Part shown: in pieces, positions 1-64,000 of the stretch
Position numbering within the stretch: position 1 is the first letter of the stretch
Layout of the letters: every line of letters starts with the position of its first letter
DNA from: an uncultured Gammaproteobacteria bacterium
GTDB taxonomy: Bacteria; Patescibacteriota; Patescibacteriia; Magasanikbacterales; UBA922
Length of the DNA stretch: 64,000 bases
Assembly (NCBI GenBank): GCA_964447765.1
Contig: CAYUTO010000001.1
Coordinates: 28,110 to 92,109, forward strand
Reading direction: 5' to 3'
The notes under the pieces: model-generated
Database searches by the model: none
The model's input: the letters and a program-made list of their open reading frames with translations, nothing else
Told to the model about the DNA's origin: nothing
Translations under genes and position numbers: made by a program

Positions 1-1937
1 TTTTGTTTATCCATGATGTCTCGGAAGTCAAAACCAGACTTTTGTTGACCCATGATATTTCGCATCATTTCATTTTCCACGAATCGGCCTACTTTTGAAA
101 TGAGATATCCAAGCATTTCTGATTTATGGAAATCACTCGTTTTTGCCATTTCTTTTTCCCAGAATGCTCGGACCACGGGATCTTTTAATTTCACTAGATA
201 TTTTTTCACGTATGCGTCATCCGTAAACATGCGGGGGATATCGATGATCGTACCCGGATCATCGAGGTCTGCCATGAGAGTCAACATCACATTTCGCATG
301 TTGTGTTCAAACATTGGACCAATCATTTCTGGCGGAAACAACTTGTAGAAGATCGCGATCATTTCTTGCACGACAAAATCTTTTTCATCTTCGCTTTTTG
401 CCTCGAGCATGTTCAATCCTATGGGTCGTTCAAAATCAGAAGGATTGAAGATTACGACATCGTCAGCGCGTTCTTTGGGAATATGTTCGAGAACGTATTC
501 TGCAAAATCTCCGTGGGGATCAATGACCGCAACTCCTTTACCATTGATTACGTCCTGCACAGCCATGTTTTCGATAAACACTGATTTTCCACTTCCTGAT
601 TTACCGATAACATAGAGATGGCGTCTACGGTCTTCGTCTTTCATTTTTACAGGGTATTCCTGTCCGCGATAGATCACGCGTCCGAGATCGATACCGCTAG
701 TAGGAAGATTTGGTGGAGGTGGAGCTTTTCTTGCAAGCAGCCATTTGATATTTGGAGCTTCGGTCGAATGGAGGGGGAGATGCCAGAATCCTGCCATTTC
801 TTCGGTATTCACTACAGTCATTCGTTTTTCGTGAAATGAACGATAAATGAATGATCTGATAATACTTTGAGGATTTTTGGGCACTACCGCGCCAAGAGAA
901 TTCCCGTATCGATAGAGGTTGTACTGGGCAAATGAATTTACAATATTATCTAGATTGAGACTTGCAAGCTCTGCATTGTCGGAAGCTGATATGACTCTCA
1001 TGGTCACTTCCAATCCTCCTTTGATTAATTTTTCTTCAATCCCTTTCATCATCTCTTCTTCAAGTCCCGAGAGTTGATAGCTTTCTTTTTCATTTTTTTG
1101 TTCTTGGGTGCTCAGTACTTGGCGACTTGCTTCTCTTCCTATTGATTGCAATAAATTTCCTAATTTATTTTTACCCCCAATTACTTCTTCGAAGTGTTTG
1201 CCCTTGCGTACTTCACGTACAATGCGCACACCTTCTTTTCGCCATTTTTTTTCGGCAACTCGAACTACATATTGGATTGCAGCTGAACCATTTCCTTCGC
1301 GTATTCGAGCTAGTGTATTCAATACTCCGGCTAGAGGATCTGAATCCATTTTTTTATACGTCTTGAAGGGGAGCGCTCCTACTGCTCTTCCTTTGAGGTA
1401 TGCTCCGACAATTGAACTGCGCTCTCCAAAAATATTATAATCAGTGATTTCTTCGATATGTGCGTACGGATACTGTGCATTGATTTGTTGCTCGATAAAC
1501 GCTTTGAGTTTTTGAGGAACTCCAATGTAAAAATTGATTAGATTGTTGTGCACGACGAGCTCAAATGAGATGTGGTCGTTTCTCCCTGTGAACCATGCTT
1601 TCAATCCGTGTTCTGGTTTGAGTCCTGCGAGAGTGGAGAAAAAAGTTTCAGTGATTCCAATTTCCTCCTTTACCTGCTCCAGTCGGTCTTCTTGCATATT
1701 GTTTGACCCTTCAGATTTTCGTTCTTTGGGAACCAAGATATGCAATACAATTCGATCGAATGCTTTTTGTACTTGGTGTAATGAATGGAGGACGCTGCGT
1801 ACAATAAAAACAATCGCGACAGTTGATATGAGAACTACCGCGATTAATATAATCGTAAAACTAGATATCGTAATACTCGGAGCAGTGAGCACGGGAGTTT
1901 CCGAAAATCCTGCCGTGAATTGGAGGATAGGTAGCAT
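1..1937 (-). CDS. Membrane-anchored P-loop ATPase of the conjugation/T4SS coupling-protein superfamily (VirD4/TraG/DUF87-HerA-like); the gene's 3' end (C-terminus) is cut by the window edge
   Basis: Open minus-strand frame from ATG (complement of 1935-1937) running off position 1. N-terminal TM helix, then Walker A HLYVIGKSGSGKS followed by VAVIDPHGDF (AAA_10/DUF87-like). Absent from the ORF track because no stop codon lies inside the window. Confidence 0.5.
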   Translation of the reverse strand, partial: MLPILQFTAGFSETPVLTAPSITISSFTIILIAVVLISTVAIVFIVRSVLHSLHQVQKAFDRIVLHILVPKERKSEGSNNMQEDRLEQVKEEIGITETFFSTLAGLKPEHGLKAWFTGRNDHISFELVVHNNLINFYIGVPQKLKAFIEQQINAQYPYAHIEEITDYNIFGERSSIVGAYLKGRAVGALPFKTYKKMDSDPLAGVLNTLARIREGNGSAAIQYVVRVAEKKWRKEGVRIVREVRKGKHFEEVIGGKNKLGNLLQSIGREASRQVLSTQEQKNEKESYQLSGLEEEMMKGIEEKLIKGGLEVTMRVISASDNAELASLNLDNIVNSFAQYNLYRYGNSLGAVVPKNPQSIIRSFIYRSFHEKRMTVVNTEEMAGFWHLPLHSTEAPNIKWLLARKAPPPPNLPTSGIDLGRVIYRGQEYPVKMKDEDRRRHLYVIGKSGSGKSVFIENMAVQDVINGKGVAVIDPHGDFAEYVLEHIPKERADDVVIFNPSDFERPIGLNMLEAKSEDEKDFVVQEMIAIFYKLFPPEMIGPMFEHNMRNVMLTLMADLDDPGTIIDIPRMFTDDAYVKKYLVKLKDPVVRAFWEKEMAKTSDFHKSEMLGYLISKVGRFVENEMMRNIMGQQKSGFDFRDIMDKQ

Positions 1938-1938
1938 A

Positions 1939-2511
1939 TTATTTGAAGTTTTGATGTTTTTTGAGTGTGAGAATTTTGTCTGCTTTGATCTTTGCTTCCT
2001 GTTCGATAAAAAATTTATTTACCCCTGGAAGTATACGGAGCCACTCTACAAGTAGTTTGAAAACTTCTTTTACTTTTATATGCGTCTTTTTGAAGAGTTC
2101 GCGGATTTTCCATGCAGTTTCTTCGCCTTTAATTTTGAATTCTTGTTTTTGAACCGTAGTCATTTCGCGATACGCATCTCCCAAACCTTCTTCCATAATT
2201 TTTTCTACTCGAAGTGTAAACTCATCTTTCACGGTAGGGATTATAGTCTTCTTTTTTTTGCTCATTTTCAATTTTCCCGTCAGATTTTTTATCGCTGATT
2301 CAATATTTTCAGTTTTTGTTTCGGGAAGATCTATTTTTTGTTCTTTTGTTTCTAGTGTTTTTTGGATTTCAGGAGTAGGGGATACTGAATAAGACTCAGT
2401 CGGTGGAGTTTCTCTCTTAATTTGAAATGAATTGCTTTCAGTCGTGCCAATTCCAGGTTGTTCGGTAAATTTTTTTGAATCTCGACCGTCACGTAGGGTC
2501 ATAAATGACAA
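1939..2511 (-). CDS. Hypothetical Lys/Glu-rich protein, abutting the ATPase gene downstream (1-nt gap)
   Basis: 190-aa ORF, highly charged (K/E-rich). Its stop codon directly abuts the ATPase start, so the two are probably co-transcribed. Confidence 0.4.
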   Translation of the reverse strand: MSFMTLRDGRDSKKFTEQPGIGTTESNSFQIKRETPPTESYSVSPTPEIQKTLETKEQKIDLPETKTENIESAIKNLTGKLKMSKKKKTIIPTVKDEFTLRVEKIMEEGLGDAYREMTTVQKQEFKIKGEETAWKIRELFKKTHIKVKEVFKLLVEWLRILPGVNKFFIEQEAKIKADKILTLKKHQNFK

Positions 2512-2583
2512 GAAAAAAGCGCAGAAATATCTAGCGCTTAATAGTATACCAAAAAATAAATTGTTTAGCTACAAATAGAGAAG

Positions 2584-3975
2584 TTATGTGCGTGGCACTA
2601 TTCGTTGTCCTTCCGGAGCATCTTCAATTTCAAAACCAAGAGAGATTATTTTGTCGCGGAGCTCATCGCTTAGTGCCCAATTTTTTTCTTTGCGAGCAGT
2701 TTCTCGTTCTTTCATTAATATGGTTACTGCTTCAGGAATTTCTACTTCATTCTTCTGAATATTATTGAGTCCTAACCCAAGAACTGTGTCGAATTCATAC
2801 GCAGTTGCGAGTTTTACTTCTTTTGACAAGTCAGACTTCAACATTTCGTGAAGTACTGCTATTGCTTGAGGTGTATTTAAATCTTCAGCTAGGTGTTCAT
2901 TGAATTTTGATAGGTATTTTTTATCTGACACCCTAACAACACTTCCGAGTGACTGAATCGTGCGGTAGAGATTAGTTAAACCTTTTTCTGCTGCATCGAG
3001 TGCGTCCCATGAAAAACTGAGCTGCTTTCGGTAGTGTGCTTGAAGTAGTAAATAGCGGTAGGCGAGCGGGGAATAACCTTTTTCAATCAATGTATCAATC
3101 GTAATAAAATTATTGTCTGATTTTGACATCTTACTATCTTCAATCAAAAGAAATTCTCCATGCATCCAGTAGTTTACCCATGGATGATTGGCTCCTGCGC
3201 ATTCTGCTTGTGCAATCTCATTGGTATGATGAACAGGAATATGATCAATTCCTCCACAGTGGATATCAAAATGATTTCCCAAATATTTCATACTCATTGC
3301 CGAGCATTCGATGTGCCAGCCAGGGAATCCCATTCTTCCGAAAGCAGCCCACTCCATTTGTCTTTTTTCATTGGGACTAGAAAATTTCCACAGTGCAAAA
3401 TCGTGTGCATTTTTTTTCTCGCCCAATTCCACACGTACTCCAGCCTGTAGCTCTTGTTTGTGGAGTAGTGCCATTTCTCCATATTGAGGAAATTTGGTTG
3501 TGTCAAAATAAATACCATCACTAGTTTCGTAGGTAAAACCGTTATCAATTAGAGTCTGTACTTGAGTAATTTGTTCGGTGATATGATCCGTAGCTTTGCA
3601 CCAGATATCGGGGGGTAAGATATTGAGCTTGAGTGTGTGATTTTTGAATGCTGCAGTATAATGTTCAGCGATTTCCCATGCAGTTTTTCCTTCCCGTTTT
3701 GCCCCTTTTTCCATCTTATCTTCCCCTGTATCATCATCGCCGGATAGATGTCCTACGTCGGTAATATTCATGACATGCTTCACTTCATATCCATGTGCGG
3801 TAAGGGTACGTCGTAGAATATCTTCGAAAACGTATGTTCGCAGATTTCCAATATGTGCATAGTCATATACTGTAGGTCCGCATGTATAGAGACCAACTTT
3901 TTTTTCTGTTTCATTGATCGCTTGGAATGGTACAATTGTTCGAGTGAGGGTGTTGTAGAGATGGAGTTCGGGCAT
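2584..3975 (-). CDS. cysS: Cysteine--tRNA ligase
   Basis: HIGH-region [13 protein letters not shown] and KMSKS motif. The ORF-track start at 4059 is probably too long; an internal Met (MPELHLYNT) at 3975 fits the CysRS N-terminus. Confidence 0.9.
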
Positions 3976-4116
3976 AGCGATAATTAGTTGTCTAGTTTTG
4001 TTTTCGGCTAGTTTAGTGTACCTGAGAGTATTTTTTCTGTAAATATCAACTTTTCCCATTGATTGTTTGAATCCGTATGCTATAATAATTCTATTAGTTA
4101 TTAATCAGTTTGAATT

Positions 4117-4461
4117 ATGCTTTTTCTCCTTCGAATTGTGCTGAACGCTGGCGTACTTCTGCTTATTTCAAATATTGTTGAGGGTATCAAACTCGGGGGA
4201 TGGTGGTCAGCAATTGTGACCGTAATCGTCCTTGGAATTGTTAATGCTTTGATTCGACCGTTGATTCTTATTTTGACTTTACCGGTAAACATTTTAACAC
4301 TTGGACTGTTCACTTTTGTTATTAACGCACTCATGTTCTGGTTTGCTTCATCAATTGTCAAAGGATTTGAAGTCGCTGGATTCTGGCCGGCATTTTGGGG
4401 CGCTTTGTTATTTAGTATTGCAAGTTGGCTTATTTCAACTCTAGTCTCCAAAAGAGACTAG
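4117..4461 (+). CDS. Small 4-TM membrane protein, phage-holin-4_2 / YvlD-like family (putative)
   Basis: 114 aa with four hydrophobic segments and GxxxG-like packing typical of the PF04020 family. The overlapping antisense ORF 4101-4451 is rejected. A hairpin plus T-run terminator overlaps the stop. Confidence 0.45.
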   Translation: MLFLLRIVLNAGVLLLISNIVEGIKLGGWWSAIVTVIVLGIVNALIRPLILILTLPVNILTLGLFTFVINALMFWFASSIVKGFEVAGFWPAFWGALLFSIASWLISTLVSKRD

Positions 4462-4468
4462 TTTTTGT
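4436..4468 (+). terminator. Rho-independent terminator (CTAGTCTC-caaaa-GAGACTAG plus T-run)
   Basis: Perfect 8-bp stem followed by TTTTTGT. Confidence 0.6.
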
Positions 4469-4569
4469 ATGAAGAAGTATAGCTCGAATCGTGCGGGGAA
4501 AGGGCGAGTAGCCTATCGTACGTCGAGCGGATTTAAGGTACGTGCTAGTCAATTTAATAAAATACGTAT

Positions 4570-5277
4570 ATGGCGAAACGACAAACCAAAATACTCTCCA
4601 TTGGAGGCTCGATCATTATCCCTGCGACCGGATTCGATATCGGTTTCCTCAAAAAATTCAAAGCACTTATCCTCGGAGAAGTAAAAAAAGGAACACGATT
4701 TATTCTAGTAATTGGTGGGGGAGTTACTGCACGTACCTATCAAGCTGGACTCAAAGCATTGGTTGGTAGTGATAATCGGACACTTGATTTGATTGGAATT
4801 GAAACTACGAGACTTAATGCAAATTTTGTTCGTTTATTTTTTGGTGAACATGCATACGGAGAAGTTATTTTTGATCCGACCAAGCCGGTAAAAACATCAA
4901 AATCTATTATTGTTGCGTGCGGATGGAAACCGGGATGTAGTACCGATGCTGATGCAGTGCTTCTGGCACGAGCATATGGAGCAAAAGAATTGGTGAATGT
5001 GTCGAATATTGAATATGTATATACCAAAGATCCAAATAAGTTTCCTGATGCAGAAAAGGTAGAAGTGATTGATTGGAAAACGTATCGTAGTGAAATTGTA
5101 GGTGACACATGGACACCAGGGAAAAATTCGCCGTTTGATCCTATCGCAAGTAGAGATGCAGAGAAATTTGGAATGAATGTATCAATTGTTCGCGGAAGTG
5201 ATTTGGGTGAAGTGAAGAAGGCGATTCAGGGAAAGAAATTTAAGGGGACCGTTATTAAGCCATTTATCGAATTGTAA
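4570..5277 (+). CDS. pyrH: Uridylate (UMP) kinase, amino-acid-kinase family
   Basis: 235 aa; glycine-rich motifs SIGGSII and VIGGGVTARTY, and overall UMPK-like layout. Confidence 0.75.
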   Translation: MAKRQTKILSIGGSIIIPATGFDIGFLKKFKALILGEVKKGTRFILVIGGGVTARTYQAGLKALVGSDNRTLDLIGIETTRLNANFVRLFFGEHAYGEVIFDPTKPVKTSKSIIVACGWKPGCSTDADAVLLARAYGAKELVNVSNIEYVYTKDPNKFPDAEKVEVIDWKTYRSEIVGDTWTPGKNSPFDPIASRDAEKFGMNVSIVRGSDLGEVKKAIQGKKFKGTVIKPFIEL

Positions 5278-5378
5278 TAGTATAATTTATTTAAACGAGG
5301 TTAAGTCTATTGACTTTCTCATATTTTTGTATTAACGTATTTTTTCCTCCCATTTCACGAGGAGGAAAAGGAGTAGGT

Positions 5379-5696
5379 GTGGGTAAACAGAAACGTCCGA
5401 TACTGGAAGTGCTGTGTGGTAACATGGAGGAGATCATGAAGCAGATCGGCACGATCACTCCTAATACCAAAGTTCATGGAGATCTTCAGAGACATTCATT
5501 CGATAAGTTGGACCGTTTGGTCATCTCTCTGGTGTCTTTGAACAAGGTCCTCCACATGTCGGATCTCAACGAAGCAGATCAACATTATGTTGCAGAAAGT
5601 ACTCGCCGGTGCAAGGATATCAGGTATGCTTTTCCTGAACCGGTGAAGACGGCGTTCGACAAAATGGTAGAACCCTTTGGGTTCGGTATCCACTAG
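5379..5696 (+). CDS. Hypothetical small protein, GC-rich cassette A
   Basis: GTG start preceded by AGGAGG/AAGGAG; ~105 aa. Sequence is clearly GC-richer than its neighbours. A terminator hairpin (ACCCGGCTGC..GCAGTCGGGT plus T-run) follows at about 5735-5770. Confidence 0.45.
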   Translation: MGKQKRPILEVLCGNMEEIMKQIGTITPNTKVHGDLQRHSFDKLDRLVISLVSLNKVLHMSDLNEADQHYVAESTRRCKDIRYAFPEPVKTAFDKMVEPFGFGIH

Positions 5697-5955
5697 CTCG
5701 GTTCCTGTTCGGAACTAGAGCGTGCCTTGGTAGACCCGGCTGCATCTCGCAGTCGGGTTTGTTCGTTTATTGACTAATAAATCTATCATACAAAAACACC
5801 GCTCGTAGGTTCTCCTTTTGCTAAATCCGATATGTATCAGATTTAGTAATGGGGATGCGAGCGGTGTTTTGCCAACTTCCCCAAGGTCTCGCAAGTGCGA
5901 GCTAATTCGGCTGTGACGCCTACATTTATTTCGGGGGATGTTGTGCTTGAAAGGC

Positions 5956-6213
5956 TTAGAAGCCTGCGTCGCTTAGAAACTTCGCAGTCTCTGCGGTATC
6001 GAGAGGTTGGTCGGTGTCCTCCGTGTTGTGTTGGTTGGTTCTCGCGGAAGGTGTAGTCGAGTCTATCTTGAGGATCTTGTTATCCTTGTAGCGGTTCCAG
6101 GACCATTCTTGAGTTAGTACCACGATGAGGATGATGAGGACGAATCCACCTATGATACAAGCAGTCATTGTGATTTCTCTCTCGGATGTGACGGTTAGAG
6201 AGGTGTGCCACAA
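5956..6213 (-). CDS. Hypothetical small single-TM protein, GC-rich cassette B, convergent with cassette A
   Basis: ORF of 85 aa (70 aa from an internal Met) with one hydrophobic helix (ACIIGGFVLIILIVVL) and an acidic tail. A short hairpin AGGCTTagaAGCCT follows the stop. Confidence 0.35.
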   Translation of the reverse strand: MWHTSLTVTSEREITMTACIIGGFVLIILIVVLTQEWSWNRYKDNKILKIDSTTPSARTNQHNTEDTDQPLDTAETAKFLSDAGF

Positions 6214-6302
6214 AAACTAATTATAGACCGATTACTTATCTTGTCAATTAATTTACAGGTAATCTTGAAAGTTTGTGAACAATACTGTACGCTCAGGTAA
6301 GT

Positions 6303-8102
6303 ATGAATGATGATATTTCTCGTATTAAAGAGAAAATTGATGTCGTGGATTTGATTTCTGAATACGTGCAATTGAAACCCTCGGGGATCAATCACAAGGG
6401 GCTGTGTCCTTTGCACAATGAGAAATCACCTTCGTTTATGGTCAATCGCGAACGTCAGAGTTGGCATTGTTTTGGTTGTGCAAAAGGCGGAGATATCTTT
6501 ACTTTTGTTCAAGAAATGGAAGGAATGGAATTCAGGGATGCACTTCGATTTTTGGCGGACAAGGCAGGTATACAATTGTCACAAATTGTAAGCACCGAAG
6601 AGACGACTCAGAAAAATCGTATCAAAGACATCAATCATGAAGCGGCAAAATTTTTTCATTATATTCTTTTGAAATTAGATCAATCAAAACCAGCGCTCGA
6701 CTATTTGTTTACTCGTGGACTTACGAGAGAAACCATTGAAGCTTGGCAAGTAGGGTTTGTTCCTGACCAATGGGATTTGCTCATCAAATATTTACTCAAA
6801 AAAGGGCATTCAATTGACGATATTCTTGCAAGTGGACTGGTAATCAAAAAAGATAGTGCCGATGCGCGAAGCGGAAGAGGGTATTATGATCGATTTCGTG
6901 GACGTATTATGTTTCCGATTTGGGACGCGCATGACACGGTAGTTGGGTTTACCGGGCGTGTGCTTGTGGAAACTGAACATAGTGGGGGAAAATATGTGAA
7001 CACTCCTCAGACGATGTTGTATGATAAATCTCGTGTACTTTTTGGATTACATAAAGCAAAGCGTGAAATCAAAGCAAAAGATTTGATTGTTATGGTCGAG
7101 GGGCAAATGGATGTAATTGCGTGTCATCAAGCAGGAATGACGAATGTCGTTGCAACGAGTGGTACTGCGTTGACTGAGCATCAAGTAAAATTATTGAAAC
7201 GATATTCCGTAAATGTAAACATGGCTTTTGATTCAGATGCTGCAGGAGTGGCTGCGGCAAAGCGTGGTATTGATTTATTGATTGAAGATGGAATGAATAT
7301 AAAGGTAATTCAGATTCCCGAAGGCAAAGGAAAAGATCCTGATGAATGTATTCAAAAAAATAAAGACGTGTGGTTTGAATCAGTTGCGAGCGCGAAAGAT
7401 ATTATGCAGTGGTATTTTGATCGATCGTTTAAAGATAAAAATCTTGTTGATCCAAAAGCAAAACAACAGATTGCAAATGAACTACTTCTCGAAATTTCCC
7501 GAATTCCCTATGCAGTTGAGCGGGATCACTGGATTTCTTTGTTGTCACATCGTTTGCAGGTGGATGTATCTGTGCTTCGTGAAGATATTACCCGTATTTT
7601 GCGGGATCAGCGTAAAACCATTCCCACTCGTGCCGCAGTAAAAGAGTCGATTCTCCCTGAAGCAAAGGTTGATCGGATTGTGACCCTCTCTGATAGGTTT
7701 TTTGCCCTTCTTAGTATTGACCCGACTTTAACCCTCAAAATACCAGAGAATTTTTTTACGATTGATACGTTTTCCACAGTAGTACAGCAGGACCTTTACG
7801 AAACCCTCAAAATAGCCTATACTCAGCGTATACTGTGTGATTTTACACATGTCCGAGAGCGATATACACAAGCTAACGCAGAAAATCCAATAGACATACT
7901 TCTTCTCATGGGTGAGAAGGAGTTTTCTGATTTTACGGCAGCGGCTCGTGAAGACGAACTCTCGACGCTCGTTTCGCAGATACGATCCGAATGGATCAAG
8001 CGCAAACGTAGTAGTGTGCAAAATGCACTCGCAGAAGCAGAAGCGGCAGGCGATAGTAGTCGAATTGATTCACTACTTCGCTCTCTCGCGCAATTTCAGT
8101 AA
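6303..8102 (+). CDS. dnaG: DNA primase
   Basis: CHC2 zinc finger ([11 protein letters not shown]...HCFGCAKGG) and a TOPRIM region; immediately upstream of rpoD, the classic gene order. Confidence 0.9.
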
Positions 8103-8131
8103 GTTTAGTCAGTGTAATCATTGTTATCGTC

Positions 8132-9487
8132 ATGGCCAAGAAACCAACGACAACTAAACATTCGCCCAAGGCGAAAAAACGTACCAATACTGCTTCAAAA
8201 AAAGCAGTACCATCGGCACTTAGTGCCAAAGCCCACACACGCCGTATCGGCGGGGCAAAACCAGCGCGTCAGTTTAAGAAAAATCCTCGATTGAATCGAG
8301 GAAATCAAGGTAAGAAAAAGTTTGTACGTAATTTTCAGCAGCCGGTTAAGCGAAAATCTGAACAAGATATTCCTCTTCCTCCGACCGCTGATCAGATTCA
8401 TGAGTTTGTAACCAAGGGGCGTAATCGAGGATTTCTTACTGAAAAAGAAGTCTTATTGAAGTTTCCTCGGGCTGAACTTTATCTTGATTTGTACGAGTAT
8501 TTTCTTAATCTCATGGATAAGAATAGTATCTCTCTTGTCGAAGGTCAGGAAGGGCTATTGGGAGGAAACCATACGGTTGAAAAGAAGCGTGCGATGCTTC
8601 AGGGTTTCCAGGGTGAACAGCCAGACAAAGAGAGTGGTTCATATTTTGATCTTGGTAGTATTTCACAAGATTCTATTCAGATGTATTTACGTGAAATCGG
8701 AAAAGTACATTTATTGAATGCTGAAGAAGAAATGTCACTCGCAAAACGCAAAGAACGTGGAGACAAAGAAGCAGAGCGCCGAATGATTGAGGCAAACTTG
8801 CGTCTGGTGGTTTCTATTGCAAAGAAATTTGTGGGAAAACAATTATCACTTCTCGATTTGATTCAGGAAGGAAATATTGGATTGTTCCGAGCGGTGAAAA
8901 AATTCGATTATCGTAAAGGGTTTAAATTTTCTACCTACGCAACGTGGTGGATCCGACAGGCGATCACACGTGCTCTTGCAGATCATTCTCGTACTATCCG
9001 TATTCCAGTGCACATGGTGGAAACGATCAATCGATTGCAGCAAGTATCGAGACGCTTGCTTCAAGATTTGGGACGTGATGGAACGCCTGAAGAAATTGCA
9101 GCTGAAATGGGAGAAGAAGTAGAAAAAGTCAAACATATTATCAAAATTTCACAAGATACCGTATCACTTGAAACATCAGTAGGGGATGATGACGATGACG
9201 ATACATCACTTTCTGACTTTATCGAGGATGTAAAAAATATCAGTCCGTCTGCAGCTGCAGGCTCTGAATTATTGAAAGATTATATCCGTGAGGCAATTCA
9301 AGATCTTTCTCCACGTGAGAAGAAGATTCTTGAAATGCGATTCGGACTCGATGATGGTGTTACTCATACACTTGAAGAAGTAGGAAAAGAATTTGGCGTG
9401 ACTCGTGAACGTATTCGTCAGATTGAAGCTAAGGCTATTGAGAAGATCAAGGGTTTTGAAGTGATTGAAAAACTCAGTGATTATTAA
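8132..9487 (+). CDS. rpoD: RNA polymerase primary sigma factor (sigma-70 family) with a basic N-terminal extension
   Basis: Region 2 ([41 protein letters not shown]), region 3 and region 4.2 HTH are all recognisable. Confidence 0.9.
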
Positions 9488-9507
9488 ACTGAAGTGGTAC
9501 TACAAAA

Positions 9508-9540
9508 TAAAAAACTGGCTTATTGCCAGTTTTTTATTTT
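9508..9540. terminator. Bidirectional rho-independent terminator between rpoD and sodA
   Basis: AAAAACTGGC-ttat-TGCCAGTTTTT hairpin with A/T runs on both sides. Confidence 0.65.
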
Positions 9541-9547
9541 GTAATCT

Positions 9548-10129
9548 TTATACAATGGTTACTACTTCCCACCATGCTTTGATATAGTCAGGACGTTTAT
9601 TTTGATATTTCAGATAGTACGCATGTTCCCATACGTCGAGACCTATAATCGGTGTGTGTCCTTGCATGTATGGAGAATCCTGGTTCGGCAGTGAATATGT
9701 TTTCAATTTTCCATTTTCATCACGCACGAGCCACGCCCATCCACTACCGAAATGTTTGGTTGCAAGTGCTGAAAATTGTTCTTTGAAAGAATCTACTGAA
9801 CCGAATTCAGTTTCGATTTCTTGTTTGAGGATTGTATCTTCATTTTTTGATGGACCCATGATTGACCAATAGAGGTTGTGGTTTACTAATCCTCCGCCGT
9901 GATTGCGGAGCATAGTGCGGTCAGCTTCTTCAACCTCAAGATTTTGTAGTGAGCCGAGAATTTCTTCAGCTGATTTTTCTTCGAGTCCAGGATATTTTTT
10001 TATGACGTCCAAAAATTTATCAAGATAGGTTTGGTGATGTTTGGTATAGTGAATTTCCATGGTCTTCGCATCGATGTGTGGTTCAAGAGCTGCGAAGTCG
10101 TACGGGAGTTGGTAGAGTTCGTGTTTCAT
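9548..10129 (-). CDS. sodA: Fe/Mn superoxide dismutase
   Basis: Characteristic HYTKHH and DVWEHAYY motifs. Confidence 0.9.
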   Translation of the reverse strand: MKHELYQLPYDFAALEPHIDAKTMEIHYTKHHQTYLDKFLDVIKKYPGLEEKSAEEILGSLQNLEVEEADRTMLRNHGGGLVNHNLYWSIMGPSKNEDTILKQEIETEFGSVDSFKEQFSALATKHFGSGWAWLVRDENGKLKTYSLPNQDSPYMQGHTPIIGLDVWEHAYYLKYQNKRPDYIKAWWEVVTIV

Positions 10130-10367
10130 ATAGAAAAAAGATTTAAAATTAAAGATTGAAGACTAAATATACCTGCTTTTAAAGCAGTTTTTTAAGTATG
10201 CTGATCTTCAGTCTTCAATCTTTAGTTGTAATTTTTATACTATACAAGTACGCCTTTGTTACGTCAAATGGTTAAATTGAAATAAATTCTTATCCACAAT
10301 TGTATCAATATAAAGCTCATGGTATACTTTGCCCCAAGCTTTTATTATTCATTAATCTGAAGATTTT

Positions 10368-11144
10368 ATGCCTGAAGAGAAAAGCATATTTGATGCGCTT
10401 TCACCTAAACAAATGTTTGTTACCGGACTCGTTGGGGGGATCATGGTGCTGTGTACTATTGGTTTTTTTGTAGTACTAAGTATCATGCTTGGTGATGGTG
10501 TTTCTACGAAGACTCCTCGAACACCAGGCACGGTCGTGACTGATGCAAGTGGTAATGTAGAAGGGCCAGAAGAATTTAGTCAGTGTCTTGATTCTGGAAA
10601 AACAGCGAGTGCTGTTTCTGCTGATCTTCAGCTCGGAAGTTCAATCGGGGTGAATGGAACTCCTGCAACTTTTGTAAATGGAGTATTGGTAAGTGGGGCA
10701 TTTCCATACGACTCATTGAAACAGGTGATCGATGCGACACTTGCAGGTCAATCAGTTGATAATCTTGAATTTTTGAAAGACCAAGAAACTGGAAAAGTAA
10801 TAAAAGTGACTATACCTGAATTGCCAGGTGCAGTATGGCTTGGAAATGAGAATGCAAAAGTCACTGTGGTAGAGTTTTCTGATTTTGAATGTCCATATTG
10901 TCTCAGATTTGAACCTGCAGTCAAACAGATGCTTACTGAATACGGAGACAAGATTAGATTTACCTACCGACATTTCCCATTATCATTCCATCCAAATGCA
11001 CAAAAAGCTGCAGAAGCATTTGAATGTGCTAAAGAACAAGGAATGGCGTGGGAGATGCACGAGAAACTGTTTGGGCTTCAGTCATCAGGACAACTTGGAA
11101 TTAATGGCTACAAGCGCGTAGCAACAGAACTCGGACTTGATTAA
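10368..11144 (+). CDS. Membrane-anchored DsbA-like thiol:disulfide oxidoreductase, apparently circularly permuted
   Basis: N-terminal TM helix. Residues ~60-130 match the C-terminal part of a DsbA/BdbD domain (EEFSQCLDSGK...GVNGTPATFVNG). The C-terminal half matches the N-terminal part, including the CPYC active site, and ends ...ATELGLD. Confidence 0.6.
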   Translation: MPEEKSIFDALSPKQMFVTGLVGGIMVLCTIGFFVVLSIMLGDGVSTKTPRTPGTVVTDASGNVEGPEEFSQCLDSGKTASAVSADLQLGSSIGVNGTPATFVNGVLVSGAFPYDSLKQVIDATLAGQSVDNLEFLKDQETGKVIKVTIPELPGAVWLGNENAKVTVVEFSDFECPYCLRFEPAVKQMLTEYGDKIRFTYRHFPLSFHPNAQKAAEAFECAKEQGMAWEMHEKLFGLQSSGQLGINGYKRVATELGLD

Positions 11145-11386
11145 GCAGGTTTACACGAATAACCCTTCGAAAACTCTCAAGATCAATCTCGTACAAATTT
11201 ACGAGTAGGGTATTAATTACTTTCGGGATCCCAGGTGTACCTGCATACCTAAAAAGTACGCAGACTGAAAAAAGTTCACCGCAAAACTGCCGGGCCAAAC
11301 ACGGCGGTTTTTGTTTTAAATACTGATTGAACTTAGGGATTACATGGATAATTTAGTTAAAATAAGTCAAATATTACCTTAAATGG

Positions 11387-11440
11387 TTGACAAATTACCC
11401 ACGCCATGCTAAACTTTTTTATCACTAATTTTAGTGATAA
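11387..11440 (+). promoter_or_regulatory. Consensus sigma-70 promoter (TTGACA-17 nt-TAAACT) followed by a perfect 10-2-10 palindrome TTATCACTAA-tt-TTAGTGATAA (operator-like) upstream of cassette C
   Basis: Read directly from the sequence; the palindrome spans 11419-11440, about 25 bp before the GTG start. Confidence 0.5.
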
Positions 11441-11466
11441 TGCGTTTCTTAGGGTAGGAGGAGAAC

Positions 11467-11931
11467 GTGGATACTTTTGATGTTACGGTAAATTACGACC
11501 TTCCGTTCAAGGAGGCAATCTCGGTCGGGAAGTATGATTGGGTGGATCAGAACATTACCTTAAAGAACTTCGCCTGGACTACTGGTTGGACTGCTAAATT
11601 CAAACTCTACCTCGTCAGCTTCGGTTATCCTGTAACGACTGCAAAGATCGAGGAATTGAGCGCTGAATTTCGTCTGGCTGCGCTTCCTGAACTTCTCGCC
11701 TTCGGAGCACAGTTCCCAGACAGGCAACGCGAGTTCGCGATCGTCGCTCTCGGTTCGCCTTGGGCTGTTCCTAATGGCAGTCATCGTGTCACATGTCTCT
11801 ATGGGGACACGGCTGTAAGGAATCTTGGTCTTTACTGGGATGCTCCCGAAAATAAGTGGGAAGGGTGCTGTAAGTTCCTGATGCTACGTAAGTGGGAGTA
11901 CTCTGCACAAAAAGCTTTACAAAGAAGGTGA
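11467..11931 (+). CDS. Hypothetical protein, GC-rich cassette C
   Basis: GTG start after TAGGAGGAG; 154 aa; about 50% GC. A GC-rich hairpin terminator lies at about 11943-11990. Confidence 0.5.
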   Translation: MDTFDVTVNYDLPFKEAISVGKYDWVDQNITLKNFAWTTGWTAKFKLYLVSFGYPVTTAKIEELSAEFRLAALPELLAFGAQFPDRQREFAIVALGSPWAVPNGSHRVTCLYGDTAVRNLGLYWDAPENKWEGCCKFLMLRKWEYSAQKALQRR

Positions 11932-12030
11932 GCGGCCAATCGAGTGCCCTGTACTAGTTCTATAGTGCAGGGCCTTTCTTTTTATTGAAAATTAGCTATA
12001 CTTGAATGGATACAATATTTATATATTTTT

Positions 12031-12612
12031 ATGCTCAATACCACACTACTTTCAAAAATTAGAAAAGATTTACTTACCTACGCTGAAATCCGACAGCGAG
12101 TGATCAAAGATTCAAATGACGCCTTATTTCAGGCAAAGCGGGCAATTTTTTCTCTTCACCGTGATCAGGTAGGGGAGGCAAAGGAAAAATTACAAGCTTC
12201 ACGAGCGCTTTTAGTAAAAATTAGTAAAGAATATGGTAGGGATGGTCGAGCGCTCGAAGAGGGAGCATACAAAGCTGCACTTGAAGAATTTGTGGAAGCT
12301 GAACTATTTTATCAATTTGTAACTACGTATAAAATTGGAGAAGTAAAAGGAATCAAAATTTCTTCTGAATCCTACGTGGCGGGACTAACTGATGTGCCAG
12401 GTGAGCTCTATCGTTTTGCAATCAAAGCTGCAACTGCACGAGATACAAAAATGGTAACTGCGTGTGCGGAAGCTGCAGAAGAAATTATTGGTGAGCTGAT
12501 TGAATGCAATCTTACGAGTTATCTTCGAAATAAATTTGATCAGGCAAAGACCGCTGTCCACAAATTGGAGCATGTGGTGTATGAGTTATCACTTCGTAAT
12601 CCATCTGCATAA
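12031..12612 (+). CDS. Translin-family protein (putative)
   Basis: 193-aa all-helical protein. SYVAGLTDVPGELYRFAI aligns with the translin signature DYLSGLFDLTGELMRFAI. Confidence 0.55.
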   Translation: MLNTTLLSKIRKDLLTYAEIRQRVIKDSNDALFQAKRAIFSLHRDQVGEAKEKLQASRALLVKISKEYGRDGRALEEGAYKAALEEFVEAELFYQFVTTYKIGEVKGIKISSESYVAGLTDVPGELYRFAIKAATARDTKMVTACAEAAEEIIGELIECNLTSYLRNKFDQAKTAVHKLEHVVYELSLRNPSA

Positions 12613-12619
12613 CTGGTGT

Positions 12620-14035
12620 ATGCTTCAAAAGATTAAAAAATTCATAAAAAAATATGTACCAAAAAAGGTTCTCAACCTTCGTCATTTAATATTTGCATGG
12701 TATGGCGCAGTTCGATACGGGTATCCATCGAATGAGCTTTTGGTAATTGGTATTACGGGGACGAGTGGAAAATCTACGACGGTTTTTTTGCTTCGTAATA
12801 TGCTCGAAGCATTAGGATATCGCGTAGGATCACTTTCTACGATTGATTTCCATATTGCAGGAGAGAATAAATTGAATAATCAGAAGATGACAATGCTCGG
12901 TCGTATGCAGACGCAGAAATATTTGAGGGAGATGGTAAACAAAGGGTGTGAAATTGCTATTGTAGAGACTACTTCAGAGGGGGCAGTACAACATCGTCAT
13001 GAGTTTATCAATTATGACATGATTATTCTCACAAACTTATATCCTGAACATATTGAATCTCATGGTAGTTTTGATAATTATAAAAAAGCAAAATTGTCTA
13101 TTTTTCGTTATATTGCACGATTTGGACGAAACAAGAAGAAGGCTGACGCATTGGGATTTCCCGCCCTTACTCGTCCGGGTACTGAGTATATGTCAAAAAT
13201 TGCGCTCGTTAATGGTGATTCAGTACATGCTCCGGATTTTTTTGCACAAGGCGATTTTGATCACACATATGCATTTGGTCGAGGAGTCCGGATGATTGAT
13301 GGAGTTGATCATCATTTTCTTCTTTCAGATACTCGAAGTGAAGAAAAAGGAATCGCTTTTTCACTTGATGGGCACGAAGTACGGGTACCGCTTTATGGAG
13401 AACATAATGCTGAAAATTGCGCGATTGTATTTAGTGTACTTTCAATTCTTGGTATTGCTTGGGATAAAATTATTCTTGCAGCGCGTGTATGTACGAATGC
13501 GCCTGGTCGAAATGAATTTATTACTCAGGCGGAAAAATATGGATTTAAGGTAATTGTCGACTACGCATTTGAACCCAAAGCTATTGAAGCACTCTATACA
13601 GTAGTATCACATCTTTCAGTACGACGTATTATCCATGTATTTGGTTCGACGGGTGGTGGTCGCGATACGTCTCGTCGATTTAGTGTGGGTGAATATGTAG
13701 GAAAACATGCTGATATCGTGTTTGTCACTGATGAAGACCCTTATGACGATGATCCACTTTTGATTATGCATGATGTATCCAGTGCAGTTGAAAAGAAAGG
13801 TAAAATACCAGGTAAAGATTTGTTTTTGATTGAAAATAGAAAAGAAGCAATTGAACGTGCGATTATGATGGCTGAAGCAGGGGATATTGTACTCGTGACT
13901 GGAAAGGGAAGTGAACAGGGGATGTGTATTGCAGGCGGAAACATAATTCCATGGGATGATCGAGTGGTGGTGCGAGAAGCGCTCACACTTCGTGGTGGTG
14001 AAAAAAAAGAAATACATTCGTTATGGAGCTCATAA
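12620..14035 (+). CDS. murE: UDP-N-acetylmuramoyl-L-alanyl-D-glutamate--2,6-diaminopimelate (or L-Lys) ligase, MurE-like
   Basis: Mur ligase P-loop IGITGTSGKSTT and TNLYPEHIESHG (the MurE TNLxxDHLDxHG motif). The ORF-track start at 12500 overlaps the upstream gene; the ATG at 12620 is the likely start. Confidence 0.8.
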   Translation: MLQKIKKFIKKYVPKKVLNLRHLIFAWYGAVRYGYPSNELLVIGITGTSGKSTTVFLLRNMLEALGYRVGSLSTIDFHIAGENKLNNQKMTMLGRMQTQKYLREMVNKGCEIAIVETTSEGAVQHRHEFINYDMIILTNLYPEHIESHGSFDNYKKAKLSIFRYIARFGRNKKKADALGFPALTRPGTEYMSKIALVNGDSVHAPDFFAQGDFDHTYAFGRGVRMIDGVDHHFLLSDTRSEEKGIAFSLDGHEVRVPLYGEHNAENCAIVFSVLSILGIAWDKIILAARVCTNAPGRNEFITQAEKYGFKVIVDYAFEPKAIEALYTVVSHLSVRRIIHVFGSTGGGRDTSRRFSVGEYVGKHADIVFVTDEDPYDDDPLLIMHDVSSAVEKKGKIPGKDLFLIENRKEAIERAIMMAEAGDIVLVTGKGSEQGMCIAGGNIIPWDDRVVVREALTLRGGEKKEIHSLWSS

Positions 14036-14745
14036 GCGTGGTTGTACCCGTGTATAATCGCCGGGAAGTTTTTTTACATTCACTTACTTCTCTAGTTTCT
14101 CAAACATATCCTGTATTGCAGATTATTGTTGTTGATGATGGGAGTAGTGAGGATATCCAATCGGTATTTGAACATATTCGAGCTACATACGAAGGTGAGG
14201 GGCGACGTTTTTTGTTTATAAGACAAGAAAATAAAGGTGCGCCTGTTGCGAGAAATAGGGGGTTAGCTGAAGCGTCGGGTGAGTTTGTTATATTCTGGGA
14301 CGCAGACGTGATTGGTGAACCTAAAATGCTTCACACAATGTATGAAGCGCTAGAGAAAAATAAAGACGCGTCATTTGCGTATTCCAATTTTTTATTTGGA
14401 AAAAAGTTATTTCGAGGGATGTCATTTTCTTTTGAAGAATTGAAAAAGAAAAATTATATTACTACGACCTCGCTTATTAGAAAAAAAGATAGTATTCAAT
14501 GGGACGAGTCTTTAAAACGTTTTCAGGATTGGGATTTGTGGCTAACGATCGCTGAGTCTGGAAAAAAGGGTATATGGATTGATAAGACATTATTTCAGGT
14601 GCAAGCTACTGGTGGAATAAGTTCGTGGCTACCATCTATTGCCTATGCAAAGCCATTTCGGTGGTTACCCGGTATTCGCTCAAAAGTCGCAGACTATGAG
14701 CGTGCTCGGCAGATTATTTTACATAAACATGTGATTCCAGATTAA
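14023..14745 (+). CDS. Family-2 glycosyltransferase
   Basis: VVVPVYNRREV...VVDDGSSED and a DAD-type motif. Confidence 0.75.
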   Translation: MELISVVVPVYNRREVFLHSLTSLVSQTYPVLQIIVVDDGSSEDIQSVFEHIRATYEGEGRRFLFIRQENKGAPVARNRGLAEASGEFVIFWDADVIGEPKMLHTMYEALEKNKDASFAYSNFLFGKKLFRGMSFSFEELKKKNYITTTSLIRKKDSIQWDESLKRFQDWDLWLTIAESGKKGIWIDKTLFQVQATGGISSWLPSIAYAKPFRWLPGIRSKVADYERARQIILHKHVIPD

Positions 14746-14769
14746 CTACTTGAAAGTTTTTTATAAATA

Positions 14770-15035
14770 TGATATAACGTGGACGAATTTGTTGGACTTT
14801 TTGATTCCGCAATTGGGTAGTGAATCTGTTGCTCCGCCAGTCACTCTACTGATACCGTACAGCGTGTGGTGATTATGCTGGGGTATCGGTGTGCGGTAGT
14901 CTGTATCCACTTTGCCTGGTTTGCGCATTCATCGAGATAAGACGAATTCACTAGGGAACGTGGGGGAGTAATCCCTCATGTTCCCTAGTCCACCACTGTA
15001 TTTAAAAACCGAGTGCATCTCGGTTTTTTGTTTTT
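14770..15035 (+). ncRNA. Candidate structured ncRNA of unknown class (GC-rich, no ORF), ending at a hairpin terminator
   Basis: About 260 nt of GC-rich non-coding sequence with nested stems (e.g. CTAGGGAAC...GTTCCCTAG), ending in AAAACCGAG-tgcat-CTCGGTTTT plus T-run at 15004-15030. Confidence 0.3.
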
Positions 15036-15048
15036 TAGTCTTTGTAAT

Positions 15049-15359
15049 CTTGACATGTGCCATAGTGTATGGTACAACCTTATCGGGTTTATTGTTATTC
15101 TAGATCTATCACCTGTATTGGGTCGATGTCTCCTCCCCGCCGTCTACTTCCATGTCGAGCGGGGATTGCCCCGCAACAATCCGGAACCGTTCCGTGGAGT
15201 GTAGGCGTGACTCGTCCAAAACAAGTGTAATGTCTGTGAATACACAATTAGCCCTGTCTAGGGGAGCGGGAGTAGGTGTTCCTTCTGAACACTGAAACCG
15301 CTTCCCTCGACCTCATCATATCATTTAAAAACGTCCTCAAATTTTGAGGACGTTTTTTT
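15049..15359 (+). ncRNA. Second candidate ncRNA unit: TTGACA promoter, about 260 nt of structured GC-rich RNA, then a perfect terminator
   Basis: TTGACA at 15049-15054 with an extended -10 region. Internal stems include GAGCGGGGATTGCCCCGC. The hairpin ACGTCCTCAAA-tt-TTGAGGACGT plus T7 at 15327-15359 is bidirectional and also serves fmt. Confidence 0.3.
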
Positions 15360-16278
15360 ATACAAATTTTTGTTTATCAAGCGTGAGCCAATATCCAGCA
15401 AGACAAGCATTCACGTCTAATGCTGTTTTTCCTTCGAATTGTATTTTTAAGATTTCAATTGTTCCATCGCCTGTACCTACTGCTATCCAGTCTTCTTCAC
15501 AACTGATCAAACCGGGTTCTAATTTTTGGTATCCTGGCGTTATTTCGAGTAACTTTACTCGCGCACCATTAAGTGTTGTCCAGATGCCAGGCCATGGAGT
15601 AGTGCCTCGGTAGAGGTTGTAAATTTCTTCTGTTGTTTTACTCCAGTCAATTTTTCCATCATCACGGGAGAGTTTTCTACACATTGTTACTTGAGTTTCA
15701 TCTTGTTTTTGTGGTGTAATTTTTTCTGCGATATATTCTGGTAGAGTTTCAAGAAGTAATGCAGAACCTATGTTCGCTAGTTTCTGGTCGAGTACAGGGT
15801 AAGTATCATTTTCGTCGATTGAAGTTTTTTCTTGTGAAAGAACGTCACCTGTATCCATGCCAGTGTCCATAATCATGATCGTCACCCCCGTTTCTGTTTC
15901 GCCGTTAATAAGCGCTGATTGAATAGGGGAGGCACCACGATATTTTGGAAGAAGTGATGTGTGCACATTTACAAATCCATGCTTAGTTTCCTCAAATAAA
16001 TGCGAAGGAATAAGTAATCCATATTGCGCGGTGACTGCAACGTCATACAAATCTTTTTCAAGATGGAAGTTTTTTAGACTTTCTGGTTGTTCAGTTTTGA
16101 TTCCTAATGTATCTGCCAAAACTTTTACTGGTGGGGGAGTAAGTATCTGTTTTCTTCCGACAGGTTTATCTGGCTGAGTTACGACGAGGTCAACTGAAAA
16201 ACGATCATCTTTTGCGAGTGATTCGAGGATGGTTACTCCAAATTCATGAGTTCCGAAGAAGGTGATTGAGATGGGCAT
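15358..16278 (-). CDS. fmt: Methionyl-tRNA formyltransferase
   Basis: N-terminal formyltransferase fold (FFGT..F, HTSLLPKYRG) and a C-terminal Fmt domain. Confidence 0.85.
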   Translation of the reverse strand: MPISITFFGTHEFGVTILESLAKDDRFSVDLVVTQPDKPVGRKQILTPPPVKVLADTLGIKTEQPESLKNFHLEKDLYDVAVTAQYGLLIPSHLFEETKHGFVNVHTSLLPKYRGASPIQSALINGETETGVTIMIMDTGMDTGDVLSQEKTSIDENDTYPVLDQKLANIGSALLLETLPEYIAEKITPQKQDETQVTMCRKLSRDDGKIDWSKTTEEIYNLYRGTTPWPGIWTTLNGARVKLLEITPGYQKLEPGLISCEEDWIAVGTGDGTIEILKIQFEGKTALDVNACLAGYWLTLDKQKFV

Positions 16279-16446
16279 ATAGTATATGTCATCCCCGTGA
16301 AGACGGGGATCTTAGATTCCCATATCCGCGGGAATGACGTAAAAACGTAGATAACTTCAATATTATCTCAACTAAGCTATTTTTTCAAGGATTAATGACA
16401 CACTACCCATTTTTTGATATTATGAGATGGTGTTTTTATACTATCT

Positions 16447-17661
16447 ATGAGTTTCAAAATCATCATTATCGTTATTATTATTTCAGTCTTCGGGGGATTG
16501 AGTTATTTTTTTGTAGCACAAAGTGGGGATACTCGAGGTGAGAAAATAGTAAACACCTCTCTTACTACAACCACTTCTGTACAGGTGGTAGAGCCTGAAT
16601 TTGTACTTCAAACTCATGTTATTCAAGAAGGGGATACCTTTGGTATTGCGACAAATGCATTGGGGATTCCCTATGGAGAGATGCTTCAGATTCTTGATCG
16701 AGCTTCGTCTACGTATGATTTTACTCGAGTAAAAGTGGGGCAACCTCTGACCTTGGCAAAAAATAAAGATGGTAAAATCGTTCACCTTGACTACGAACGA
16801 GATCGTGATTCAATCGTTCGTTTTTATTTTGCCGATGCTCGAGCTGAAATTATTCCAATTGAGTATGAAGTAGAAGAGGTAGTGGTTGTCGGTACTGTTT
16901 CATCATCAATGTATTTGGATGCCTTGTCGCTTGGTATTCCTGATGCAGTCATTATGCAATTTGCAGATACATTTGCATGGACGATTGATTTTTCCACCCA
17001 AGTTCAGTATGGAGATACTTTTTCAATCGTATATGAAAAACGAAAACGAGAGGGGGTGGATGCTGGAACGGGATTTGTTCGTGCAGGGAAATTTGTAAAT
17101 AGTGGGAATGAATTGTACGCATTTTTGTATGAGCAGGAACAAGGGAAGCCTTCATATTTTAATGAAAAAGGTGAATCTATGATTAAGGCTTTTTTGCGAG
17201 CACCTCTTGAGTATAAGCGTATTACTTCTGGTTATACTAATGCACGGTTTCATCCAATATTAGGTAGGAACACGACGCATCTTGCAATTGATTATGCAGC
17301 GGCAATAGGAACACCGATTATGGCTGTAGGTGACGGCACGGTAACGTTTGCAGGATGGAATAGTGGTGGATTTGGTAATTTTGTGACTATTAAACATAAT
17401 GATAAGTTTATTACTGAATACGCCCATTTATCTGCCTTTGCAAAAGGAATTAAATCAGGAACTCGTGTAGTGCAGGGGCAGGTGATTGGCTACGTTGGAT
17501 CGACTGGACTCTCCACTGGACCTCATCTTCATTATCAAATCAGACAGAATGGAGCTCTCGTAAACCCGCTTAAAGTCGAGTTTCCTCCGGGAGATCCAAT
17601 AAAAGATGAACATCGGGATGAATTTGAACTTGAAGTTTTGAAATATAAGGATAGGCTTTAG
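16447..17661 (+). CDS. M23-family peptidoglycan metalloendopeptidase with N-terminal membrane anchor
   Basis: HxH motif GPHLHYQIRQNG and an upstream M23 HxxxD-type motif (HLAIDYAA). Confidence 0.75.
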   Translation: MSFKIIIIVIIISVFGGLSYFFVAQSGDTRGEKIVNTSLTTTTSVQVVEPEFVLQTHVIQEGDTFGIATNALGIPYGEMLQILDRASSTYDFTRVKVGQPLTLAKNKDGKIVHLDYERDRDSIVRFYFADARAEIIPIEYEVEEVVVVGTVSSSMYLDALSLGIPDAVIMQFADTFAWTIDFSTQVQYGDTFSIVYEKRKREGVDAGTGFVRAGKFVNSGNELYAFLYEQEQGKPSYFNEKGESMIKAFLRAPLEYKRITSGYTNARFHPILGRNTTHLAIDYAAAIGTPIMAVGDGTVTFAGWNSGGFGNFVTIKHNDKFITEYAHLSAFAKGIKSGTRVVQGQVIGYVGSTGLSTGPHLHYQIRQNGALVNPLKVEFPPGDPIKDEHRDEFELEVLKYKDRL

Positions 17662-17792
17662 ACGAGAAAGATTGGAGAATTATCTAGAATTTTTAGTCTT
17701 CAATTTTTATTTTTTTAACTTTTCGATATAGTTGCTCGTTGTTTATTGCTATGATACAATATTAGCCACTTAACCAAACCATTTGTAAGCCT

Positions 17793-18146
17793 ATGGAACA
17801 TGATATCCAATCGATCTTCAACCGTATACAAGAGTCAAAGAAAAAACAGAAAGATATCAAAGTAATGTTTAAAGATGCACTTGATGGAAATGGGGAGTAT
17901 CAAGAAATACAAGATAAGATGAAAGTAATTCGTGAAAATAAAAAACGAATTGAAACTTCGATTAAAGAAGGTTTTTCAAGTGAAATGCAAAAACTTGATG
18001 ATTTGAAAATTGATATTGAATCTGATACTGAAATGTTGAATGATATGGCGCTGACGAAGATGATGAAAGGTGAAACATTTGAATTATCAGATGAGTATAA
18101 GAATAATTACGAGCCAATATTTTCAGTCAAATTTAAAAAACAGTAA
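17793..18146 (+). CDS. Hypothetical coiled-coil protein
   Basis: 117 aa, charged and predicted helical; ends 7 bp before the next gene. Confidence 0.4.
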   Translation: MEHDIQSIFNRIQESKKKQKDIKVMFKDALDGNGEYQEIQDKMKVIRENKKRIETSIKEGFSSEMQKLDDLKIDIESDTEMLNDMALTKMMKGETFELSDEYKNNYEPIFSVKFKKQ

Positions 18147-18152
18147 TCATCT

Positions 18153-18734
18153 ATGTCACGAGAAGTTATATTTGATATTGAAACTGTCGGGGACATCAAG
18201 GATTACAATACGATGAAAGTTACGGTGGTCTCAGTGTATGAGTTTGAGACAGATTCATATCGATCATTCGATGAGCATGAACTTGGTTTACTCTGGCCAA
18301 TTCTAGAAAAAGCAGAGAGGCTTATTGGGTTCAATAGTGAATCATTTGATATTCCTATTTTAGATAGATATTACAGTGGTGATTTGAAACGGATTGAACA
18401 TCTTGATTTACTGAAAGTGGTAAAAGAGTCTACGGGCAGACGATACAAATTGAATGATCTTGCAAAAGCAACGCTTCAGATTGAGAAAAGTGCTGATGGA
18501 CTCCAGGCAATGGAGTGGTATAAAGAAGGAAAGATTGATCTGATTAAAAAATATTGCGAACAAGATGTGAAAGTGACCAAAGAGATTTATGATTTTGGTC
18601 GGAAGAATAAAATGTTGTATTTTCCAACTCTCACCGGAGAGATTCAGCCATTTCCTGTAAACTTTGAACCCAAACCTCAGGTTGCTGCACAACAAGGTGT
18701 ACAAGGTGGAGTTAATTTGACGTTACCTTTTTAA
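18153..18734 (+). CDS. RNase H-like superfamily 3'-5' exonuclease (YprB/PolB-exo-like)
   Basis: N-terminal FDIETVG acidic motif and the RNase_H_2-like motif FNSESFDIPIL. Confidence 0.5.
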   Translation: MSREVIFDIETVGDIKDYNTMKVTVVSVYEFETDSYRSFDEHELGLLWPILEKAERLIGFNSESFDIPILDRYYSGDLKRIEHLDLLKVVKESTGRRYKLNDLAKATLQIEKSADGLQAMEWYKEGKIDLIKKYCEQDVKVTKEIYDFGRKNKMLYFPTLTGEIQPFPVNFEPKPQVAAQQGVQGGVNLTLPF

Positions 18735-18754
18735 GAGTATTAGTAATTTTAAAC

Positions 18755-18784
18755 AAAAAACCTCCCAGATGGGAGGTTTTTTAG
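18755..18784. terminator. Bidirectional terminator AAAACCTCCC-agat-GGGAGGTTTT
   Basis: Perfect 10-bp stem flanked by A/T runs. Confidence 0.7.
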
Positions 18785-19476
18785 AATATTTCGAAATGAA
18801 TATTTTTTGCGTCAGTTCCTCGAGTAGTGAGCATTTCTCGAACTGTTTTTACCATATCAGCATTTCCGCAGAGAAATGCATGGAGATGTGAAGTGTTTGT
18901 AGGTAGGTGTTCGGTCACGCGTCCTCGACTTCCAGTCCACGAGTCTTCGGGGCGTGAAATAGTGGTCGAGTAGCTAAAGTTTGTATGTTTTTTTTGTAGT
19001 TCTTCCAATCGGTCTGCCCAGAAAATATCTTTTTCGTATCGAACTCCAAAAATAAGGTGTAATTTGTTTTTATTATTTTTACTCTCCAGTTCATCTTGGA
19101 TCATTCCCATGATTGGAGCTAATCCTACGCCTGTGGCTATAAAACAGAGATCGCTGTTGCTAGTGTTTACGACAAACCTTCCTGCTGGTCCGCGGAATGA
19201 AATTGTGTCACCTGGGTTTGAAATTTGAAAAAGTTTGGAAGCAATACCGGTATCATAGAGTTTCACGCATAGTTCTAGATACTCGTCTTTTGGAACAGAG
19301 GAAATGGAATATGAACGAAATACTTGTTTTTCACCCTGTGGCGCAATAATTTGGATAAATTGACCAGCCTGAAAATCAAAGTTTTTTGGCTTATTTAAGC
19401 GAATTTGAAGCACATCTTCGGTTAGATATTTCTTTTCTATTAGATTGCTTTGGAATTCATTCATAACGATTGACAA
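18781..19476 (-). CDS. FAD/NAD(P)-binding oxidoreductase, ferredoxin-NADP reductase family
   Basis: FAD-binding RSYSIS motif, GxGxxP-type NAD motif (ATGVGLAP) and C-terminal FLCG. Confidence 0.7.
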   Translation of the reverse strand: MSIVMNEFQSNLIEKKYLTEDVLQIRLNKPKNFDFQAGQFIQIIAPQGEKQVFRSYSISSVPKDEYLELCVKLYDTGIASKLFQISNPGDTISFRGPAGRFVVNTSNSDLCFIATGVGLAPIMGMIQDELESKNNKNKLHLIFGVRYEKDIFWADRLEELQKKHTNFSYSTTISRPEDSWTGSRGRVTEHLPTNTSHLHAFLCGNADMVKTVREMLTTRGTDAKNIHFEIF

Positions 19477-19531
19477 TCGAGATTAATTCGTATATCATAC
19501 TACAAAAGTATGATTTCTGCAATAATACCCT

Positions 19532-19927
19532 ATGCTTTCGATTAGTAAACAAACTGACTATGCGGTGGAGCTCATCTTGGCGCTTTCAAAGTTGAAAGAA
19601 AGTGAACTTTTGAGTCTACGCGTCTTTTCTAAACAAAGTACCATATCATTCTTGTTTTTACAACGGATTGCCAAGTCTTTGCGTGAGGCGAGACTGATTG
19701 AAGCTGTTCGTGGAATTAATGGGGGATATCGACTATTGAAACCTGCATCAACTATTTCGTTTCGAGAAGTGATTGAGGCAGTGCAAGGACCATTTTCCGT
19801 ACTTGCATGTACCAAGAGAGAAAAGTGTGAGCTTGAGGCTATGTGCACGGCAAAGCATGGACTTCGATCTGTCGAGACTGAAATTGCGGAGCTTCTTGGT
19901 TCACGATTTGTGGTATCTCAAAATTAA
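19532..19927 (+). CDS. iscR: Rrf2-family transcriptional regulator (IscR-like)
   Basis: Rrf2 HTH at the N-terminus and three clustered Cys residues (CTKREKCELEAMC). Confidence 0.75.
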   Translation: MLSISKQTDYAVELILALSKLKESELLSLRVFSKQSTISFLFLQRIAKSLREARLIEAVRGINGGYRLLKPASTISFREVIEAVQGPFSVLACTKREKCELEAMCTAKHGLRSVETEIAELLGSRFVVSQN

Positions 19928-19928
19928 T

Positions 19929-21113
19929 ATGATGAAAAAGAAGAATCCAATCTATCTTGACTACGCTGCAGCTACTCCGGTTGATCCTCGTGTATTTGAA
20001 GTGATGAAGCCTTATTTTACTGATTCATTTACGAATCCTTCTTCACTGTACGCATCTTCCACAAAATTGTCAGAAACATATATTCAATGCAAGAAACAGG
20101 TCGCTGATTTTTTTCATACCACACCGGACAACATTACGTATGTAAGTGGGGGAAGCGAGTCTATTACCAGTGCGATTATGGGAATTGCACGTGCGCATGT
20201 GTTGCAGGGGAGACATATTATTACGACTACTATTGAGCATAGTGCTGTGCTCGAACCACTTCGTGCGCTTGAACGATATGGATTTGAAATTACCTATGTA
20301 CCTGTTGACGAACATGGTTTTGTTTCGGTTAAAGACGTTCTCAAAGCAATTCGAAAAGATACCATTCTTATTTCTATCATGCATGCTAATAATGAAATTG
20401 GTTCGATTCAGCCGATTGAAGAAATTGGGCGAGAAATTTTGAAATATAGAAAAAAAGAAAAAACTATTTTTCCTTTATTCCACGTAGACGCATGTCAAAG
20501 TATTCTCTATCTTGAGCGTTCAGTTGAAAAACTCCACGTAGACGCATTGTCATGTAACGGTGGAAAAATATACGGACCAAAATCTTCTGGAATTTTGTAT
20601 GTTCGACGAGGAATACAATTTGATCCAACGATTCTTGGTGGAGGACAGCAGGGCGGAAGACGTAGCGGAACAATCGATATGGCTATGGTTGTTGGTATCA
20701 CTGAAGCTATTAAGTTGATTCCTAAAAATTCAGAACATGAAAAAATTAAGTTGCTTCGTGACCGATTGTGGAATGGTATTAAGGTAAATATTTCTGATGT
20801 TATCTTAAATGGTCCTGACGTAAGTGATGAAAAACGATTACCAAATAATCTTAATGTTTCATTTATTGGAGCCCCTGGTGAAGCACTTGTGTTGTATCTC
20901 GATGCACAAGGAATTTGCGTCAGCACCGGATCTGCTTGTGCTGAGGATTCTCGATCAGGATCGCATGTACTTGAAGCTTGCGGGTATGAAGTATCTCGAA
21001 AAAATACTGCTATTCGGTTTACTCTTGGGAAAGATACTACTGAGGGGGAGATCAATCATGTGCTTGAGATTTTGCCTGATATTGTAGAGAAAGTTCGAAA
21101 TATGAACGCATAA
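19929..21113 (+). CDS. Cysteine desulfurase, class I (NifS/IscS-like)
   Basis: PLP-fold class V motifs, active-site STGSAC; start ATG 1 nt after the iscR stop. The ORF-track start at 19773 is an in-frame upstream extension. Confidence 0.8.
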   Translation: MMKKKNPIYLDYAAATPVDPRVFEVMKPYFTDSFTNPSSLYASSTKLSETYIQCKKQVADFFHTTPDNITYVSGGSESITSAIMGIARAHVLQGRHIITTTIEHSAVLEPLRALERYGFEITYVPVDEHGFVSVKDVLKAIRKDTILISIMHANNEIGSIQPIEEIGREILKYRKKEKTIFPLFHVDACQSILYLERSVEKLHVDALSCNGGKIYGPKSSGILYVRRGIQFDPTILGGGQQGGRRSGTIDMAMVVGITEAIKLIPKNSEHEKIKLLRDRLWNGIKVNISDVILNGPDVSDEKRLPNNLNVSFIGAPGEALVLYLDAQGICVSTGSACAEDSRSGSHVLEACGYEVSRKNTAIRFTLGKDTTEGEINHVLEILPDIVEKVRNMNA

Positions 21114-21117
21114 AACT

Positions 21118-22527
21118 ATGAGTAATAAACTTCAACCACATTTCACGATTGATCGAACTCTCTACGACGGGGCTAATGTTGATACCTCGAAATTTAAGAC
21201 GGCACCAGGATTGACTGAGCATATTGTTCGAGAAATTTCAGAGCAGAAGAGTGAACCGAGTTGGATGCTTGAGAAACGACTCAAGGCTTTTGAATATTTC
21301 AAACATACAAACCTTCCTACCTGGGGACCAGATTTGTCTGGTCTTAATTTGAACGAGATTATTTATTTTGCGCGTCCAAACACTGGTGAGTCAACCAGTT
21401 GGGATACGGTTCCTGATGATATCAAGAAAACATTTGAAAAATTGGGAATTCCTGAAGCTGAGAGAACTCAACTTGGTGGTGCTGGAGCACAGTATGATAG
21501 TGATGTCGTGTATCATAAAATCAAAGATGATCTGAAAGCTAAGGGAGTGGTATTTGAAAATATGGATGTGGCAGTACAGCAATACCCTGATTTGGTAAAG
21601 GAATATTTCATGACCCAGTGTATTCCCATTAATGATCATAAATTTATCATGTTGCATGCTGCGGTATGGTCTGGGGGTACGTTTATTTATGTTCCAAAAA
21701 ATGTAAAAGTGGATTTGCCTTTGCAAGCATATTTTAGAATGAACGCAGAAAAGGGTGGGCAATTTGAGCACACCCTCATCATTGTCGATGAAGGAGCAGA
21801 ACTTCATTATATCGAAGGATGTTCGGCTCCTCGGTATAATGCTAGTTCGCTACATGCGGGAGGAGTCGAAATTTTTGTAAAAAAAGGTGGACGATGTCGG
21901 TATTCGTCAATTGAGAATTGGTCAAAAAATACGTACAACCTTAATACTAAACGAGCACTGGTGGATGAAGATGCGGTGATTGAATGGGTAAATGGAAACA
22001 TGGGATCAGGAACAACGATGTTGTATCCTTCCTCAGTCCTTCGTGGACGAGGTGCGAGATCAGATAGTTTGGGAGTTGCATTTGCTGGACCTGGTCAGAA
22101 TCAGGATACGGGAGCCAAAGCGATTCATGTAGCTCCTGATACGAAGTCAACGATCAAGGCAAAATCTATTTCAGTAAACGGTGGAATTACGACGTATCGT
22201 GGACTCGTAAAAGTTGCAAAGAGTGCAGAGCGATCAAAAGTGTCAGTTGAGTGTGATGCACTTCTCATTGGGGACGATGCGATATCAAACACTTATCCGT
22301 ACATGAAAATAAATAATAGTACGACTGATATTGCACATGAAGCTCGGGTTGGGAAAATAGGGGATGATGAGATTTTTTATTTACAATCACGAGGACTATC
22401 AGAAGAAGCTGCAATGAATCTGGTAGTTTCAGGATTTATTGAACCAGTTATAAAATCACTTCCACTCGAATATGCACTTGAGCTGAATAAACTGATTGAG
22501 CTTGAGATGGAAGGCAGTGTAGGGTAA
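21118..22527 (+). CDS. sufB: Fe-S cluster assembly protein SufB
   Basis: 469 aa; conserved C-terminal FYLQSRGL motif and the SufB beta-helix region. Confidence 0.85.
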   Translation: MSNKLQPHFTIDRTLYDGANVDTSKFKTAPGLTEHIVREISEQKSEPSWMLEKRLKAFEYFKHTNLPTWGPDLSGLNLNEIIYFARPNTGESTSWDTVPDDIKKTFEKLGIPEAERTQLGGAGAQYDSDVVYHKIKDDLKAKGVVFENMDVAVQQYPDLVKEYFMTQCIPINDHKFIMLHAAVWSGGTFIYVPKNVKVDLPLQAYFRMNAEKGGQFEHTLIIVDEGAELHYIEGCSAPRYNASSLHAGGVEIFVKKGGRCRYSSIENWSKNTYNLNTKRALVDEDAVIEWVNGNMGSGTTMLYPSSVLRGRGARSDSLGVAFAGPGQNQDTGAKAIHVAPDTKSTIKAKSISVNGGITTYRGLVKVAKSAERSKVSVECDALLIGDDAISNTYPYMKINNSTTDIAHEARVGKIGDDEIFYLQSRGLSEEAAMNLVVSGFIEPVIKSLPLEYALELNKLIELEMEGSVG

Positions 22528-22623
22528 TAACTATATGTAACAATTTTTAAAATTAAGAAGCGCTGCGCCAGAGTCGTCGATCCCGAATGGGAGACTTGTC
22601 TGGTGCAGCGCGCATGGGTAGGG

Positions 22624-22902
22624 TCATGAGTCGTTCAGGCCGAGCTCCTTGGTCTTACTGACTCGGTTTATGAACTCGACATCTGAAGCTGGCTTTCGTG
22701 TAACTCGGGCGCAGACGTCGGCTTCAGGCTCACCATAGTATGGTTTTCCGACGATCGTGACCGTGTACACGTCTTTGTCTTCCTTGTTGAAGGAGTTGTG
22801 ATGTAGAACACCACCGAGATTCACGATGTGTTGGTTAAGTGCCGCAACAGCCGATTCTTCGTTCTTGAAGCCTTCGAACGTGATGAGTAGTTTGAACGAC
22901 AT
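22624..22902 (-). CDS. Hypothetical small protein, GC-rich cassette D, inserted between sufB and sufD on the opposite strand
   Basis: 92 aa. Own promoter TTGACT-16 nt-TAGTAT plus AAGGAGAA RBS, and a minus-strand terminator hairpin CGCTGCGCCAGA...TCTGGTGCAGCG at 22560-22615. Confidence 0.5.
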   Translation of the reverse strand: MSFKLLITFEGFKNEESAVAALNQHIVNLGGVLHHNSFNKEDKDVYTVTIVGKPYYGEPEADVCARVTRKPASDVEFINRVSKTKELGLNDS

Positions 22903-22972
22903 GCTATTCTCCTTCGGGCGGTGAAGGTGCCCGATATATCAGATACTAACATTATTTATACAAAAGTCAATT

Positions 22973-24028
22973 ATGAAATCAACTCCCTATACAATTCACT
23001 ATGGTATAGGAATGCTCATGAACTTTGAGCCGCTTCTTTATGATACGCTCAAATTTCAAGTAGGTGCGAGTATGGTCTCGCTTTCCGATTCTGAAGAGGG
23101 GAATAAAAATGTAGTTCAATCAATTTTACAAAATAATGAAAAGCTTTCTTCGGTTGTTAATAATCATCTTACTTTTTTTCCACTATTCAACTTGGTGCAC
23201 ACACAACCAACTGATGAATTTTATTTTACGATTAAAAATACTAATAACTTGACTACGCACAAACTTTTCTTAGATATACAAAATTCTTCTCGAACGCATG
23301 TGGTGATTACTGTGGAAGATGGAGCGAAAGTGACTATTGTAGAATCAATGGTTGGAAATTCATATGTGGGATATGCACTCGATATTGTAGTTGGAAAAGG
23401 GGCTGAGGTTACGTTTGTTGCACATCCGGAAAATATGAGTATGAGAACCGTACTTCGAAATGCATATGTGCAAGAAAATTCTTTGATTAAGTGGTTGGAA
23501 GGAGTTATTGAGGGACAATTGATCCAATCACATATCCGAACCTATTTATATGAACCAGGGAGTCGTGCTGAAGTAAAGGGAATATTCGCACTTTCAGGAA
23601 CTACCGTTGTAGACATGTATCACTCAATGTATCACCTCGCATCTCATACTACGTCTGACATGCTTACCAAAGGAGTTTTGCAAGGTAAGTCACGTGCTAT
23701 GTATCAGGGACTTATTCATATTGATGAGAAGGCTATCGGGTGTACGGGGTATCAGAAACAAGATAGTTTGGTATTATCGGATAGTGCGGAAGTAAATGCG
23801 GTACCAAACCTTGAAATTGAGAATAGTGATGTAAAATGTTCGCATGGAGTAACGACTGCACATATTGATGGTGAAAAATTATTCTATGCGCAGAGTAGGG
23901 GAATTAATGAGAAGGATGCAGCGCAATTATTTGTAGATGGTCATCTCTCTCCTTGTATTGATGTAATTCCAGATGAAACTATGCGAATTGGATTGCAGGA
24001 AAGAATTCATCGAAATCTAGTTGTCTAA
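22973..24028 (+). CDS. sufD: Fe-S cluster assembly protein SufD
   Basis: 351 aa; shares the C-terminal motif (LFYAQSRGI) with SufB. Confidence 0.8.
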   Translation: MKSTPYTIHYGIGMLMNFEPLLYDTLKFQVGASMVSLSDSEEGNKNVVQSILQNNEKLSSVVNNHLTFFPLFNLVHTQPTDEFYFTIKNTNNLTTHKLFLDIQNSSRTHVVITVEDGAKVTIVESMVGNSYVGYALDIVVGKGAEVTFVAHPENMSMRTVLRNAYVQENSLIKWLEGVIEGQLIQSHIRTYLYEPGSRAEVKGIFALSGTTVVDMYHSMYHLASHTTSDMLTKGVLQGKSRAMYQGLIHIDEKAIGCTGYQKQDSLVLSDSAEVNAVPNLEIENSDVKCSHGVTTAHIDGEKLFYAQSRGINEKDAAQLFVDGHLSPCIDVIPDETMRIGLQERIHRNLVV

Positions 24029-25232
24029 TATGAATAAAGATCTACGATCACCATTTAGTATCCTCAAAAACCGTCCTGAATACACGTATCTTGATAGTGC
24101 AGCTAGTGCGCTTACTCCGGATAGTGTTGTCGTAGCTATGAGTGAATATTACGAGCAGTATCGGGCTAATATTCATCGTGGTGTATATGCTGATAGCGAG
24201 AAAGCGAGTGCAGTATATGAACAGGTGAGAGAGCGGGTGGCGAAGTTTTTTGGTGCAGACAAAAATGAAATATTTTTTACGTCTGGCACGACTGATGGGA
24301 TTAATAAACTAGCGTATGGACTTGAGCATTTGATTACCAAAGGCGATGTAATTCTATTAACTGAGCTTGAACATCATGCGAATTTGATTCCATGGCAGCA
24401 ACTCGCTACTAGAACTGGAGCGACTCTTCGTTTTATTTCAGTAAACAAAGAAACATTTGAACTTGATTCTGATTTGGAAAAATATTTTGATTATAAAGTA
24501 AAGATTGTGAGTGTTACGCATGTTTCAAATACGCTTGGCACTGTTTTGCCAATTGAAAAGATCGTCAGACTTGCTCATGAGGTTGGGGCGCTTGTTATTT
24601 TTGATGCGGCACAGTCTGTTGCACATATGCAGATTGATGTGAAAAAAAATGATTGTGATTTTCTGGTTTGTTCTGGTCATAAAATGTATGGCCCAACTGG
24701 AGTTGGGATTGTATATGGTAAGACTGCTATATTGGGAAAGCTTAGCCCTGCAAGTTTTGGGGGAGACATGATTGATAGTGTGACGTATGAGGGAAGTGTC
24801 TGGGCGGAAATTCCCCGTAGGTTTGAAGCGGGTACGCCGAATATTGCAGGTGTGATTGGTCTCGGTGTTGCAGTATCTTTTATTCAAAATATTGGATTTG
24901 ATGTAATTGTTGCACATGAGAAAAATATAACCAAGAAATTGGTTGAAGCAGTGTCTGCACATGGAACATTGGTTGGTACGCATAATCTTGATTATAGAAC
25001 TGGTGTAGTATCATTTGCGATTGAGGGGATACACCCACATGATATTGCAGGGTTTTTGAATGAGAAGAATATTGCGATTCGTGCTGGTCATCATTGCGCG
25101 ATGCCACTTGTAAACAAACTAGGTCTGCCGCAGGGGACTGCACGTGCAAGTGTCGGAATATACACCACTGAAGAAGATGTTGATCGATTGGATAAAGCTT
25201 TGGGTCAACTTGTAAAAGCATTTAAGAAATAA
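24021..25232 (+). CDS. sufS: Cysteine desulfurase SufS (class II)
   Basis: HHANLIPWQ and RAGHHCA motifs typical of SufS/CsdA. Confidence 0.85.
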   Translation: MSNMNKDLRSPFSILKNRPEYTYLDSAASALTPDSVVVAMSEYYEQYRANIHRGVYADSEKASAVYEQVRERVAKFFGADKNEIFFTSGTTDGINKLAYGLEHLITKGDVILLTELEHHANLIPWQQLATRTGATLRFISVNKETFELDSDLEKYFDYKVKIVSVTHVSNTLGTVLPIEKIVRLAHEVGALVIFDAAQSVAHMQIDVKKNDCDFLVCSGHKMYGPTGVGIVYGKTAILGKLSPASFGGDMIDSVTYEGSVWAEIPRRFEAGTPNIAGVIGLGVAVSFIQNIGFDVIVAHEKNITKKLVEAVSAHGTLVGTHNLDYRTGVVSFAIEGIHPHDIAGFLNEKNIAIRAGHHCAMPLVNKLGLPQGTARASVGIYTTEEDVDRLDKALGQLVKAFKK

Positions 25233-25235
25233 GAT

Positions 25236-25607
25236 ATGGATCACGGAATGGATACAATTTATCGAGAATATATTCTGGATCTTTATCGCAATCCGAAGAA
25301 TAAAAAAAAGATTGAGGATGCTACTAATACGGTAAGCAAGAATAATCCGACCTGTGGAGATCAGATAACGATATATATGAAAGTCGAAAATGGAAAAATC
25401 GTTGAGGTGGGGTTTGAAGGAACAGGGTGTGCAATATCCCAAGCATCTGCGTCACTGTTTACCGAGCATATTAAAAATAAAGATATTAATGAGGTAAAAC
25501 AAATGAAAGATACGGATGTGCTTGGATTGCTTGGGATCGATGTGGGGATTAATCGAGAAAAATGTGCGTTACTTGTCTTCAGAGCATCTCAAGAATCACT
25601 TATATAA
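25236..25607 (+). CDS. sufU: SUF scaffold protein SufU/IscU-like
   Basis: NifU-like N-terminal domain with conserved Cys (NPTCGD, GTGCAIS). Confidence 0.75.
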   Translation: MDHGMDTIYREYILDLYRNPKNKKKIEDATNTVSKNNPTCGDQITIYMKVENGKIVEVGFEGTGCAISQASASLFTEHIKNKDINEVKQMKDTDVLGLLGIDVGINREKCALLVFRASQESLI

Positions 25608-25614
25608 ATATATT

Positions 25615-26343
25615 ATGAGTTTACATATACAAAATTTACATGTCTCAGTAGAAGAAAAACCGATCGTAAAGGGGTTGAATTTGGAAATTAAAGCAGGGGA
25701 AGTACATGCCATCATGGGACCAAATGGTTCTGGTAAATCAACATTGGCGAATACTTTGCTTGGGCACCCGAAATATACGGTTACTAGTGGAACGATAGTG
25801 GTAGATTCAGTTGATGTGACTGAGATGTCTACAGATGAGAAAGCAAAGCATGGGCTGTTTCTCTCGATGCAATATCCTCCTGAGATCGAAGGAGTGACGA
25901 TTTCTAATTTTTTGCGGCTCGCGTATAATGCACTCAAGGGCACTGCAGTGAATCCTCTTGAGTTTCATCGAAAATTAGTTGAAAAAATAAAAGAGTTTGG
26001 AATGGATCCAACATTTGCGACTCGATATGTGAACACAGGATTTTCTGGGGGAGAGAAGAAGCGGGCTGAGATTCTGCAGTTGGCAGTGCTTGAGCCAACA
26101 TACGCAGTTCTTGATGAGACTGATTCAGGTCTTGATGTCGACGCATTGAAAATCGTATCAGAGGGGATTAAAGCTTTTAAGAATGAGAAGACTGGAGTTC
26201 TGCTTATCACACACTACAACCGTATTCTTGATTATGTGGTTCCTGATGTGGTGCATATTATGATTGATGGCACTATTGTAAAAAGTGGGGGACCAGAGTT
26301 GGCGCATGAAGTGGAAAAAGATGGATATGCAACGTTTAAATAA
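25615..26343 (+). CDS. sufC: Fe-S assembly ATPase SufC
   Basis: Walker A GPNGSGKST, ABC signature LSGGEKKR and Walker B LDETDSGLD. The ATG at 25615 is in frame with the longer ORF-track call. Confidence 0.85.
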   Translation: MSLHIQNLHVSVEEKPIVKGLNLEIKAGEVHAIMGPNGSGKSTLANTLLGHPKYTVTSGTIVVDSVDVTEMSTDEKAKHGLFLSMQYPPEIEGVTISNFLRLAYNALKGTAVNPLEFHRKLVEKIKEFGMDPTFATRYVNTGFSGGEKKRAEILQLAVLEPTYAVLDETDSGLDVDALKIVSEGIKAFKNEKTGVLLITHYNRILDYVVPDVVHIMIDGTIVKSGGPELAHEVEKDGYATFK

Positions 26344-26346
26344 TAT

Positions 26347-26643
26347 ATGGTCACCAAAGAAGAAATTCTAGAAAAATTAAAAACCGTGTTTGATCCCGAG
26401 GTCCATGTAGATGTGGTTACTATGGGTCTTATTTATGATGTTCGTGTGGATGAGGTGAAAAATAAAGTTGAGGTAACTATGACGTACACCACACCATTTT
26501 GCCCGTTTGGTCCGCAGATTACTGATGAAATTCGTGAGACCATTATGTCTTTTGGGTTTGAACGAGAGTCTGTTCATATTGATGTCACCTTTGATCCACC
26601 TTGGGTAGCGCCACCAGATTTGCGGGTTGCAATGGGGGTGTGA
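26347..26643 (+). CDS. sufT: SufT/DUF59 (MIP18-family) Fe-S assembly protein
   Basis: 98 aa; DUF59 signature TTPFCPFG. Confidence 0.7.
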   Translation: MVTKEEILEKLKTVFDPEVHVDVVTMGLIYDVRVDEVKNKVEVTMTYTTPFCPFGPQITDEIRETIMSFGFERESVHIDVTFDPPWVAPPDLRVAMGV

Positions 26644-26649
26644 TACGTC

Positions 26650-26772
26650 CCTGTGTCATTCCGAGCGACCGAGTCTTCGAGGAAGTCGAGGAATCCCTTG
26701 TTTATAGTAGATATAAGCGTAATGCAAGGGATTCCTCGACTCGTCGGTTGCACTCCTCGCTCGGAATGACAG
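26650..26772. repeat. About 120-nt composite palindrome (outer 13-bp and inner 15-bp perfect inverted repeats around a 24-nt AT-rich loop)
   Basis: GTCATTCCGAGCG...CGCTCGGAATGAC and GTCGAGGAATCCCTT...AAGGGATTCCTCGAC; GC-rich relative to flanks. Lies between sufT and the next ferredoxin gene. Confidence 0.6.
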
Positions 26773-26786
26773 CTAAAATTCAAATT

Positions 26787-27089
26787 ATGAATGTACAACC
26801 AAAGAAAATCGAAGTATGTTGTGGTGGGGATTGTATGATCGCGGGTGCTCATGCTGTTTTGGGTGTACTTGAAGAAAAGTATTCGGAAACTGAAACCGAG
26901 GTTCGGATGTGTGGTTGTATTGATCAGTGCGAAAAGGCGGTAAACGTAATCGTTGACGAAAACCAAATTTTTTCGTATAGTAATCCCGCTACTATTGTTG
27001 AGAGGATAGAGAAAACTGATGGTGAACCGTATAAGAAGTTTGATACCAATAGTCTTGATCTTACGAATGATTTTTTAGGTGATTTATAG
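26787..27089 (+). CDS. Thioredoxin-like [2Fe-2S] ferredoxin (C-x4-C...C-x3-C)
   Basis: CCGGDC...CGCIDQC spacing typical of the TRX-like ferredoxin family. The start could instead be the ATG at 26766, inside the palindrome; the ORF-track start at 26601 reads through the palindrome and is rejected. Confidence 0.55.
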   Translation: MNVQPKKIEVCCGGDCMIAGAHAVLGVLEEKYSETETEVRMCGCIDQCEKAVNVIVDENQIFSYSNPATIVERIEKTDGEPYKKFDTNSLDLTNDFLGDL

Positions 27090-27091
27090 TT

Positions 27092-27382
27092 ATGTCTGAT
27101 ATCGAACCAAAACTACCTGACAATTTACCAGAAGACATATCAATGAAAATACGAAAAGGCGGAAAGATCCGTCGTATTGTGGTTGATCGCCAGGCCTGTA
27201 TTGGAGCACAGTCGTGTGTAGTTGTGGCACCAGGAGTATTTCAGATGGATGATGGGAATCTCGCGTATGTGACTGATCCTGAAGGAGCTGATGATGATAC
27301 GATCATGATGGCAGCACAAGTTTGTCCTGTACTTGCCATTTATCTCTACGATGAAGAGGGGAATAAGTTGTTTCCAAACTAA
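27092..27382 (+). CDS. Small mono-cluster [4Fe-4S]/[3Fe-4S] ferredoxin
   Basis: CIGAQSC...CP cysteine pattern (divergent Fer4-type). Confidence 0.65.
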   Translation: MSDIEPKLPDNLPEDISMKIRKGGKIRRIVVDRQACIGAQSCVVVAPGVFQMDDGNLAYVTDPEGADDDTIMMAAQVCPVLAIYLYDEEGNKLFPN

Positions 27383-27408
27383 AAACCGCCCTTTCGAGCG
27401 GTTTTTTT
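27382..27408. terminator. Bidirectional terminator AAAAACCGC-cctttcgaG-CGGTTTTTTT
   Basis: Hairpin flanked by A and T runs between convergent genes. Confidence 0.6.
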
Positions 27409-27409
27409 G

Positions 27410-30046
27410 TTACCCAATCTTCAGTCCTTCTTTTGACACATCAATGGTTACAGTATCACCCTCACCGACACTTTTCTCAATAATTTTCATTGCAAGTTTA
27501 TCGAGGAGTTCGGTCTGGATGACACGCTTGAGAGGGCGTGCTCCCAGGTTTTCATCATATCCTTTTTTGGCAAGCCAATCTTTGGCTTTGTCTGATACGG
27601 CGAGTTTGATTTTTTGTTTTTCCAGACGCTTCATTACATGCTCTAGTTGTAAATCTACAATTGAGCGAATTTGGTCTTCTTTGAGCGGGTGGAAGACAAT
27701 GATTTCGTCGATACGGTTCAAGAACTCTGGTTTGAATTGTTCGCGAAGTGCATCAAAGATTCGTTTGTTTATTTCTTCTTGCGACTGTTTATGAGCATTC
27801 GCTCCTTTTCCTTTTTCTCCAAATCCGAATTCTCCACGCTTGCCCATCTGCACAATAAGGTCACTCGCAATATTACTCGTCATGATGATGACGGTGTTTT
27901 TGAAGTTTACTTTTCGACCTTTGGCATCAGTCAGGTGTCCATCTTCTAATATCTGAAGCATGATATTGAAAATATCTGGATGCGCTTTTTCTATTTCATC
28001 GAATAGAATGACAGAGTATGGTTTTTTTCTTACAATCTCAGTGAGCTGTCCGCCTTCATCAAAGCCGATATATCCTGGAGGACTACCAATCATTTTACTA
28101 ATCGCGTGTTTCTCCATATACTCGGTCATGTCGACGCGGACGAGTGCATCTCGATCGTTAAATAGGAATTCAGCCAGTGTTTTTGCGAGTTCAGTTTTTC
28201 CGACCCCTGTTGGACCCATGAAGATAAATGATCCAATCGGGCGCTTCTCTTCTGATATTCCAGCGCGGTTTCTGCGGATTGCATTTGCGACAGCTCCGAT
28301 CGCTTCAACTTGTCCTACCACCTGTTTGCCTAGTTCAGCCTCCATTTTTGCAAGCTTGTATACTTCGTCTTCGAGCATTTTGTTTACGGGAATTCCGGTC
28401 CATTTTGACACTACTCGAGCGATGTCTTCCTCGGTCACTTCTTCTTTCAAGATTGAACTTTTCTTTTGTAGATCTGCAAGCTTGGCTTCATATTTCTTGA
28501 TCGCTTCTTCAATAACTGGAATTTTTCCATATCGAATTTCAGCAACTTTTTGTAAGTCGCCTTTACGTTCCATGATTTCAGCTTCTTGTTTTAATTTATC
28601 AATTTCTTTTTTATGCTCACGCATTTTGGTAATGATTTCTTTTTCATTGCCCCATTGCATCTCGATTTCTTTACTCTTTTCTTTGAGGTTTGCTAATTCT
28701 TCTTTGAGTAGTTTTTCACGTTCTTTGGAATCAGTATCGGTCTCTTTTTTGAGTGCACGAAGTTCAATGTCTATTTTCATTATTTTTCGTTTCATTTTGT
28801 CGAGGTCATCAGGCATGGAATCAATCTGCATTTTGAGCGCACTTGCGGCCTCATCTATCAGATCAATTGCTTTGTCTGGGAGAAATCGATCGGTAATGTA
28901 TCGGTCAGAAAAATTAACTGACGCTACAATAGCAGGATCGGTGATTCGTACCCCATGATGGATTTCATATTTTTCTTTGATACCACGTAAGATTGCGGTG
29001 GCATCATCAAGCGATGGTTCGTGTACCATGACGGTTTGGAATCTGCGCTCAAATGCTGCATCTTTTTCGATATGTTTCTGATGTTCTTTAATCGTGGTTG
29101 CACCAATAATATGGAGTTCACCTCGAGCAAGCCCAGGTTTCAGCATGTTTGACGCATCAACTGCGCCTTCTGAGCTTCCCGCACCAATGATTGTATGAAG
29201 CTCATCAATAAAGAGTACTATTTGACCGTTACTATTCGTAACTTCTTTTATTACTGCCTTAAAGCGTTCTTCAAATTCTCCTCGGAACTTGGTTCCCGCA
29301 AGGAGGGATCCGATATCAAGAGAAATTACTTCTTTGTCTTTGAGGTTTTCTGGTACATCACCATTTACGATACGCTGAGCAAGTCCTTCGACAACAGCAG
29401 TTTTTCCAACCCCTGGTTCACCAATGAGTACGGGGTTATTCTTTGTACGACGAGTGAGTACTTGCATGACGCGGCGAATCTCATCATCACGACCGATAAC
29501 TGGATCAAGTTTTTCTTTTCTGGCACGGTCGGTAAGATTCATCCCGTATTTTTCGAGTGCTTGATATTTACTTTCTGGTTCAGGTGAGTCTACTCGTTGG
29601 TTACCGCGAATTGATTGGAGGACCTTCAAGACTTCGTGGTAATTTGCGCCTTCCTGACTTAGAAAATCACTAATAGGATTTTTGCCCGTAAGAAATGCCA
29701 AAAGTAGGTGTTCTACGCTGATAAATTCATCCTTCATCTTCTGAGCTTCGTTGTTTGCATTCTGAAGAACAAAGAGTGTCGCTTGTGAGAGGGTGACTTG
29801 CCCCATACCATGTGCGCCGATTGGTTGTTTTGGTAGGTGATTGATGAGCGCTTGCGTATTACTCTTTATTTCTTCTACACGGGCGTTTAGTTTTTTGAAT
29901 ATAGAAACAACGACTCCCTCGTCCTCATTAATCAAAGCTAAGAATAGATGTGGGGGATCGATCTGCTGTTGTCCATTTTCATGGGCAATAGTTTGTGCGT
30001 TTTGAATAGCTTCTTGAGATTTGTTGGTAAAGTTTTGGGGCATCAT
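27410..30046 (-). CDS. clpB: ATP-dependent chaperone ClpB
   Basis: 878 aa; Clp N-domain, two AAA+ modules ([16 protein letters not shown]) and a middle coiled-coil. Confidence 0.95.
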
Positions 30047-30183
30047 AGAAAATATAGAGTAATTAGAATAATCTGTATCCTACAAATTATCACTCTCTTT
30101 GTGTGAGTGCTAATACTATAGCATACTCGCCAAAAGTGTCAACTTGTGTTAGTATAGCATAATTATCCATGATTTAGGGATCT

Positions 30184-30936
30184 ATGCGTATTCTTGATGT
30201 GAGGATAGACGAGGTAACAATCGATGAGGCAAAAGCTAAGGCAGAGGGTTTTTTACATAAACAAAAACTTCATCGGATATTTACTCCTAATCCAGAGATG
30301 CTGGTAGCTGCACAGCGCCATGATTCATTTCGGAATATTTTAAATACGGCTGATTTATCACTTTGTGATGGGAATGGGCTCGCGCTTTTTTCAGACGGCA
30401 AGCTCAATCGAATTACTGGGGTGGATTTTATGCGTGAATTACTTGTTATTGCTGAACAAGAGCAAAAATCAGTATTTTTGCTCGGATCAGGAAAGACTAA
30501 GACGGTTAAAAAACTTTTTGATTGTATTCAGACAATGTATCCAACCTTACATATTGCAGGCATGCATCCTGGTCCCCATTTTTTTATTCGTAAGGGTACG
30601 ATTGTCTACAAGACGGCAGAAGAAAAGCGCATTAATCAGCAGGTAGTCGAAGAAATACAAAGGAATAAGCCAGACGTTCTTTTTGTAGCATTTGGTCACG
30701 AGAAGCAGGAGATCTGGATTGATGCTCATGCGAAAGAATTGGAAGGTGTAAAAATCGCCATGGGGGTAGGAGGAGCATTTGACTACATTTCTGGTTCAGT
30801 AACTCGCGCTCCAGAATGGCTACGTGCAGCAGGTTTTGAATGGTTGTACAGATTTTTTACTCAGCCCAAACGCTTCAATAGAATCATTACTGCAATTATA
30901 ATTTTTCCTTATTATGCTCTCACCAAAAGTCGTTAG
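30184..30936 (+). CDS. tagA: WecB/TagA/CpsF-family glycosyltransferase
   Basis: Family-typical N-terminus (DV.I...FTPNPEM...) and length. Confidence 0.7.
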   Translation: MRILDVRIDEVTIDEAKAKAEGFLHKQKLHRIFTPNPEMLVAAQRHDSFRNILNTADLSLCDGNGLALFSDGKLNRITGVDFMRELLVIAEQEQKSVFLLGSGKTKTVKKLFDCIQTMYPTLHIAGMHPGPHFFIRKGTIVYKTAEEKRINQQVVEEIQRNKPDVLFVAFGHEKQEIWIDAHAKELEGVKIAMGVGGAFDYISGSVTRAPEWLRAAGFEWLYRFFTQPKRFNRIITAIIIFPYYALTKSR

Positions 30937-31672
30937 ACATCTCAATCAACTGCAGGAAAAGAAATACCGACGCGAATTTCGGGAATTTGTGGTAGAAGGG
31001 TTCAAGGGAGTGGGGGAGGCGCTTCAATATGCTGAAGTGGTACTTCTCGTAGTTGAGGGAACTAGACGAGAAGAAGAACCCATTGCTTTGTGTATCAAAC
31101 AAGCAGAAGAGCAGGATATTCCGGTAGAGTATTGTGGTAGAAAAGATATTGGAGACATAAAAACGACCGATACATTCTCAGGCATTCTTGCGGTGGTTGA
31201 TTCATTTGAATATACTCTTACAGATATCTCCGCTGGTCCTATTATTGCTCTTGATAATATCAAAGATCCAGGGAATCTAGGGACGGTGATTCGAACTGCT
31301 GAGTGGTTTGGAATTACCAATATCATACTTTCAGAAAATAGTGTCGATGAATATAATCCAAAAGTCGTTCGAAGTACGATGGGATCTATGTTCCGATCAA
31401 AAATCTATCGTTCACATAATTTGTTCAAAGAATTATCTGAGCTTAAAGAGCAATATGGATATTCGGTTAGTGCGCTTGATCTGAAGGGCAAACCATTACC
31501 TTCGTCGATTCCAAAGTCAGACAACAAGATTTTTCTCTTTGGCTCTGAATCACAGGGTCTGTCGCCTGAGCTTGAAGAGGTGGTAGATGTCCGATATACT
31601 ATTCCAGGTAAAGGAAAAGCTGAATCACTGAACATTGCGATCTCGGCTGCAATACTCATGTCACGAATATAA
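30914..31672 (+). CDS. TrmH/SpoU-family RNA 2'-O-methyltransferase (RlmB-like)
   Basis: SPOUT motifs (ALDNIKDPGNLGTVIRTA, SLNIAISAAIL) plus an N-terminal substrate-binding domain. Confidence 0.75.
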   Translation: MLSPKVVRHLNQLQEKKYRREFREFVVEGFKGVGEALQYAEVVLLVVEGTRREEEPIALCIKQAEEQDIPVEYCGRKDIGDIKTTDTFSGILAVVDSFEYTLTDISAGPIIALDNIKDPGNLGTVIRTAEWFGITNIILSENSVDEYNPKVVRSTMGSMFRSKIYRSHNLFKELSELKEQYGYSVSALDLKGKPLPSSIPKSDNKIFLFGSESQGLSPELEEVVDVRYTIPGKGKAESLNIAISAAILMSRI

Positions 31673-31674
31673 TT

Positions 31675-33165
31675 ATGATCAAAACTCGCTTTGCTCCAAG
31701 TCCTACGGGAATGCTTCATGTTGGTGGTCTCCGAACTGCTCTTTTTGCCTATTTGTTTGCCAAAAAAAAGGGGGGAGTTTTTATGCTTCGAATTGAAGAT
31801 ACTGATCGTGAACGTTTTGTTGAGGGTGGGATTGAAAATATTACTTCGTCACTACGGTGGGCAGGGATTGTGATTGATGAAGGTGTTCTCATGAATGATG
31901 ATGACACTGTTTCACAAAAGGGGAATTGTGGTCCGTATATTCAATCTGAACGTTTATCAATTTATCAAACATACATCAAAGAATTATTGGATAAAGGTAA
32001 TGCTTATTATTGTTTTTGTACCAAAGAACGGCTTACTCAAGTTCGAGAACATCAGGAAAAAAATAAATTGCCTACAGGGTATGACGGGACTTGTCGCGAT
32101 CTGTCTCGTTCCGAAGTTGATGAACGGATAGCCTCTAGTGAAAATTTTGTTATACGTATGAAAATGCCGAAAGAGGGTGTTACTATGATTGACGACTTGG
32201 TTCGAGGAAAAGTGGAGTTTAAAAATAGTTTAGTAGATGATCAAGTGTTGATCAAAGCTGATGGATTTCCTACGTATCATTTTGCGGTTGTCGTAGACGA
32301 TCATACTATGGAGGTGACCCACGTGATTCGTGGAGAAGAATGGTTACCTTCTACACCTAAACATGTCGAGCTCTATAAAATGTTTGGTTGGGAATGTCCT
32401 ACGTTTGCCCATCTTTCTTTATTTGTAAACGCACAGAAGCAAAAGATGAGTAAGCGACATGGTGATGTGAGTGTTGAAGACTTTACACAAAAAGGATATT
32501 TGTCTGAAGCACTGGTTAATTTTGTTGCATTTTTGGGCTGGAACCCAGGTACTGAACAGGAAATATTTTCTCTCAAAGAATTGGAACAAGCTTTTGATTT
32601 TGATAAAGTAGGAAAGGCTGCTGCTGTATTCAATGTCGAGAAATTAGATTGGTATAACAAGCAATACATGATGGCAATGGATACGATTGAGCTCGCACGT
32701 CGGGTAGCACCATTCATGCTTAATCATGGATTGATCAAAACGTTACCACAGTCTGAGAAAGAATTAAGAGATTTGGCGCAAGTTATCGAGCTGGAGAAGG
32801 GGAGAGCGACTACGCTTGCTGAATTTCCTCAAGCGCTTGGTTTTATCTTTGCTGAAAGCCTCAGTTATGAATCGGAATTATTGGTTTGGAAAAAAAGTAC
32901 AAGAGAAGGTACACATGAAAAGCTTATCTTACTATCGGAATATTTGAATCAAAAAAGTGATCAGGAGTGGGGGAGAGAGAAGCTTGAAGCAGACACTCTC
33001 GCATGGATTGCTGAAAAAGGATTTGGTGTAGGGGATGTACTCTGGCCGATGAGAACAGCGCTTTCTGGGCAAAAGAATTCTCCGGGCCCATTTGAAATTG
33101 CGGCTGTTCTTGGCAAAGCCCGAACACTTGATCGAATTCGTGCAGGTATAGCAGCCCTCGCCTAG
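31675..33165 (+). CDS. gltX: Glutamate--tRNA ligase
   Basis: PSPTGMLHVGG (HIGH-class) and KMSKR motifs. Confidence 0.9.
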   Translation: MIKTRFAPSPTGMLHVGGLRTALFAYLFAKKKGGVFMLRIEDTDRERFVEGGIENITSSLRWAGIVIDEGVLMNDDDTVSQKGNCGPYIQSERLSIYQTYIKELLDKGNAYYCFCTKERLTQVREHQEKNKLPTGYDGTCRDLSRSEVDERIASSENFVIRMKMPKEGVTMIDDLVRGKVEFKNSLVDDQVLIKADGFPTYHFAVVVDDHTMEVTHVIRGEEWLPSTPKHVELYKMFGWECPTFAHLSLFVNAQKQKMSKRHGDVSVEDFTQKGYLSEALVNFVAFLGWNPGTEQEIFSLKELEQAFDFDKVGKAAAVFNVEKLDWYNKQYMMAMDTIELARRVAPFMLNHGLIKTLPQSEKELRDLAQVIELEKGRATTLAEFPQALGFIFAESLSYESELLVWKKSTREGTHEKLILLSEYLNQKSDQEWGREKLEADTLAWIAEKGFGVGDVLWPMRTALSGQKNSPGPFEIAAVLGKARTLDRIRAGIAALA

Positions 33166-33166
33166 A

Positions 33167-34441
33167 GTGTGCTATACTGTGCAATACATGAATTATCATT
33201 TATCTTTTAAGATTAGTGTTGGTATCATTTTGTTCGCTGCGTTACTTGGAACGCGGCAATTTTTGGTTATAGAACCAGTGCATGCTGCAACTCAGACTGA
33301 AATTGATGAGTTAAATAAAAAAATTGATGAAGGTAAGAGTAAAATTGAGCAACTTCAAAAAAGTATTGATGAGTATAATAAGAAAATTAGTGAAAAGCGC
33401 ACCGAAGCACAGTCACTTACCAATCAGCTCGCCATTCTTGATAATCAGATTACGCAAATTCAGCTTGATATCGAAGTTACCGAGGCGACACTTCTGAAAC
33501 TTCAGCTGGAGATTGAAGAGCTTTCAGTTGGGATTACCAGTAAAGAAGCAATGATAGATAAGCAGCAGAAAATGCTTGCAGAGCTTATTCGAATGCTTCA
33601 TTATGAAAACAATAAGAAATACATCGAGGTCATGACAGCATATGACAATTTTTCTGATTTCTATACTCGTGTGCAATACCTCAAGAGTATCGAGCAAGAC
33701 TTGGGTCAGAGTGCCAAAGCGATTCGTATTGCAAAAGAAGAGTTGGAGCAGAAAAAAACTGAAACTGAAGATCGAAAAAAAGACTATGAACAATTGAAAG
33801 AGAGGCTCTCTAATCGTAAAAGTGATCTTGATGAACAGTCTAAATTCAAAGGGACACTTCTCGCACAGACTCAATCGTCTGAAATGACCATTAAATCAAT
33901 GGTTTCGAATCTCAAATCTCAACAGAAAAAGGAAGAAAGCGAGATTGTGGCGTCTGAACAAGCGGTACGTAGAAAATTAGCTCAAAATAATCAGTTTAAT
34001 AATCTTTCCGACGACGAAACACTCCTTTCCTGGCCTACACAGAGTCGATATGTTACGGCGTATTTCCATGACAAGAGTTATCCGTTCCGTTATATCTATG
34101 AGCACCCTGCAATTGATATTCGTGGCGCGCAGGGAACACCTGTGGCTGCGGTAAAATCTGGTTACATTGCTCGTGCGCGCACGTGTACTCTTGCATCGTG
34201 CTACGCATACGTTATGATTGCTCATGAAGGTGGAATTACTACGGTATACGGACATTTGAGTAAAATTTCGGTCAAAGAAGATCAATTTGTTACGCGTGGT
34301 GATGTTATTGGCTATTCTGGGGCTACTCCTGGCACGGTGGGTGCTGGTCCATTTACCACTGGCCCTCATCTACATTTTGAAGTTCGAAAAAATGGTATCC
34401 CAGTGAATCCCCTCGATTATTTGGTAAAAGATTGGGAATAA
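33167..34441 (+). CDS. EnvC-like coiled-coil M23 peptidase / murein hydrolase activator
   Basis: Signal/TM, long coiled-coil, and C-terminal M23 domain (GPHLHFEVRKNG). The real start may be the internal Met at 33188. Confidence 0.75.
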   Translation: MCYTVQYMNYHLSFKISVGIILFAALLGTRQFLVIEPVHAATQTEIDELNKKIDEGKSKIEQLQKSIDEYNKKISEKRTEAQSLTNQLAILDNQITQIQLDIEVTEATLLKLQLEIEELSVGITSKEAMIDKQQKMLAELIRMLHYENNKKYIEVMTAYDNFSDFYTRVQYLKSIEQDLGQSAKAIRIAKEELEQKKTETEDRKKDYEQLKERLSNRKSDLDEQSKFKGTLLAQTQSSEMTIKSMVSNLKSQQKKEESEIVASEQAVRRKLAQNNQFNNLSDDETLLSWPTQSRYVTAYFHDKSYPFRYIYEHPAIDIRGAQGTPVAAVKSGYIARARTCTLASCYAYVMIAHEGGITTVYGHLSKISVKEDQFVTRGDVIGYSGATPGTVGAGPFTTGPHLHFEVRKNGIPVNPLDYLVKDWE

Positions 34442-34476
34442 TTGATTAGTTGTGTTGTTAATTCGAATATACCACT

Positions 34477-35010
34477 ATGAAAAATGATAAGCAAATTATA
34501 TTTTTTGATACTGAATTCACCTATCTCGACGCACGAAAAGGTGAGCTTTTGTCTTTGGGTTTGGTAAAAGAAACTGGTGAGGAATTATATATTGAATTGG
34601 AACAACCACCGCTCGAAAAAATGGATCCATGGGTAGTGGAACATGTATTACCTTCTCTGTCTGGAAAAGAGGTATTATCAAAAGAAGCTGCTCGAGAAAA
34701 AATTAGAGAATTTGTAGGTACTGAAAAGCCTTATCTCTTGGCATATGTAAATCAATTTGATGCGGTCTTTTGGTACGATCTTTTTTCTGATCCGCAAAAA
34801 CATCCCGCATTCTGGATACCTATTGATTTTGCTTCAATTCTGTTTGCTCATGGATTTGATCCTGGTAGTATGGGTAAACAAGAGTTCTTTGATCGCATTG
34901 GTGTTACCAAGACTGATTACGAGACTCGTGGTCACAATGCATTAGAAGATGCACAACTCTTGAAAGAAGTATATTATAAATTTCTTTCGTACATCGGACA
35001 TAAAAATTAG
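34477..35010 (+). CDS. DEDDh 3'-5' exonuclease (DnaQ-like)
   Basis: Exo I FFDTEFT and Exo III GHNALEDA motifs. Confidence 0.7.
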   Translation: MKNDKQIIFFDTEFTYLDARKGELLSLGLVKETGEELYIELEQPPLEKMDPWVVEHVLPSLSGKEVLSKEAAREKIREFVGTEKPYLLAYVNQFDAVFWYDLFSDPQKHPAFWIPIDFASILFAHGFDPGSMGKQEFFDRIGVTKTDYETRGHNALEDAQLLKEVYYKFLSYIGHKN

Positions 35011-35455
35011 CCTCGCCTTCAAAAGTTCTATAAAAAGATGATATCCTATACCACCTATTTTTTAACGCCTATTCTGTAGTGTCGCAAAACGTAGGGGAGT
35101 GGCGTAGAAGTTGAAAGTCATAAAGTCTATAAAGTGAAAAGAAAATACGGGGAAGAATATCGTGTGACTAGATAGAGGAAGGAAGAAAGTTTTATTTTGA
35201 TTACAAGTATAGAAAAGTCAGAAGCTAAGATTCAAAGGGATTATTGAAAGTGGGTTTTCCTATAGTATACGTGTCTTATAATATACATTGTGCGACACTG
35301 TATCTATCCTCTCAGCCTAGTCACGAAACAGTTCCCTATGTCCTATAGCTAAAGTCGTGCGACGCGGGGTCGACTAGTATTTCCTACGTGGTATACTGAT
35401 TTATATTTACTTGATGTATTTTTAATTATCTGTTACTTTTGCAGAGTAAACTCGT

Positions 35456-35758
35456 ATGTTTCTCAGTGCTTATCGATTAGATCAAAGAAGACAATTGGTT
35501 AGGAAAACTCTTGAGATTTCTGTTATCTCCCTCGCTCTATTACTTGCTCTACAGTTTGTCTTAATCAATACTTACGGATCTTTTGATATTTTTTCTCAAG
35601 CTACTGCTGAGTGTCTGGTTCTTTCAGGAACTGGTGCGTTAATTGTTTTTAAGTATGTTCGGAGATTTCCAAATTCAGTTCTTTGCTTATTCATAATGAT
35701 CGGTTTGGCCTTTAACGTTTTTGCATTTTTTAGGACTAGACACACCTTAAAAAAATAA
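35456..35758 (+). CDS. Hypothetical 3-TM membrane protein (AT-rich island)
   Basis: 100 aa with three hydrophobic segments; the region is about 30% GC. Confidence 0.4.
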   Translation: MFLSAYRLDQRRQLVRKTLEISVISLALLLALQFVLINTYGSFDIFSQATAECLVLSGTGALIVFKYVRRFPNSVLCLFIMIGLAFNVFAFFRTRHTLKK

Positions 35759-35759
35759 T

Positions 35760-36530
35760 ATGACAGAAAAAACTAAGGATTGGACTTCTAGTATTGCTAG
35801 TGATGCAATTACAATTACAATTTCAATGTTGGTTGTTTTAGGTGTAATATCAATTGCTCGGTATTTTTTAAAAACGAGCGAATCTCCCGCTTGCTCTACC
35901 TCAAATTTAGAACTTTGTATTAATGAGGTATCCTGTAAAGAACAAAATTTACATTGGTGGAATAATTCTTGTAATTTGGTATCCGAACCAATTGTTATCC
36001 CCCCATCTCAGTACCCTGATTATGATAGTGTAATGAGTACTTCAACCGAGGCATCATCTACTTATAAGCTCTTTAAAATTATTGATCAACCGTTTACTAG
36101 CTGGACTCCTGAAAAAGCTAAGCAAGAAGATAAAATGTTCAATATAACTATTAAAAGAACTGGCGGTCAATTATCAGCAGCTTATCTTCATATTAAAGTC
36201 TCAAGAGGAGACAAACCTTTTACTGCATTCGATAGTATTTACCTTTTATTTAATGATGTAGGTGGGCATCTATTTAGGTCACAGTCCTTACCTGTTCCTC
36301 CAGGAGATAAGACTGAGCTTCTATACGCTATGAATTATGTGCCCTATCTGAAGAGTATTCCTTACTCAGAAAGTAGGACCCCCAGTGCAGTTAATTGGTT
36401 TGATATTTTTAATGGTTCAAATAACATTACCGTTGATAGTTTCATCTCTTCTTTACATGAGTCAGAGATTGAAGAAATGTCTATTTATTATCAGTGTACT
36501 AAAGATGAAGAATGTTCATTGAGCAAGTAA
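35760..36530 (+). CDS. Hypothetical membrane-anchored, Cys-rich extracytoplasmic protein (AT-rich island)
   Basis: 256 aa with an N-terminal TM anchor and multiple Cys residues; no recognisable family. Confidence 0.4.
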   Translation: MTEKTKDWTSSIASDAITITISMLVVLGVISIARYFLKTSESPACSTSNLELCINEVSCKEQNLHWWNNSCNLVSEPIVIPPSQYPDYDSVMSTSTEASSTYKLFKIIDQPFTSWTPEKAKQEDKMFNITIKRTGGQLSAAYLHIKVSRGDKPFTAFDSIYLLFNDVGGHLFRSQSLPVPPGDKTELLYAMNYVPYLKSIPYSESRTPSAVNWFDIFNGSNNITVDSFISSLHESEIEEMSIYYQCTKDEECSLSK

Positions 36531-36545
36531 TCCATTTTTTATTTA

Positions 36546-36914
36546 TTAAAGTGTTTTATTTAAATCTTCAGATAATTTTTTAGTTAAAGTAATAAATTTT
36601 TCTGCTTTTCCTTTAGCATGATTTCCAGATATTATTTCTGAAATAGAATCATTAACTGCCGATCTAAGATCTTCATTTTCTCCTATTAATATAAAAGCCG
36701 GGCCCATTAATCTGATTATCTCTTTTTCGTTTCCTGCTCCTTTATTTAGATGGAGAGAAAATATTGATTCTGCTAAACCTGAATAGGTAACAAATTTTTT
36801 CTCATAGATTATCCGTTTTCTTTCATTTTTATGATTAAGCCAAGCTGTTATTGAGGAACCTATAATAGCACCAAACATGCCAGAAATCACTGCTATCCAT
36901 ATGCCTTCAGACAT
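36546..36914 (-). CDS. Hypothetical N-terminally anchored protein (AT-rich island)
   Basis: 122 aa with one N-terminal TM helix. Confidence 0.35.
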   Translation of the reverse strand: MSEGIWIAVISGMFGAIIGSSITAWLNHKNERKRIIYEKKFVTYSGLAESIFSLHLNKGAGNEKEIIRLMGPAFILIGENEDLRSAVNDSISEIISGNHAKGKAEKFITLTKKLSEDLNKTL

Positions 36915-37117
36915 AGAAATAATTATTTAAGAATATTTCTATAATTCTGACATTTTTTAGTATATAAGTCCATCAAATTATTTTATACTTTTTATTTGAA
37001 ATTTTCGTGAATGTGGCAAAAATCGCTATAAATACGACTAGTGTCATTTTCTCCCCTATTTAGTTAGCTAAAAATAAAAAATCGAGGGTTATACAGACCC
37101 GCGATTTTTTTCTCCTT

Positions 37118-37384
37118 TTAGTTTGCACCCACCAACAGTGGACTTGGTAGATTGATTGATGCCCAATTTCTCGTGATCTCTGTCACATAAATTTTGTCTT
37201 TTGCATCAATGACACTTTTGAGTTGATTCACGATATCGAGTGAACTTAAGTCTGTTTGTATGAGCCACAGTGATTTCAGTGGTCTACTCCATCGGTTTGC
37301 AGATTTGATCATTTTTATGAGCATCGTATATTCCGCATTGGAGTCTGGTTTGGTAAGGTCGTATGAAATGAGATAGGTTTTCAT
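37118..37384 (-). CDS. Small Cas2/VapD-fold-like protein apparently co-transcribed with lexA (putative SOS-induced endoribonuclease-like protein)
   Basis: 88 aa. The N-terminal strand MKTYLISYDL resembles the Cas2/VapD beta1 with an Asp, followed by helix, strand (SLWLIQTD), helix, strand (KIYVTEI). It starts 12 nt after the lexA stop. A terminator hairpin lies at 37080-37115. Confidence 0.35.
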   Translation of the reverse strand: MKTYLISYDLTKPDSNAEYTMLIKMIKSANRWSRPLKSLWLIQTDLSSLDIVNQLKSVIDAKDKIYVTEITRNWASINLPSPLLVGAN

Positions 37385-37396
37385 AGTAAGGATATT

Positions 37397-37978
37397 TTAT
37401 ATATATTGTCTTACTACACCAGTCACCACTCCCCCAACCTTCAATTCGTATTTTGGAAATATGTCCGGGTATTTTTTGTTTGCTGCACGGAGAAACATTT
37501 TTTTGCCTTTTTGCATGAGGAATTTCAGTGTCCACTCATGATCAATTTCTGCAACTACGACTGCTCCTGGTTTTGCAGTCTTTTTTCTGTTTACGATGAC
37601 CATATCCCCTGACATGATCCCTGCACCTTGCATAGAGTCACCTGAGACCTTTAGAAGGAAGGTGTGTGTGGGCTCGTGAATGAGTAAGTCATTGAGTGAT
37701 ATACAGTCGAGTAGACTTTCCTCAGCGTCGTGTGGAATTCCCGCACGGACTTCTCCTAGTACTCTCACTCCATAGAGTTTTGGAGTAGCAATGAGAAATC
37801 CTTCATCACTCTTTCGTACAACATCATCCTCGATAAACTTTTCAATATAGTCGAATGCTGCTGATTTTGACTTCACCCCAAAGACCTTGGTCATTTCTTC
37901 GTAGGTTGGAAGCCGTTTGTTTTTGTTGTAGTAGGAAAGCAAAGCTTGCATCCTTTTTTTATATAGATCGAGGGGCAT
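37397..37978 (-). CDS. lexA: LexA repressor (S24 peptidase)
   Basis: N-terminal winged HTH, cleavage-site region, and the catalytic Ser in SGDSM. Confidence 0.85.
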   Translation of the reverse strand: MPLDLYKKRMQALLSYYNKNKRLPTYEEMTKVFGVKSKSAAFDYIEKFIEDDVVRKSDEGFLIATPKLYGVRVLGEVRAGIPHDAEESLLDCISLNDLLIHEPTHTFLLKVSGDSMQGAGIMSGDMVIVNRKKTAKPGAVVVAEIDHEWTLKFLMQKGKKMFLRAANKKYPDIFPKYELKVGGVVTGVVRQYI

Positions 37979-38046
37979 ATAAAAAGGGTTAATTAATGTG
38001 TCACACGCGTGTCCCCGGCCGGGTAGACATGGATGTGATCTTGAAC

Positions 38047-38059
38047 CGAACGTTTGTTC
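38047..38059. promoter_or_regulatory. LexA operator, Cheo-box type: CGAACGTTTGTTC
   Basis: Matches the Gram-positive SOS box CGAAC-N4-GTTC; about 70 bp upstream of the lexA start. Confidence 0.7.
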
Positions 38060-38081
38060 TCCTCCTTGAATACAAGTATAC

Positions 38082-38095
38082 CGAACGTACGTTCG
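38082..38095. promoter_or_regulatory. LexA operator, Cheo-box type, perfect palindrome CGAACGTACGTTCG
   Basis: Perfect CGAAC-N4-GTTCG; a second box 35 bp from the first. Confidence 0.75.
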
Positions 38096-38258
38096 GGTGT
38101 AAAGTGTGGTTAGGGGGATGTGTGTGGATAACTAGATTTTGTACGAAGTTTTGTGTCGAATGATTCACTTGATACGAATTTTTCATATAGAGTGAATCAT
38201 TCGCGACTGAACTGCATTGGTTATGCAGACAGTCGCGATAGAGTATGAGCGAGAGGGA

Positions 38259-38465
38259 TTAGCCTCCGTCATAACCTCTACTGGCGCGGAGATTTCGGAG
38301 CCTCTCCACTTCCTTGGCTTGGCTGTTGACCTCGCGTTGCCATTTGGCACGCTGAGCCTCTGTGCTCTCTTCTGTCGCTATCGTGACGTACTCATCGTCG
38401 TCGAGGGTTGTGTGCTCGAGCGGAGCGACTTGATCTTCTCTAAGATCTGCTTTTGTAATACTCAT
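38259..38465 (-). CDS. Hypothetical small acidic protein, GC-rich cassette E, directly upstream of the lexA SOS boxes
   Basis: 68 aa, very acidic; GGGGA RBS 6 nt before the ATG; GC-rich codon usage. Confidence 0.4.
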   Translation of the reverse strand: MSITKADLREDQVAPLEHTTLDDDEYVTIATEESTEAQRAKWQREVNSQAKEVERLRNLRASRGYDGG

Positions 38466-38648
38466 GTTTTTCCCCTAAGGTACCTAGCTCGCATGTATGG
38501 TGCGCCCCTCGTCAGCTGTACCTGTGGTGGTTGGTATATAAGGGGGAGTGAAAAATCGATTCTGTTCGAATTGTCACTTCCTCTTATATACGCCAAAAAG
38601 AACTATTTCAGTATAGTTGTATATCACACTTTTACTATTTTATCAAGA

Positions 38649-39677
38649 CTACTTCCAGTATATTCGATTCTCGTACCGAATATCGATATATGACAAGCTT
38701 TTTGTACTTTCAATTTTTTGGAGTGCTAATTTGATTTCACGAACCTGGTCTTCGGCACGAGTACGTGCGAACCTTGTTTTCACTATCCATCCATCTTGTG
38801 TCGTGATATAGAAATCAACATTATTTTCTATGGTAAAGTATAAGACGCCGAACTCCATATTTTTTATCTGATTGTACCAGGTAATGAGAAGCTCTACTTC
38901 TTCTGGTTTCAGTACCTTGAGTCCTTTGTCTACTTCGTGCGCGCGTTTGTCATAAATTATAGGAAATTCTTTGGTTCTGTCTCCATAGACATTTGCGGTG
39001 TTCGGAGTATGCACCTGGTCTACCACAATATCGATTGTCGAGGTAACGCCATCTGCGGTAGTAGTAACTGTTTTTCCTGTAATATCTTTCCATTCATGAT
39101 TTTCGACTGCACGGATAAGCTCTACGACCGACCCATCGAGTCCAACGAGTCCATACATCTTACCATTGTCATAGATGATCGTGGACACTTTTTCTGTTAT
39201 CACAATATTCATTTCATGGGGAAAATGTTTTTCTACCTGAATATCTTCAATCGGAAAACGTTTTTTTAATACTTCTGAAATGTCTAGCGTATTAGCGACA
39301 ATGAAGCTTGAATTTGGAATAAAGCCAAAACTTTTGTATTCAAGTGTATTTGCAATGACTTCTTCAATTTCTTCGGTGGGAATCCTACTATTTCCGGTAA
39401 TATGCACTTCGGTAATATTAAATAGTCCGCTAAAAATTACTAGGTAGATGAGGAGTACTATTGAAACACCGAGTATCGAAAGTTCGATTGCTATTTTCTT
39501 ACTTCGCCCCGTGTCTTCTTTTCGATACGGGTTATACTGAGTCCCCTTCCAGGTAAAATCTTTGATCTTTCGGGGGCCATGATGCTTGAAAATTTTATCA
39601 AAAAAACGCTCGGTTTTTTCCGCAGTGCGGTCGATATTTTTGATCAGTCGATGATGGTTGACGATCTTTCTTCTCAT
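38649..39677 (-). CDS. ftsQ: Cell division protein FtsQ/DivIB-like
   Basis: Cytoplasmic N-terminus, one TM helix, POTRA-like region (EVHITGNSRIPTEEIEEVI) and a beta-domain. Confidence 0.6.
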   Translation of the reverse strand: MRRKIVNHHRLIKNIDRTAEKTERFFDKIFKHHGPRKIKDFTWKGTQYNPYRKEDTGRSKKIAIELSILGVSIVLLIYLVIFSGLFNITEVHITGNSRIPTEEIEEVIANTLEYKSFGFIPNSSFIVANTLDISEVLKKRFPIEDIQVEKHFPHEMNIVITEKVSTIIYDNGKMYGLVGLDGSVVELIRAVENHEWKDITGKTVTTTADGVTSTIDIVVDQVHTPNTANVYGDRTKEFPIIYDKRAHEVDKGLKVLKPEEVELLITWYNQIKNMEFGVLYFTIENNVDFYITTQDGWIVKTRFARTRAEDQVREIKLALQKIESTKSLSYIDIRYENRIYWK

Positions 39678-39713
39678 AGTACCAATAGACAGGCTTATAG
39701 GTAACTGTTTTGC

Positions 39714-40745
39714 TTAGAAACCGCGTTTGATGCGCCTCAGGGTTTCAAATAACCACATAGGCCAGTATCGCACGTTATCAATCACGAGATCTTGGCATTC
39801 GATCAAATCTTTGATACTTCCTCCAAATCCTTTTTTGAAATGTGTAATACCTTTGAACGGATGATTTTTCTTTGCATGTTCTGGTGCAACACCCCAGAAA
39901 TTGTACCATTTCAGTCCCCTCTTTTTTGCTTCGCATATTGCTGCCCACTGTACGAGATATGGAGTTGGAATTTTATTATCAGTACTGAGGGATGCTCCAT
40001 GTCTGTAGGCTGCGGTAGTACCATAAAAATAAACGACCGCGCTTGCATCGAGTGTTCCATCGGGTAAATATGCATAGAACACCATTGCTTCTTTATTTTT
40101 TTCAAATGCTTTGAATTCTTTTTCTACATACTCATCTGAAAAACGAATAAATCCGTGGCGTTTGGCGGTTGTCGTGTGGAGTGTGTGGAATTCAGTAAGC
40201 TTATCGTGTGAAGTGTGTGAAACTATTTTCACTCTTTCTTTTTCGCACCTTCGAATCAGATTTCGGTGATTCTTATTCATGTTCTTCATGAGTTCGTCTC
40301 CACTTGGGGAAAGATCGAGAATGCAGGTGGTTTCTGCAAGTGCATGAATTGGTGCTTTCCTGAATCCGAGTGATTTGCATAACGCATTATTCCGTTCATT
40401 TGTTTCAATAAACGGACTTAGGCGAATAAATGAGACATTATATTCTCCTGCTTTCTCTTTCAAATAATTGGTAATTGATTGGAGTACTATTCCATATTCT
40501 TCATCATTTTTTGAAAGTGGTCCATACGGAAGATAGAAGTAGGATCCACGTTTTGCGTGAATCGCAATTACGAGTGCTCCACCGACGAGAGTACTCTCCT
40601 CGTATGCTCCAACGATAAATGATTCCTCGCTCATTGATTGATAAAAATTCCCGTATTCGACGGCTTGAGTCATGGGTGAGTATGGTACTTCGCGTACAAA
40701 GGTATTCCAGATTTTTTGATCTTCAATTTGTTTCACCACTATCAT
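39714..40745 (-). CDS. FemAB-family peptidyltransferase (peptidoglycan interpeptide bridge formation)
   Basis: 343 aa; FemAB-family layout (PF02388-like) with a GNAT-like duplicated fold. Confidence 0.6.
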   Translation of the reverse strand: MIVVKQIEDQKIWNTFVREVPYSPMTQAVEYGNFYQSMSEESFIVGAYEESTLVGGALVIAIHAKRGSYFYLPYGPLSKNDEEYGIVLQSITNYLKEKAGEYNVSFIRLSPFIETNERNNALCKSLGFRKAPIHALAETTCILDLSPSGDELMKNMNKNHRNLIRRCEKERVKIVSHTSHDKLTEFHTLHTTTAKRHGFIRFSDEYVEKEFKAFEKNKEAMVFYAYLPDGTLDASAVVYFYGTTAAYRHGASLSTDNKIPTPYLVQWAAICEAKKRGLKWYNFWGVAPEHAKKNHPFKGITHFKKGFGGSIKDLIECQDLVIDNVRYWPMWLFETLRRIKRGF

Positions 40746-41973
40746 AATATTTTTTTAGTAGTTGGCAGATTTTGTCCGCATGTTTTACTGAAATTTTTTG
40801 GGAAGTTGGTAGATTGAGTGAGCGCTTGGCAAGATCCTCTGCTATGGGACAGGTACCCATTACATACCCTGTTTTTTCAAGCCTAATATCATTGGGGCCA
40901 ATGACAGTGTCATACCAATCGCCGAGTAATATTCCTCGATTTTTGAAATACGTCATCACTTTGCCAGGTTCGCTTACGAGTACTGGATACCTGACATAAA
41001 AATTTCCATTTAGTTTTTGAGGCTTTTGAACTTTTTTGGTTCCAATTTCTTCATGATACCATCGAGCAATTTCACCTCGATGTTCGTTTACTTCTTCGAG
41101 CGCTTCGAGTTGGTTGCAGAGAATATGACACAGACTACTAGCAAGTCTTGAAACTTTGAAATGACTTCGAACACCTTCTTTTTCTTTTTCGTAGATTACG
41201 CGTCCTGTGATTGACAGTTTTTTCAGAGCTGCAAGTAATAATTTTCCAATTTTTATTTTGTACAGTGCTTTTCCAACTACAAATAAAGGGAAATTCCAGA
41301 GATATGGAAGCACCCACCAGCGTTTGGGATACTGAATTTTTTCATACAGTGCTCCAATTTTTTCTCCAATAGCGTCATTCATTGCAATTAATGCGCCTCC
41401 ACGTCCACACGAAATTGCCTTGTCTGTGCCAAAACTAAACATACCAATGTCGCCATAGGTACCTAATTTTTTCCCCTTGTACTCTCCTTCAATTGTGTGT
41501 GCAGAATCTTCAATCACTACGAGGTTATATTCCCTCGCAATACGCATAATCTGGTCTATTTCACAGGGAATTCCAAATGTGTGTTGAGCAATGATTGCTT
41601 TTGTTTTTGGAGAAATTTTTTCTCCAATTTTTGAAACATCTATATTAAAATCTGGACGTACATCAACGTACACTGGAATAGCACCCACCCATTTGATTGC
41701 ATTTATTACTACAACACAGGTATAGGCCTGTACGATCACCTCGTCTCCTTCCCCTACTCCTAGAGCTTGCAAACTCACTTCGAGTGCACTTCTCCCACTG
41801 TCAAAAAGATAGGTATGGTAGACTGAAAATTTCTTACGAAGTACGCGGCACGCTTTTGCTTCATACTCACCTCCCTTGATTACTTTACTCCATTTCCATG
41901 GCAGGAACAGATAAGCAAGTGCGGTGGTAACATCTTTTTTTGTAGCATTTGGCTGGAAACCAGTAAAAATCAT
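40723..41973 (-). CDS. DegT/DnrJ/EryC1/StrS-family PLP-dependent aminotransferase
   Basis: Family motifs including the PLP-binding Lys region SFGTDKAIS. Confidence 0.75.
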   Translation of the reverse strand: MIFTGFQPNATKKDVTTALAYLFLPWKWSKVIKGGEYEAKACRVLRKKFSVYHTYLFDSGRSALEVSLQALGVGEGDEVIVQAYTCVVVINAIKWVGAIPVYVDVRPDFNIDVSKIGEKISPKTKAIIAQHTFGIPCEIDQIMRIAREYNLVVIEDSAHTIEGEYKGKKLGTYGDIGMFSFGTDKAISCGRGGALIAMNDAIGEKIGALYEKIQYPKRWWVLPYLWNFPLFVVGKALYKIKIGKLLLAALKKLSITGRVIYEKEKEGVRSHFKVSRLASSLCHILCNQLEALEEVNEHRGEIARWYHEEIGTKKVQKPQKLNGNFYVRYPVLVSEPGKVMTYFKNRGILLGDWYDTVIGPNDIRLEKTGYVMGTCPIAEDLAKRSLNLPTSQKISVKHADKICQLLKKYYDSGETN

Positions 41974-41978
41974 AATTC

Positions 41979-43565
41979 TTATTTTATATACAGGTTCCGT
42001 ACGACACCAGGTATTTTATTTTCAATTAAAATCACATTTTCTCCTTCACGCAAATTATGTACATATTCGATCAATTTTTCAGTGTCGAATATTTCTTTAA
42101 CGGTGGTGTGATATTTTTCGAGAATTCCTCTTTTTAAATCTGTAGCAAAGTCTGTGGTTGTAATTACTAATTCATCAGCTGCAAAAGAAATTTCATTTCC
42201 TATTTTTTCATGTAGTTCGCTACTTTCTTTTCCTAGCTCATGCATTCCACGGGTGATAACTATTTTTGTTTTGGTTGCAGGAAAAGTGGAAAGAATATCT
42301 AGTGCTGCTCTAAATCCATCGGGGTTTGAATTGTAGCTATCATCGATAATGATGGCTTTACCAAACTCATACATCTTTATTCCTTGCTCGGGTTGAATTA
42401 GTGCATTCACTGCTGCAGTGATCTCGCTCGTGCTCATACCCAAGTGTTTGGCTACGATGATACAAGGGGCAATGTTTGATGCTTGGTGTTCGCCAATCAA
42501 TTTTGGTTGAACTGTTATTTTTTCTATTATCTCATTGGTAGTTAGGGCGTACGTTGCTTCGAGTTTACCTTCACGACCTCTTACTGATTCGATCAGACAA
42601 TTAGGGTTATTTGAGACTTCGGTACCAAATGTTTTGACTGTACTTTTTAAATCTTTAATGTACTCCATGCAGAGCGCGTTGTCAGCGTTGGTAATAGCTA
42701 GACCTGTCTCAGGCATTGCACGTAGGAGCTCATATTTTGTTTTCTGGATATTTTCTATCGAACCAAATAGACTTAAATGCTGCTGATTGATCGCTGTTAG
42801 AATTCCAATTGTTGGGTGAACGATATCGCAGACTAAGGTGATATCTCCTTTGTTGTAGGCTCCCATCTCCACAATACACACGTCGATAGTGGAAAAATCT
42901 GTTGCAAGAATAAATTTGGAAATTCCGATGTCACTATTAGTGTTTTTTGGGGTACTCGCGACTTTATATTTGTGAGACAAGATTTGTGCAAGTAATTCTT
43001 TTACTGAAGTTTTTCCGTAGCTTCCGGTAATTCCGATTTTGATTATGTTTGGATATTTTTGAAGTTTTTTTTCAGCCATCTTGAAATATACATGCTTAAT
43101 CTGATTCGTTGCCCAATCAATTCCGGTAACTACAAAACTGAGAATCGCGAGACGAATTGAACTCACGAATAATACGAGACTCCAGTCCCGAGTAATTGCA
43201 TATACGAGATACTCAAGTATGAGAGATCCTACTAGTATCAATCCTGCTTTTATGCTTAGTTTGGGACGGCGATACTGTCCTTTGAATTTACGGAGCGCAC
43301 TGTATCCAATATCGGCAATGAAGACACTAAAAATGATATATACTATCGTAGTGCTGTTTATTGGCCACCATATGAATAGAACAAGTGCAATAATCAGTCT
43401 AAGTATGGTGTATGGATTGGTTATGAGAGATCTACCTTGTTTTGTTGAAAGAAAATCCTTGAAACGGTCGATTCTATACCATTTGAGCTGCCAAAAATAG
43501 CAGTATTCAGTATATATGAGTACTGCACTCAAAAACCACATGAGATATAGGAGACTCTCTTTCAT
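41979..43565 (-). CDS. murF: UDP-MurNAc-tripeptide--D-Ala-D-Ala ligase (MurF) with about 170-aa N-terminal multi-TM extension
   Basis: Mur ligase P-loop GITGSYGKTS and the MurF-specific DDSYNSNP motif; four predicted TM helices precede the ligase. Confidence 0.75.
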   Translation of the reverse strand: MKESLLYLMWFLSAVLIYTEYCYFWQLKWYRIDRFKDFLSTKQGRSLITNPYTILRLIIALVLFIWWPINSTTIVYIIFSVFIADIGYSALRKFKGQYRRPKLSIKAGLILVGSLILEYLVYAITRDWSLVLFVSSIRLAILSFVVTGIDWATNQIKHVYFKMAEKKLQKYPNIIKIGITGSYGKTSVKELLAQILSHKYKVASTPKNTNSDIGISKFILATDFSTIDVCIVEMGAYNKGDITLVCDIVHPTIGILTAINQQHLSLFGSIENIQKTKYELLRAMPETGLAITNADNALCMEYIKDLKSTVKTFGTEVSNNPNCLIESVRGREGKLEATYALTTNEIIEKITVQPKLIGEHQASNIAPCIIVAKHLGMSTSEITAAVNALIQPEQGIKMYEFGKAIIIDDSYNSNPDGFRAALDILSTFPATKTKIVITRGMHELGKESSELHEKIGNEISFAADELVITTTDFATDLKRGILEKYHTTVKEIFDTEKLIEYVHNLREGENVILIENKIPGVVRNLYIK

Positions 43566-43577
43566 AACGTGCGGGGG

Positions 43578-44318
43578 TTAACCTGTAGTATACCTTTCTT
43601 TGAGTGTCTTGAGAATATCAGTCGCGTGCGTATGATGAAGCCCGTGTTTACCATTATTGAATACAATTAATTCAGCATTTGGTAGTTTTTTTGCAATTAA
43701 TTTTCCATGTCGTAATGGCGTATACGTGTCATGTTTTCCCCAGAACACGAGTGTACTCCCCATAATTTTTGGTAGAGCGTGTCGCATGTCTTCACGAATA
43801 ACTTTCCTAAATATTTCTCGTTCAATTCCCGTAGTTTGAACATAGTCGGGAGAAAAAATCGCATTGTACATTTTTTTCTTTATTTCCGACGCTTTGGTGT
43901 TATTTGTATTAGTTCGGAGTACTATTTTTGCTATTTTGACACAGGTGCGGAAAATGGCACGCTTGATAATGCGTCGTGGGCGCACCACAGCCGCTGCGAT
44001 GAGTACAAGTTCGTCAAATGAGTCTGGATGTATGCTTGCGGTGTATGTAGCCACCTGCCCACCAAATGAGTGGCCTAGTAAGATTATTTTTTTGCTACCT
44101 GATTCTTTTTTTATTTCTTTTAACCGCAGATTCACATACTCGGCATATTGCTCCACCCCCCATACACTCTGCGGACACGCAACTCCGCCAAAACATGGAA
44201 GTTCGATACAATGCACGTCAAAATTTTCTTTTGCCGTAGCAATGAATTCTTTCCAGGTCTCCTGGCTCCCTCCCCAACCTGGGACAATGCATAATACTGG
44301 GCGAGTATGCTCCACCAT
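43578..44318 (-). CDS. Alpha/beta-fold hydrolase
   Basis: Nucleophile elbow GHSFGG and overall fold length. Confidence 0.6.
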   Translation of the reverse strand: MVEHTRPVLCIVPGWGGSQETWKEFIATAKENFDVHCIELPCFGGVACPQSVWGVEQYAEYVNLRLKEIKKESGSKKIILLGHSFGGQVATYTASIHPDSFDELVLIAAAVVRPRRIIKRAIFRTCVKIAKIVLRTNTNNTKASEIKKKMYNAIFSPDYVQTTGIEREIFRKVIREDMRHALPKIMGSTLVFWGKHDTYTPLRHGKLIAKKLPNAELIVFNNGKHGLHHTHATDILKTLKERYTTG

Positions 44319-44322
44319 ACAT

Positions 44323-45561
44323 TTATAATGATTTTTTATTTCCTAAGTATGGTTGTAATGCTTTTGGAATATTCACTGTACCATCTTCGTTCTGATGATT
44401 TTCAATAAGCGTGATTGGGAAGCGACTGGTAACAATTGCGGTGCCATTGAGTGTATGCACAAACTCTGATTTTCCATCAGCATTTTTATACTTGATATTT
44501 GCCCGGCGAGCCTGGTAATCAGTGCAGTTACTTGTACTGGTGATCTCGCCATAGCCTTCATTCATCACCATCCACGCTTCAATATCAAATTTTCGGTATG
44601 CAGGACCACCAAGGTCCCCGCTTGCAATGTCGATTACTCGATATGGAATTTCTAGTCCGTCACAAATTTCTTTTTCAATTGATAATAATTCCTCATGCAT
44701 TTTTTCACTGTCTTCAGGTGTGCAGAATACAAACATTTCAAGCTTGGTAAACTGATGTACACGGTACAAACCCTTGCTGGTACGTCCATAGGCTCCTGCT
44801 TCGGTACGGAAACAGTGTGAAAGAGCTACATATTTCTTTGGTCCTTTTGACAGATCAAGTACTTCATCAGCATGATAGCCTAATACTGAAATTTCAGCGG
44901 TACCAATGAGACTGAGGTCTTCTCCTGCAATTGAATAGATCTGTGTTTCTTCTCCTCGAGGATTGAATCCTGCGCTTTCGAGAATTTCATGACGTGCGAG
45001 ATCAGGGGTTTCTAGTAATTCAAATCCATGTTTTGTAGCAGTATCGATTCCGTATGTAATTAGAGTTTGGTTTAATCGAACCAAGTCATTTTTTGCAAAA
45101 TAAAATTTGGAACCTGCAACTTTGGCACCTCGTTCAAAATCAATCCAGTTTCGCTCGAGCATTATAGCTTCGTGGTCTTTTGGTGTGAATGCAAATGTTG
45201 GCGCCTTTAAGTGCTCTGTGATAACTTTAAAATCGTCTTCTCCTCCTATGGGAGTATCTTTATGTGTTATATTTGGGATTTGTAGAAGCAATTCTTTTCT
45301 TTTTACCTGAAGACCTTCCATTTCTTTTTCAACTTTCTTTATTTCCTCCCCTAGTGTTTTCATTTGTTCAATAACCTCTGGAGTTGGTTTGGTTTTTGAT
45401 GATTTGTTTCGGTCTGCGCGCAATGTATCCAGTGATGGACTTAATTCTCTAATTTGATCGTCGTATTCTAACAAAGCGTCAATATCTACTTTTACGTGAC
45501 GGTCTTTGCAGTTTTTTTGCACTTCTTCTGTATGTTCGCGAATGTATTTGATGTCGATCAT
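44323..45561 (-). CDS. serS: Serine--tRNA ligase
   Basis: N-terminal coiled-coil arm and class II motifs. Confidence 0.9.
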   Translation of the reverse strand: MIDIKYIREHTEEVQKNCKDRHVKVDIDALLEYDDQIRELSPSLDTLRADRNKSSKTKPTPEVIEQMKTLGEEIKKVEKEMEGLQVKRKELLLQIPNITHKDTPIGGEDDFKVITEHLKAPTFAFTPKDHEAIMLERNWIDFERGAKVAGSKFYFAKNDLVRLNQTLITYGIDTATKHGFELLETPDLARHEILESAGFNPRGEETQIYSIAGEDLSLIGTAEISVLGYHADEVLDLSKGPKKYVALSHCFRTEAGAYGRTSKGLYRVHQFTKLEMFVFCTPEDSEKMHEELLSIEKEICDGLEIPYRVIDIASGDLGGPAYRKFDIEAWMVMNEGYGEITSTSNCTDYQARRANIKYKNADGKSEFVHTLNGTAIVTSRFPITLIENHQNEDGTVNIPKALQPYLGNKKSL

Positions 45562-45572
45562 AGAGATCTTGA

Positions 45573-46619
45573 TTACAGGTTGTTAGTGTTGATTACTTTT
45601 ATAAGTTCCGGATAAATTTCTTCGTACATTTTTTTATTTTCTCCAATAAGGTTGTACGTAGTTATTTCTTGTGGTAATACCCATGCTGTTTCCAATACCT
45701 CCTCATCGTTTACTTTTCCATCTCCTCCGGTAATGGTACATACGAATGGGAGAAGGTAGATCTGGATGCCGTAATGCGTGCTACGAGGATTTTTGATTTG
45801 TACGGTCCAGACGTGTTTGAGTTGGGTTATTATCCGAACATCATACCCACATTCTTCCTTAATTTCTCGTATTACATTTTCTTGCACTTTCTCTCCTATT
45901 TCCACTCCCCCGCCAGGAAATTCCCATAGCCCGTGTAATTCTGGTTTTTCAACATCGTTTCGTTTATTGATAAGGATTTTTCCATCTTTTACTATAATCC
46001 CGACTGGTACTACCACATGTTTGCCACCGTACGCGTTCACTACATAGCGTTTTATTCCGGCAACTGCTTTTGTTCGATGGCTTATGCTGTTTTTTTCACT
46101 TTCTCCCATCTCTGCATACGTCTTTTGTGCTTCGGGGATGTAGAAAATGGGGTCGTACCCAAAGCCGCTTTCACCTTTTTTTTCTTTTAAAATTATACCG
46201 TTTGTTTTGCCTGTTCCTATAAATAGGTCATTCGAATGAGGATCAATAATTGCGAGAGCTGCTTGAAATGATGCGGTTCTCTTGTTTTCATCGATTACGC
46301 CGGCAAGCTTTTCAAGCACTTGCACTGTCCTACTATCTGAATTTTCTGCAATTCGAGCACTTTTCACTCCTGGCCACCCATTGAGCGCATCTATGAATAC
46401 TCCGCTATCATCTGCAATAGTGATAAGTCCTGAGTGATGTGCATAGTATCGTGCCTTCAAAATCGCGTTTCCTTCGATTGTTGGCTCAGTCTCTTCGGGT
46501 TCTACTATGTTCTGATCCAGGTCTCGAAGTGAAATATACGTAGCAGGAGTAGATTTCAATAATTCTTTCAATTCCTTGAATTTTCCTTCATTCGTTGTTG
46601 CGATCAGAATTTTTTTCAT
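45573..46619 (-). CDS. Fusion of non-canonical purine NTP pyrophosphatase (RdgB/HAM1) with a Nudix hydrolase domain
   Basis: N-terminal ILIATTNEGKFKE (Ham1) and a C-terminal Nudix box GxxEFPGGGVEIGE...REIKEECG. Confidence 0.7.
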   Translation of the reverse strand: MKKILIATTNEGKFKELKELLKSTPATYISLRDLDQNIVEPEETEPTIEGNAILKARYYAHHSGLITIADDSGVFIDALNGWPGVKSARIAENSDSRTVQVLEKLAGVIDENKRTASFQAALAIIDPHSNDLFIGTGKTNGIILKEKKGESGFGYDPIFYIPEAQKTYAEMGESEKNSISHRTKAVAGIKRYVVNAYGGKHVVVPVGIIVKDGKILINKRNDVEKPELHGLWEFPGGGVEIGEKVQENVIREIKEECGYDVRIITQLKHVWTVQIKNPRSTHYGIQIYLLPFVCTITGGDGKVNDEEVLETAWVLPQEITTYNLIGENKKMYEEIYPELIKVINTNNL

Positions 46620-47035
46620 AGACGCGTAATGAGCTTTTCTTTTATCATTCCGGTCTTATATTTATCTGCTTTGTACGCTTTTGCACGAACAATCTGAGTA
46701 TCAAATCCAAATTCTTTTATTTTATTCTCCAATTCTTCCGTAAACATTTTTTGGTCATATCCGAGCAAAATGGTATCTGGTTTGATGTTTTTTATTACTT
46801 TATATACATCTGACTTGTCGCCGAGAATTACACGGTCGATTATTGATAATTCTTGGAGAAATGACACGCGTTCTTTTTCTCCAAATACAGGGTCTGCACC
46901 TTTGATTCCGCGTGCTCGTTTGTCACGTGCCACAACAACAATCAAAGTGTCTCCATATTTTTTTGCTTCATGAAAAAGTGCAATATGCCCCAAGTGCACG
47001 ATGTCGAATGTACCAAATACCATTACTGTTTCCAT
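46616..47035 (-). CDS. Cytidylyltransferase-family nucleotidyltransferase (TagD/RibL-like)
   Basis: HxGH motif GTFDIVHLGH; 139 aa. Confidence 0.65.
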   Translation of the reverse strand: METVMVFGTFDIVHLGHIALFHEAKKYGDTLIVVVARDKRARGIKGADPVFGEKERVSFLQELSIIDRVILGDKSDVYKVIKNIKPDTILLGYDQKMFTEELENKIKEFGFDTQIVRAKAYKADKYKTGMIKEKLITRL

Positions 47036-47038
47036 ATC

Positions 47039-48529
47039 TTAGGTTTTCTTTTTTGCAGCTTTTTTCTGTTCCAATGGTTTTACGATTGGAAATACGATTA
47101 CGTCTTTCAGTGTATGTGATCCAGTGATTAATGCCGCGAGTCGATCGATACCAATACCGGTGCCAGTAGCTGGAGGCATTCCATATTCCAGTGCTTCTAC
47201 AAAATCATCATCCATTTCCATCGCCTCATCATCTCCTGCTTTTTTATTCTCTGCTTGAGAAGCAAAGCGTTCACGCTGATCAATTGGATCATTTAATTCG
47301 GTGTATGAGTTGCTTACTTCAAATCCATTTACAATAAGCTGAAACATTTCAGTATATCGACGATCTTCGGCATGTTTTGCGAGCGGCTTTAATTCAGCTG
47401 GATAATTCAATACAAACGTTGGTTGAATAATTTTTGGTCGCGCAGTTGCTTTGTATAGGTCGTCTGCAAGTCTGCCAAATCCTGCTTTTGGATCTATTGC
47501 ATGACCGTTGGCTTTCATAGCTTCGGCAAGTTTTTCTTTGGTGTCTGCAATATTTAGATCTATTCCTGAATATTCGAGTACGATATCTCTAAATGTTACT
47601 CGTTTGTATGGAGGTTTGAAATCAATCGTATTTCCTTCAAGCTCAATTTTGAGTCCTCCAATAGCGTCTGCGATAATACGAGGAAGCATTTCTTCGTGCA
47701 ACTTCATATTATCCTCATAATCCGCGTATGCCCAGTAATATTCGATCTGAGTAAACTCAGGATTATGTTGATGATCGACTCCTTCATTTCTAAAACATCG
47801 TCCAATTTCAAATATTTTTTCAAATCCTCCGACCAGTAATCTCTTTTGTGGGATTTCAATTGCAATACGTAGATGCACGGGCATGTCATACGCATTGAAA
47901 TGTGTATCAAATGTTTTTGCAAGAGCCCCTGACGCAACAGTTTCGAGCATCGGAGTTTCTACTTCGATAAAGCCTTTTGCATACATGAATTCGCGAAGTG
48001 AGCGTACCAATTTTGACCGTGTAACAATTTTATTTTTTAATTCACTGTTTACAATAAAATCAAGATAGCGTTTGCGCATCTTTATTTCTTCATCTTGGAG
48101 ACCGTAAAATTTATCAGGAAGTGGGAGGAGTGCTTTTGCTAATAGTGTAAAAGATTTTACCAAAATTGATTCTTCACCTTTTTGCGTAATAAAACGTTCA
48201 CCGGTAACCTGTATAATATCACCTGCGTCTAGTTTTTTTACAAACATTTTGTAGGATTCGTCGCCAAGGTCATCTTTTTTCAATACTACCTGGATTTTAC
48301 CGCTCTCATCCTGAATATGGCAGAAGGTTAATTTTCCCATTTCTCGTTTTACCATGATTCTACCTGCAATCGTCACGCTTGCCTCATGTTTTTCCTGCAT
48401 GGCTTCGGCTGTGGTATGGGTACGATGTGATCGAGCTGGGTAGGCATCAACACCACTTTCTTGCAGCTCTCGAAGCTTCTGAAGTCTTACGCTTCTTTCG
48501 TCATTGATATTTACTGATTTTTGCTCCAT
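47039..48529 (-). CDS. lysS: Lysine--tRNA ligase, class II
   Basis: N-terminal OB anticodon-binding domain and class II catalytic motifs. Confidence 0.9.
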   Translation of the reverse strand: MEQKSVNINDERSVRLQKLRELQESGVDAYPARSHRTHTTAEAMQEKHEASVTIAGRIMVKREMGKLTFCHIQDESGKIQVVLKKDDLGDESYKMFVKKLDAGDIIQVTGERFITQKGEESILVKSFTLLAKALLPLPDKFYGLQDEEIKMRKRYLDFIVNSELKNKIVTRSKLVRSLREFMYAKGFIEVETPMLETVASGALAKTFDTHFNAYDMPVHLRIAIEIPQKRLLVGGFEKIFEIGRCFRNEGVDHQHNPEFTQIEYYWAYADYEDNMKLHEEMLPRIIADAIGGLKIELEGNTIDFKPPYKRVTFRDIVLEYSGIDLNIADTKEKLAEAMKANGHAIDPKAGFGRLADDLYKATARPKIIQPTFVLNYPAELKPLAKHAEDRRYTEMFQLIVNGFEVSNSYTELNDPIDQRERFASQAENKKAGDDEAMEMDDDFVEALEYGMPPATGTGIGIDRLAALITGSHTLKDVIVFPIVKPLEQKKAAKKKT

Positions 48530-48639
48530 AAAAACTGTTAATTAAGCTGATTTTTGTTGATTTTATAGTAGCAGAAATGCCTAAAAATTACAAACCTTTC
48601 AAATATGGCTAAAAATAGATAAAAACGACTATAAATGAA

Positions 48640-48695
48640 GAACCGCACCCGAGAGACAGGTGCGATGCTTCGCGATGTCTCGATCAGGGGTGCGG
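48640..48695 (-). terminator. GC-rich hairpin terminator for cassette F (CCGCACCC...GGGTGCGG plus T-run on the minus strand)
   Basis: Seen in sequence immediately 3' of the 48711 stop. Confidence 0.5.
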
Positions 48696-48710
48696 GGATT
48701 GTCGGGTAAA

Positions 48711-49130
48711 TCACTTATCTCCTGTCTGCATCTTGACCTTTCGAGCATTGCGCTCTCGAATCTTGATGGTTACTCCGCAGATGATCAGCGTGATCAGAAA
48801 GAAGATGAAGCCTACCAAGTTCACCACGAATTTGATCGGCCACAGGAAAGTAGTGCACACCGCGTAGGTTGTTTCAGGCCACATGTTGTTGGGGTCTATT
48901 CCGGGTGTCCTCTCATATGGGACACTGCTTGAGAACACGTTGTCGTATATCTCCTTGGCACATGTCCAAGGGAATACGACGGCATACAGAAGATACGGAC
49001 CTGTACCCGCATTGTCCCGCGTATGCCAGCTGTCTTTTGCCACTATTGACGTTGTAGTGACGTTCAGTCCGATGAAGAAGTAGAGAGCGCCTGACGCGAT
49101 CACTATAACCAAACCTAACTCGAAAGACAT
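48711..49130 (-). CDS. Hypothetical membrane protein, GC-rich cassette F
   Basis: 139 aa with 2-3 TM helices; about 50% GC; own TTGACA-17/18 nt-TAAGAT promoter at about 49205-49235 (minus strand) and an AAAGGA RBS. Confidence 0.45.
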   Translation of the reverse strand: MSFELGLVIVIASGALYFFIGLNVTTTSIVAKDSWHTRDNAGTGPYLLYAVVFPWTCAKEIYDNVFSSSVPYERTPGIDPNNMWPETTYAVCTTFLWPIKFVVNLVGFIFFLITLIICGVTIKIRERNARKVKMQTGDK

Positions 49131-49254
49131 ACGTATGATCCTTTGGTTTTGAAGTTAGCGATGTGCTAACTTTTGAGATTATCTTACTCTAGTAATATAT
49201 TTTGTCAATAAAAAAATCACCCCTATTACGGGGTGATGAATACTCATTTTGAAT

Positions 49255-49716
49255 TTAGTTTAATTCTTCAATTTTGTATTCCTGAGGTCCTGAGGGTAAT
49301 ACCACTGTAATCTTTTGTCCTTTTTTTCCACCAAGAAAAGCATTGCCCAATGGAGACTCATTTGAAATTCTTCCTTCAACTGGATTTGCTTCTTGTGCTC
49401 CTACGATAGTGTATTCTTTTTTCTTTCCATTGGCAGACACTACAATACGTGAACCAATTTCTACCGTATCACCTTTTCCTCCTTGCTTTGAAATAATTTC
49501 TGCATTATCAATAAGGTACACCAGTTCTTTGACTCTGGTTTGTGCCCACGCCATATCTTCTCTGGCTGCGTGGTACTCAGCATTTTCTGACAAATCCCCC
49601 ATCTGTCGCGCATCATCGATACGTTTTGCAAGTCCTGGAATTTTTTCTTCTTTGAGATTTTTCAGCTCAGTTCTGAGTTTTTCAATTTTTTCTTCGGTCA
49701 TGTATTGTGGCGACAT
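49255..49716 (-). CDS. greA: Transcription elongation factor GreA
   Basis: N-terminal coiled-coil with conserved acidic tip (DLSENAEY) and a C-terminal FKBP-like domain. Confidence 0.85.
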   Translation of the reverse strand: MSPQYMTEEKIEKLRTELKNLKEEKIPGLAKRIDDARQMGDLSENAEYHAAREDMAWAQTRVKELVYLIDNAEIISKQGGKGDTVEIGSRIVVSANGKKKEYTIVGAQEANPVEGRISNESPLGNAFLGGKKGQKITVVLPSGPQEYKIEELN

Positions 49717-49870
49717 ATGAGGAGTTGCTTAGCTAACTTTTAAAAAAATGTTCCGGCTATTACCAGGATTAGTACCAGTGTAACATACACCAGTCTAAAG
49801 TCAAAAATCTATAAAGTCATAAAGTATTTTGTATTTGACTTTACCGACTTTCAGACTTTATGACTTTCGA

Positions 49871-51898
49871 TTATTTACCCGTGTAATTTCCCCACCAACG
49901 ATAGAAATCAGCTGCCACATGTGAAGCGGTTCTACTTCCTTCCCCACCTTCTTCGAGCATAATAGTCACTACAATCTGAGGGTTATTAAAAGGTGCGAAT
50001 GAGGTGAACCATGCATGAGTGTCTTTTTCCGCATTCCATTGTGCTGTTCCTGTTTTTCCTGCAACTGAAAATGGAAGTGAGCGAAGTACTCCGCAAGGTC
50101 CGGTATCAATACAATCTTTCATACCAAGTTGTACGGTTTCCAGGTGTGATCTATTAATAATGTTCGTACTTATTTTTTCTCCGCTTATTATTTTTTCTTC
50201 TTTTGTGACAGGGTCAATAATTGCACGTACGATGCGTGGGGCGTAGAGTGTGCCTTTATTCGCAATAACCGAAGTCATGGATGCAATTTGCAATGGAGTG
50301 GTGAGAAAATCTCCTTGTCCAATCGAATAATTGTAGGTATCTCCTACATACCACTGTTCACCTTTTACTCGCTTCTTCCATTCAGGACTTGGTAAGAATC
50401 CTTCATATTCTCCGGGAATGTCTACTCCTAATTTTTCACCAAAACCATATTTTTTGAGATATTGATTGATGCGCTCCACGCCTAATCCTTTGAAATCTTC
50501 ATGTCCGCCTCCGATATAGTAATAGAATGTGTTTACTGACCAGGAGATTGATTTGCGCACATCAGTAAGTCCGTGTGCTACTCGACTCCAGTCGGGAAAA
50601 AACCAAGGACCCACCTGAATTCCTCCTGTACTTAATATTTTTGTCTTTGCTGTAATAACACCCTCCTCTAGTGCTGCCGATGCCATAGCGGGCTTAATTA
50701 CTGATCCAGAGGGGTACGTGCCACTGATTGCTCGATTAAATAGTGGATTATCAGGATTATCTAAATATTTTTGGTATGTTTCTTTATCAATTCCTCCTGA
50801 AAAATCATTATTGTCAAACCCTGGAATACTTACGAGAGCTAAAATTTCTCCATTTTGAGGATTCATTACAATTCCAGACGCACGCACTTTTCCATTTTTC
50901 AAAAGCCAATCATTCAGTAGACGCTCCATCTCTTTTTGCATTTTGTAATCAATAGACAATTTGAGATGGCTGCCAGGAGTTGGATTCACTGTCGCAATAA
51001 CTGATTGCTCGGCTCCGCGAGAGTTTACTTCAATTCTTTTCTCTCCATATATGCCTCGCATATATGCTTCGTACGATTGTTCTACTCCGACTTTTCCAAT
51101 TGAGTCAGAAGGTAAATATCCTTTTTCATAATATTCTTCAAGTTCATTGGGTGATAATTTTCCAATATAACCAAGAATATGCGATACTGAATTTGCACTT
51201 GTGGTTGCTGTATGTACTTCTTCTAGTAATGATGTCGAGTCATTCGTTGCTTTTTCTTCAGGATTTTTGGTGAGGTACAATCGTTTACTCCCACGCTGGA
51301 TAGTGATTCCTGGTAATTGATCGGAAATAATCAAAATTTTTAGAGCCTGATCATAAGGAATGTCTTCAATAATGACGATTGATTCGTGTCGATATTCCCG
51401 ATATTTTTCAAGCATTTCTTGGATTTCTTCTGTGGCAGTTCCTGTTATCTCTGAAAGTTTATTGATAACCTCGGTAATCCCCCGTTCATCACGGAGTAAG
51501 TCCTGGGGAATTATTGCAAGAGAAAAATTGGGAATATTTTGGGTAAGTTGTATATTATTTCGATCATAAATCAATCCACGTTCCGCGGGTACTGCAATTG
51601 CACGTTGTCTATTACCTTCGGCTTTGACCGCAAACTCCTCTCCTTCAAGAATTTGGATATATACTAGGCGCATTGCTATTGTCAGTAGTATGGTTGTTAT
51701 TACAACCAAAAAAGAAAACATTTTTCGATCAGAAAAACTGGTACCAATATGTGAGGTGCCTGAATATATAATATCCTCACTTTGAGTGATACTTTTGGGA
51801 GTAAAGGAATCTTCGATCCATGCAAAGCGATATTTGCCTTTCATTTTCCCTTTTTCCAATCCTACCCCTGGTAATTTTACAAATGGATCTAGGTCCAT
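49871..51898 (-). CDS. mrdA: Penicillin-binding protein 2 (elongasome D,D-transpeptidase)
   Basis: N-terminal TM anchor, PBP dimerisation domain, and a transpeptidase domain with SxxK. Confidence 0.8.
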   Translation of the reverse strand: MDLDPFVKLPGVGLEKGKMKGKYRFAWIEDSFTPKSITQSEDIIYSGTSHIGTSFSDRKMFSFLVVITTILLTIAMRLVYIQILEGEEFAVKAEGNRQRAIAVPAERGLIYDRNNIQLTQNIPNFSLAIIPQDLLRDERGITEVINKLSEITGTATEEIQEMLEKYREYRHESIVIIEDIPYDQALKILIISDQLPGITIQRGSKRLYLTKNPEEKATNDSTSLLEEVHTATTSANSVSHILGYIGKLSPNELEEYYEKGYLPSDSIGKVGVEQSYEAYMRGIYGEKRIEVNSRGAEQSVIATVNPTPGSHLKLSIDYKMQKEMERLLNDWLLKNGKVRASGIVMNPQNGEILALVSIPGFDNNDFSGGIDKETYQKYLDNPDNPLFNRAISGTYPSGSVIKPAMASAALEEGVITAKTKILSTGGIQVGPWFFPDWSRVAHGLTDVRKSISWSVNTFYYYIGGGHEDFKGLGVERINQYLKKYGFGEKLGVDIPGEYEGFLPSPEWKKRVKGEQWYVGDTYNYSIGQGDFLTTPLQIASMTSVIANKGTLYAPRIVRAIIDPVTKEEKIISGEKISTNIINRSHLETVQLGMKDCIDTGPCGVLRSLPFSVAGKTGTAQWNAEKDTHAWFTSFAPFNNPQIVVTIMLEEGGEGSRTASHVAADFYRWWGNYTGK

Positions 51899-51907
51899 GA
51901 TGGTAAT

Positions 51908-52459
51908 TTAGGAATATTTAATTTTCTCTCTTGTAAACATATTACCTATTTTAATAAATACTGCATAGAGCGGGATAGAAATAAGTGCTGTACACAGCAT
52001 TTCCATACCAAATTGTTTTATGAGCCCGGTTGAAAATAAAAAACCATTTTCGAGTATCATACCGGAAAATAACACCCCTGCACTGTAGAGCACTCTAAAT
52101 ACAAACATACCAAACAAAGTAAGAATGCCTGCTATCCAGATTGAAAGATTGGTAAAAACACTCTCAAAAAACCAATATATTCCAAGGATCGTGAATACTC
52201 CTGCAAAAAGCTCGATTCCAAATTGTTGTGAAGTGAACATATCCTCTATTAGGTATACACCAAACGCAAACCACACCACTCCACCTCTGGCTCCACGCAT
52301 AATCGCGATGACAAAAAAAAGCATCAAGATGTCTATATACATGAATACATTTGGCAACAGATTGTTCAACATCAGTTTTGAAAATGCAAGACCAAGAATT
52401 CCTGTAGTATACAATACTGCCGGAATTACTTTTTTAAGTATTTTATTACTCGGTAACAT
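51908..52459 (-). CDS. mreD: Rod shape-determining protein MreD (putative)
   Basis: 183-aa polytopic membrane protein in the canonical position between mreC and pbp2. Confidence 0.5.
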   Translation of the reverse strand: MLPSNKILKKVIPAVLYTTGILGLAFSKLMLNNLLPNVFMYIDILMLFFVIAIMRGARGGVVWFAFGVYLIEDMFTSQQFGIELFAGVFTILGIYWFFESVFTNLSIWIAGILTLFGMFVFRVLYSAGVLFSGMILENGFLFSTGLIKQFGMEMLCTALISIPLYAVFIKIGNMFTREKIKYS

Positions 52460-53249
52460 AGGTTGAGGTTGTAATCACTACTGATACCATCGTGAGATAT
52501 GATAAATCAGCAAGTGGATCAAGAATTGCTTGCTGGAATGGTTCGAGTGGCTGCTTTTCTACAAACTCTACTCTACCAATCGTAAATCCGCGAGGCATGT
52601 TCTCGGTGAGTCCTGAGGTCACTACAATATCCCCTGGAGAAACCACTTCATTTTGTGGGATAAAATTCATTTGCACTCCGATATCGTACCCTCCTTCAAC
52701 TAATCCGATTGTATGATCTTTGTTTAGTAGTGTCGCTCCCACTCTACTTTGATTATCATTGATAAGTCGAACGTATGAAATATGGTCGAATGTTTCTATG
52801 ACTGTTCCTACGAGTACTCCCTCCCCCACAATTACAGGGTTTGTAGAGATGACTCCATCTTTTTTACCACGATTGATCGTAACGACCGTACTTAGTGGAT
52901 CCACGGTTCTTCCAATCACTTCTGCTCCTAGGTGAACTAGATTATTTTTAGAAAAAAAATTCATTTGTTTTCGAAGCTCCTCATTTTCTTCTTTGATCAG
53001 TACGTTTTCCGCTGTTTCGATATTACATACAGCCTGAATCAATTCAGGATCAAACGTTTCGTCCAAACGTTGATTGACTGAGTTTGCGCCATTATTTCCC
53101 ACTTCATTTTCGTAAGCAAACTGTGTTCCATTAAAAAACACATTAACAATTAGGTTTTCAATAGGTCGAAGAGCTCCTACGAGTTGTAATACAACAACAA
53201 TCACAATCACAATACCAATCCCGATCATTGTCTGGTGTCTACGTTTCAT
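52446..53249 (-). CDS. mreC: Rod shape-determining protein MreC
   Basis: N-terminal TM helix, coiled-coil and beta-domain. Confidence 0.65.
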   Translation of the reverse strand: MKRRHQTMIGIGIVIVIVVVLQLVGALRPIENLIVNVFFNGTQFAYENEVGNNGANSVNQRLDETFDPELIQAVCNIETAENVLIKEENEELRKQMNFFSKNNLVHLGAEVIGRTVDPLSTVVTINRGKKDGVISTNPVIVGEGVLVGTVIETFDHISYVRLINDNQSRVGATLLNKDHTIGLVEGGYDIGVQMNFIPQNEVVSPGDIVVTSGLTENMPRGFTIGRVEFVEKQPLEPFQQAILDPLADLSYLTMVSVVITTSTYVTE

Positions 53250-53260
53250 AATAGCCTATA

Positions 53261-54304
53261 TTAAACTGCGCGCGCCGAAGGAAGGACTACTTGCTTCAAT
53301 AGTTCATCATCTTCAAGTAGTACTCCTGCTCCGCGTACGACTGAGGTTAGTGGATCGTCAGCTACTCGTACGGGAATTTCAGCAGCACGACCGATAACTA
53401 CATCGAGTCCTTCGAGTAGCGCGCCTCCTCCGACGAGGAGAATTCCACGTTCATGAATGTCTGCGGTAAGTTCGGGAGGAGTTACTTCCAGAGTCATTTT
53501 GATATGATCAACAATTGTTTTTACACTTCGACTCAGTGCTTGGCGAATATGCTCGTCTGAAATCATGATTTCTTTTGGTAATCCGGTGACTGAATCACGT
53601 CCACGCATCGGAAATTCTACTCGCTCTTTTCGTGGTAGTGCTGATCCTGCTTTTATTTTTATTTCTTCTGCATGTGCTTCTCCTACGAGAAGTTTGAATA
53701 CTTCACGCGCGTATTGAATGATATTTTTGTTCATTTCGTCCCCTGCAATTTTGGTAGATTTCCAGGTAACTACTCCGCTGAGAGAAATTACGGCGATTTC
53801 GGTGTTCCCTCCACCAATGTCTACTATCATATTTCCTACCGGTTCACGGACAGGCATACGTGAGCCAATCGCTGCAGCCATAGGTTCTTGTACAATAAAC
53901 ACTTCTTTTGCTCCTGCGGCGAGAGTGGCATCTTCCACTGCTTTGATTTCCACTTCAGTCACATCGAGTGGGACTGCAATTACTACTCGTGGACGTGTGG
54001 CAAATGAAAAAGCAGATTTAGTGACTTTTTCAATAAAAAATTTAAGCATTTTTTCAGTCACTTCGTAATCAGAAATAACTCCTCCGCTCAACGGCCGAGT
54101 AACTTCAATATGCGGCGGAGTTTTGCCGAGCATTTCTTTTGCTTCGTGTCCTACGGCTAGAATTTGTTCAGTCTTCGTGTTTATCGCCACTACCGAAGGT
54201 TCGTTTATGACGATACCATGTTCGGGGCTGTAGACGAGTGTATTTGCTGTTCCAAGATCTATCGCAAGACTACGGCTCTTTGTTTGAAACCATGAGAATT
54301 TCAT
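53261..54304 (-). CDS. mreB: Rod shape-determining actin homologue MreB
   Basis: Actin-fold phosphate motifs (IDLGTANT, DIGGGTTE-like). Confidence 0.9.
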   Translation of the reverse strand: MKFSWFQTKSRSLAIDLGTANTLVYSPEHGIVINEPSVVAINTKTEQILAVGHEAKEMLGKTPPHIEVTRPLSGGVISDYEVTEKMLKFFIEKVTKSAFSFATRPRVVIAVPLDVTEVEIKAVEDATLAAGAKEVFIVQEPMAAAIGSRMPVREPVGNMIVDIGGGNTEIAVISLSGVVTWKSTKIAGDEMNKNIIQYAREVFKLLVGEAHAEEIKIKAGSALPRKERVEFPMRGRDSVTGLPKEIMISDEHIRQALSRSVKTIVDHIKMTLEVTPPELTADIHERGILLVGGGALLEGLDVVIGRAAEIPVRVADDPLTSVVRGAGVLLEDDELLKQVVLPSARAV

Positions 54305-54315
54305 ATCGCTCTCGT

Positions 54316-55560
54316 TTACTTTGAGACAAGTTCATCAATCGTGAGTAAGGTTGCATCAGTCTCGCCTCTTTTTTTGTATTCAACACTCTTGTTTGCAAGT
54401 GTTTTTGGACTCACTACGATGCGTACTGGAATTCCAATCAGATCACTATCTGCAAATTTTTCTCCTGCACGAGCTTCTCGATCATCATAGAGCACTTCGA
54501 TACCTTTTTTCTGTAATGTTTCGTATATTTCATTACACGTTCTAACATCCTCAGATTCGCGGCAGAGTGAAACAAGATGAATCTGGTAGGGTGCTATTGA
54601 TTCTGGCCATACTAGTCCTTTATCATCTGCAAAAACTTCTGCTACTACGCCCATCAAACGTGTGATACCAATTCCATAGGAGCCTAGAAACACTGGTTTT
54701 CTGTTTCCTTCTGCATCATTGAAATAGAGATCTAGTTGCTCACACTTCTTGGTCCCAAAGGTAAATATATTTCCCACTTCAGCAGCTTTCTTTGATTCAA
54801 AATCTAATTTTGAAAGATTAAGCTCTTGCAAAGTCTTTTCATTAAAAATTTCTTCATTCAGTACTGTCTTTCCATCTTTATGTACGTAGATTATATCTTC
54901 ACCTGCGTCACATATGGTTTGGAATTCGTGACTGAATTTGTCTGTAAATACTCCGCCTGCTGCTGAGGTTACATGAGTGATTTCAGCTAACCCTACTCTT
55001 TTGAAGACTTCCAGATATGCATCTATTGTTTTGTTATAAAATACCATATGTTCTTCCTCAGACACACAGAAAGAATACATATCTTTCATCACAAATTCTC
55101 GACAACGCATAATACCGCTTTTTGCACGGGTTTCATTTCTCAATTTATTTTGAAATTGATGAACGTACCGAGGTACATCTGTATAGCTTGTGATATATGA
55201 CTTCATCATTGCAGTAATTGGCTCTTCATGTGACCAGCCAAATCCAATTTCATTTCCATTTTTTAAAGCTGATTTAAACCAGATATCAACTTTTGTATCA
55301 TCCCATCGATCGGTTTTTTCCCATGTTTCTTTGTTTTGCAGAGTCGACATGATTATCTCGGTTGAGCCGAGTTTTTCCATTTCTTCTGAAACAATTTTTT
55401 TAATCTTATTAATTACTTTTAGCCCAAGTGGTAAAAGCGAATATACTCCAGCCATTTCCTTATGAATAAAACCTGCACGAATCAATAATTGTGCGTTTTT
55501 TGATACCTCTTCTGCTGGAGCTTCTTTTCTTGTTTTCGTAAATAATTGTGATTGTCTCAT
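54316..55560 (-). CDS. proS: Proline--tRNA ligase, short bacterial-type form lacking the INS editing domain
   Basis: N-terminus aligns with bacterial ProRS motif 1; class II motifs 2 and 3 and a C-terminal anticodon-binding domain; 414 aa. Confidence 0.8.
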   Translation of the reverse strand: MRQSQLFTKTRKEAPAEEVSKNAQLLIRAGFIHKEMAGVYSLLPLGLKVINKIKKIVSEEMEKLGSTEIIMSTLQNKETWEKTDRWDDTKVDIWFKSALKNGNEIGFGWSHEEPITAMMKSYITSYTDVPRYVHQFQNKLRNETRAKSGIMRCREFVMKDMYSFCVSEEEHMVFYNKTIDAYLEVFKRVGLAEITHVTSAAGGVFTDKFSHEFQTICDAGEDIIYVHKDGKTVLNEEIFNEKTLQELNLSKLDFESKKAAEVGNIFTFGTKKCEQLDLYFNDAEGNRKPVFLGSYGIGITRLMGVVAEVFADDKGLVWPESIAPYQIHLVSLCRESEDVRTCNEIYETLQKKGIEVLYDDREARAGEKFADSDLIGIPVRIVVSPKTLANKSVEYKKRGETDATLLTIDELVSK

Positions 55561-55565
55561 AAAGA

Positions 55566-55970
55566 TTAGTGTTGGGTGAGATGTTTTTTGGTAAAATTGG
55601 TAAGTGACAGGTCAAAGGATACGATTACGATACAAATGGTACCGAATACAAGTGTGTTGAATAGGCTAAGAACTGAAAGTGACTGTAGGTAGAGTCCGAC
55701 AAGCGCCAGTACACTCAAGACGACGGCAGTTCTAAAGCTCATGCGTACATGTCGAAATAGCGGCATTTCCTGTCCACCGAAGAGTCGGTAAATGCCGAAA
55801 ACAACCAGCGAAATAGTACCAATAAGTGCGAATAATAGACTAATATAAAAAAAGACAAAGCCTATAGTGCCTGTCTCAAATGGATCGATATTAATAATAA
55901 CAAAAATCCATGCTGCCCAGCAGAGTATCGTCGAAAAAATCATGGTTGCGAGGTATTGTCGTAGGTTCAT
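55566..55970 (-). CDS. Hypothetical 4-TM membrane protein
   Basis: 134 aa with four hydrophobic segments. Confidence 0.4.
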   Translation of the reverse strand: MNLRQYLATMIFSTILCWAAWIFVIINIDPFETGTIGFVFFYISLLFALIGTISLVVFGIYRLFGGQEMPLFRHVRMSFRTAVVLSVLALVGLYLQSLSVLSLFNTLVFGTICIVIVSFDLSLTNFTKKHLTQH

Positions 55971-56063
55971 ATACGTTTAGGTGAACACTCCATAGGTTAC
56001 CACAACTTTTTTCACTATGCAACAGCCTGAATTACCAAAATTTTTGCTTAGATTAGCTAAATT

Positions 56064-56753
56064 TTAGTTTATATAATAGTAGATGAGAGCAAGGATTGCG
56101 AGGTGTATTGGGTAGTAGAGGTAGAAAAGGTGTTTAAATGAGCGTCCCCTATCTCCTTGATACAGTGAAATCGGTATTAAGGCTAGGATTGAAAATAGTT
56201 GTTGCGTTCCTCTATAGACGATTTGCCCATTCTCTGGGGCTGGTGCTAATAGCGTGTAAAGAAATACATATCCCAGAGTCGCGATTGTATAGAGTACGAT
56301 TCTTTTTGAGGTATTTTCAAATGTTGTGTGAAAAATAAGTACGAGCGCAACTCCATACCATCCATAACTCACATCAATTATTGTTGCGAAGCAGATAAGT
56401 GCAACTAGTGCTGCGTTGCGAATAAATTTGTTTTTTATTTTTTCGTAAACAATAATTGCAGAGAGTCCTAAGAGAAGGGTAAATAAAATATTTAATTCAT
56501 ATGGTGATCGCCCAATCTGTATAAATGCCCATGCGTAAGGAATTTGTGAAATAATTCCAACTATCGCCAGTCGTGTACCGTATTTTCTAATATTTTTTGA
56601 TTTTCTATACCCATTTGCGACTCCCCATGCAAATATAGGAAACGCAATTCTACCTACCGCTGTCATCCAGTCGGTATCAGGAAAGAAAAAACGACCGATG
56701 TGATCGACCGTCATGGTTATCAGTGCAATAATTTTTAAAGCAAAAAGCGTCAT
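56064..56753 (-). CDS. TraX-family membrane protein (conjugative-pilin acetylase-like)
   Basis: N-terminus LKIIALITMTVDHIG matches the TraX signature; polytopic membrane protein. Confidence 0.5.
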   Translation of the reverse strand: MTLFALKIIALITMTVDHIGRFFFPDTDWMTAVGRIAFPIFAWGVANGYRKSKNIRKYGTRLAIVGIISQIPYAWAFIQIGRSPYELNILFTLLLGLSAIIVYEKIKNKFIRNAALVALICFATIIDVSYGWYGVALVLIFHTTFENTSKRIVLYTIATLGYVFLYTLLAPAPENGQIVYRGTQQLFSILALIPISLYQGDRGRSFKHLFYLYYPIHLAILALIYYYIN

Positions 56754-56761
56754 AACTTGTC

Positions 56762-57061
56762 TTAGGCAAGATATCGCACTCGATCTACTTCTGATTTTCC
56801 TATTTTTTCATTTATTTTGGTGACGATTTCCAGCTGATGTAGGCGTATCTCCTGGGCCACTGTCGATGTCCCGCAGCTCACGGTAAGAGTTCGATTTTTG
56901 AGAAACAAGGGTCGTACATGAGCACCAATTTCTGCTCCAAGTAGACTTTCGATAACTTCTTTTGCCACTTCTACCACATTCGACGTTTCTATTTGACGCT
57001 TAAGCGTACTGTTTCCAGTTAATTTAGAAAGTATTGTATCGCCTAATGGGGTGAATGGCAT
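56762..57061 (-). CDS. DUF721 (DciA-like) domain protein
   Basis: 99 aa; VRPLFLKNRTLTVSCGTSTVAQEI..L matches the DUF721 pattern (LKNGVLTV..SSAWAQEL). Confidence 0.5.
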   Translation of the reverse strand: MPFTPLGDTILSKLTGNSTLKRQIETSNVVEVAKEVIESLLGAEIGAHVRPLFLKNRTLTVSCGTSTVAQEIRLHQLEIVTKINEKIGKSEVDRVRYLA

Positions 57062-57142
57062 AAGGGTTTAGTTAGTGACACTGTAACACTAATGAAGTAA
57101 AAAGGCAAAAGTAAAAAGTTAAAAGAATTGAGCTTCGGTATT

Positions 57143-60085
57143 TTACTGTCTAAATTCACAGATGTTTTTAAACTCGCAATATTTACATACAAACTGACTT
57201 GGTGTTGCTATGAACTTTCCTTCTCGGATTTTTTCGATGGTCGTCTCTAACTTTTCTTTGAGTTTTTCAACATCTTTTTCTGCAGCAACAAACGATGTTT
57301 TCATTCCATCATTTACGTAGTAGAACGTGAGCTTGCCTACCGGACCAATATGTCGATATTCGGGCAATGTTTCTGCGGCAATGTGGTAGAGTAATAATTG
57401 TTGCTTGTCATCAGTATCCAATTTTTCTTTGGAATTTCCGGTTTTATAATCAATAATTTCAAGTGATCCATCTGCTTGCTTATCAATTCGATCGATGCGA
57501 CCATTGATGATGTATTCCCCCACCTTTACTTTGAACCAGCCTTCGAGTGCTACAGGAATAGTCCACTGCCCTTCTTGTGTGGTGTAGAAGACTTTTAAAA
57601 TTTCTTTACCTTTTTCATAATAAGTTTCTCGCTGTTGTTTGTCCTGGTACCAATCACTAATCCATGATTCATCATACATTTTGTAGAGTTCTTCAAGGGT
57701 TGGAACTTTGATTTCGTTGGCACTTTTTTTAGTTGAAGGTGCGGCGATATCGAATAAAGACACTTGTGTAATTTGGTTTAATTCTTGTACGCGAATATAG
57801 AATTTTTGCATGGTCGCATGGACGGTGTTTCCAAAACTAAAGCTTGCCGTACCCTTTGACTGAATTTTTAGAACATGCGCGAGTTTATATTGATATGGGC
57901 ACTTAAGAAAACTAATGATTTGTGAATGGGAGAATTTTTTTGGTATTTCGTATACTACCTCTGCATTTTTGGGTTGAGGTGTTTTTTTGTATGTAGTCAA
58001 ATCAGCACTGCCCTCTACACTTGCATGAGCTCCTACAAAACCGATTTCATCGAGGAATCTACTTATTTTTTTCTTCCGTTTCCGATCTTCTCCATAATAA
58101 TCAGCACTTGAAAAATATAATTGTTCTTTTGCACGCGTAACCCCTACGTAGAATAATCTCCGTTCTTCCTCAATATGAAAATCTGCATTATCAGACAAAT
58201 GTTCATGGATGAGTTCAGGTGGCAATTCGATTCCTGATGAACGTGCGCGTGTAGGAAAACGCTCTTCTACACAATTCACCATGAATACAAACTTATATTC
58301 AAGTCCTTTTGATGCATGAATGGTCATTACGTTCACTGACTCACTCGTCTCTCGTGGTTGAAATATTTTTCCTTGGTCACCTGATTCGAGCACAAAGTCG
58401 AAATGTTCTACAAACCCTAGCACATTTGCCCCTGGAGTTATCTCCTCGTAACCGCGGATCAGATCAAACACCTGTTTCAAATATTGAATTTGGCGAACAA
58501 CTTGTTTATTACCAACCCCCTCCTCATGAGTAAGATAAGTTAGATATCCAATGGTCTCTAAAAAATCATACAATACTGCTGTTGGTTTCTCGTGTTTTGC
58601 AGCTTCAATTCCCTTGTGTACACTTGATACCAATGCATCAAGATGTAGAATGCTTGCATCATTCACAAAAAATTCTTTTGCTCGACCGAGAGCTTCAGAG
58701 TAGCTGATTGATTTTCGTTTTGCCCCTGAAACTAGTTTTTGCACATCGTTTGGATCTACTGAAATACAAGGTAATCGCATGAGGCGATACCACGAATCAT
58801 TCTCGTATTGTCTTGCGATAATTCGAAGGAAAGCGAGCACATCGAGCACTATCGGTTGACGATAGAGTCCACCTGATGCGAGGAATTCGTATGGAACTCC
58901 ATAGGTTTCCAGCGCATTCAGAAATGGCTGTGCGTGTCCATTTGCTCGAACTAATATGGCAAAATCATCCCAGGTCGTTTCTTCTTGTTGTTTTTTTAGT
59001 TCTAGTATTTTTTTTATAACCGTAAACACTTCTGTATCTAACGTTTCGGTGTGGATATGCTCGATCACACATTTCTCGACTTTACCCTTCGCAACTAGTT
59101 TTTTATCAATCGATAATTTTGCTTCAAGACGATCTGGATTATTGTATATGATTGATTGGTACGCGAGGTCGAGAATTTCCTGTCCTGAGCGATAATTTTC
59201 AGTGAGCACGACTTCAGTTGCACTTGGAAAATCTTCTTTGAAACGCAAGATGATTGATACGTTTGATCCCCGGAACGAATAAATTGATTGATCATCATCC
59301 CCCACAACAGTGAGTTGCGATTTTTCAGCAAGCAGTCTGATTAATTCGTATTGTGCATAATTTACATCTTGGAATTCATCTACTAGTACGTGTGTAAATT
59401 GGGCTTGAATCGCTTTTAAAATATTCGGACGTTCTTTGAGAAGTTTTACTGAATAATAAATGAGGTCACCAAAATCGAGTGCATTATTTTCTAAAATCAA
59501 TTTATTGTAGGTATGGTATGCATTTGCAATTTCAATTAGACGATTTTTTTCAATCACCTCTGCGTCATCTTTATCAAGAATCAGCCCTTCGACATAATCA
59601 AGATAGTTTTGCGCTGAAATAAGCTCATCTTTTGCTTTGGAAAAATGATCAAGCAGTGTATGAATATTCGAATTCGGATTTCCAAGTGGTCGGTAATAGT
59701 CTAAATTAAAATCATAGATATGATCACGGACTAGGAGCCATGCGTCAGTATCAGTAATGAGTCGGAAACTTTTGGGTAACCCAATTTCAAAACCAAATTT
59801 TTCGAGTAATCGCTGACAGAACGTATGAAAGGTGGAAATCTGAAGTTCGGTATATCCGAGTTCGATTTCGGTGTCTACCCGTTCCTGCATCTCATTGGCT
59901 GCTTTTTCAGTAAACGTGAGTGCTAAAATATTTTCAGGTTGCGCAATACCTTTTTCTAGTAAATGTGAAATCTTTTTGGTAATAACGGTAGTTTTCCCAG
60001 TTCCTGCTCCAGCAACAATAAGCAAAGGACCGTCGACATACTCGACCGCCCTTTGCTGAGCTTCATTGAGACGACGCTCTCCCAT
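57143..60085 (-). CDS. UvrD-family helicase fused to a C-terminal Cas4/AddB-type (Cys4) PD-(D/E)XK nuclease (AddA/PcrA-nuclease-like)
   Basis: N-terminal UvrD Walker A AGAGTGKTT, helicase motifs, then a RecB-nuclease motif (DRIDKQADGSLEIIDYKTG) and a C-x..C-x2-C-x5-C cluster (CPYQ...CKYCEFKNIC). Confidence 0.75.
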   Translation of the reverse strand: MGERRLNEAQQRAVEYVDGPLLIVAGAGTGKTTVITKKISHLLEKGIAQPENILALTFTEKAANEMQERVDTEIELGYTELQISTFHTFCQRLLEKFGFEIGLPKSFRLITDTDAWLLVRDHIYDFNLDYYRPLGNPNSNIHTLLDHFSKAKDELISAQNYLDYVEGLILDKDDAEVIEKNRLIEIANAYHTYNKLILENNALDFGDLIYYSVKLLKERPNILKAIQAQFTHVLVDEFQDVNYAQYELIRLLAEKSQLTVVGDDDQSIYSFRGSNVSIILRFKEDFPSATEVVLTENYRSGQEILDLAYQSIIYNNPDRLEAKLSIDKKLVAKGKVEKCVIEHIHTETLDTEVFTVIKKILELKKQQEETTWDDFAILVRANGHAQPFLNALETYGVPYEFLASGGLYRQPIVLDVLAFLRIIARQYENDSWYRLMRLPCISVDPNDVQKLVSGAKRKSISYSEALGRAKEFFVNDASILHLDALVSSVHKGIEAAKHEKPTAVLYDFLETIGYLTYLTHEEGVGNKQVVRQIQYLKQVFDLIRGYEEITPGANVLGFVEHFDFVLESGDQGKIFQPRETSESVNVMTIHASKGLEYKFVFMVNCVEERFPTRARSSGIELPPELIHEHLSDNADFHIEEERRLFYVGVTRAKEQLYFSSADYYGEDRKRKKKISRFLDEIGFVGAHASVEGSADLTTYKKTPQPKNAEVVYEIPKKFSHSQIISFLKCPYQYKLAHVLKIQSKGTASFSFGNTVHATMQKFYIRVQELNQITQVSLFDIAAPSTKKSANEIKVPTLEELYKMYDESWISDWYQDKQQRETYYEKGKEILKVFYTTQEGQWTIPVALEGWFKVKVGEYIINGRIDRIDKQADGSLEIIDYKTGNSKEKLDTDDKQQLLLYHIAAETLPEYRHIGPVGKLTFYYVNDGMKTSFVAAEKDVEKLKEKLETTIEKIREGKFIATPSQFVCKYCEFKNICEFRQ

Positions 60086-60100
60086 ATCTGCGTGTCAATT

Positions 60101-61033
60101 TTAGAGTACTGGTTTTACAGGTGATGGAACCACAGTTCCATCAGTATTTCTTTCAGGTGAAATCAATGAAAAACACTGTCTGCCTACCTCGTGTTCATAG
60201 GCGAACATATCTGATCCATGAGGAACATTAGTGTCCGTGCTCGCCATCTCGAAGGTTGCACACAAATCGTATGTTCGGTCTCCGGTTACGATGTATTCAT
60301 ATGATTCTCCTGTCTCCGGATCACGAAGTTCAGATCCATAATAAGGTGCACGAGTAATCTCTTCAAGAGAATTTGGTAAGTTACCAACTTGGCTGTAATA
60401 CTCATCTATTGAATATTTCAAACTTTGAAGATGTTCTGAGCGCATGCCATCAAAACGTAGAATCCTCTGTTTTGCTGGACTACCGATGAGGAAGAAAGCT
60501 CCGACTACAAATACCACTACCAATCCGATAGCGCCGTATCTGAATAAGTTCCGTCTTCCTTTGGTAAGTGCATCGCGGATATCATAGAGATAGTATGCAA
60601 AAATCATAGCTGCAACCAAGAGGACTGATAGTGCTTTGAGGAAGAATCGAATAGTAAGTTCTCCTGAAAGGAAGCTGTTGAGAATTGAAATGAGAGATCC
60701 AATAATCATGAATGTTGCAACAAACAGAGTTAGATATACGAGCCATTTTCGAACACCTACTGTTTTTAGTTCAGGATTTTTTGTATACCCTTTTTGTAAA
60801 TACCATGCAGACCAGATGTACACCGGGAATACAACTACGAGTGTTGCGATTGCAAAACGAAGAGGTCCATTACTCATGTCGTAGTAATAGTAGTCTGGAA
60901 GAAGCGCATCTGGGAAAAACCGGTTTACGTATTGGAACAGAAGTGTGATAAATGCGGTCGCACTCATGTAGAGTGTGACGATTGAAAGCAAATGAAGAAA
61001 AGTGTCACGTGCTGCTGATTTGTGCTCTGCCAT
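60101..61033 (-). CDS. Hypothetical polytopic membrane protein with C-terminal soluble domain
   Basis: 310 aa, about 6 TM helices; overlaps the operon of the helicase-nuclease. Confidence 0.45.
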   Translation of the reverse strand: MAEHKSAARDTFLHLLSIVTLYMSATAFITLLFQYVNRFFPDALLPDYYYYDMSNGPLRFAIATLVVVFPVYIWSAWYLQKGYTKNPELKTVGVRKWLVYLTLFVATFMIIGSLISILNSFLSGELTIRFFLKALSVLLVAAMIFAYYLYDIRDALTKGRRNLFRYGAIGLVVVFVVGAFFLIGSPAKQRILRFDGMRSEHLQSLKYSIDEYYSQVGNLPNSLEEITRAPYYGSELRDPETGESYEYIVTGDRTYDLCATFEMASTDTNVPHGSDMFAYEHEVGRQCFSLISPERNTDGTVVPSPVKPVL

Positions 61034-61165
61034 AGGAGGATATTTAGGTTAAATTAGCGAAATAAGCGGAGTAAGACGAGCTCTTCAATCCAAGCAACTT
61101 TGGAGCTATAAGTATATACGGTTTCATGTATATAGAGTAACAGATTGCGTGCATAGAGGCAATAT

Positions 61166-61195
61166 TGACAAAAAGCCTTTCATAAGGTATATTTT
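61166..61195 (+). promoter_or_regulatory. Consensus promoter TTGACA-17 nt-TATATT upstream of cassette G
   Basis: Read directly from the sequence. Confidence 0.45.
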
Positions 61196-61252
61196 TTGGT
61201 CAGGTTTTGCAGCACTGGCACAGTTCTTTTCTCGGCTGCATGAGAGTGTCTA

Positions 61253-61606
61253 ATGAAGATTCGTATCAAGAGAGATCCTCGGAACCCGGGTGAAGGTGAA
61301 ATCACTGCTGCGTTTCTGCTCGCGCAGAGGCCGGGCAGTTTCTTTCTCCCGTTCGTGATGGAGGACGGCACAGTGATCGAGCTCAGCGTGGACGAGCTCA
61401 GCTACGAGTCAGGTCAGTCTGGTATGTTCATCCTGGGTGGTCGGATCAAGGGCGGTCCCCGGTACGCCGGTTTCTATAACGCCGCGAATCATGGACCTGG
61501 CTACCCTGACACCGAGCAGGTCAACCTCTTCGGCCAGCCGCGCGAGAAGGTGTTCGGACCGATAACGACCGTCGATGAGGGTACGCTCGGCGCTCGCCCG
61601 CGGTAG
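61253..61606 (+). CDS. Hypothetical protein, GC-rich cassette G (about 60% GC)
   Basis: 117-aa Gly/Pro-rich ORF, followed by a perfect 13-bp stem terminator GTTCGCACCCATC...GATGGGTGCGAAC at 61617-61659. Confidence 0.45.
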   Translation: MKIRIKRDPRNPGEGEITAAFLLAQRPGSFFLPFVMEDGTVIELSVDELSYESGQSGMFILGGRIKGGPRYAGFYNAANHGPGYPDTEQVNLFGQPREKVFGPITTVDEGTLGARPR

Positions 61607-61687
61607 ACACTACACTGTTCGCACCCATCTTTCGCAGAACGCGATTGATGGGTGCGAACGTTTCAATTCCTTACCAAGGGAATTTTT

Positions 61688-63463
61688 TTATTCAATAAAT
61701 CCACCAACTTGCGTGCCCCAGAGCTCCTGATATATTCCAGTTTTTTTAGTTACTAATGCTTTGTGAGTACCTTGTTCGACTATTTTTCCTTTATCTACCA
61801 CGATAATTCTATCCATGTGCATAATAGTCGAGAGTCGGTGTGCGATTGCGATTACGGTTCTTCCTTTTACTAATTCATGTAATGCCTCCTGAATCATTCG
61901 TTCTGATTCTGAATCAAGACTTGAAGTAGCTTCATCGAGGACGAGAATCGGAGCGTCTTTCAACATTGCGCGTGCCATAGCGATACGCTGACGTTCCCCA
62001 CCAGATAATTTTACCCCGCGCTCCCCTACCATGGTGTCATATCCTTCTGGAAACGACGTAATAAACTCATGACATTGCGCACGCTTGGACGCAATAATCA
62101 TTTCTTTCTCAGTAGCATCAGGTCTTCCATACATAATATTCTCTCTCACACTTCGGTGGAATAACACAGGGTCTTGTGGTACATACGCAATTGCATGCCA
62201 GAGACTTTCCTGCGTTACTTCTGTAATCGGAGTATTATCAATTTTGATCGCACCTTTTGAAACATCATAGTAGCGAAGTAGTAGTTTTACGATAGTTGAC
62301 TTCCCTGCTCCCGAGTGACCAACGAGTGCAATTTTTTCTCCAGGACGTATCACCAGTGAGAAGTCACTGAGTAATGCTTTTTTAGTATTATATTTGAATG
62401 TTACTCGTTCAAACTTAATACCACCTTTTGAAACTTCGAGATTGATTGCATCTTTTTTATCGGTAATTCCATGGGGTGTGTAGTAAATAGCAGCAAATTC
62501 TTTTGCATCTGCAAAATGTTCGTATACGTCACGAAAACTGCGTGCAAAATTCCAAACACGGTTGAAGACTGCGATAGAGTATCCATTTATCAGAACCAAA
62601 TCTCCAATAGTCAGTGTTCCTGCACGCCAAAATTGCAACGCAAGGTACAGGAGTACGATTTCAAATATAGTCATGAGCGCACCTTGTAGTCCATCAAGCT
62701 TAATCGTGAGTACACGTGAGAAGAAACGTCGTGATCGTACTTCCTCTGATACGGTGTCAAAATTCTTTTCTTCTTTGAGGTATGATGAAAATAATTTTAC
62801 ATTCGGATAATTGGTGACAATATCAGCCAATACTCCCGTTTGTTTACTTTCAGCCTCACTTCTGAGCGCATCAAATTTGAGTTTATAGAGACTTGTATAG
62901 TATGTTGCTGTTAAATATAGAATCAACCACCCGAACAGCAGAAGTCCAAATATATAATTGGTCATGAACAATACTACTCCGATCGATATGATTAAAAATC
63001 CTGAGCCGAATAGTGTGTATTGAAGAAAATCGATCATGATTACGGTAAATGCACTTTCGAATTTTCGCATGTCTGAGATAAGCGAACCAATATACTTGTT
63101 TTCAAAAAAATTAAACGAATGACGAAGAGTAGTTTTCAACATTTCGTTATATAATTTTTTTCGTACGTGCATCTCTGCTCGTGCACGAAAGTAGTGGTGT
63201 AGTCTATCTGATATCCAAATAATGCCCAGCAGTCCTAAAATCAAAAACACCGCCTGCAATGCTTCGCTATACGCCATTTCTTTTGTGAAATTTTCATTCG
63301 TCAGCGCATCAATCAATAGTTTGTAGAAATATGGGTATCCGAGATCCCCCGCATTCCACAATACAATAAATATGAGAGAAACAAGAAAAGACCATTTGAA
63401 TGGACGTAAATATTTCCAAAATAACTGGAGTACTTGTTTATTAGTAACTTCGGATGGTTTCAT
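61688..63463 (-). CDS. ABC exporter, fused permease-ATPase (MsbA/MdlB-like)
   Basis: Six N-terminal TM helices, then Walker A GHSGAGKST, signature LSGGERQR and Walker B ILVLDEATS. Confidence 0.85.
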   Translation of the reverse strand: MKPSEVTNKQVLQLFWKYLRPFKWSFLVSLIFIVLWNAGDLGYPYFYKLLIDALTNENFTKEMAYSEALQAVFLILGLLGIIWISDRLHHYFRARAEMHVRKKLYNEMLKTTLRHSFNFFENKYIGSLISDMRKFESAFTVIMIDFLQYTLFGSGFLIISIGVVLFMTNYIFGLLLFGWLILYLTATYYTSLYKLKFDALRSEAESKQTGVLADIVTNYPNVKLFSSYLKEEKNFDTVSEEVRSRRFFSRVLTIKLDGLQGALMTIFEIVLLYLALQFWRAGTLTIGDLVLINGYSIAVFNRVWNFARSFRDVYEHFADAKEFAAIYYTPHGITDKKDAINLEVSKGGIKFERVTFKYNTKKALLSDFSLVIRPGEKIALVGHSGAGKSTIVKLLLRYYDVSKGAIKIDNTPITEVTQESLWHAIAYVPQDPVLFHRSVRENIMYGRPDATEKEMIIASKRAQCHEFITSFPEGYDTMVGERGVKLSGGERQRIAMARAMLKDAPILVLDEATSSLDSESERMIQEALHELVKGRTVIAIAHRLSTIMHMDRIIVVDKGKIVEQGTHKALVTKKTGIYQELWGTQVGGFIE

Positions 63464-63482
63464 AATGAAGATAATTATATCA

Positions 63483-63510
63483 TAAAACTCCCCAATTTGG
63501 GGAGTTTTAT
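63483..63510. terminator. Bidirectional terminator ATAAAACTCCCC-aattt-GGGGAGTTTTAT
   Basis: Perfect 12-bp stem. Confidence 0.7.
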
Positions 63511-63525
63511 GATTTCTTGGATACG

Positions 63526-63711
63526 TTACTTTTTTGAAATACTATCTATCTTTTCAGATAAACTGTTTACTTTTGACTGGATTTCATTCAGAGAGCTTAC
63601 TGTTTTGTTTGAATTTTTAACTAATTTTACAATCGCATATATTACTCCAATAAAGATTGCAAAATTTAGTATTTGTCCAAGTGCAAATCCAATTGATATT
63701 GCTGGTTCCAT
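63526..63711 (-). CDS. Hypothetical small single-TM protein
   Basis: 61 aa with an N-terminal hydrophobic helix and a charged tail; it lies 2 nt downstream of the atpC-like gene. Confidence 0.35.
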   Translation of the reverse strand: MEPAISIGFALGQILNFAIFIGVIYAIVKLVKNSNKTVSSLNEIQSKVNSLSEKIDSISKK

Positions 63712-63713
63712 AG

Positions 63714-64000
63714 TTATCTGGTTGGCCTATATTTCTTTGCAATACGCAATCGATTCATTTCTTTTTCAAGAGAAGCTTGGATGCGTGTGAAGTCTACGTC
63801 TGCAGCTTTTTCTTCTGCTGCAAGTAATTCTTCGGCACGTTTTCGTCCTGCTTCAGCACGCTCAAGATCAATTTCTTCTACTCGCTCAGCGCTATCTGCC
63901 AATATATATACGGTATTGTCTTTTCGAATTTCAGCTACTCCACCGGATACTGCAATAGGAACTTCGTGATCTTTTTTGTATACAATCAACTCCCCTGCAT
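63714..64000 (-). CDS. atpC: F0F1 ATP synthase epsilon subunit (5' end/N-terminus beyond the window; the C-terminal part and stop codon lie inside it)
   Basis: C-terminal helical hairpin IDLERAEAGRKRAEELLAA and beta-sandwich segment (VSGGVAEI) typical of epsilon. The frame probably continues past 64000. Confidence 0.55.
   Translation of the reverse strand, partial: AGELIVYKKDHEVPIAVSGGVAEIRKDNTVYILADSAERVEEIDLERAEAGRKRAEELLAAEEKAADVDFTRIQASLEKEMNRLRIAKKYRPTR

Follow-up and report, generated by a model that had tools for sequence, protein, structure and literature searches.

A membrane-anchored DsbA-like protein from the Candidate Phyla Radiation that is very probably a natural circular permutant

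By sequence, the closest solved relatives of the protein described here are BdbD of Bacillus subtilis (PDB 3EU3) and the thioredoxin-like oxidoreductase 3GYK. Both carry, as by sequence does our protein, a CPxC motif together with a Thr/cis-Pro loop, and BdbD also has an N-terminal membrane anchor (membrane association, PMC2749146). Unlike our protein, however, BdbD and 3GYK show the canonical N-to-C order of the DsbA domain. A different order is known from the laboratory: 1UN2 is the crystal structure of cpDsbA_Q100T99, an engineered circular permutant of E. coli DsbA that derives from the random-permutation study of Hennecke, Sebbel and Glockshuber (1999), as that study is cited in PMC13552848 and PMC3281007. 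In the full-text literature, whose coverage leaves out most subscription journals, only engineered permutants were found and no natural permutation of DsbA, and nothing was found there on DsbA in the Candidate Phyla Radiation (CPR).

The locus that we analyzed lies in a stretch of 64,000 nucleotides, hereafter the window, from a metagenome contig. Its main features, in window coordinates, are the following.

10368-11144, plus strand: the complete permuted DsbA-like gene of the ORF list, with an ATG start, 258 aa and a TAA stop
10416-10487, plus strand: transmembrane (TM) anchor, aa 17-40 (AlphaFold2 helix 13-42; conservation 0.72)
10452-10454, plus strand: codon of Cys29, which lies within the membrane helix and is invariant, from the alignment column and the sequence
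10488-10559, plus strand: variable tether, aa 41-64 (conservation 0.26, the lowest of the protein; pLDDT below 50 at residues 43-47)
10560-10751, plus strand: the 'C-half', aa 65-128, here placed first (matches 3gyk 118-170 and BdbD 131-194)
10584-10586, plus strand: codon of Cys73, invariant, predicted disulfide partner of Cys220
10656-10664, plus strand: the putative cis-proline loop motif G97-T98-P99, invariant in 103 homologues, with strand 100-103 behind it
10752-10823, plus strand: linker, aa 129-152, which would join the ancestral C-terminus to the ancestral N-terminus (moderate conservation, 0.52; modelled with high confidence)
10824-11141, plus strand: the 'N-half', aa 153-258, here placed last (matches 3gyk 12-113 and BdbD 15-109)
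10890-10901, plus strand: the redox-active motif C175-P-Y-C178 at the N-terminus of helix 176-195, both cysteines invariant
11025-11027, plus strand: codon of Cys220, invariant, predicted disulfide partner of Cys73
11142-11144, plus strand: TAA stop, which sets the new C-terminus right behind ..ELGLD, the same end as in all homologues of this family (type A, see below)

Read from its start, the protein runs from the membrane anchor into the C-terminal third of a DsbA/Thioredoxin_4 domain, which carries the GTP motif, and then through the linker into the N-terminal two thirds, which carry CPYC. Of the DsbA domain, the C-half contributes the helices that close the helical insertion, the loop with the cis-Pro, beta4-beta5 and the terminal helix; the N-half contributes beta1-beta2, the helix of CPYC, beta3 and the three helices with which the insertion begins. 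An earlier note on this DNA had described a 258-aa ORF with its DsbA segments in swapped order and had proposed an HMM alignment as a check. The ORF exists exactly as described there, and the profiles matched it in two non-overlapping stretches, both for Thioredoxin_4 (PF13462; 95.3 bits, cut-off 23.2) and for DSBA (PF01323; 67.6 bits, cut-off 25.6). The swap itself was explicit when the protein was compared with the PDB using phmmer: residues 153-258 matched 3gyk 12-113 and residues 71-123 matched 3gyk 118-170, while residues 149-239 matched BdbD (3eu3) 15-109 and residues 65-128 matched BdbD 131-194. StScsC (4GXZ) was likewise matched in swapped order. With E-values of 1e-16 to 1e-29, these DsbA matches are far beyond chance.

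In terms of 3gyk residues, the protein ends (..LGLD) at 113, and its first DsbA segment begins at 118. The C-terminus thus abuts the start of the protein's own first DsbA segment, which is the signature of a circular permutation. When the order was reversed in silico, by joining residues 129-258 to residues 65-128, the resulting sequence matched Thioredoxin_4 once and colinearly (positions 4-165 of 165, 102.4 bits) and aligned in one stretch each with 3gyk 12-170 and BdbD 15-193, and the E-value of the 3gyk match went from 1e-16 to 9e-21. This agrees with the earlier reading of the joined termini as a canonical DsbA. The canonical order, N-half before C-half, is absent from the protein, and colinearity was obtained only after the de-permutation. 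Judged by these alignments, the window protein is a DsbA-family homologue with an altered topology and not a canonical member, and we consider it very probable that the gene product is a BdbD/DsbA-type (Thioredoxin_4) oxidoreductase that has been circularly permuted in nature and packs as one DsbA-like domain.

The predicted structure points in the same direction. A single-sequence AlphaFold2 run (pLDDT 43.9) was replaced by a model built from an alignment of 103 sequences, which reached a pLDDT of 91.9 and a pTM of 0.78. In this model the anchor is a TM helix at 13-42; the C-half has helices at 68-76 and 80-92, a strand at 100-103 and a helix at 114-125; the linker (129-152) is well ordered; and the N-half has a strand at 165-171, a helix at 176-195 that starts at CPYC, a strand at 196-202 and helices at 211-222, 227-239 and 245-254. 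The helical insertion is present, made up of helices 211-222, 227-239 and 245-254 together with 68-76 and 80-92, and the cut in the chain lies within it. A structure prediction had also been suggested in the earlier note, and it returned one DsbA-like domain whose best solved match was the engineered DsbA permutant: 1UN2 was the top PDB entry in both structure searches, aligned over 149-182 positions (for Foldseek, E 2e-5 and 182 aligned columns of 186). Canonical DsbA-like structures, in contrast, aligned to the model over about 95-115 positions (95-114 in the low-rmsd Foldseek alignments), and for BdbD and 3GYK the aligners covered about 95-115 residues only. Since a sequential aligner can exceed about 115 residues only if the permuted connectivity is shared, this result gives independent support for one DsbA domain, into which the two halves are predicted to assemble intramolecularly.

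To locate the breakpoint, a profile built from de-permuted and canonical relatives was aligned to E. coli DsbA, whose sequence was checked by the positions of C30, C33 and P151 only. The type A termini correspond to K118/G119 of E. coli DsbA, between alpha4 and alpha5 of the helical insertion, one helix further downstream than T99/Q100, where 1UN2 is cut. The two proteins differ in other respects: 1UN2 is man-made, soluble, cut at T99/Q100 and about 19-20% identical to the window protein, whereas the latter is natural, membrane-anchored and of the BdbD/Thioredoxin_4 subfamily. Proteins with this permuted order are already public, under generic names ('thioredoxin domain-containing', 'DsbA-like'). 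These generic names, the split profile matches and an aligner coverage of about half a domain mean that surveys of oxidative-folding architecture in the CPR will misdescribe permuted DsbAs.

Using half-domain HMMs, we found the C-half followed by the N-half in 111 of the 120 best homologue clusters and a tandem N-C-N-C order in the other 9. These 120 clusters are 50-100% identical to the window protein and about 245-275 aa long; in the 111 permuted ones the GTP loop lies upstream of CPYC and the common end is ..ELGL[KD]. The named sources of these proteins are Candidatus Magasanikbacteria, Parcubacteria or Patescibacteria. A scan of the GTDB species representatives recovered full-length permuted genes in four Magasanikbacteria MAGs, in one Falkowbacteria MAG (42% identity) and in one MAG labelled as Gammaproteobacteria. 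As regards such labels, the MAGs L003, L008 and L056 are titled 'uncultured Gammaproteobacteria bacterium', and the named relatives of their proteins are all CPR (Magasanikbacteria/Microgenomates), so the taxonomic labels of these three look wrong. The overall dN/dS of the gene was 0.10, 0.06 and 0.07 against relatives of 95, 89 and 83% identity, respectively, and was low in the TM helix, in both halves and in the linker; the permuted gene is under purifying selection. Searching the whole window by tblastn (E up to 50) with both halves and with a canonical C-half, we found no second half-copy beside the gene, at 11145-11466 or at 10130-10367. The string FGIPGVPAYL, in another frame at about 11225-11255, was considered as a leftover cis-Pro loop and discarded as chance, as tblastn matched nothing there. 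A weak N-half match at 34633-34746 (E 0.021) was also attributed to chance; the ORF there is an RNase_T exonuclease without cysteines.

Across the 103 aligned members, C175, C178, G97-T98-P99, C73 and C220 are invariant. Cys73 stands in the context ..EFSQCLDSG.. and Cys220 in ..EAFECAKEQ.., a pair that BdbD and 3GYK lack in our alignments. In 584 related DsbA domains, which are not independent of one another by descent, cysteine occupies both of the corresponding columns in 138, neither in 444 and a single one in 2. This paired presence and absence is typical of a disulfide pair, and Cys73 and Cys220 probably form a structural disulfide that would connect the C-terminal part of the chain with the first helix behind the tether.

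The anchor matches the catalytic halves in conservation (0.72 versus 0.74-0.75), with 9 of its 24 positions at least 90% conserved, including the invariant G20, C29, G32 and F33. Such conservation is unusual for a simple tether and suggests either a specific helix-helix contact or a role of the intramembrane cysteine. By eye, the ..PK.MF..G...G.. motif of the anchor looks like the one in single-domain CPR DsbAs of canonical order (L009, L011 and L013). We also considered Cys29 as a lipoprotein cysteine and rejected this, because a Leu precedes it, there is no fit to a lipobox, and the helix runs on through Cys29. With a single N-terminal hydrophobic helix and with Lys5 and Lys14 upstream of it, we infer that the catalytic domain would be extracytoplasmic.

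How could such a protein have arisen? Residues 70-258 are colinear with residues 202-388 of P0060, a tandem DsbA-DsbA protein of 450 aa (46% identity, 6 gaps). The matched stretch takes in the first domain's C-half, the linker between the domains and the second domain's N-half, and the linker of the window protein and the inter-domain linker of P0060 are 3 residues apart in length. Tandem and multi-DsbA proteins of this kind (P0060, P0079, P0117; MCK6509235.1) occur in the CPR, Myxococcota and others, are 40-47% identical to the window protein and share with it the motifs FPLSFH, AQKAAEA.EC and F..CLDSG. They consist of 2 to 6 copies of complete domains in canonical order, whereas the window protein keeps the inner C-N portion only. 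When 1.8 billion representatives (50% identity) were searched with a profile, the closest (P0121-P0267) were mostly DsbA arrays, from NCNC to NCNCNCNCNCNC, with 2 copies in 13 representatives, 3 copies in 99, 4 copies in 19 and 5-6 copies in 3; examples are P0121 (974 aa), P0124 (1196 aa) and the Myxococcota protein MCK6509235.1 (1423 aa).

Because the tandem relatives align colinearly across the junction, permutation by duplication and truncation is likely. Tandem duplication with terminal deletions, which the earlier note had offered as an alternative to permutation, thus becomes its likely origin and not its rival. The simplest route, and a likely one on these alignments, would start from a tandem ancestor TM-N1-C1-N2-C2, in which N1 would be lost in frame and C2 would be lost to a stop codon, leaving TM-C1-N2. 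Among the homologues classified, no TM-C-N-C or TM-N-C-N intermediate with confirmed complete ends was identified; six NCNCN, one NNCNCN and one CNCNC representatives were seen, which may be truncated gene calls. A permuted DsbA is a clean test of the permutation-by-duplication model, and the case brings together what is rarely combined, a natural permutation with clear homology, a conserved family, living tandem relatives and an engineered counterpart with a crystal structure.

A second family of TM-anchored DsbA-like proteins, type B, also has the C-then-N order by Pfam and is encoded at L008:5746-6570 (plus strand) and L056:5755-6558 (plus strand). The order was C-then-N in 118 of the 120 best clusters matched by the L008 protein, at 63-99% identity, and the named members are from Roizmanbacteria, Levybacteria and Microgenomates (KKP62812.1, UniRef100_A0A0G0E648). 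In both types a TM anchor is followed by the C-part, the linker and the CPYC-bearing N-part, but type B is cut one helix earlier, so that the ..LKKYAKELGLN helix stands in front and the protein ends in ..HDKIF..EA.GQAQ; its TM helix is unlike that of type A and lacks the cysteine. On the E. coli sequence the type B break falls at about T99-S104, in the same alpha3-alpha4 loop as the cut in 1UN2. The cuts made in DsbA by evolution and in the laboratory can thus be compared directly: the cut of type A lies beside the 1UN2 site and that of type B within its loop.

In neighbour-joining trees of the de-permuted domains (200 bootstraps, a simple distance analysis), type B was monophyletic in 200 of 200 replicates and a clade of A plus B appeared in none of the 200. 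The distance from A to B (0.93) was larger than the distances that separate each type from the canonical or tandem relatives nearest to it (0.64-0.79). From this analysis we tentatively propose that types A and B arose independently, an idea for which the differing breakpoints are a stronger argument than the distance trees. It is a more speculative thought, which we regard as doubtful, that membrane-anchored DsbA has been permuted at least twice in the CPR, with the chain ends shifted each time into adjacent loops of the helical insertion, and that the permutations were selected because they move the tether from beta1 to the helical domain, which would re-orient the catalytic face relative to the membrane and to a partner. 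If this were true, the partner may dock on the conserved, cysteine-bearing TM helix, and the natural breakpoints would mark the same sites that random permutation in the laboratory showed to be permissive.

The existence of tandem DsbA-DsbA genes in related organisms makes it conceivable in principle that two such genes were collapsed or mis-joined in assembly and that the cell itself has no such swapped order. However, an identical 258-aa protein with the same neighbours was recovered on contigs assembled independently from SRR12712864 and SRR12712865, the sequence is also present on the NCBI contig, and the exact protein is in a public collection. The 111 permuted clusters, which come from many samples and assemblers, agree in the order of the halves and in their first and last residues even at about 50% identity; in addition, purifying selection acts on the gene, and no second half-copy is present in the window. 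We give an assembly artefact practically no credence. It is hardly more credible, in our view, that the gene is the decaying remnant of a tandem DsbA gene, consisting of two non-functional half domains. The architecture is what a partial deletion of a tandem gene would leave, but a remnant would not be expected to show a dN/dS of 0.06-0.10 in every region, nor a CxxC motif, a cis-Pro loop and a predicted structural cysteine pair that are invariant across 103 sequences; the confident single-domain model and the spread of the permuted family over at least Magasanikbacteria and Falkowbacteria argue against it too. Somewhat more room, although still little, is left for a pairing of the halves between chains, as a domain-swapped dimer or oligomer, perhaps driven by the conserved Gly/Cys TM helix. 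Some DsbA-like proteins (ScsC, DsbC/G) are oligomers, and a TM helix as conserved as the catalytic domain, with its invariant G20, C29 and G32, hints at a helix-helix contact. In the AlphaFold2 monomer, however, the fold is completed within one chain at high confidence, the model matches the monomeric cpDsbA over 149-182 positions, and the 24-residue linker is long enough for this and about as long as the inter-domain linkers of the tandem relatives.

As an intramolecular permutant, which is the reading we prefer, the protein would sit on the outer side of the cytoplasmic membrane, tethered by its N-terminal helix, in a Magasanikbacteria-like (CPR/Patescibacteria) cell. The last third of DsbA would be made first (two insertion helices, the Thr-cisPro loop, beta4-beta5 and the final helix) and, after the 24-residue linker, the two thirds that normally come before it (beta1-beta2, helix 1 opening with CPYC, beta3 and another three insertion helices), and the packing of both parts within one molecule would keep the geometry of the active site. 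As to the direction of the reaction, we lean towards an oxidase, that is, a disulfide-forming enzyme. CPYC with Thr-cisPro is also the motif pair of Staphylococcus aureus DsbA, an oxidase that works without DsbB, and the best family matches of the window protein are the BdbD-type Thioredoxin_4 and DSBA. The same fold could instead belong to an enzyme that acts as reductase or as isomerase (like ScsC, ResA or DsbC, with a role in copper tolerance or cytochrome maturation, for example), an unlikely alternative yet clearly a stronger one than the domain swap. The solved sequence relatives include ScsC copper-sensitivity suppressors (4gxz, 6nen, 4xvw), which score similarly to the oxidases; the C-half also matches DsbC; and neither DsbB nor VKOR is encoded nearby. 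On the other hand, the neighbourhood has no reductant supplier of the CcdA/DsbD type, and this, together with the motifs and family matches just given, speaks for the oxidase. The permuted DsbA leads one to ask by what means CPR cells, with their minimal genomes and their dependence on the envelope, form disulfides, and which partner serves them.

We looked for a redox partner in the window among multi-TM ORFs with CxxC and by running Pfam on ten small or membrane ORFs. No DsbB, VKOR, CcdA or MauE was found in the 64-kb window or beside the homologues. A TraX-family membrane protein (PF05857, E 1e-44) is encoded at 56064-56753 (minus strand), and small multi-TM ORFs near it (55566-55970 and 51908-52459) have no Pfam match; neither TraX nor these nearby ORFs contain a CxxC, so none of them looks DsbB- or VKOR-like. 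The neighbouring divergent Fe/Mn superoxide dismutase gene was considered as a functional link and rejected: among relatives, it adjoins the permuted gene only in those of at least about 61% identity (L087, L090-L092), and neither L083 nor the species representatives L003-L007 and L049 show the pairing.

Downstream of the permuted dsbA, a Translin-family gene (PF01997) lies at 12031-12612 (plus strand), and it is found 1-4 kb downstream in the window, L083 and L090-L092. The slot between the two genes (11145-12030) differs from one close relative to another. A GTG-start ORF of 154 aa (window 11467-11931, plus strand) with no Pfam match occupies it in the window and in L002, and this ORF is not called in L001; L091 and L092 have a NUDIX gene there, and L090 has nothing. 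Further along, at 19532-25607 (plus strand), the window carries an iron-sulfur assembly block with an Rrf2 regulator, a class V aminotransferase (cysteine desulfurase-like), a SufB/D-type protein and a NifU_N scaffold, adjoined on the opposite strand, at 18781-19476, by an FAD/NAD-binding oxidoreductase.

Follow-up and report, generated by a model that had tools for sequence, protein, structure and literature searches.

Cro/C1-type (XRE, HTH_26) switches of phages and mobile elements combine a perfect dyad with overlap of the core promoter, and both properties are found at a locus within the 64-kb stretch of DNA analysed here, hereafter the window. In the lambda OR/OL regions, the consensus half-site for CI and Cro is TATCACCGC, and the outer half-site of the window palindrome (TATCAC...GTGATA) matches it. 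However, lambda carries two to three tandem operators of 17 bp (TATCAC-N5-GTGATA), whereas the window has a single site of 20–22 bp (TATCAC-N8-GTGATA) and no adjacent divergent repressor gene. The locus is also comparable to lacO1/LacI and to the SOS boxes of LexA in that a palindrome lies over the start of a near-consensus sigma-70 promoter, the candidate regulator being unlinked. The 5′-terminal stabiliser stem-loops of the ompA, ermC and aprE leaders offer a different comparison, since the short window leader, with its strong Shine-Dalgarno (SD) sequence, is also predicted to begin with a hairpin. The window hairpin, however, has a weak, all-A-U stem, its DNA counterpart is a perfect palindrome, and the start site is a predicted one. 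The downstream gene product resembles Mtd of Bordetella phage BPP-1 and TvpA of Treponema denticola in its C-type-lectin fold and C-terminal hypervariable segment; in contrast to targets of diversity-generating retroelements (DGRs), the window copy has no template repeat (TR), Avd or reverse transcriptase (RT) within 64 kb and lacks a conserved leader RNA. DGRs with C-type-lectin targets abound in lineages of the candidate phyla radiation (CPR) (PMC8144416, PMC11661182). Regulation in CPR/Patescibacteria is almost unexplored experimentally, and a promoter-operator pair on a recently acquired gene would provide a tractable handle, with a candidate operator defined and a regulator class (Cro/C1 HTH_26) named.

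The elements that an earlier note had picked out from the letters of the DNA, namely TTGACA, a 17-nt spacer, TAAACT, a palindrome, an SD sequence, and a GTG-initiated 154-aa open reading frame, are all present where it had placed them (Table 1). The spacer ends in TGc, and three nucleotides (ttt) separate the -10 hexamer from the palindrome. The description of the promoter as textbook is overstated, since it matches the consensus at 10 of 12 positions, with a -10 hexamer of only 4/6 that is rescued by the TGn extension, and matches of at least 10/12 are as frequent in the window (30) as expected by chance (27.6). What is non-random is that promoter, palindrome, strong SD and ORF all fall within a single intergenic stretch. 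As in repressor-controlled sigma-70 promoters, -35 and -10 elements are correctly spaced, an SD and an ORF follow downstream, and a dyad-symmetric site, the palindrome, overlaps the core promoter and start. The T-run of the cassette terminator overlaps the degraded -35 element of a native promoter beyond it. The same sequence is found in a second, independent Logan assembly, identical across 12.4 kb.

Table 1. Positions of features in the window discussed in the text.
Feature	Position	Strand	Basis or remark
Conserved post-DsbA element and intrinsic terminator	11227-11317	+	Alignments with five relatives; native left flank of slot
-35 hexamer TTGACA	11387-11392	+	
Extended -10, TGc + TAAACT (-10 proper 11410-11415)	11407-11415	+	
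Perfect 10-2-10 palindrome TTATCACTAA-tt-TTAGTGATAA (22 bp)	11419-11440	none	Candidate operator
Shine-Dalgarno TAGGAGGAG	11455-11463	+	Sequence
154-aa ORF, GTG start at 11467	11467-11931	+	Core domain of DGR variable-protein family
Equivalent of the DGR variable region (VR), residues 96-142 (GSPW...CKFLMLRK)	11752-11892	+	Family alignment; VR/TR pairs of homologues map there
Cassette terminator, hairpin GCCCTGTACTA-gttcta-TAGTGCAGGGC (11946-11973), then T-run	11946-11983	+	
Surviving native slot/translin promoter TTTCTT, 16 nt, TATACT	11975-12002	+	Right edge of insertion
Rrf2 gene	19532-19927		Own repeat ATCATACT-n5-AGTATGAT
LexA-like gene	37397-37978	-	CGAACGTTTGTTC and CGAACGTACGTTCG upstream; box CGAAC-n4-GTTCG

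Named homologues of the translin assign the organism to Patescibacteria, probably Magasanikbacteria. Five close relatives, probably Magasanikbacteria, carry a translin that is 82–90% identical and share the gene order dnaG-rpoD-sodA-DsbA-X-translin-murE-GT2-fmt, where X is a slot of varying content. The slot holds an 87-aa membrane protein in two of them (L157 and L161), a NUDIX hydrolase in L159, a 100-aa ORF in L163, and a 133-aa ORF in L164; the 154-aa gene occupies it in none of the five. Because the slot genes differ and the native edges survive on both sides, the cassette is a strain-specific insertion into a hotspot. On the left, the post-DsbA terminator has its stem at 11287-11292/11302-11307 and its T-run at 11308-11317, and the terminator half of the element is 100% conserved. 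On the right, the promoter that reads cTTGCTT, 16 nt, attagcTATACT in the relatives lies in the window directly after the cassette hairpin, now facing translin. All relatives conserve the post-DsbA element itself, one loop of which has an inserted hairpin that varies, and the stretch of L159 matching it is exactly 100 N. The possibility that the DsbA-like gene is a pseudogene broken by the insertion was rejected, the relatives having genes of the same length (257–270 aa). The inserted ORF is 49% GC, with a GC3 of 0.50 against 0.27–0.34 in the neighbouring genes.

The product of this ORF had been called unrecognised; instead, it is a member of a large DGR variable-protein family with a C-type-lectin-like fold. 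Comparison of the 154-aa protein with Pfam, PHROGs, NCBIfam, PADLOC and PDB sequences gave no match, tblastn against phages and plasmids returned nothing, a BFVD search was uninformative, and IMG/VR contained a single relative. A word-indexed search recovered 15 relatives at 35–45% identity, with no database protein between 45% and 100% identity, and the profile built from these 15 extended to 7,541 cluster representatives (clusters at 50% identity), some with two to three tandem copies of the domain. The family is thus very large (∼7,500 clusters at 50% identity) and has no Pfam entry. Fold searching with the 154-aa protein returned C-type-lectin/FGE-type domains, including TvpA (PDB 2Y3C), and an alignment of the family shows a fixed scaffold with hypervariability over the 45 C-terminal residues.

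Repeats were searched for in 80 metagenomic loci encoding homologues at 37–45% identity. In 18 of the 80, a copy of the 3′ end of the gene, 121–146 nt long and 80–89% identical, lies ∼350 nt downstream, and 351 of the 371 VR/TR mismatches in these loci (95%) fall at adenines of the downstream copy. Adenine-specific mismatches are the signature of DGR mutagenic retrohoming. Downstream of this repeat, both loci that were checked further (L127 and L100) encode bAvd and a reverse transcriptase of the RVT_1 type. The adenine-specific repeats, together with bAvd and reverse transcriptase at homologue loci, identify the family as DGR variable proteins. A DGR inside the window itself was rejected, as neither a template repeat nor an RT motif was found: the segment 11145-12030 is repeated nowhere in the 64 kb, there is no ORF of at least 150 aa with a YxDD motif, and Avd is likewise absent. 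The window copy retains all family-invariant residues, lacks the usual N-terminal extension of 50–70 aa, carries two extra codons in the VR-equivalent segment, reads KFLMLRK in place of RFAAVRK in the IMH region, and continues for 11 aa beyond the usual ...VRK stop. The gene is thus an orphan member of the DGR variable-protein family, its product probably a ligand binder of C-type-lectin fold. Membership of this family explains the odd composition of the ORF and raises the question of whether it is still hypermutated in trans.

Upstream of the homologues, 31 of the 80 loci carry an element of ∼45 nt just before the SD, consisting of a P1 helix, a GGGG/(U/C)GAG internal loop, and a variable P2 hairpin. 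The covariance model built on it, R1, matches only those leaders, always on the coding strand, and has no match in the window. The P1 helices are 92–95% paired with compensatory changes, the P2 register used being imperfect. Rfam 15 gave no match to the homologue leaders, and Rfam returned nothing for the window or for 11130-11480 at E values up to 10. In many homologue loci there is an additional upstream hairpin, CAGCYTTTAG...CTAAAAGCTG. A different long leader hairpin, GAGACGAGCGCC...GCGCGCTCGTCTC, is present in three loci (L002, L004 and L005); it was rejected as a family-wide leader, being found in none of 80 further loci. A covarying leader RNA that precedes many DGR target genes and is unmatched in Rfam may be of wider interest than the palindrome.

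The palindrome spans about -2 to +20 relative to the predicted +1, which, as judged from the position of the -10 element, would be A11421 or A11424 and so fall inside it, and its symmetry begins 2–5 bp upstream of this likely start. Allowing up to three mismatches, the pattern occurs once in the window against 0.01 expected, and even at four mismatches no second copy was found in the 64 kb or in ∼70 kb of the relatives' DNA. Single half-sites are not enriched in the window (9 against 7.3 expected). Seven places in the window carry a long perfect inverted repeat, with arms no shorter than 10 nt and a gap no longer than 8 nt, compared with 0.8 in Markov shuffles; five are bidirectional terminators with an A-run, GC core and T-run, one lies in coding sequence, and the palindrome is the only one at a promoter. 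From the same shuffles, the probability of a chance palindrome falling no more than 30 nt from a promoter is estimated roughly at p ∼0.01–0.03. As RNA, the 22-mer is predicted to form an AU-rich hairpin of 7–9 bp. Searching the literature for the palindrome strings gave no match.

The 9-2-9 core of the palindrome, TATCACTAA-NN-TTAGTGATA, was searched for in 185,579 species genomes, and 68 loci were found; the window's own genome is not among the matches. The genome and viral collections gave totals of 68 and 83 for the patterns with 18 and 16 specified bases, close to a rough chance expectation, and only subsets of the collection matches are demonstrably functional. Among these subsets are six Clostridial mobile-element loci (L018, L050 with two copies, L056, L067, L069 and L074), where the 20-mer fills the untranscribed -35/-10 spacer of a promoter TTGATT, 17 nt, TATAAT, a second similar site lies ∼13 nt upstream of it, and a divergent gene of ∼70 aa located ∼100 bp away encodes a Cro/C1-type HTH_26 protein. 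The operator sequence of this class, ATCACTAA-N2-TTAGTGAT, has a 9-2-9 core identical to that of the window palindrome. Orthologous tandem sites were found in Flavobacterium genomes, and one phage contig (L225) has three tandem sites of the TATCACTA type. Matches to the 16-base core on viral contigs are mostly single and chance-like, with neighbouring copies in 1 of 80. The identical 20-bp core therefore serves in other genomes, at the DNA level, as an operator-like site of a lambda-like switch. A Peribacteria locus (L075) in which CCATGCTAAAC accompanies the palindrome was considered as a homologous promoter and dismissed as coincidence because it lies inside a coding region. In comparison with the Clostridial elements, the window site is downstream of the -10 whereas theirs is in the spacer, and the window offers neither an adjacent divergent HTH_26 gene nor at least two neighbouring operators, the features by which that class is recognised.

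The remark in the earlier note that no regulator is encoded nearby is borne out, as the window contains no HTH_26 homologue (the best tblastn hits, E 0.12–0.15, fall within unrelated ORFs), and the two regulators that it does encode use different boxes. Among 30 small or otherwise unassigned ORFs of the window, no HTH was detected besides Rrf2 and LexA. The palindrome was rejected as an Rrf2 operator, since the Rrf2 repeat differs in half-site and spacing, and as an SOS box, since the boxes upstream of the LexA-like gene (CGAAC-N4-GTTCG) are unrelated to it. The Rrf2 gene has a promoter reading TTGACA, 17 nt, TATCAT accompanied by its own repeat, and the genome thus employs the layout of promoter plus palindrome for genuine regulation elsewhere.

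The architecture is ordinary for a repressible or a leader-hairpin promoter, and an operator interpretation is plausible but unproven. The explanation that we prefer, tentatively and with somewhat less than even confidence, is that the palindrome is a DNA operator for a dimeric repressor of the Cro/C1 type (XRE/HTH_26-like), encoded outside the window or lost. It is placed first because the 20-mer is operator-like elsewhere, because the outer half-site is that of lambda, and because the DNA symmetry continues to the 5′ side of the probable +1, an extension for which an element acting only as RNA would have no use; the perfect 10-2-10 symmetry is, in addition, unique in the window. The stretch 11387-11983 is a self-contained expression cassette inserted in this strain only, into the hypervariable slot between the DsbA-like gene and translin. 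Its promoter would otherwise be strong owing to its extended -10, and a repressor occupying about -2 to +20 would prevent the open complex from forming or the polymerase from escaping the promoter. Both the binding of a protein at the palindrome and the identity of the repressor are what we infer from these similarities. Several observations run counter to an operator: the site is single and downstream of the -10, whereas the Clostridial sites are paired and in the spacer; half-sites are not enriched, and neither the window nor the relatives' loci hold a second copy; match totals across the collections are near chance; the same sequence folds as a 5′ hairpin; and a chance palindrome in intergenic DNA of 31% GC is not negligible, at ∼0.8 per window. 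The tight repression proposed in the earlier note accordingly stands in part: the repressible-promoter layout and the operator-like use of the 20-bp core elsewhere speak for it, while the missing second site and the missing HTH_26 gene in the window weaken it. In the main rival explanation, the palindrome would act as RNA, a 5′-terminal hairpin shielding the foreign mRNA from decay or modulating translation, which we consider possible though rather unlikely. Transcription would start at about A11421, the first 18–20 nt would form a stem-loop of 7–9 bp, and the decay avoided would be dependent on the 5′ end (RNase J/E/Y, pyrophosphohydrolase). The predicted folding energies (-7.9 kcal/mol for the 22-mer and -6.3 kcal/mol from A11421), the better folding of the whole leader than of shuffles (z -2.7), and the location right at the start of a leader only ∼45 nt long agree with such a role, as do the structured RNA leaders of most homologues, which make leader structure a theme of the family; moreover, neither a regulator nor a second site is needed. 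Nevertheless, the stem is weak and wholly A-U rich, the hairpin is unrelated to the conserved leader of the family, the DNA symmetry is perfect, free of G-U pairs, and begins before the likely +1, and the identical sequence lies elsewhere in promoter spacers that are untranscribed.

It is also unlikely, if by no means far-fetched, that the palindrome is a relic operator from a donor mobile element, with its repressor absent and the promoter constitutive, or a functionless chance palindrome. The cassette is strain-specific and compositionally foreign, a cognate regulator and a second site were not found in the window, and both the ∼0.8 such palindromes per window and the collection-wide counts fit chance. 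However, the segment comprising promoter, palindrome and SD is 31% GC, host-like rather than donor-like, in contrast to the ORF at 49%, and for that reason it is unlikely to have arrived with the gene; the 10 + 10 symmetry is perfect with no sign of decay, and the joint placement with a promoter has the low probability estimated above. An extremely improbable role is that of terminator for the upstream DsbA transcript, suggested by the location of an inverted repeat downstream of a gene. The earlier note had named a purely terminator function as the outcome that would undo its proposal, and this is excluded by the sequence: the AU-rich stem lacks a G-C-rich core and is placed beyond the -10, and the letters after it are TGCGTTTCTT instead of a T-run; a terminator scan does not call it; and the conserved true terminator of the DsbA gene, a G-C stem with TTTTTGTTTT, lies 100 nt upstream at 11287-11317. 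Very unlikely, too, is a DNA site for a tyrosine recombinase that brought in the cassette (an 8-6-8 core site) or a cis element of a remote DGR. The slot is a hotspot in which relatives carry differing genes, and the gene belongs to a DGR target family, yet recombinase, reverse transcriptase, Avd and template repeat are all absent from the window, no matching site is present at the other end of the cassette, and the slot genes of the relatives lack the palindrome. Known cis elements of DGRs (IMH, hairpin) have their place at the VR 3′ end rather than in front of the gene. To return to the operator, an improbable elaboration of it is that the gene is still being targeted, at a distance, by a DGR lying elsewhere in this small CPR genome, with the palindrome as a dedicated switch that would silence a hypervariable ligand-binding protein until needed. 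If so, an unlinked repressor would gate transcription of a DGR-diversified receptor, replacing the structured RNA leader of most family members.

Two more GC-rich orphan ORFs with perfect TTGACA promoters are located at ∼61165-61660 (plus strand) and ∼5990-6250 (minus strand), and probably correspond to the other cassettes of the earlier note.

A structured leader of about 45 nt, modeled here as the covariance model R1, is conserved directly 5′ of the Shine-Dalgarno sequence in front of DGR variable-protein genes; 31 of the 80 metagenomic loci with homologues of the 154-aa gene carry this leader. Its architecture consists of a P1 helix followed by a GGGG/(U/C)GAG internal loop and a variable P2 hairpin, and the P1 helices show 92–95% pairing with compensatory changes. 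A search of 400 kb with the model gave no match outside leaders upstream of DGR variable-protein genes, no family of Rfam 15 matched the leader, and the window itself contains no copy. The R1 leader is a candidate for a new RNA acting in cis to regulate DGR target genes. Many loci carry a second conserved hairpin 5′ of the R1 element, NNNN-CAGCYTTTAG...CTAAAAGCTG-NNNN, the place of which is taken in three homologue loci (L002, L004 and L005) by CAGCCCCTTTAAA and a long hairpin, GAGACGAGCGCC...GCGCGCTCGTCTC.

Paralogous variable-protein genes are found in tandem in three homologue loci. Each copy of the L004 pair has a separate promoter and leader, and the pair is part of a defence island that also contains type I R-M and CBASS. 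A template repeat lies near the variable-protein gene in only 17 of 59 loci, counting only those with enough flanking DNA, and orphan or remote family members are therefore common.

Comparison of the window with five relatives sharing the DsbA-translin gene order (L157, L159, L161, L163 and L164) shows this intergenic slot to be a hotspot whose small gene changes from one close relative to the next: a membrane protein of 87 aa, a NUDIX hydrolase and ORFs of 100 aa and 133 aa in the relatives, and the DGR-type gene in the window. All slot genes are preceded by a conserved promoter (cTTGCTT, 16 nt, TATACT). An element 3′ of the DsbA-like gene, GATCCCAGGTGTA-[variable hairpin or none]-AACAGTTCACCGCAAAACYGCCGGGCCAAACACGGCGGTTTTTGTTT, is kept in the five relatives, and its terminator half is 100% identical, a conservation above that of the flanking coding DNA. 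In the window an extra 75 nt is inserted between the stop codon of the DsbA-like gene and this element; in L159 the corresponding stretch is exactly 100 N, reflecting either a scaffold gap or masking. The element could be a 3′-UTR-derived sRNA or a regulatory element.

Two regulator genes of the window have sites of their own. At the promoter (TTGACA, 17 nt, TATCAT) of an Rrf2-family gene upstream of Fe-S assembly genes, an overlapping inverted repeat (ATCATACT-acaaa-AGTATGAT) is probably the autoregulatory operator of the gene. A LexA-like S24 peptidase gene is preceded by two SOS boxes of the Cheo type, CGAACGTTTGTTC and CGAACGTACGTTCG, an arrangement that points to a LexA motif of the canonical Gram-positive type in this CPR genome.

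Among matches of the palindrome core pattern in species genomes, TATCACTAAATTTAGTGATA is repeated at orthologous intergenic positions in Flavobacterium and relatives, and a half site or a second site frequently lies beside it. One locus set adjoins a NarL/LuxR-type response-regulator gene, and the other has ubiE/menG on one side and a membrane-protein gene on the other; the sequence is probably a conserved Bacteroidota regulator-binding site. Neither of two further GC-rich orphan ORFs of the window has a palindrome resembling that at 11419–11440. Both have strong promoters and are probably further horizontally acquired cassettes.

Locations of the features described. Positions without a locus name are those of the window; L077–L156 are the 80 homologue loci, L002 and L004 further homologue loci, and the loci given for TATCACTAAATTTAGTGATA are from Flavobacterium and relatives.
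Feature	Location	Strand	Details
R1 leader, examples	L127:2730-2773; L101:2730-2773; L083:552-595; L120:277-320		
CAGCYTTTAG hairpin	L120, L142, L102, L156, L112, L117, L082, L126, L151, L087, L089, L079, L101		60-110 nt upstream of gene
Tandem variable-protein genes	L004:8001-9681; L002:6001-7221; L125:1384-2777		
Slot compared	11145-12030		
Post-DsbA element	11227-11317		
Run of N	L159:2510-2609		
Rrf2 promoter and inverted repeat	19470-19520		
Rrf2-family gene	19532-19927		
LexA-like S24 peptidase gene	37397-37978	-	
Cheo-type boxes	38047-38098		
TATCACTAAATTTAGTGATA	L012, L013, L023, L048, L061, L062; L026, L031, L035, L054, L063, L072		
GC-rich orphan ORF, 117 aa	61253-61606, within 61165-61660	+	local GC 0.48; TTGACA, 17 nt, TATATT
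GC-rich orphan ORF, small membrane	about 5990-6250	-	perfect TTGACA, 16 nt, TATAAT at 6247

Follow-up and report, generated by a model that had tools for sequence, protein, structure and literature searches.

The window, by which we mean the whole 64-kb stretch of DNA analysed here, contains a non-coding gap of 612 bp (14746-15357) between the convergent genes for a GT2 glycosyltransferase and fmt. The listed ORFs overlapping this gap are all of 63 aa or less and the short gap ORFs do not match Pfam at E<=1, in agreement with an earlier note on this DNA that had seen no plausible ORF between the two genes. The Pfam comparison thus gave no sign of a pseudogene in the gap. The closest relatives of fmt all belong to Candidatus Magasanikbacteria (CPR/Patescibacteria), and the gap sequence is identical in two independent Logan assemblies. 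The block had been described as GC-rich, which is true but modest since the gap has a GC content of 0.45 overall, with 200-nt windows peaking at 0.50-0.53 as compared with 0.32-0.44 in the flanks.

Two units, both on the + strand, lie in the gap and follow one design: an extended -10 promoter, then a rod-like imperfect hairpin with a near-perfect hairpin directly behind it, a linker poor in G and finally an intrinsic terminator. The predicted transcripts are of ~250 nt for unit 1 (14785-15036) and ~275 nt for unit 2 (15085-15359), so that the division of the block into two promoter- and terminator-delimited units, as first proposed from the letters, is recovered in its anatomy. The genes and features are as follows.

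14023-14745, + strand: GT2 glycosyltransferase gene (PF00535)
14750-14778, + strand: unit 1 promoter, with -35 TTGAAA (14750-14755), a 17-nt spacer and extended -10 TGaTATAAC (14770-14778)
14785-14949, + strand: unit 1 rod, an imperfect hairpin of ~165 nt running from the predicted transcription start site (minimum free energy (MFE) structure; RNAalifold helices 1-7)
14950-14989, + strand: unit 1 second hairpin, 16 bp, abutting the rod directly (inverted repeat CTAGGGAAC/GTTCCCTAG with 18-nt arms)
14990-15003, + strand: unit 1 linker, a G-poor single strand (GUCC... AUUUAAAAA), unpaired in the MFE and consensus structures
15004-15036, + strand: unit 1 intrinsic terminator, a 10-bp stem (15004-15028) followed by a T-run to 15036 (terminator scan, inverted repeat)
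15050-15078, + strand: unit 2 promoter, with -35 TTGACA (15050-15055), a 17-nt spacer and extended -10 TGgTACAAC (15070-15078)
15085-15254, + strand: unit 2 rod, an imperfect hairpin of ~170 nt running from the predicted transcription start site (MFE structure; helices 1-5 of the four-sequence RNAalifold consensus)
15256-15311, + strand: unit 2 second hairpin, GUCUAGGGGAGCGGGAG...CCGCUUCCCUCGAC (helix 6, 100% paired, three compensatory pairs)
15312-15326, + strand: unit 2 linker, a G-poor single strand CUCAUCAUAUCAUUU, unpaired in the MFE and consensus structures
15327-15359, + strand: unit 2 intrinsic terminator, perfect 15-nt arms (15327-15357) followed by a T-run (inverted repeat)
15358-16278, - strand: fmt (PF00551/PF02911)

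Both promoters are predicted to be near-consensus, sigma-70-type extended -10 elements. The unit 1 promoter is kept in the related genomes L090, L004 and L005, and that of unit 2 in L090, L001 and L115. The 64 kb contain three matches to TTGA-N15-17-TGNTANAAM (0.53 would be expected), and the promoters of units 1 and 2 account for two of them; neither promoter was picked up by a generic scan, owing to the terminal C of their -10 hexamers. The same promoter type, sought in more distant Magasanikbacteria loci, yielded only chance matches inside genes. The TTGACA box of unit 2 had been reported at 15049; it is present, with its start one base further on at 15050. The equivalent promoter of unit 1 (TTGAAA / TGaTATAAC) had escaped that first reading. 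As read from the sequence, the putative start sites, located 7 nt past each -10, are the first base of the closing stem of each rod; each transcript would begin at the base of an imperfect rod of ~170 nt.

The two perfect intrinsic terminators described previously were both confirmed as inverted repeats, that of unit 1 also by the terminator scan. The stem of the unit 1 terminator (helix 9) keeps its pairing via compensatory changes, and the unit 2 terminator is conserved in L090 and L115. The T-run of the latter overlaps the fmt stop codon (15358-15360, - strand), and the terminator would therefore be bidirectional and serve both strands.

Unit 1 folds on the + strand with an MFE of -100.9 kcal/mol (z -6.55), the - strand being weaker (z -4.76). 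Its rod has 10 pairs with a compensatory change (helices 1-7) and an invariant closing stem, GAAUUUGUU/GACGAAUUC; the other invariant parts are the internal-loop strand UUGCUCCGCC.GUCAC and the apical CAGCGUG.GG.GAUU. The largest conserved internal loop is of ~5x6 nt. A K-turn was considered by hand at the basal internal loop and discarded, as the register does not fit. The second hairpin, one of the nested stems noticed at the outset (CTAGGGAAC/GTTCCCTAG), has compensatory changes in 7 of its 16 pairs, for example GGGAAC/GUUCCC to GGAGGC/GCCUCC in L005. Within the linker, GUCC alone is conserved.

Unit 2 is predicted to be yet more stable, with an MFE of -117 kcal/mol and a z of -9.67 on the + strand, and again weaker on the - strand (z -5.89). 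Its rod, with 16 compensatory pairs in helices 1-5, carries an internal loop of 12-14 nt on the 5' side (15127-15140), 43-56 nt from the predicted 5' end, which faces only 4 nt on the 3' side and whose sequence is not conserved. The apical-loop motif YCCCGCA (15169-15175) is invariant. A stem GAGCGGGGATTGCCCCGC had been proposed from the sequence alone; the letters are present, but the comparison favours a GGAUUG/CAAUCC pairing with YCCCGCA as the apical loop. A C-rich bulge in mid-rod, CUCCUCCCC, reads CAAAACCC in L115, and L001 has a longer insert in place of the upper part of the second hairpin. The MFE structures hold 14 (unit 1) and 10 (unit 2) G.U pairs, which correspond to A.C mismatches on the opposite strand and therefore point to + strand RNA and not to DNA cruciforms.

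We gathered the syntenic fmt/GT2 loci from related genomes and derived the unit 1 consensus with RNAalifold from a MAFFT alignment. Homologues of unit 1 lie at the same fmt/GT2 locus in L090, L004 and L005 (n=4 with the window) and are 75-83% identical, whereas third codon positions of fmt are 50-61% identical in the same genome pairs. In the consensus, 81 pairs are formed and 96.6% of cells are paired; 17 of the pairs are compensatory, as against 5.3±1.9 in shuffled alignments (0/500 as high) and 0-2 when the partners were slid. Unit 2 has homologues in L090, L115 and L001 (n=4 with the window) and a partial one in L102; 86 pairs form its consensus, with 93.1% of cells paired, and 20 of them are compensatory, compared with 5.9±2.0 in shuffles (0/500 as high) and 1-5 with slid partners. 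These counts are supportive rather than definitive because each family is represented by four related sequences from one clade. A 21-aa ORF in unit 1 loses its ATG in L090 and was rejected as a coding remnant.

Searched with a covariance model (CM) for unit 1 and with HMMs for both, the 64-kb window and 344 kb of related loci yielded each unit as a single copy per genome fragment and no further copies. Compensatory pairing and the lack of further copies together indicate that both units behave as single-copy structured-RNA genes under selection. The comparison with relatives that the earlier note had called for thus finds both units conserved with compensatory changes (17 and 20 pairs); it had held that a lack of conservation and covariation, or a degraded pseudogene, would speak against RNA genes, and neither was encountered. 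The homologues detected are limited to a few metagenome-assembled genomes (MAGs) of one small Magasanikbacteria clade.

The same data bear on the proposal that the block is non-functional DNA, be it a decayed pseudogene, a MITE-like palindrome, or a region acting in cis as the 3' UTR or terminator of the GT2 operon or of fmt. Long imperfect intergenic palindromes can indeed be MITEs, and there is no terminator between GT2 and unit 1, so that read-through transcription is possible. Against this stand the single-copy state of the units in the window and the 344 kb of related loci, the many G.U pairs with pairing kept by compensatory changes, the ORF fragments without any Pfam match, and the dedicated, conserved promoters with no same-strand gene downstream. 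A MITE or palindromic repeat was rejected on the grounds of one copy per fragment in the 64-kb window and related loci and of the absence of direct repeats; neither direct repeats nor a target-site duplication were found around the block. TIGR-like and other tandem arrays were set aside likewise, the block having no tandem or direct repeats. A riboswitch, leader or T-box is hard to reconcile with units that each end in a terminator, the next element being unit 2 or the convergent fmt; downstream of unit 2 there is no gene on the same strand. This evidence largely disposes of the idea of a pseudogene, a MITE or a cis-regulatory element, and we regard non-functional DNA as a very improbable explanation.

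Units 1 and 2 do not qualify as clear paralogues: when aligned with each other they show little similarity beyond the promoter and the ATTTAAAAAC/terminator region, and the unit 1 CM scores the L090 unit 2 at only 20.5 bits. Nor do they appear to be mutual partners, as their duplex (-102 kcal/mol) is no better than that of shuffles (-112±7 kcal/mol).

Neither unit corresponds to a known family. Rfam 15 has no match at the gathering score in the whole 64-kb window. With the threshold relaxed to E<=10, scans of the block and of either rod alone (901, 216 and 241 nt) returned only terminator- and miRNA-like noise; ARAGORN found no tRNA or tmRNA in the window. Rfam and ARAGORN thereby uphold the view that the units are not RNase P RNA, tmRNA or SRP RNA, and the Rfam scan suggested for the block gave no family even at E<=10. 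RNase P RNA was further rejected in that both units are simple ~170-nt rods, and SRP RNA in that the apical CAGCGUG.GG and YCCCGCA are without the helix 8 motif. A bacterial Y RNA (YrlA) is equally disfavoured, with no Rfam match and no TROVE or RtcB among the eight neighbouring proteins. Pattern scans of metagenome contigs for unit 1 gave seven matches, all chance matches in high-GC coding DNA, and scans of viral contigs for units 1 and 2 gave chance matches in coding DNA only. Judged from sequence, each unit nevertheless answers to the generic description of a structured sRNA gene: it has a promoter and a terminator to itself, it lacks coding potential, and its structure covaries. On this basis, both units are predicted to be genuine, lineage-restricted ncRNA genes that constitute new families of a known type, the stand-alone structured bacterial sRNAs. 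The suggestion that they are lineage-specific ncRNAs holds, with no Rfam family and with covarying homologues in one small clade only.

The other option raised at first, that the units are 6S-like, fares less well. This hypothesis takes one unit, or both, for a divergent 6S RNA whose rod mimics an open promoter and sequesters the RNA polymerase holoenzyme, the two standing in tandem like 6S-1 and 6S-2 of Bacillus, a pair that the two neighbouring unit genes recall. The rods are of 165-170 nt and have their own strong promoters, and the 12-14-nt internal loop of unit 2, at 43-56 nt on the 5' side, lies roughly where the central bubble of E. coli 6S RNA does. 6S RNA has a large central bubble, with ~12-15 nt on either strand between long closing and terminal stems. 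Against the hypothesis, unit 1 has no conserved internal loop larger than ~5x6 nt, and the unit 2 loop has only 4 nt on its 3' side and an unconserved sequence. The Rfam 6S models do not match either rod by itself at E<=10, 6S RNA does not have the extra 3' hairpin, and closely related genomes are without both RNAs at the locus or have unrelated RNAs there. The failure of the 6S models at E<=10, the lack of a large central bubble in unit 1 and the patchy presence among relatives all go against the earlier 6S-like option. A 6S-like role for unit 2 would be possible but unsupported, and we consider the 6S hypothesis as a whole to be improbable.

We also weighed whether the units are base-pairing regulatory sRNAs, in which the C-rich YCCCGCA loop or the G-poor linker would pair with G-rich ribosome-binding sites. 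This proposal draws on the invariance of the C-rich apical loop of unit 2, on the G-poor linker that starts with (G)UCCNC/GACCYC in every cassette found at this locus, and on the stand-alone genes with intrinsic terminators. However, conservation in both RNAs is lowest in the linker, the C-rich bulge is substituted in L115 as mentioned above, and a seed-type sRNA needs no conserved rod of ~170 nt; a search of the 64-kb window, a weak test, found no antisense match of at least 12 nt to a plausible target. Base pairing is therefore in our opinion an unlikely mode of action, though not a far-fetched one for the C-rich loop of unit 2.

In both alignments the linkers vary, and the closing stem and internal-loop strand of unit 1 and the apical loops of both units are invariant. 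Protein binding is preferred over seed-type antisense because the closing stem and the internal and apical loops are conserved while the linkers vary; binding of a protein via the conserved loops would be the most likely mode, a view that we hold with modest confidence. The RNAs may act in trans as a protein-binding scaffold or decoy. None of the neighbouring genes encodes a candidate partner protein, and these genes are the same in genomes without the RNAs.

We surveyed the fmt/GT2 site across 17 genomes with fmt proteins that share 66-100% identity with that of the window. The content of the slot is as follows.

Window and L090: unit 1 and unit 2
L001: a 72-aa membrane ORF and unit 2
L115: unit E and unit 2
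L099: unit E alone
L004: unit 1 and a multi-stem RNA of ~300 nt (type B)
L005: unit 1 and a short B-like RNA
L095: type B alone
L096: type B and unit C
L100: unit F and type B
L098: unit D and a tRNA with a 95-nt insert in the anticodon arm
L091/L092: a 140-aa HEPN-domain ORF
L002, L003, L006 and L116: only 8-68 bp

The RNA types in the slot are unrelated in sequence by nhmmer and share a common design: behind a strong TGn-extended promoter comes a rod or a multi-branch domain at the 5' end, then a hairpin of 13-18 bp that is nearly perfect, and at the 3' end a linker poor in G that leads into the terminator. As nhmmer does not detect units D and F as homologues of unit 2, they were rejected as such, although the second hairpin contains GGGAGCGGG in both. 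The linker starts with (G)UCCNC/GACCYC in every cassette, and the terminator ACCGAU..AUCGGU with its U-run recurs, with a similar spacer, after different RNA bodies and at an empty site.

The window and L090 share 95% nucleotide identity in GT2 but only 80% in fmt. Unit 2 of the window is 92% identical to that of L090 and 62% to that of L001, although the L001 fmt is the closest of all (85.5%), which implies that unit 2 either evolves fast or was exchanged. These mosaic identities suggest recombination or exchange at the fmt/GT2 slot, and the patchy presence of the units among close relatives argues against a core housekeeping role.

The units could be the cargo of a hypervariable accessory slot (defence, anti-defence or toxin-antitoxin RNAs) exchanged by recombination via shared flanks, and not core regulators. 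The varied slot content in the 17 related genomes, which includes the HEPN ORF and empty sites, the mosaic identities and the occurrence of one terminator behind different RNA bodies and an empty site are all in line with this idea. On the other hand, no integrase or transposase was found among the neighbouring proteins scanned, no direct repeats or target-site duplication delimit the block, blastn against phage and plasmid collections gave no match, similarity to viral contigs is likewise lacking, and PADLOC reported nothing convincing. We rate accessory cargo as improbable when taken as an account of its own. It is compatible with, and does not exclude, a pair of structured sRNA genes.

A more far-reaching view of the fmt/GT2 site is that of a dedicated, recombination-driven 'RNA cassette slot', in which a shared promoter, spacer and terminator scaffold would host at least eight unrelated structured RNAs of 120-330 nt or a HEPN protein, with cassettes swapped between lineages and the RNAs of the window being two of the alleles. 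We put this forward as a speculative and unlikely view.

Altogether, the data favour, with somewhat better than even confidence, two adjacent, independently transcribed genes on the + strand for predicted stable structured sRNAs, each the founder of a new family within one small Candidatus Magasanikbacteria clade and putatively acting by binding protein in trans.

The genomes of CPR/Patescibacteria are tiny and leave little room for non-coding DNA, and to our knowledge hardly any work has been done on the non-coding RNAs of these bacteria. In the present genome, 600 bp are given over to two RNAs that are predicted to be strongly promoted and whose structures are under selection; if expressed, they would provide new RNA families for a phylum that is a blind spot in Rfam. 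More unusual still is that a genome-reduced CPR lineage has a cassette-like slot with many unrelated structured RNAs, which would be a compact natural system for the gain, replacement and exchange of structured RNA genes. Should the RNAs be true 6S analogues or be related to defence, they would bear on transcription control or phage conflict in bacteria that cannot yet be cultured alone, and an RNA cassette slot, if real, would amount to an unrecognised RNA-based accessory repertoire in ultra-small CPR, for example for defence, anti-defence or host interaction.

Among known systems, 6S RNA (ssrS, RF00013) resembles the units in being a rod of ~170 nt with its own promoter, and unit 2 in its mid-rod internal loop; the units differ from it in the absence of a CM match, in internal loops that are small or one-sided, in the extra 3' hairpin and linker, and in their patchy distribution. 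MITEs and the Correia, RUP and ERIC elements are also long imperfect intergenic hairpins with presence/absence polymorphism among relatives, whereas the units are single copy, have strand-specific G.U pairing, compensatory changes and their own promoter and terminator, and are without terminal repeats or target duplication. The C-rich-loop, trans-acting sRNAs of Gram-positive bacteria of the RsaE/RoxS type share with the units stand-alone genes, intrinsic terminators and C-rich unpaired motifs, but the units are 2-3 times larger, a conserved rod dominates them and, except for the unit 2 apical loop, their putative seeds are poorly conserved. The Rsr-associated Y RNAs (YrlA) have a comparable long 5'/3' stem with conserved internal loops, and a tRNA-like RNA occupies the slot of a sister genome; the RNAs of the window, in contrast, have neither an Rfam match nor a tRNA-like module, nor rsr, TROVE or RtcB among the scanned neighbours. 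Finally, raiA, ROOL and OLE are large structured ncRNAs of unknown function that were found as GC-rich intergenic regions in discoveries of the Breaker/Weinberg type (PMC8632094, PMC2864571). Although the RNAs described here have no Rfam match, occur in a few MAGs of one clade and consist of a rod and a hairpin rather than several domains, they share with that group the GC-enriched, ORF-free block in an AT-rich genome and an extensive covarying structure.

In the sister lineage represented by the syntenic loci L091 and L092, in which fmt is 82% identical, an open reading frame (ORF) matching the HEPN family (Pfam PF05168; score 22.9 bits, cut-off 22) takes the slot between fmt and the GT2 glycosyltransferase gene in place of the RNAs; it yields a weak match only in PADLOC. 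In the nearest relative by fmt (L001, 87% identical), the position of unit 1, the first of the two structured RNA genes of the window slot, is taken by a 72-aa ORF that has a terminator of its own and contains two hydrophobic segments.

L091:2665-3087, minus strand, HEPN-domain ORF, 140 aa (PF05168)
L092:3967-4389, minus strand, HEPN-domain ORF, 140 aa (PF05168)
L001:5303-5521, minus strand, 72-aa ORF at unit 1's position in the slot

Divergence around the window slot is mosaic. Over the compared region (14023-16278), the GT2 gene shares 95% nucleotide identity with that of a further relative, L090 (93% at third positions), whereas the adjacent fmt shares 80% (61% at third positions). This contrast is suggestive of recent recombination over a tract that stops within or close to the RNA block. 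The whole two-unit block is also flanked by imperfect inverted repeats (14756-14786 and 15307-15332; two 18-nt arm pairs, 78% complementary), which overlap the -10 region of unit 1 and the linker of unit 2. As both arms are AT-rich, these repeats may have arisen by chance.

Searches of the complete 64 kb (1-64000) with Rfam and ARAGORN found no tRNA and no tmRNA, and no Rfam family reached its gathering score. Two other gaps are predicted to be structured. The first (5697-6302) is 606 bp long, ORF-poor, with a GC content of 0.46 and a predicted folding z of about -5 on both strands; it has no match in Rfam, its layout is unlike that of units 1 and 2, and it holds a possible small ORF on the minus strand. 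The second, a shorter intergenic gap (37979-38216), has significant predicted structure on the plus strand (z -4.4), with several hairpins and the motif GTGGATAA. A gene for a Translin-family protein, unusual in bacteria, lies three genes upstream of the RNA block on the same strand. It is kept in relatives both with and without the RNAs, and its retention therefore shows no specific link to them.

Window 12031-12612, plus strand, Translin-family protein gene (PF01997, E 2.8e-20)

In four relatives, the second slot position is occupied by a multi-stem RNA of about 300 nt, type B.

L095:3335-3640, minus strand, type B RNA
L004:4925-5228, minus strand, type B RNA
L096:4100-4395, minus strand, type B RNA
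L100:1335-1640, minus strand, type B RNA

Type B is closed by an AGGUUG/CAACCU stem. One of its hairpins, GGAGGCGGAC...GUCCGCCUCC, is invariant, and another, UUAUCUUCUC..GAGGAAAUAAG, lies on the 3' side. Compensatory changes are found at 13 of the 93 predicted pairs of its consensus structure, and type B has no match in Rfam. In L004, L095, L098 and L100 (twice), slot promoters have a DnaA-box-like octamer, TTATCCAC, some 8 nt upstream of their -35 box; this octamer is absent at both window slot promoters (units 1 and 2) and occurs elsewhere in the window at 10290 and 38124, both in intergenic gaps.

The 3' module of type B is common to a tRNA-like unit in L098.

L098:4031-4189, minus strand, tRNA-like gene in the fmt/GT2 slot of GCA_034680565.1

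The rod-shaped RNA 'D' immediately precedes this gene with no terminator between them, and the two may therefore be co-transcribed. ARAGORN makes no call for the gene; it matches the Rfam tRNA family at 43.1 bits, and its acceptor, D and T arms are those of a normal tRNA, with an insertion of about 95 nt replacing the anticodon loop.

Follow-up and report, generated by a model that had tools for sequence, protein, structure and literature searches.

With a probability of roughly 55%, we read the gap between sufB and sufD in this Magasanikbacteria genome as a long-standing variable slot that holds a moron-like transcription unit, resembles the minimal mobile elements (MMEs) of Neisseria, and has gained, lost, and replaced genes. 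The slot is specific to one Magasanikbacteria clade. Comparison of the locus among relatives established its anatomy, the conservation of a frame of expression signals (promoter/5' untranslated region [UTR] and terminator), a polymorphism in both presence and content, the atypical codon usage of the small genes, and the coding constraint acting on them. The distinctive traits of the slot are the internal expression frame within which the ORF is replaced, the strict head-on orientation of the units, and the occurrence of genes that are Shine-Dalgarno (SD) led and rich in GC3 within a CPR genome that is AT rich and free of SD sequences.

The gap lies in a SUF Fe-S assembly operon on a 290-kb metagenome-assembled contig of a Candidatus Magasanikbacteria (CPR/Parcubacteria) genome, and both flanking genes encode SUFBD_core family proteins. 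The plus-strand gene order is Rrf2 regulator, class-V aminotransferase, sufB, gap, sufD, sufS, sufU (NifU_N), sufC, and FeS_assembly_P. An earlier note on the window (the whole stretch of 64,000 nucleotides analyzed here) had placed the end of sufB at position 22527 and the start of sufD at position 22973, with a GC-rich 92-aa ORF on the opposite strand of the intervening 445 bp (22528 to 22972), and all of this was confirmed from the sequence. That ORF is the only one in the gap; the ORF listing of the 445 bp contains none on the plus strand. The features of the locus are as follows:

21118-22527, plus strand: sufB, 469 aa (TIGR01980, E 7e-204, 678 bits; cutoff, 346)
22528-22547: conserved spacer TAACTATATGTAACA.., directly 3' of the sufB stop; left edge of the conserved frame
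22548-22611, minus strand: intrinsic terminator, with a hairpin at 22560-22611 followed by UUCUUAAUUUU at 22559-22548
22624-22902, minus strand: 92-aa ORF (family A), a small acidic protein, pI 5.9
22909-22914, minus strand: SD sequence AAGGAG, 6 nt upstream of the ORF ATG, as read from the sequence
22915-22933, minus strand: 5'-UTR stem-loop CGGGC-N9-GCCCG, present in the minimum-energy and centroid folds, near the predicted mRNA 5' end
22970-22943, minus strand: promoter, with -35 TTGACT (22970-22965), a 16-nt spacer, and a TG-extended -10 TAGTAT (22948-22943)
22973-24028, plus strand: sufD, 351 aa (SUFBD_core PF01458, E 2e-59, 201 bits)

SufD also matched TIGR01981 (E 1e-60, 205.5 bits), marginally below the model cutoff of 222 bits. 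The gap sequence is identical at every base in two Logan assemblies (L001 and L002) from other sequencing runs; since three independent assemblies agree, it is not an assembly artifact, and a chimera was ruled out. No inverted repeat joining the two ends of the gap (22528 to 22972) was found.

The promoter assigned to the ORF in the earlier note, TTGACT and TAGTAT 16 nt apart, was upheld by its conservation in four relatives. The -35 hexamer is separated from the sufD ATG by 2 nt. Promoter-like sites in the region numbered 3 versus 3.6 in shuffled sequences, and with no excess over the shuffles a single sequence proves nothing about a promoter. Among relatives, the 34-nt promoter block was 100% identical to that of the window in L018, 94% in L010 and L013, and 88% in L017, and the promoter region of L014, read from the sequences, was identical at 28 of 30 positions. 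A second proposal, a CCTTC..GAAGG hairpin (22911 to 22927) overlapping the ribosome-binding site, fared less well: the sequence does contain the pairing, but folding at minimum energy yields the overlapping CGGGC..GCCCG stem instead, with the ribosome-binding site left free, and the proposed pairing is not conserved (60% of cells pair in six relatives, no more than in slid controls). For the CGGGC/GCCCG stem, 90% of cells pair across six loci, with one compensatory change from a G-C to an A-U pair. Coming from six sequences, this conservation is suggestive only, and the stem may be a 5'-terminal stabilizer rather than a trap for the ribosome-binding site.

At the other end of the unit, the terminator hairpin consists of a 13-bp lower stem, an internal loop, and a 3-plus-4-bp upper stem, and its folding energy is -33 kcal/mol (z, -5.7). 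Internal loops were the reason why a pattern scanner missed it. Compensatory changes occur at 7 of 20 pairs among eight loci, and the terminator module is 87 to 89% identical between the window and L010, L013, L017, and L018. As the earlier note had claimed, the T-run is found solely on the minus strand, where UUCUUAAUUUU comes after the hairpin; the sequence beyond the hairpin on the plus strand is GCAUGGGUAGGG, which has no U-tract. Taken together, these elements would make up a self-contained unit with a near-consensus sigma-70-type promoter, a stem-loop, an SD sequence, an ORF, and a one-way terminator ~20 to 35 nt from the sufB stop.

Junctions were collected from 14 distinct lineages by combining sufB cluster members with a sufD scan of GTDB species genomes. 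Five lineages are empty or near-empty (2 to 18 bp), one has a same-strand P-loop gene, and eight have small acidic ORFan genes. The eight occupied lineages carry one or two ORFan genes each, which belong to at least three unrelated families and share the promoter/5'-UTR and terminator modules. The states of the junction are as follows:

Window: one family-A gene, minus strand
L010-13: two family-A paralogs in tandem, separated by a hairpin, minus strand
L014: minus-strand family-A gene, followed by a further gene
L017: A-like gene and an unrelated 84-aa gene, minus strand
L018: unrelated 61-aa gene, minus strand
L005: two units, both with a promoter, stem-loop, SD sequence, and terminator of their own, minus strand
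L006-9: 76-aa gene related to one of the L005 genes, minus strand
L003/L004/L021: same-strand P-loop kinase-like gene with host-like GC3 (0.31); frame absent
L015, L016, L019: empty, 2-nt spacer (TAAttATG or TAAgtATG)
L022: near-empty, 7 nt (TAAATAT), similar to the left frame edge
L020: near-empty, 18 nt (TTGATACAAAAGTCAACT), with 15 nt of the promoter module kept (ATACAAAAGTCAACT)

The earlier note had suggested comparing this junction in related genomes and had assumed that sufB and sufD are adjacent in most bacteria. The latter statement is inaccurate. In Escherichia coli the order is sufABCDSE, and in Bacillus it is sufCDSUB. Adjacency is the ground state for the present lineage only, and since close relatives have sufB and sufD separated by 2 nt, the gap is extra DNA relative to them. 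The spacer at 22528 to 22547 occurs in every occupied locus, and the 7-bp TAAATAT of L022 resembles its start. The 18-bp spacer of L020 could be an ancestral spacer, not a deletion scar. Regardless of the state of the slot, the last 60 nt of sufB (87 to 93% nucleotide identity) and the first 60 nt of sufD (87 to 97%) are conserved across all relatives. When the window was compared with L018, only junction positions 1 to 118 and 413 to 509 could be aligned, that is, the sufB end with the terminator module and the 5'-UTR/promoter module with the sufD start; the ORF region was unalignable. All eight framed cassettes are head-on to the suf operon. Extra genes were also seen around the suf cluster as lineage-specific insertions: (i) an additional same-strand gene separating the cassette terminator from the place where sufB is expected in L014 (4193 to 4459); (ii) an unknown gene of 421 aa that lies between sufC and FeS_assembly_P in L005 (11723 to 12988); and (iii) small GIY-YIG genes adjoining the FeS_assembly_P gene in L006 (11621 to 11935) and L010 (1860 to 2162).

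The 92-aa protein, for which a beta-alpha-beta-beta-alpha fold is predicted, has no credible match to a known family in Pfam, NCBIfam, PHROGs, PADLOC, or PDB sequences, and no significant profile match places it in a known anti-phage defense system (PADLOC). A word-indexed protein search found the protein itself alone, but the ORF is no orphan: when 1.8 billion representatives were scanned exhaustively with HMMER, three true homologues emerged, P0018 (112 aa, E 3e-15), P0019 (78 aa), and P0021 (79 aa), while a further hit, P0020, was a spurious repeat protein. A profile search added a fourth family-A homologue, P0022 (97 aa). All four homologue clusters are encoded on the opposite strand between sufB and sufD in other Magasanikbacteria contigs, the contig of the L014 homologue stopping before it reaches sufB. 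In the searches run, family A and the L006 protein were known from this slot only. Comparison of the cassette proteins by phmmer separated at least three unrelated families, all acidic (pI 4.5 to 5.9). A common homology of families A to E was not upheld, the weak links being solely B-C (E 0.03) and D-E (shared C terminus); families B, C, and D have a loose N-terminal strand-plus-aromatic-helix pattern in common. Short acidic C-terminal tails are frequent in the cassette proteins of the window, L005, L006, L010, L017, and L018 (for example, ..LGLNDS, ..LGFTDS, ..DYGDSD, ..STSDD, ..PADGDNE, and ..LPEDD), and the DNA-level resemblance between the second gene of L017 and the gene of L018 is limited to the acidic-tail 3' end. 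The genes are under coding constraint, as L010 and L013 differ by five nonsynonymous and eight synonymous changes and family-A dN/dS is 0.26 to 0.84 where dS is estimable (0.44 for the window and its L010 homologue). Since unrelated proteins sit in the same frame, our guess is that the cassette protein has an accessory role apart from Fe-S chemistry.

The GC content is 0.495 in the ORF, 0.474 in the gap, and 0.397 in the window, and the gap is ~2.4 standard deviations above the mean, in the top ~2% of same-size windows and not the maximum. The deviation resides in the third codon position: the GC3 of the 92-aa ORF is 0.59 versus 0.28 to 0.36 in nine neighboring genes, and its GC1 and GC2 are ordinary. 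All 10 cassette ORFs have a GC3 of 0.48 to 0.69, and the shift is present across every synonymous class. In the pooled 10 cassette ORFs, the fraction of NNY codons ending in C is 0.65 versus 0.24 in the host (0.83 in the window ORF taken singly), that of NNR codons ending in G is 0.54 versus 0.27, and the GC in fourfold boxes is 0.57 versus 0.35. Translational selection is an unlikely source of the high GC3, because all synonymous classes are shifted and superoxide dismutase (SOD) and ClpB remain at 0.36 to 0.37. GC-biased conversion was likewise rejected, as the flanking arms show no GC increase.

A parallel contrast was seen at the start codons. Of the 57 ORFs in the window that are host-like and at least 120 aa long, none has an SD core (GGAG, GAGG, or AGGA) at positions -18 to -5 of the first ATG, a rate to be compared with 7.8% for random 14-mers, whereas 9 of the 10 cassette ORFs have AGGAG or GGAGG 5 to 8 nt from the start codon. 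The perfect SD sequence of the small ORF is therefore as atypical as its codon usage. According to a published survey, the anti-SD motif is missing from about half of Parcubacteria (PMC9297842), and the lack of SD sequences in the host genes is consistent with this anti-SD loss. The description of the insert as a foreign cassette stands as far as the extra DNA relative to the 2-nt relatives and the foreign-looking codon usage and SD sequence are concerned. The same ORF conserved in relatives with ordinary composition had been named in advance as evidence to the contrary, and only half of this was encountered: the ORF is conserved in place, but its composition is atypical.

Among described systems, the closest parallel is provided by the Neisseria MMEs, such as the one at pheS/pheT (Saunders & Snyder 2002; Snyder et al. 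2007, as described in PMC3082526). As portrayed there, a conserved gene pair of one functional unit flanks differing whole-gene cassettes or nothing, recombinases, terminal repeats, and target duplications are lacking, and exchange is attributed to homologous recombination via the conserved flanks; the type locus pheS/pheT likewise splits a two-subunit gene pair (PMC3082526). In the suf slot, the two conserved flanking genes were found in 13 of the 14 lineages (the L014 contig stops before sufB), the contents comprise at least three small-ORF families, a P-loop gene, and five empty or near-empty states, and the gap holds the 92-aa ORF only, with no recombinase, inverted repeats, or target duplication. 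Conserved arms and states interleaved on the host tree were also seen, and vertical descent with loss could likewise account for these. The suf slot differs from the MMEs in that it has a conserved promoter/5'-UTR and terminator frame inside the flanks, in that the ORF alone was replaced in one comparison (window versus L018), and in that the cassettes are tiny ORFans, always head-on. Furthermore, it was compared between species-level lineages of uncultured CPR bacteria, not between strains of a transformable species, and the exchange of its cassettes is putative. By analogy with the Neisseria MMEs, cassette genes would be exchanged by homologous recombination via the frame and the conserved sufB and sufD ends. 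Only head-on cassettes may be tolerated in the slot, because the terminator of a same-strand unit would sever sufD-sufS-sufU-sufC from the operon promoter.

The unit also resembles phage morons, as defined, for example, for HK97 gene 15 (PMC3594210). It is an independent unit between operon-like genes, its own promoter and terminator being recognized at the sequence and comparative levels, its composition is unlike that of the surrounding genes (GC3 of 0.59 versus 0.28 to 0.36), and it is absent from close relatives. Unlike a moron, however, it belongs to a bacterial chromosome rather than to a phage or prophage genome. It sits within a housekeeping operon, its neighbors are suf, clpB, and further housekeeping genes, and phage genes nearby and viral homologues are absent. 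Integron cassettes and CALINs, the latter being attC clusters that lack an integrase, are likewise short single-ORF units, each followed by an imperfect hairpin and sometimes arranged in tandem. It is nevertheless hardly credible that the suf units are of this type and that their hairpin is an attC site, even though an imperfect 50- to 55-nt hairpin follows each ORF and L005 and L010 have tandem pairs of units. Integron cassettes are normally promoterless and are expressed from a shared Pc promoter, with an intI integrase close by. The suf units have their own promoter and SD sequence (one self-promoted unit in the window, L018, L006, and L014 and two in L005), and their hairpin leads into a T-run, as terminator hairpins do. 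On inspection of eight loci by eye, no R''/R' boxes (RYYYAAC/GTTRRRY) were seen beside the hairpin, the nearest candidate being GTTACAT. No integrase (intI) was seen among the subset of window ORFs examined, and the array does not exceed two units.

Both the distribution and the divergence of the cassettes bear on their history. In a SufD neighbor-joining tree, occupied and empty states are interleaved: L015 (empty) pairs with L018 and L006 pairs with L022 as sister lineages, and both deep clades contain family A. In the comparison of the window with L010, dS and dN were 0.85 and 0.38, respectively, for the cassette (A92 versus A112), 0.40 and 0.065 for sufD, and 0.59 and 0.006 for sufB; the cassette protein evolves much faster than its SufB and SufD neighbors. 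The small-gene unit seems to be at least as old as the split between the window and L010. With 8 lineages occupied, all homologues in the slot, and a cassette dS no lower than that of the flanking suf genes, the unit is not recent. Here the earlier note, which had implied a single acquisition, did not hold, since the slot is occupied in at least eight related lineages and the dS versus L010 is 0.85. A single, recent entry of foreign DNA into this genome would agree with the atypical GC3 and SD site and with the empty sites in relatives, yet it is scarcely conceivable when homologous genes lie in a homologous frame in the sister L010 and in the distant L014 and L017, at a large divergence from the window gene (dS of at least 0.85).

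A more serious competitor, which we regard as possible but less probable than the variable slot, is an ancient resident array with a single origin in the ancestor of the clade, followed by vertical inheritance, tandem duplication, divergence of families A to E so rapid that their kinship can no longer be recognized, and repeated deletion, with no exchange at all. All homologues being in the same slot accords with such a history, as do the tandem paralogs of L010-13, the possible deletion remnants in L020 and L022, and the pattern common to the N termini of B, C, and D together with the weak B-C similarity (E 0.03). The cassette dS of 0.85 is close to the host values of 0.40 to 0.59 and fits vertical descent as well as exchange, and rapid protein evolution (dN of 0.38 versus 0.006 to 0.065 for SufB and SufD) points the same way. 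However, this history requires at least four to five independent losses, and the GC3 of the cassettes (0.5 to 0.7) has not decayed toward the host value of 0.3 although synonymous turnover has been substantial; among the host genes of the window, SOD and ClpB included, none comes near the cassette GC3. There are also small incongruences: the family-A protein of L017 is 29% identical to that of the window and that of the far more distant L014 is 37% identical, and the start of the window 5' UTR (CTGAT) matches L018 and not the sister L010. The undecayed GC3, the ORF-only replacement in L018, and these incongruences favor exchange or an outside pool, whereas the failure to find a donor and the match between cassette and host dS favor vertical descent. 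No donor pool was located by protein searches or in viral collections, nor in a metagenome scan that was itself uninformative, and neither the module patterns and family-A profile in IMG/VR nor tblastn against phages pointed to a viral source. Twelve matches to the AT-rich 19-mer in the viral searches were due to chance, as was the sole metagenome match to the frame, L035, which lies inside an unrelated gene. No further copies of the frame were found in the 64-kb window.

The remaining alternative is that the unit works through its RNA, an antisense or interfering transcript tuning sufD-sufS-sufU-sufC relative to sufB, the ORF being incidental. The head-on unit with its promoter adjoining the sufD start, a frame conserved better than the ORF, and the acceptance of unrelated ORFs in one frame would all suit such a role. 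We nevertheless judge it very improbable, given that all 10 units have an intact ORF, 9 of them with an SD sequence at 5 to 8 nt, that synonymous changes outnumber nonsynonymous ones between close relatives (dN/dS < 1), and that the unit is absent from five lineages.

With regard to the variable slot that we prefer, an effect on the suf operon is conceivable. At empty sites, the sufD ATG lies 2 nt past the sufB stop, a classic coupling arrangement, and at occupied sites the A/T-rich promoter module precedes sufD. No plus-strand promoter for sufD was found within the gap at the scanner threshold, and no SD sequence lies upstream of sufD, as in all host genes examined. These two findings suggest that sufD most likely relies on read-through across the antisense cassette. 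Plus-strand transcription from sufB into sufD would remain possible with a terminator that acts on the minus strand only. Expression of the cassette and read-through from sufB to sufD are both deduced from sequence, and head-on transcription could lower or decouple the expression of sufD-sufS-sufU-sufC. The suf operon itself has a promoter with TTGACA (19470 to 19475), a 17-nt spacer, and TATCAT (19493 to 19498), and a perfect inverted repeat, ATCATACT-N5-AGTATGAT (19494 to 19514), overlaps it as a candidate operator for the adjacent Rrf2-family regulator. An Rrf2 operator common to the suf and cassette promoters was considered and dropped for want of a convincing second half-site.

CPR genomes are tiny and streamlined, and the gain and loss of accessory genes in them are little understood. 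The suf slot offers an alignable series of states (empty, remnant, one gene, two genes, or different genes) with fixed expression signals in a housekeeping operon and is therefore a natural system for studying how cassettes turn over, what becomes of operon coupling once an insertion has occurred, and how ORFan proteins originate. The SD-led, GC3-rich cassettes in an SD-free, AT-rich host provide a concrete test of SD-dependent initiation in this lineage. Should the vertical alternative be true, the puzzle would be what keeps synonymous sites GC-rich in an AT-rich genome. We also entertain, as an unlikely extension, a recombinase-free "expression socket" with fixed signals (a strong promoter, a 5' stem-loop, an SD sequence, and a terminator) into which ORFs are swapped from an unsampled GC-richer pool, such as CPR phages, plasmids, or the host of the symbiont. 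Because the genes of the bacterium are mostly SD-free and some Parcubacteria are anti-SD-free (PMC9297842), such a socket could give its cargo privileged or conditional translation. The cassette proteins, which are small, acidic, and fast evolving, could act in conflicts, for example, as anti-defense or host-interaction factors.

Under this socket reading, other GC-rich ORFan units, together with a second variable slot in relatives, would point to a class spread over the whole genome. Four more stand-alone GC-rich ORFan genes were noted in the window, each with a GC3 between 0.51 and 0.71, no Pfam match, and a promoter of the TTGACA-17-TAxxxT type, and they may belong to the same moron-like class as the suf-gap gene:

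61253-61606, plus strand: ORFan gene followed by a hairpin and T-run terminator
48711-49130, minus strand: ORFan gene followed by a hairpin and T-run terminator
11467-11931, plus strand: ORFan gene with a AGGAGGAG SD sequence, followed by a hairpin and T-run terminator
5956-6213, minus strand: ORFan gene

The second variable slot lies between genes for a 3'-5' exonuclease-like protein and an FNR-like reductase (L003, 3070 to 3405; L005, 3151 to 3552; window, 18735 to 18780). L003 and L005 have different ORFan genes there (GC3 of 0.57 and 0.46, respectively) with their own TTGACA promoters, and all that is present in the window, L006, and L010 is a terminator hairpin common to the three. No tRNA genes (ARAGORN) and no Rfam families at the gathering threshold were found in the 64 kb. 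An 88-aa ORF on the minus strand (37118 to 37384) has a weak Cas2-like Pfam match (E 0.015, below the cutoff) and is located directly 3' of a LexA-like S24 peptidase gene (37397 to 37978, minus strand).
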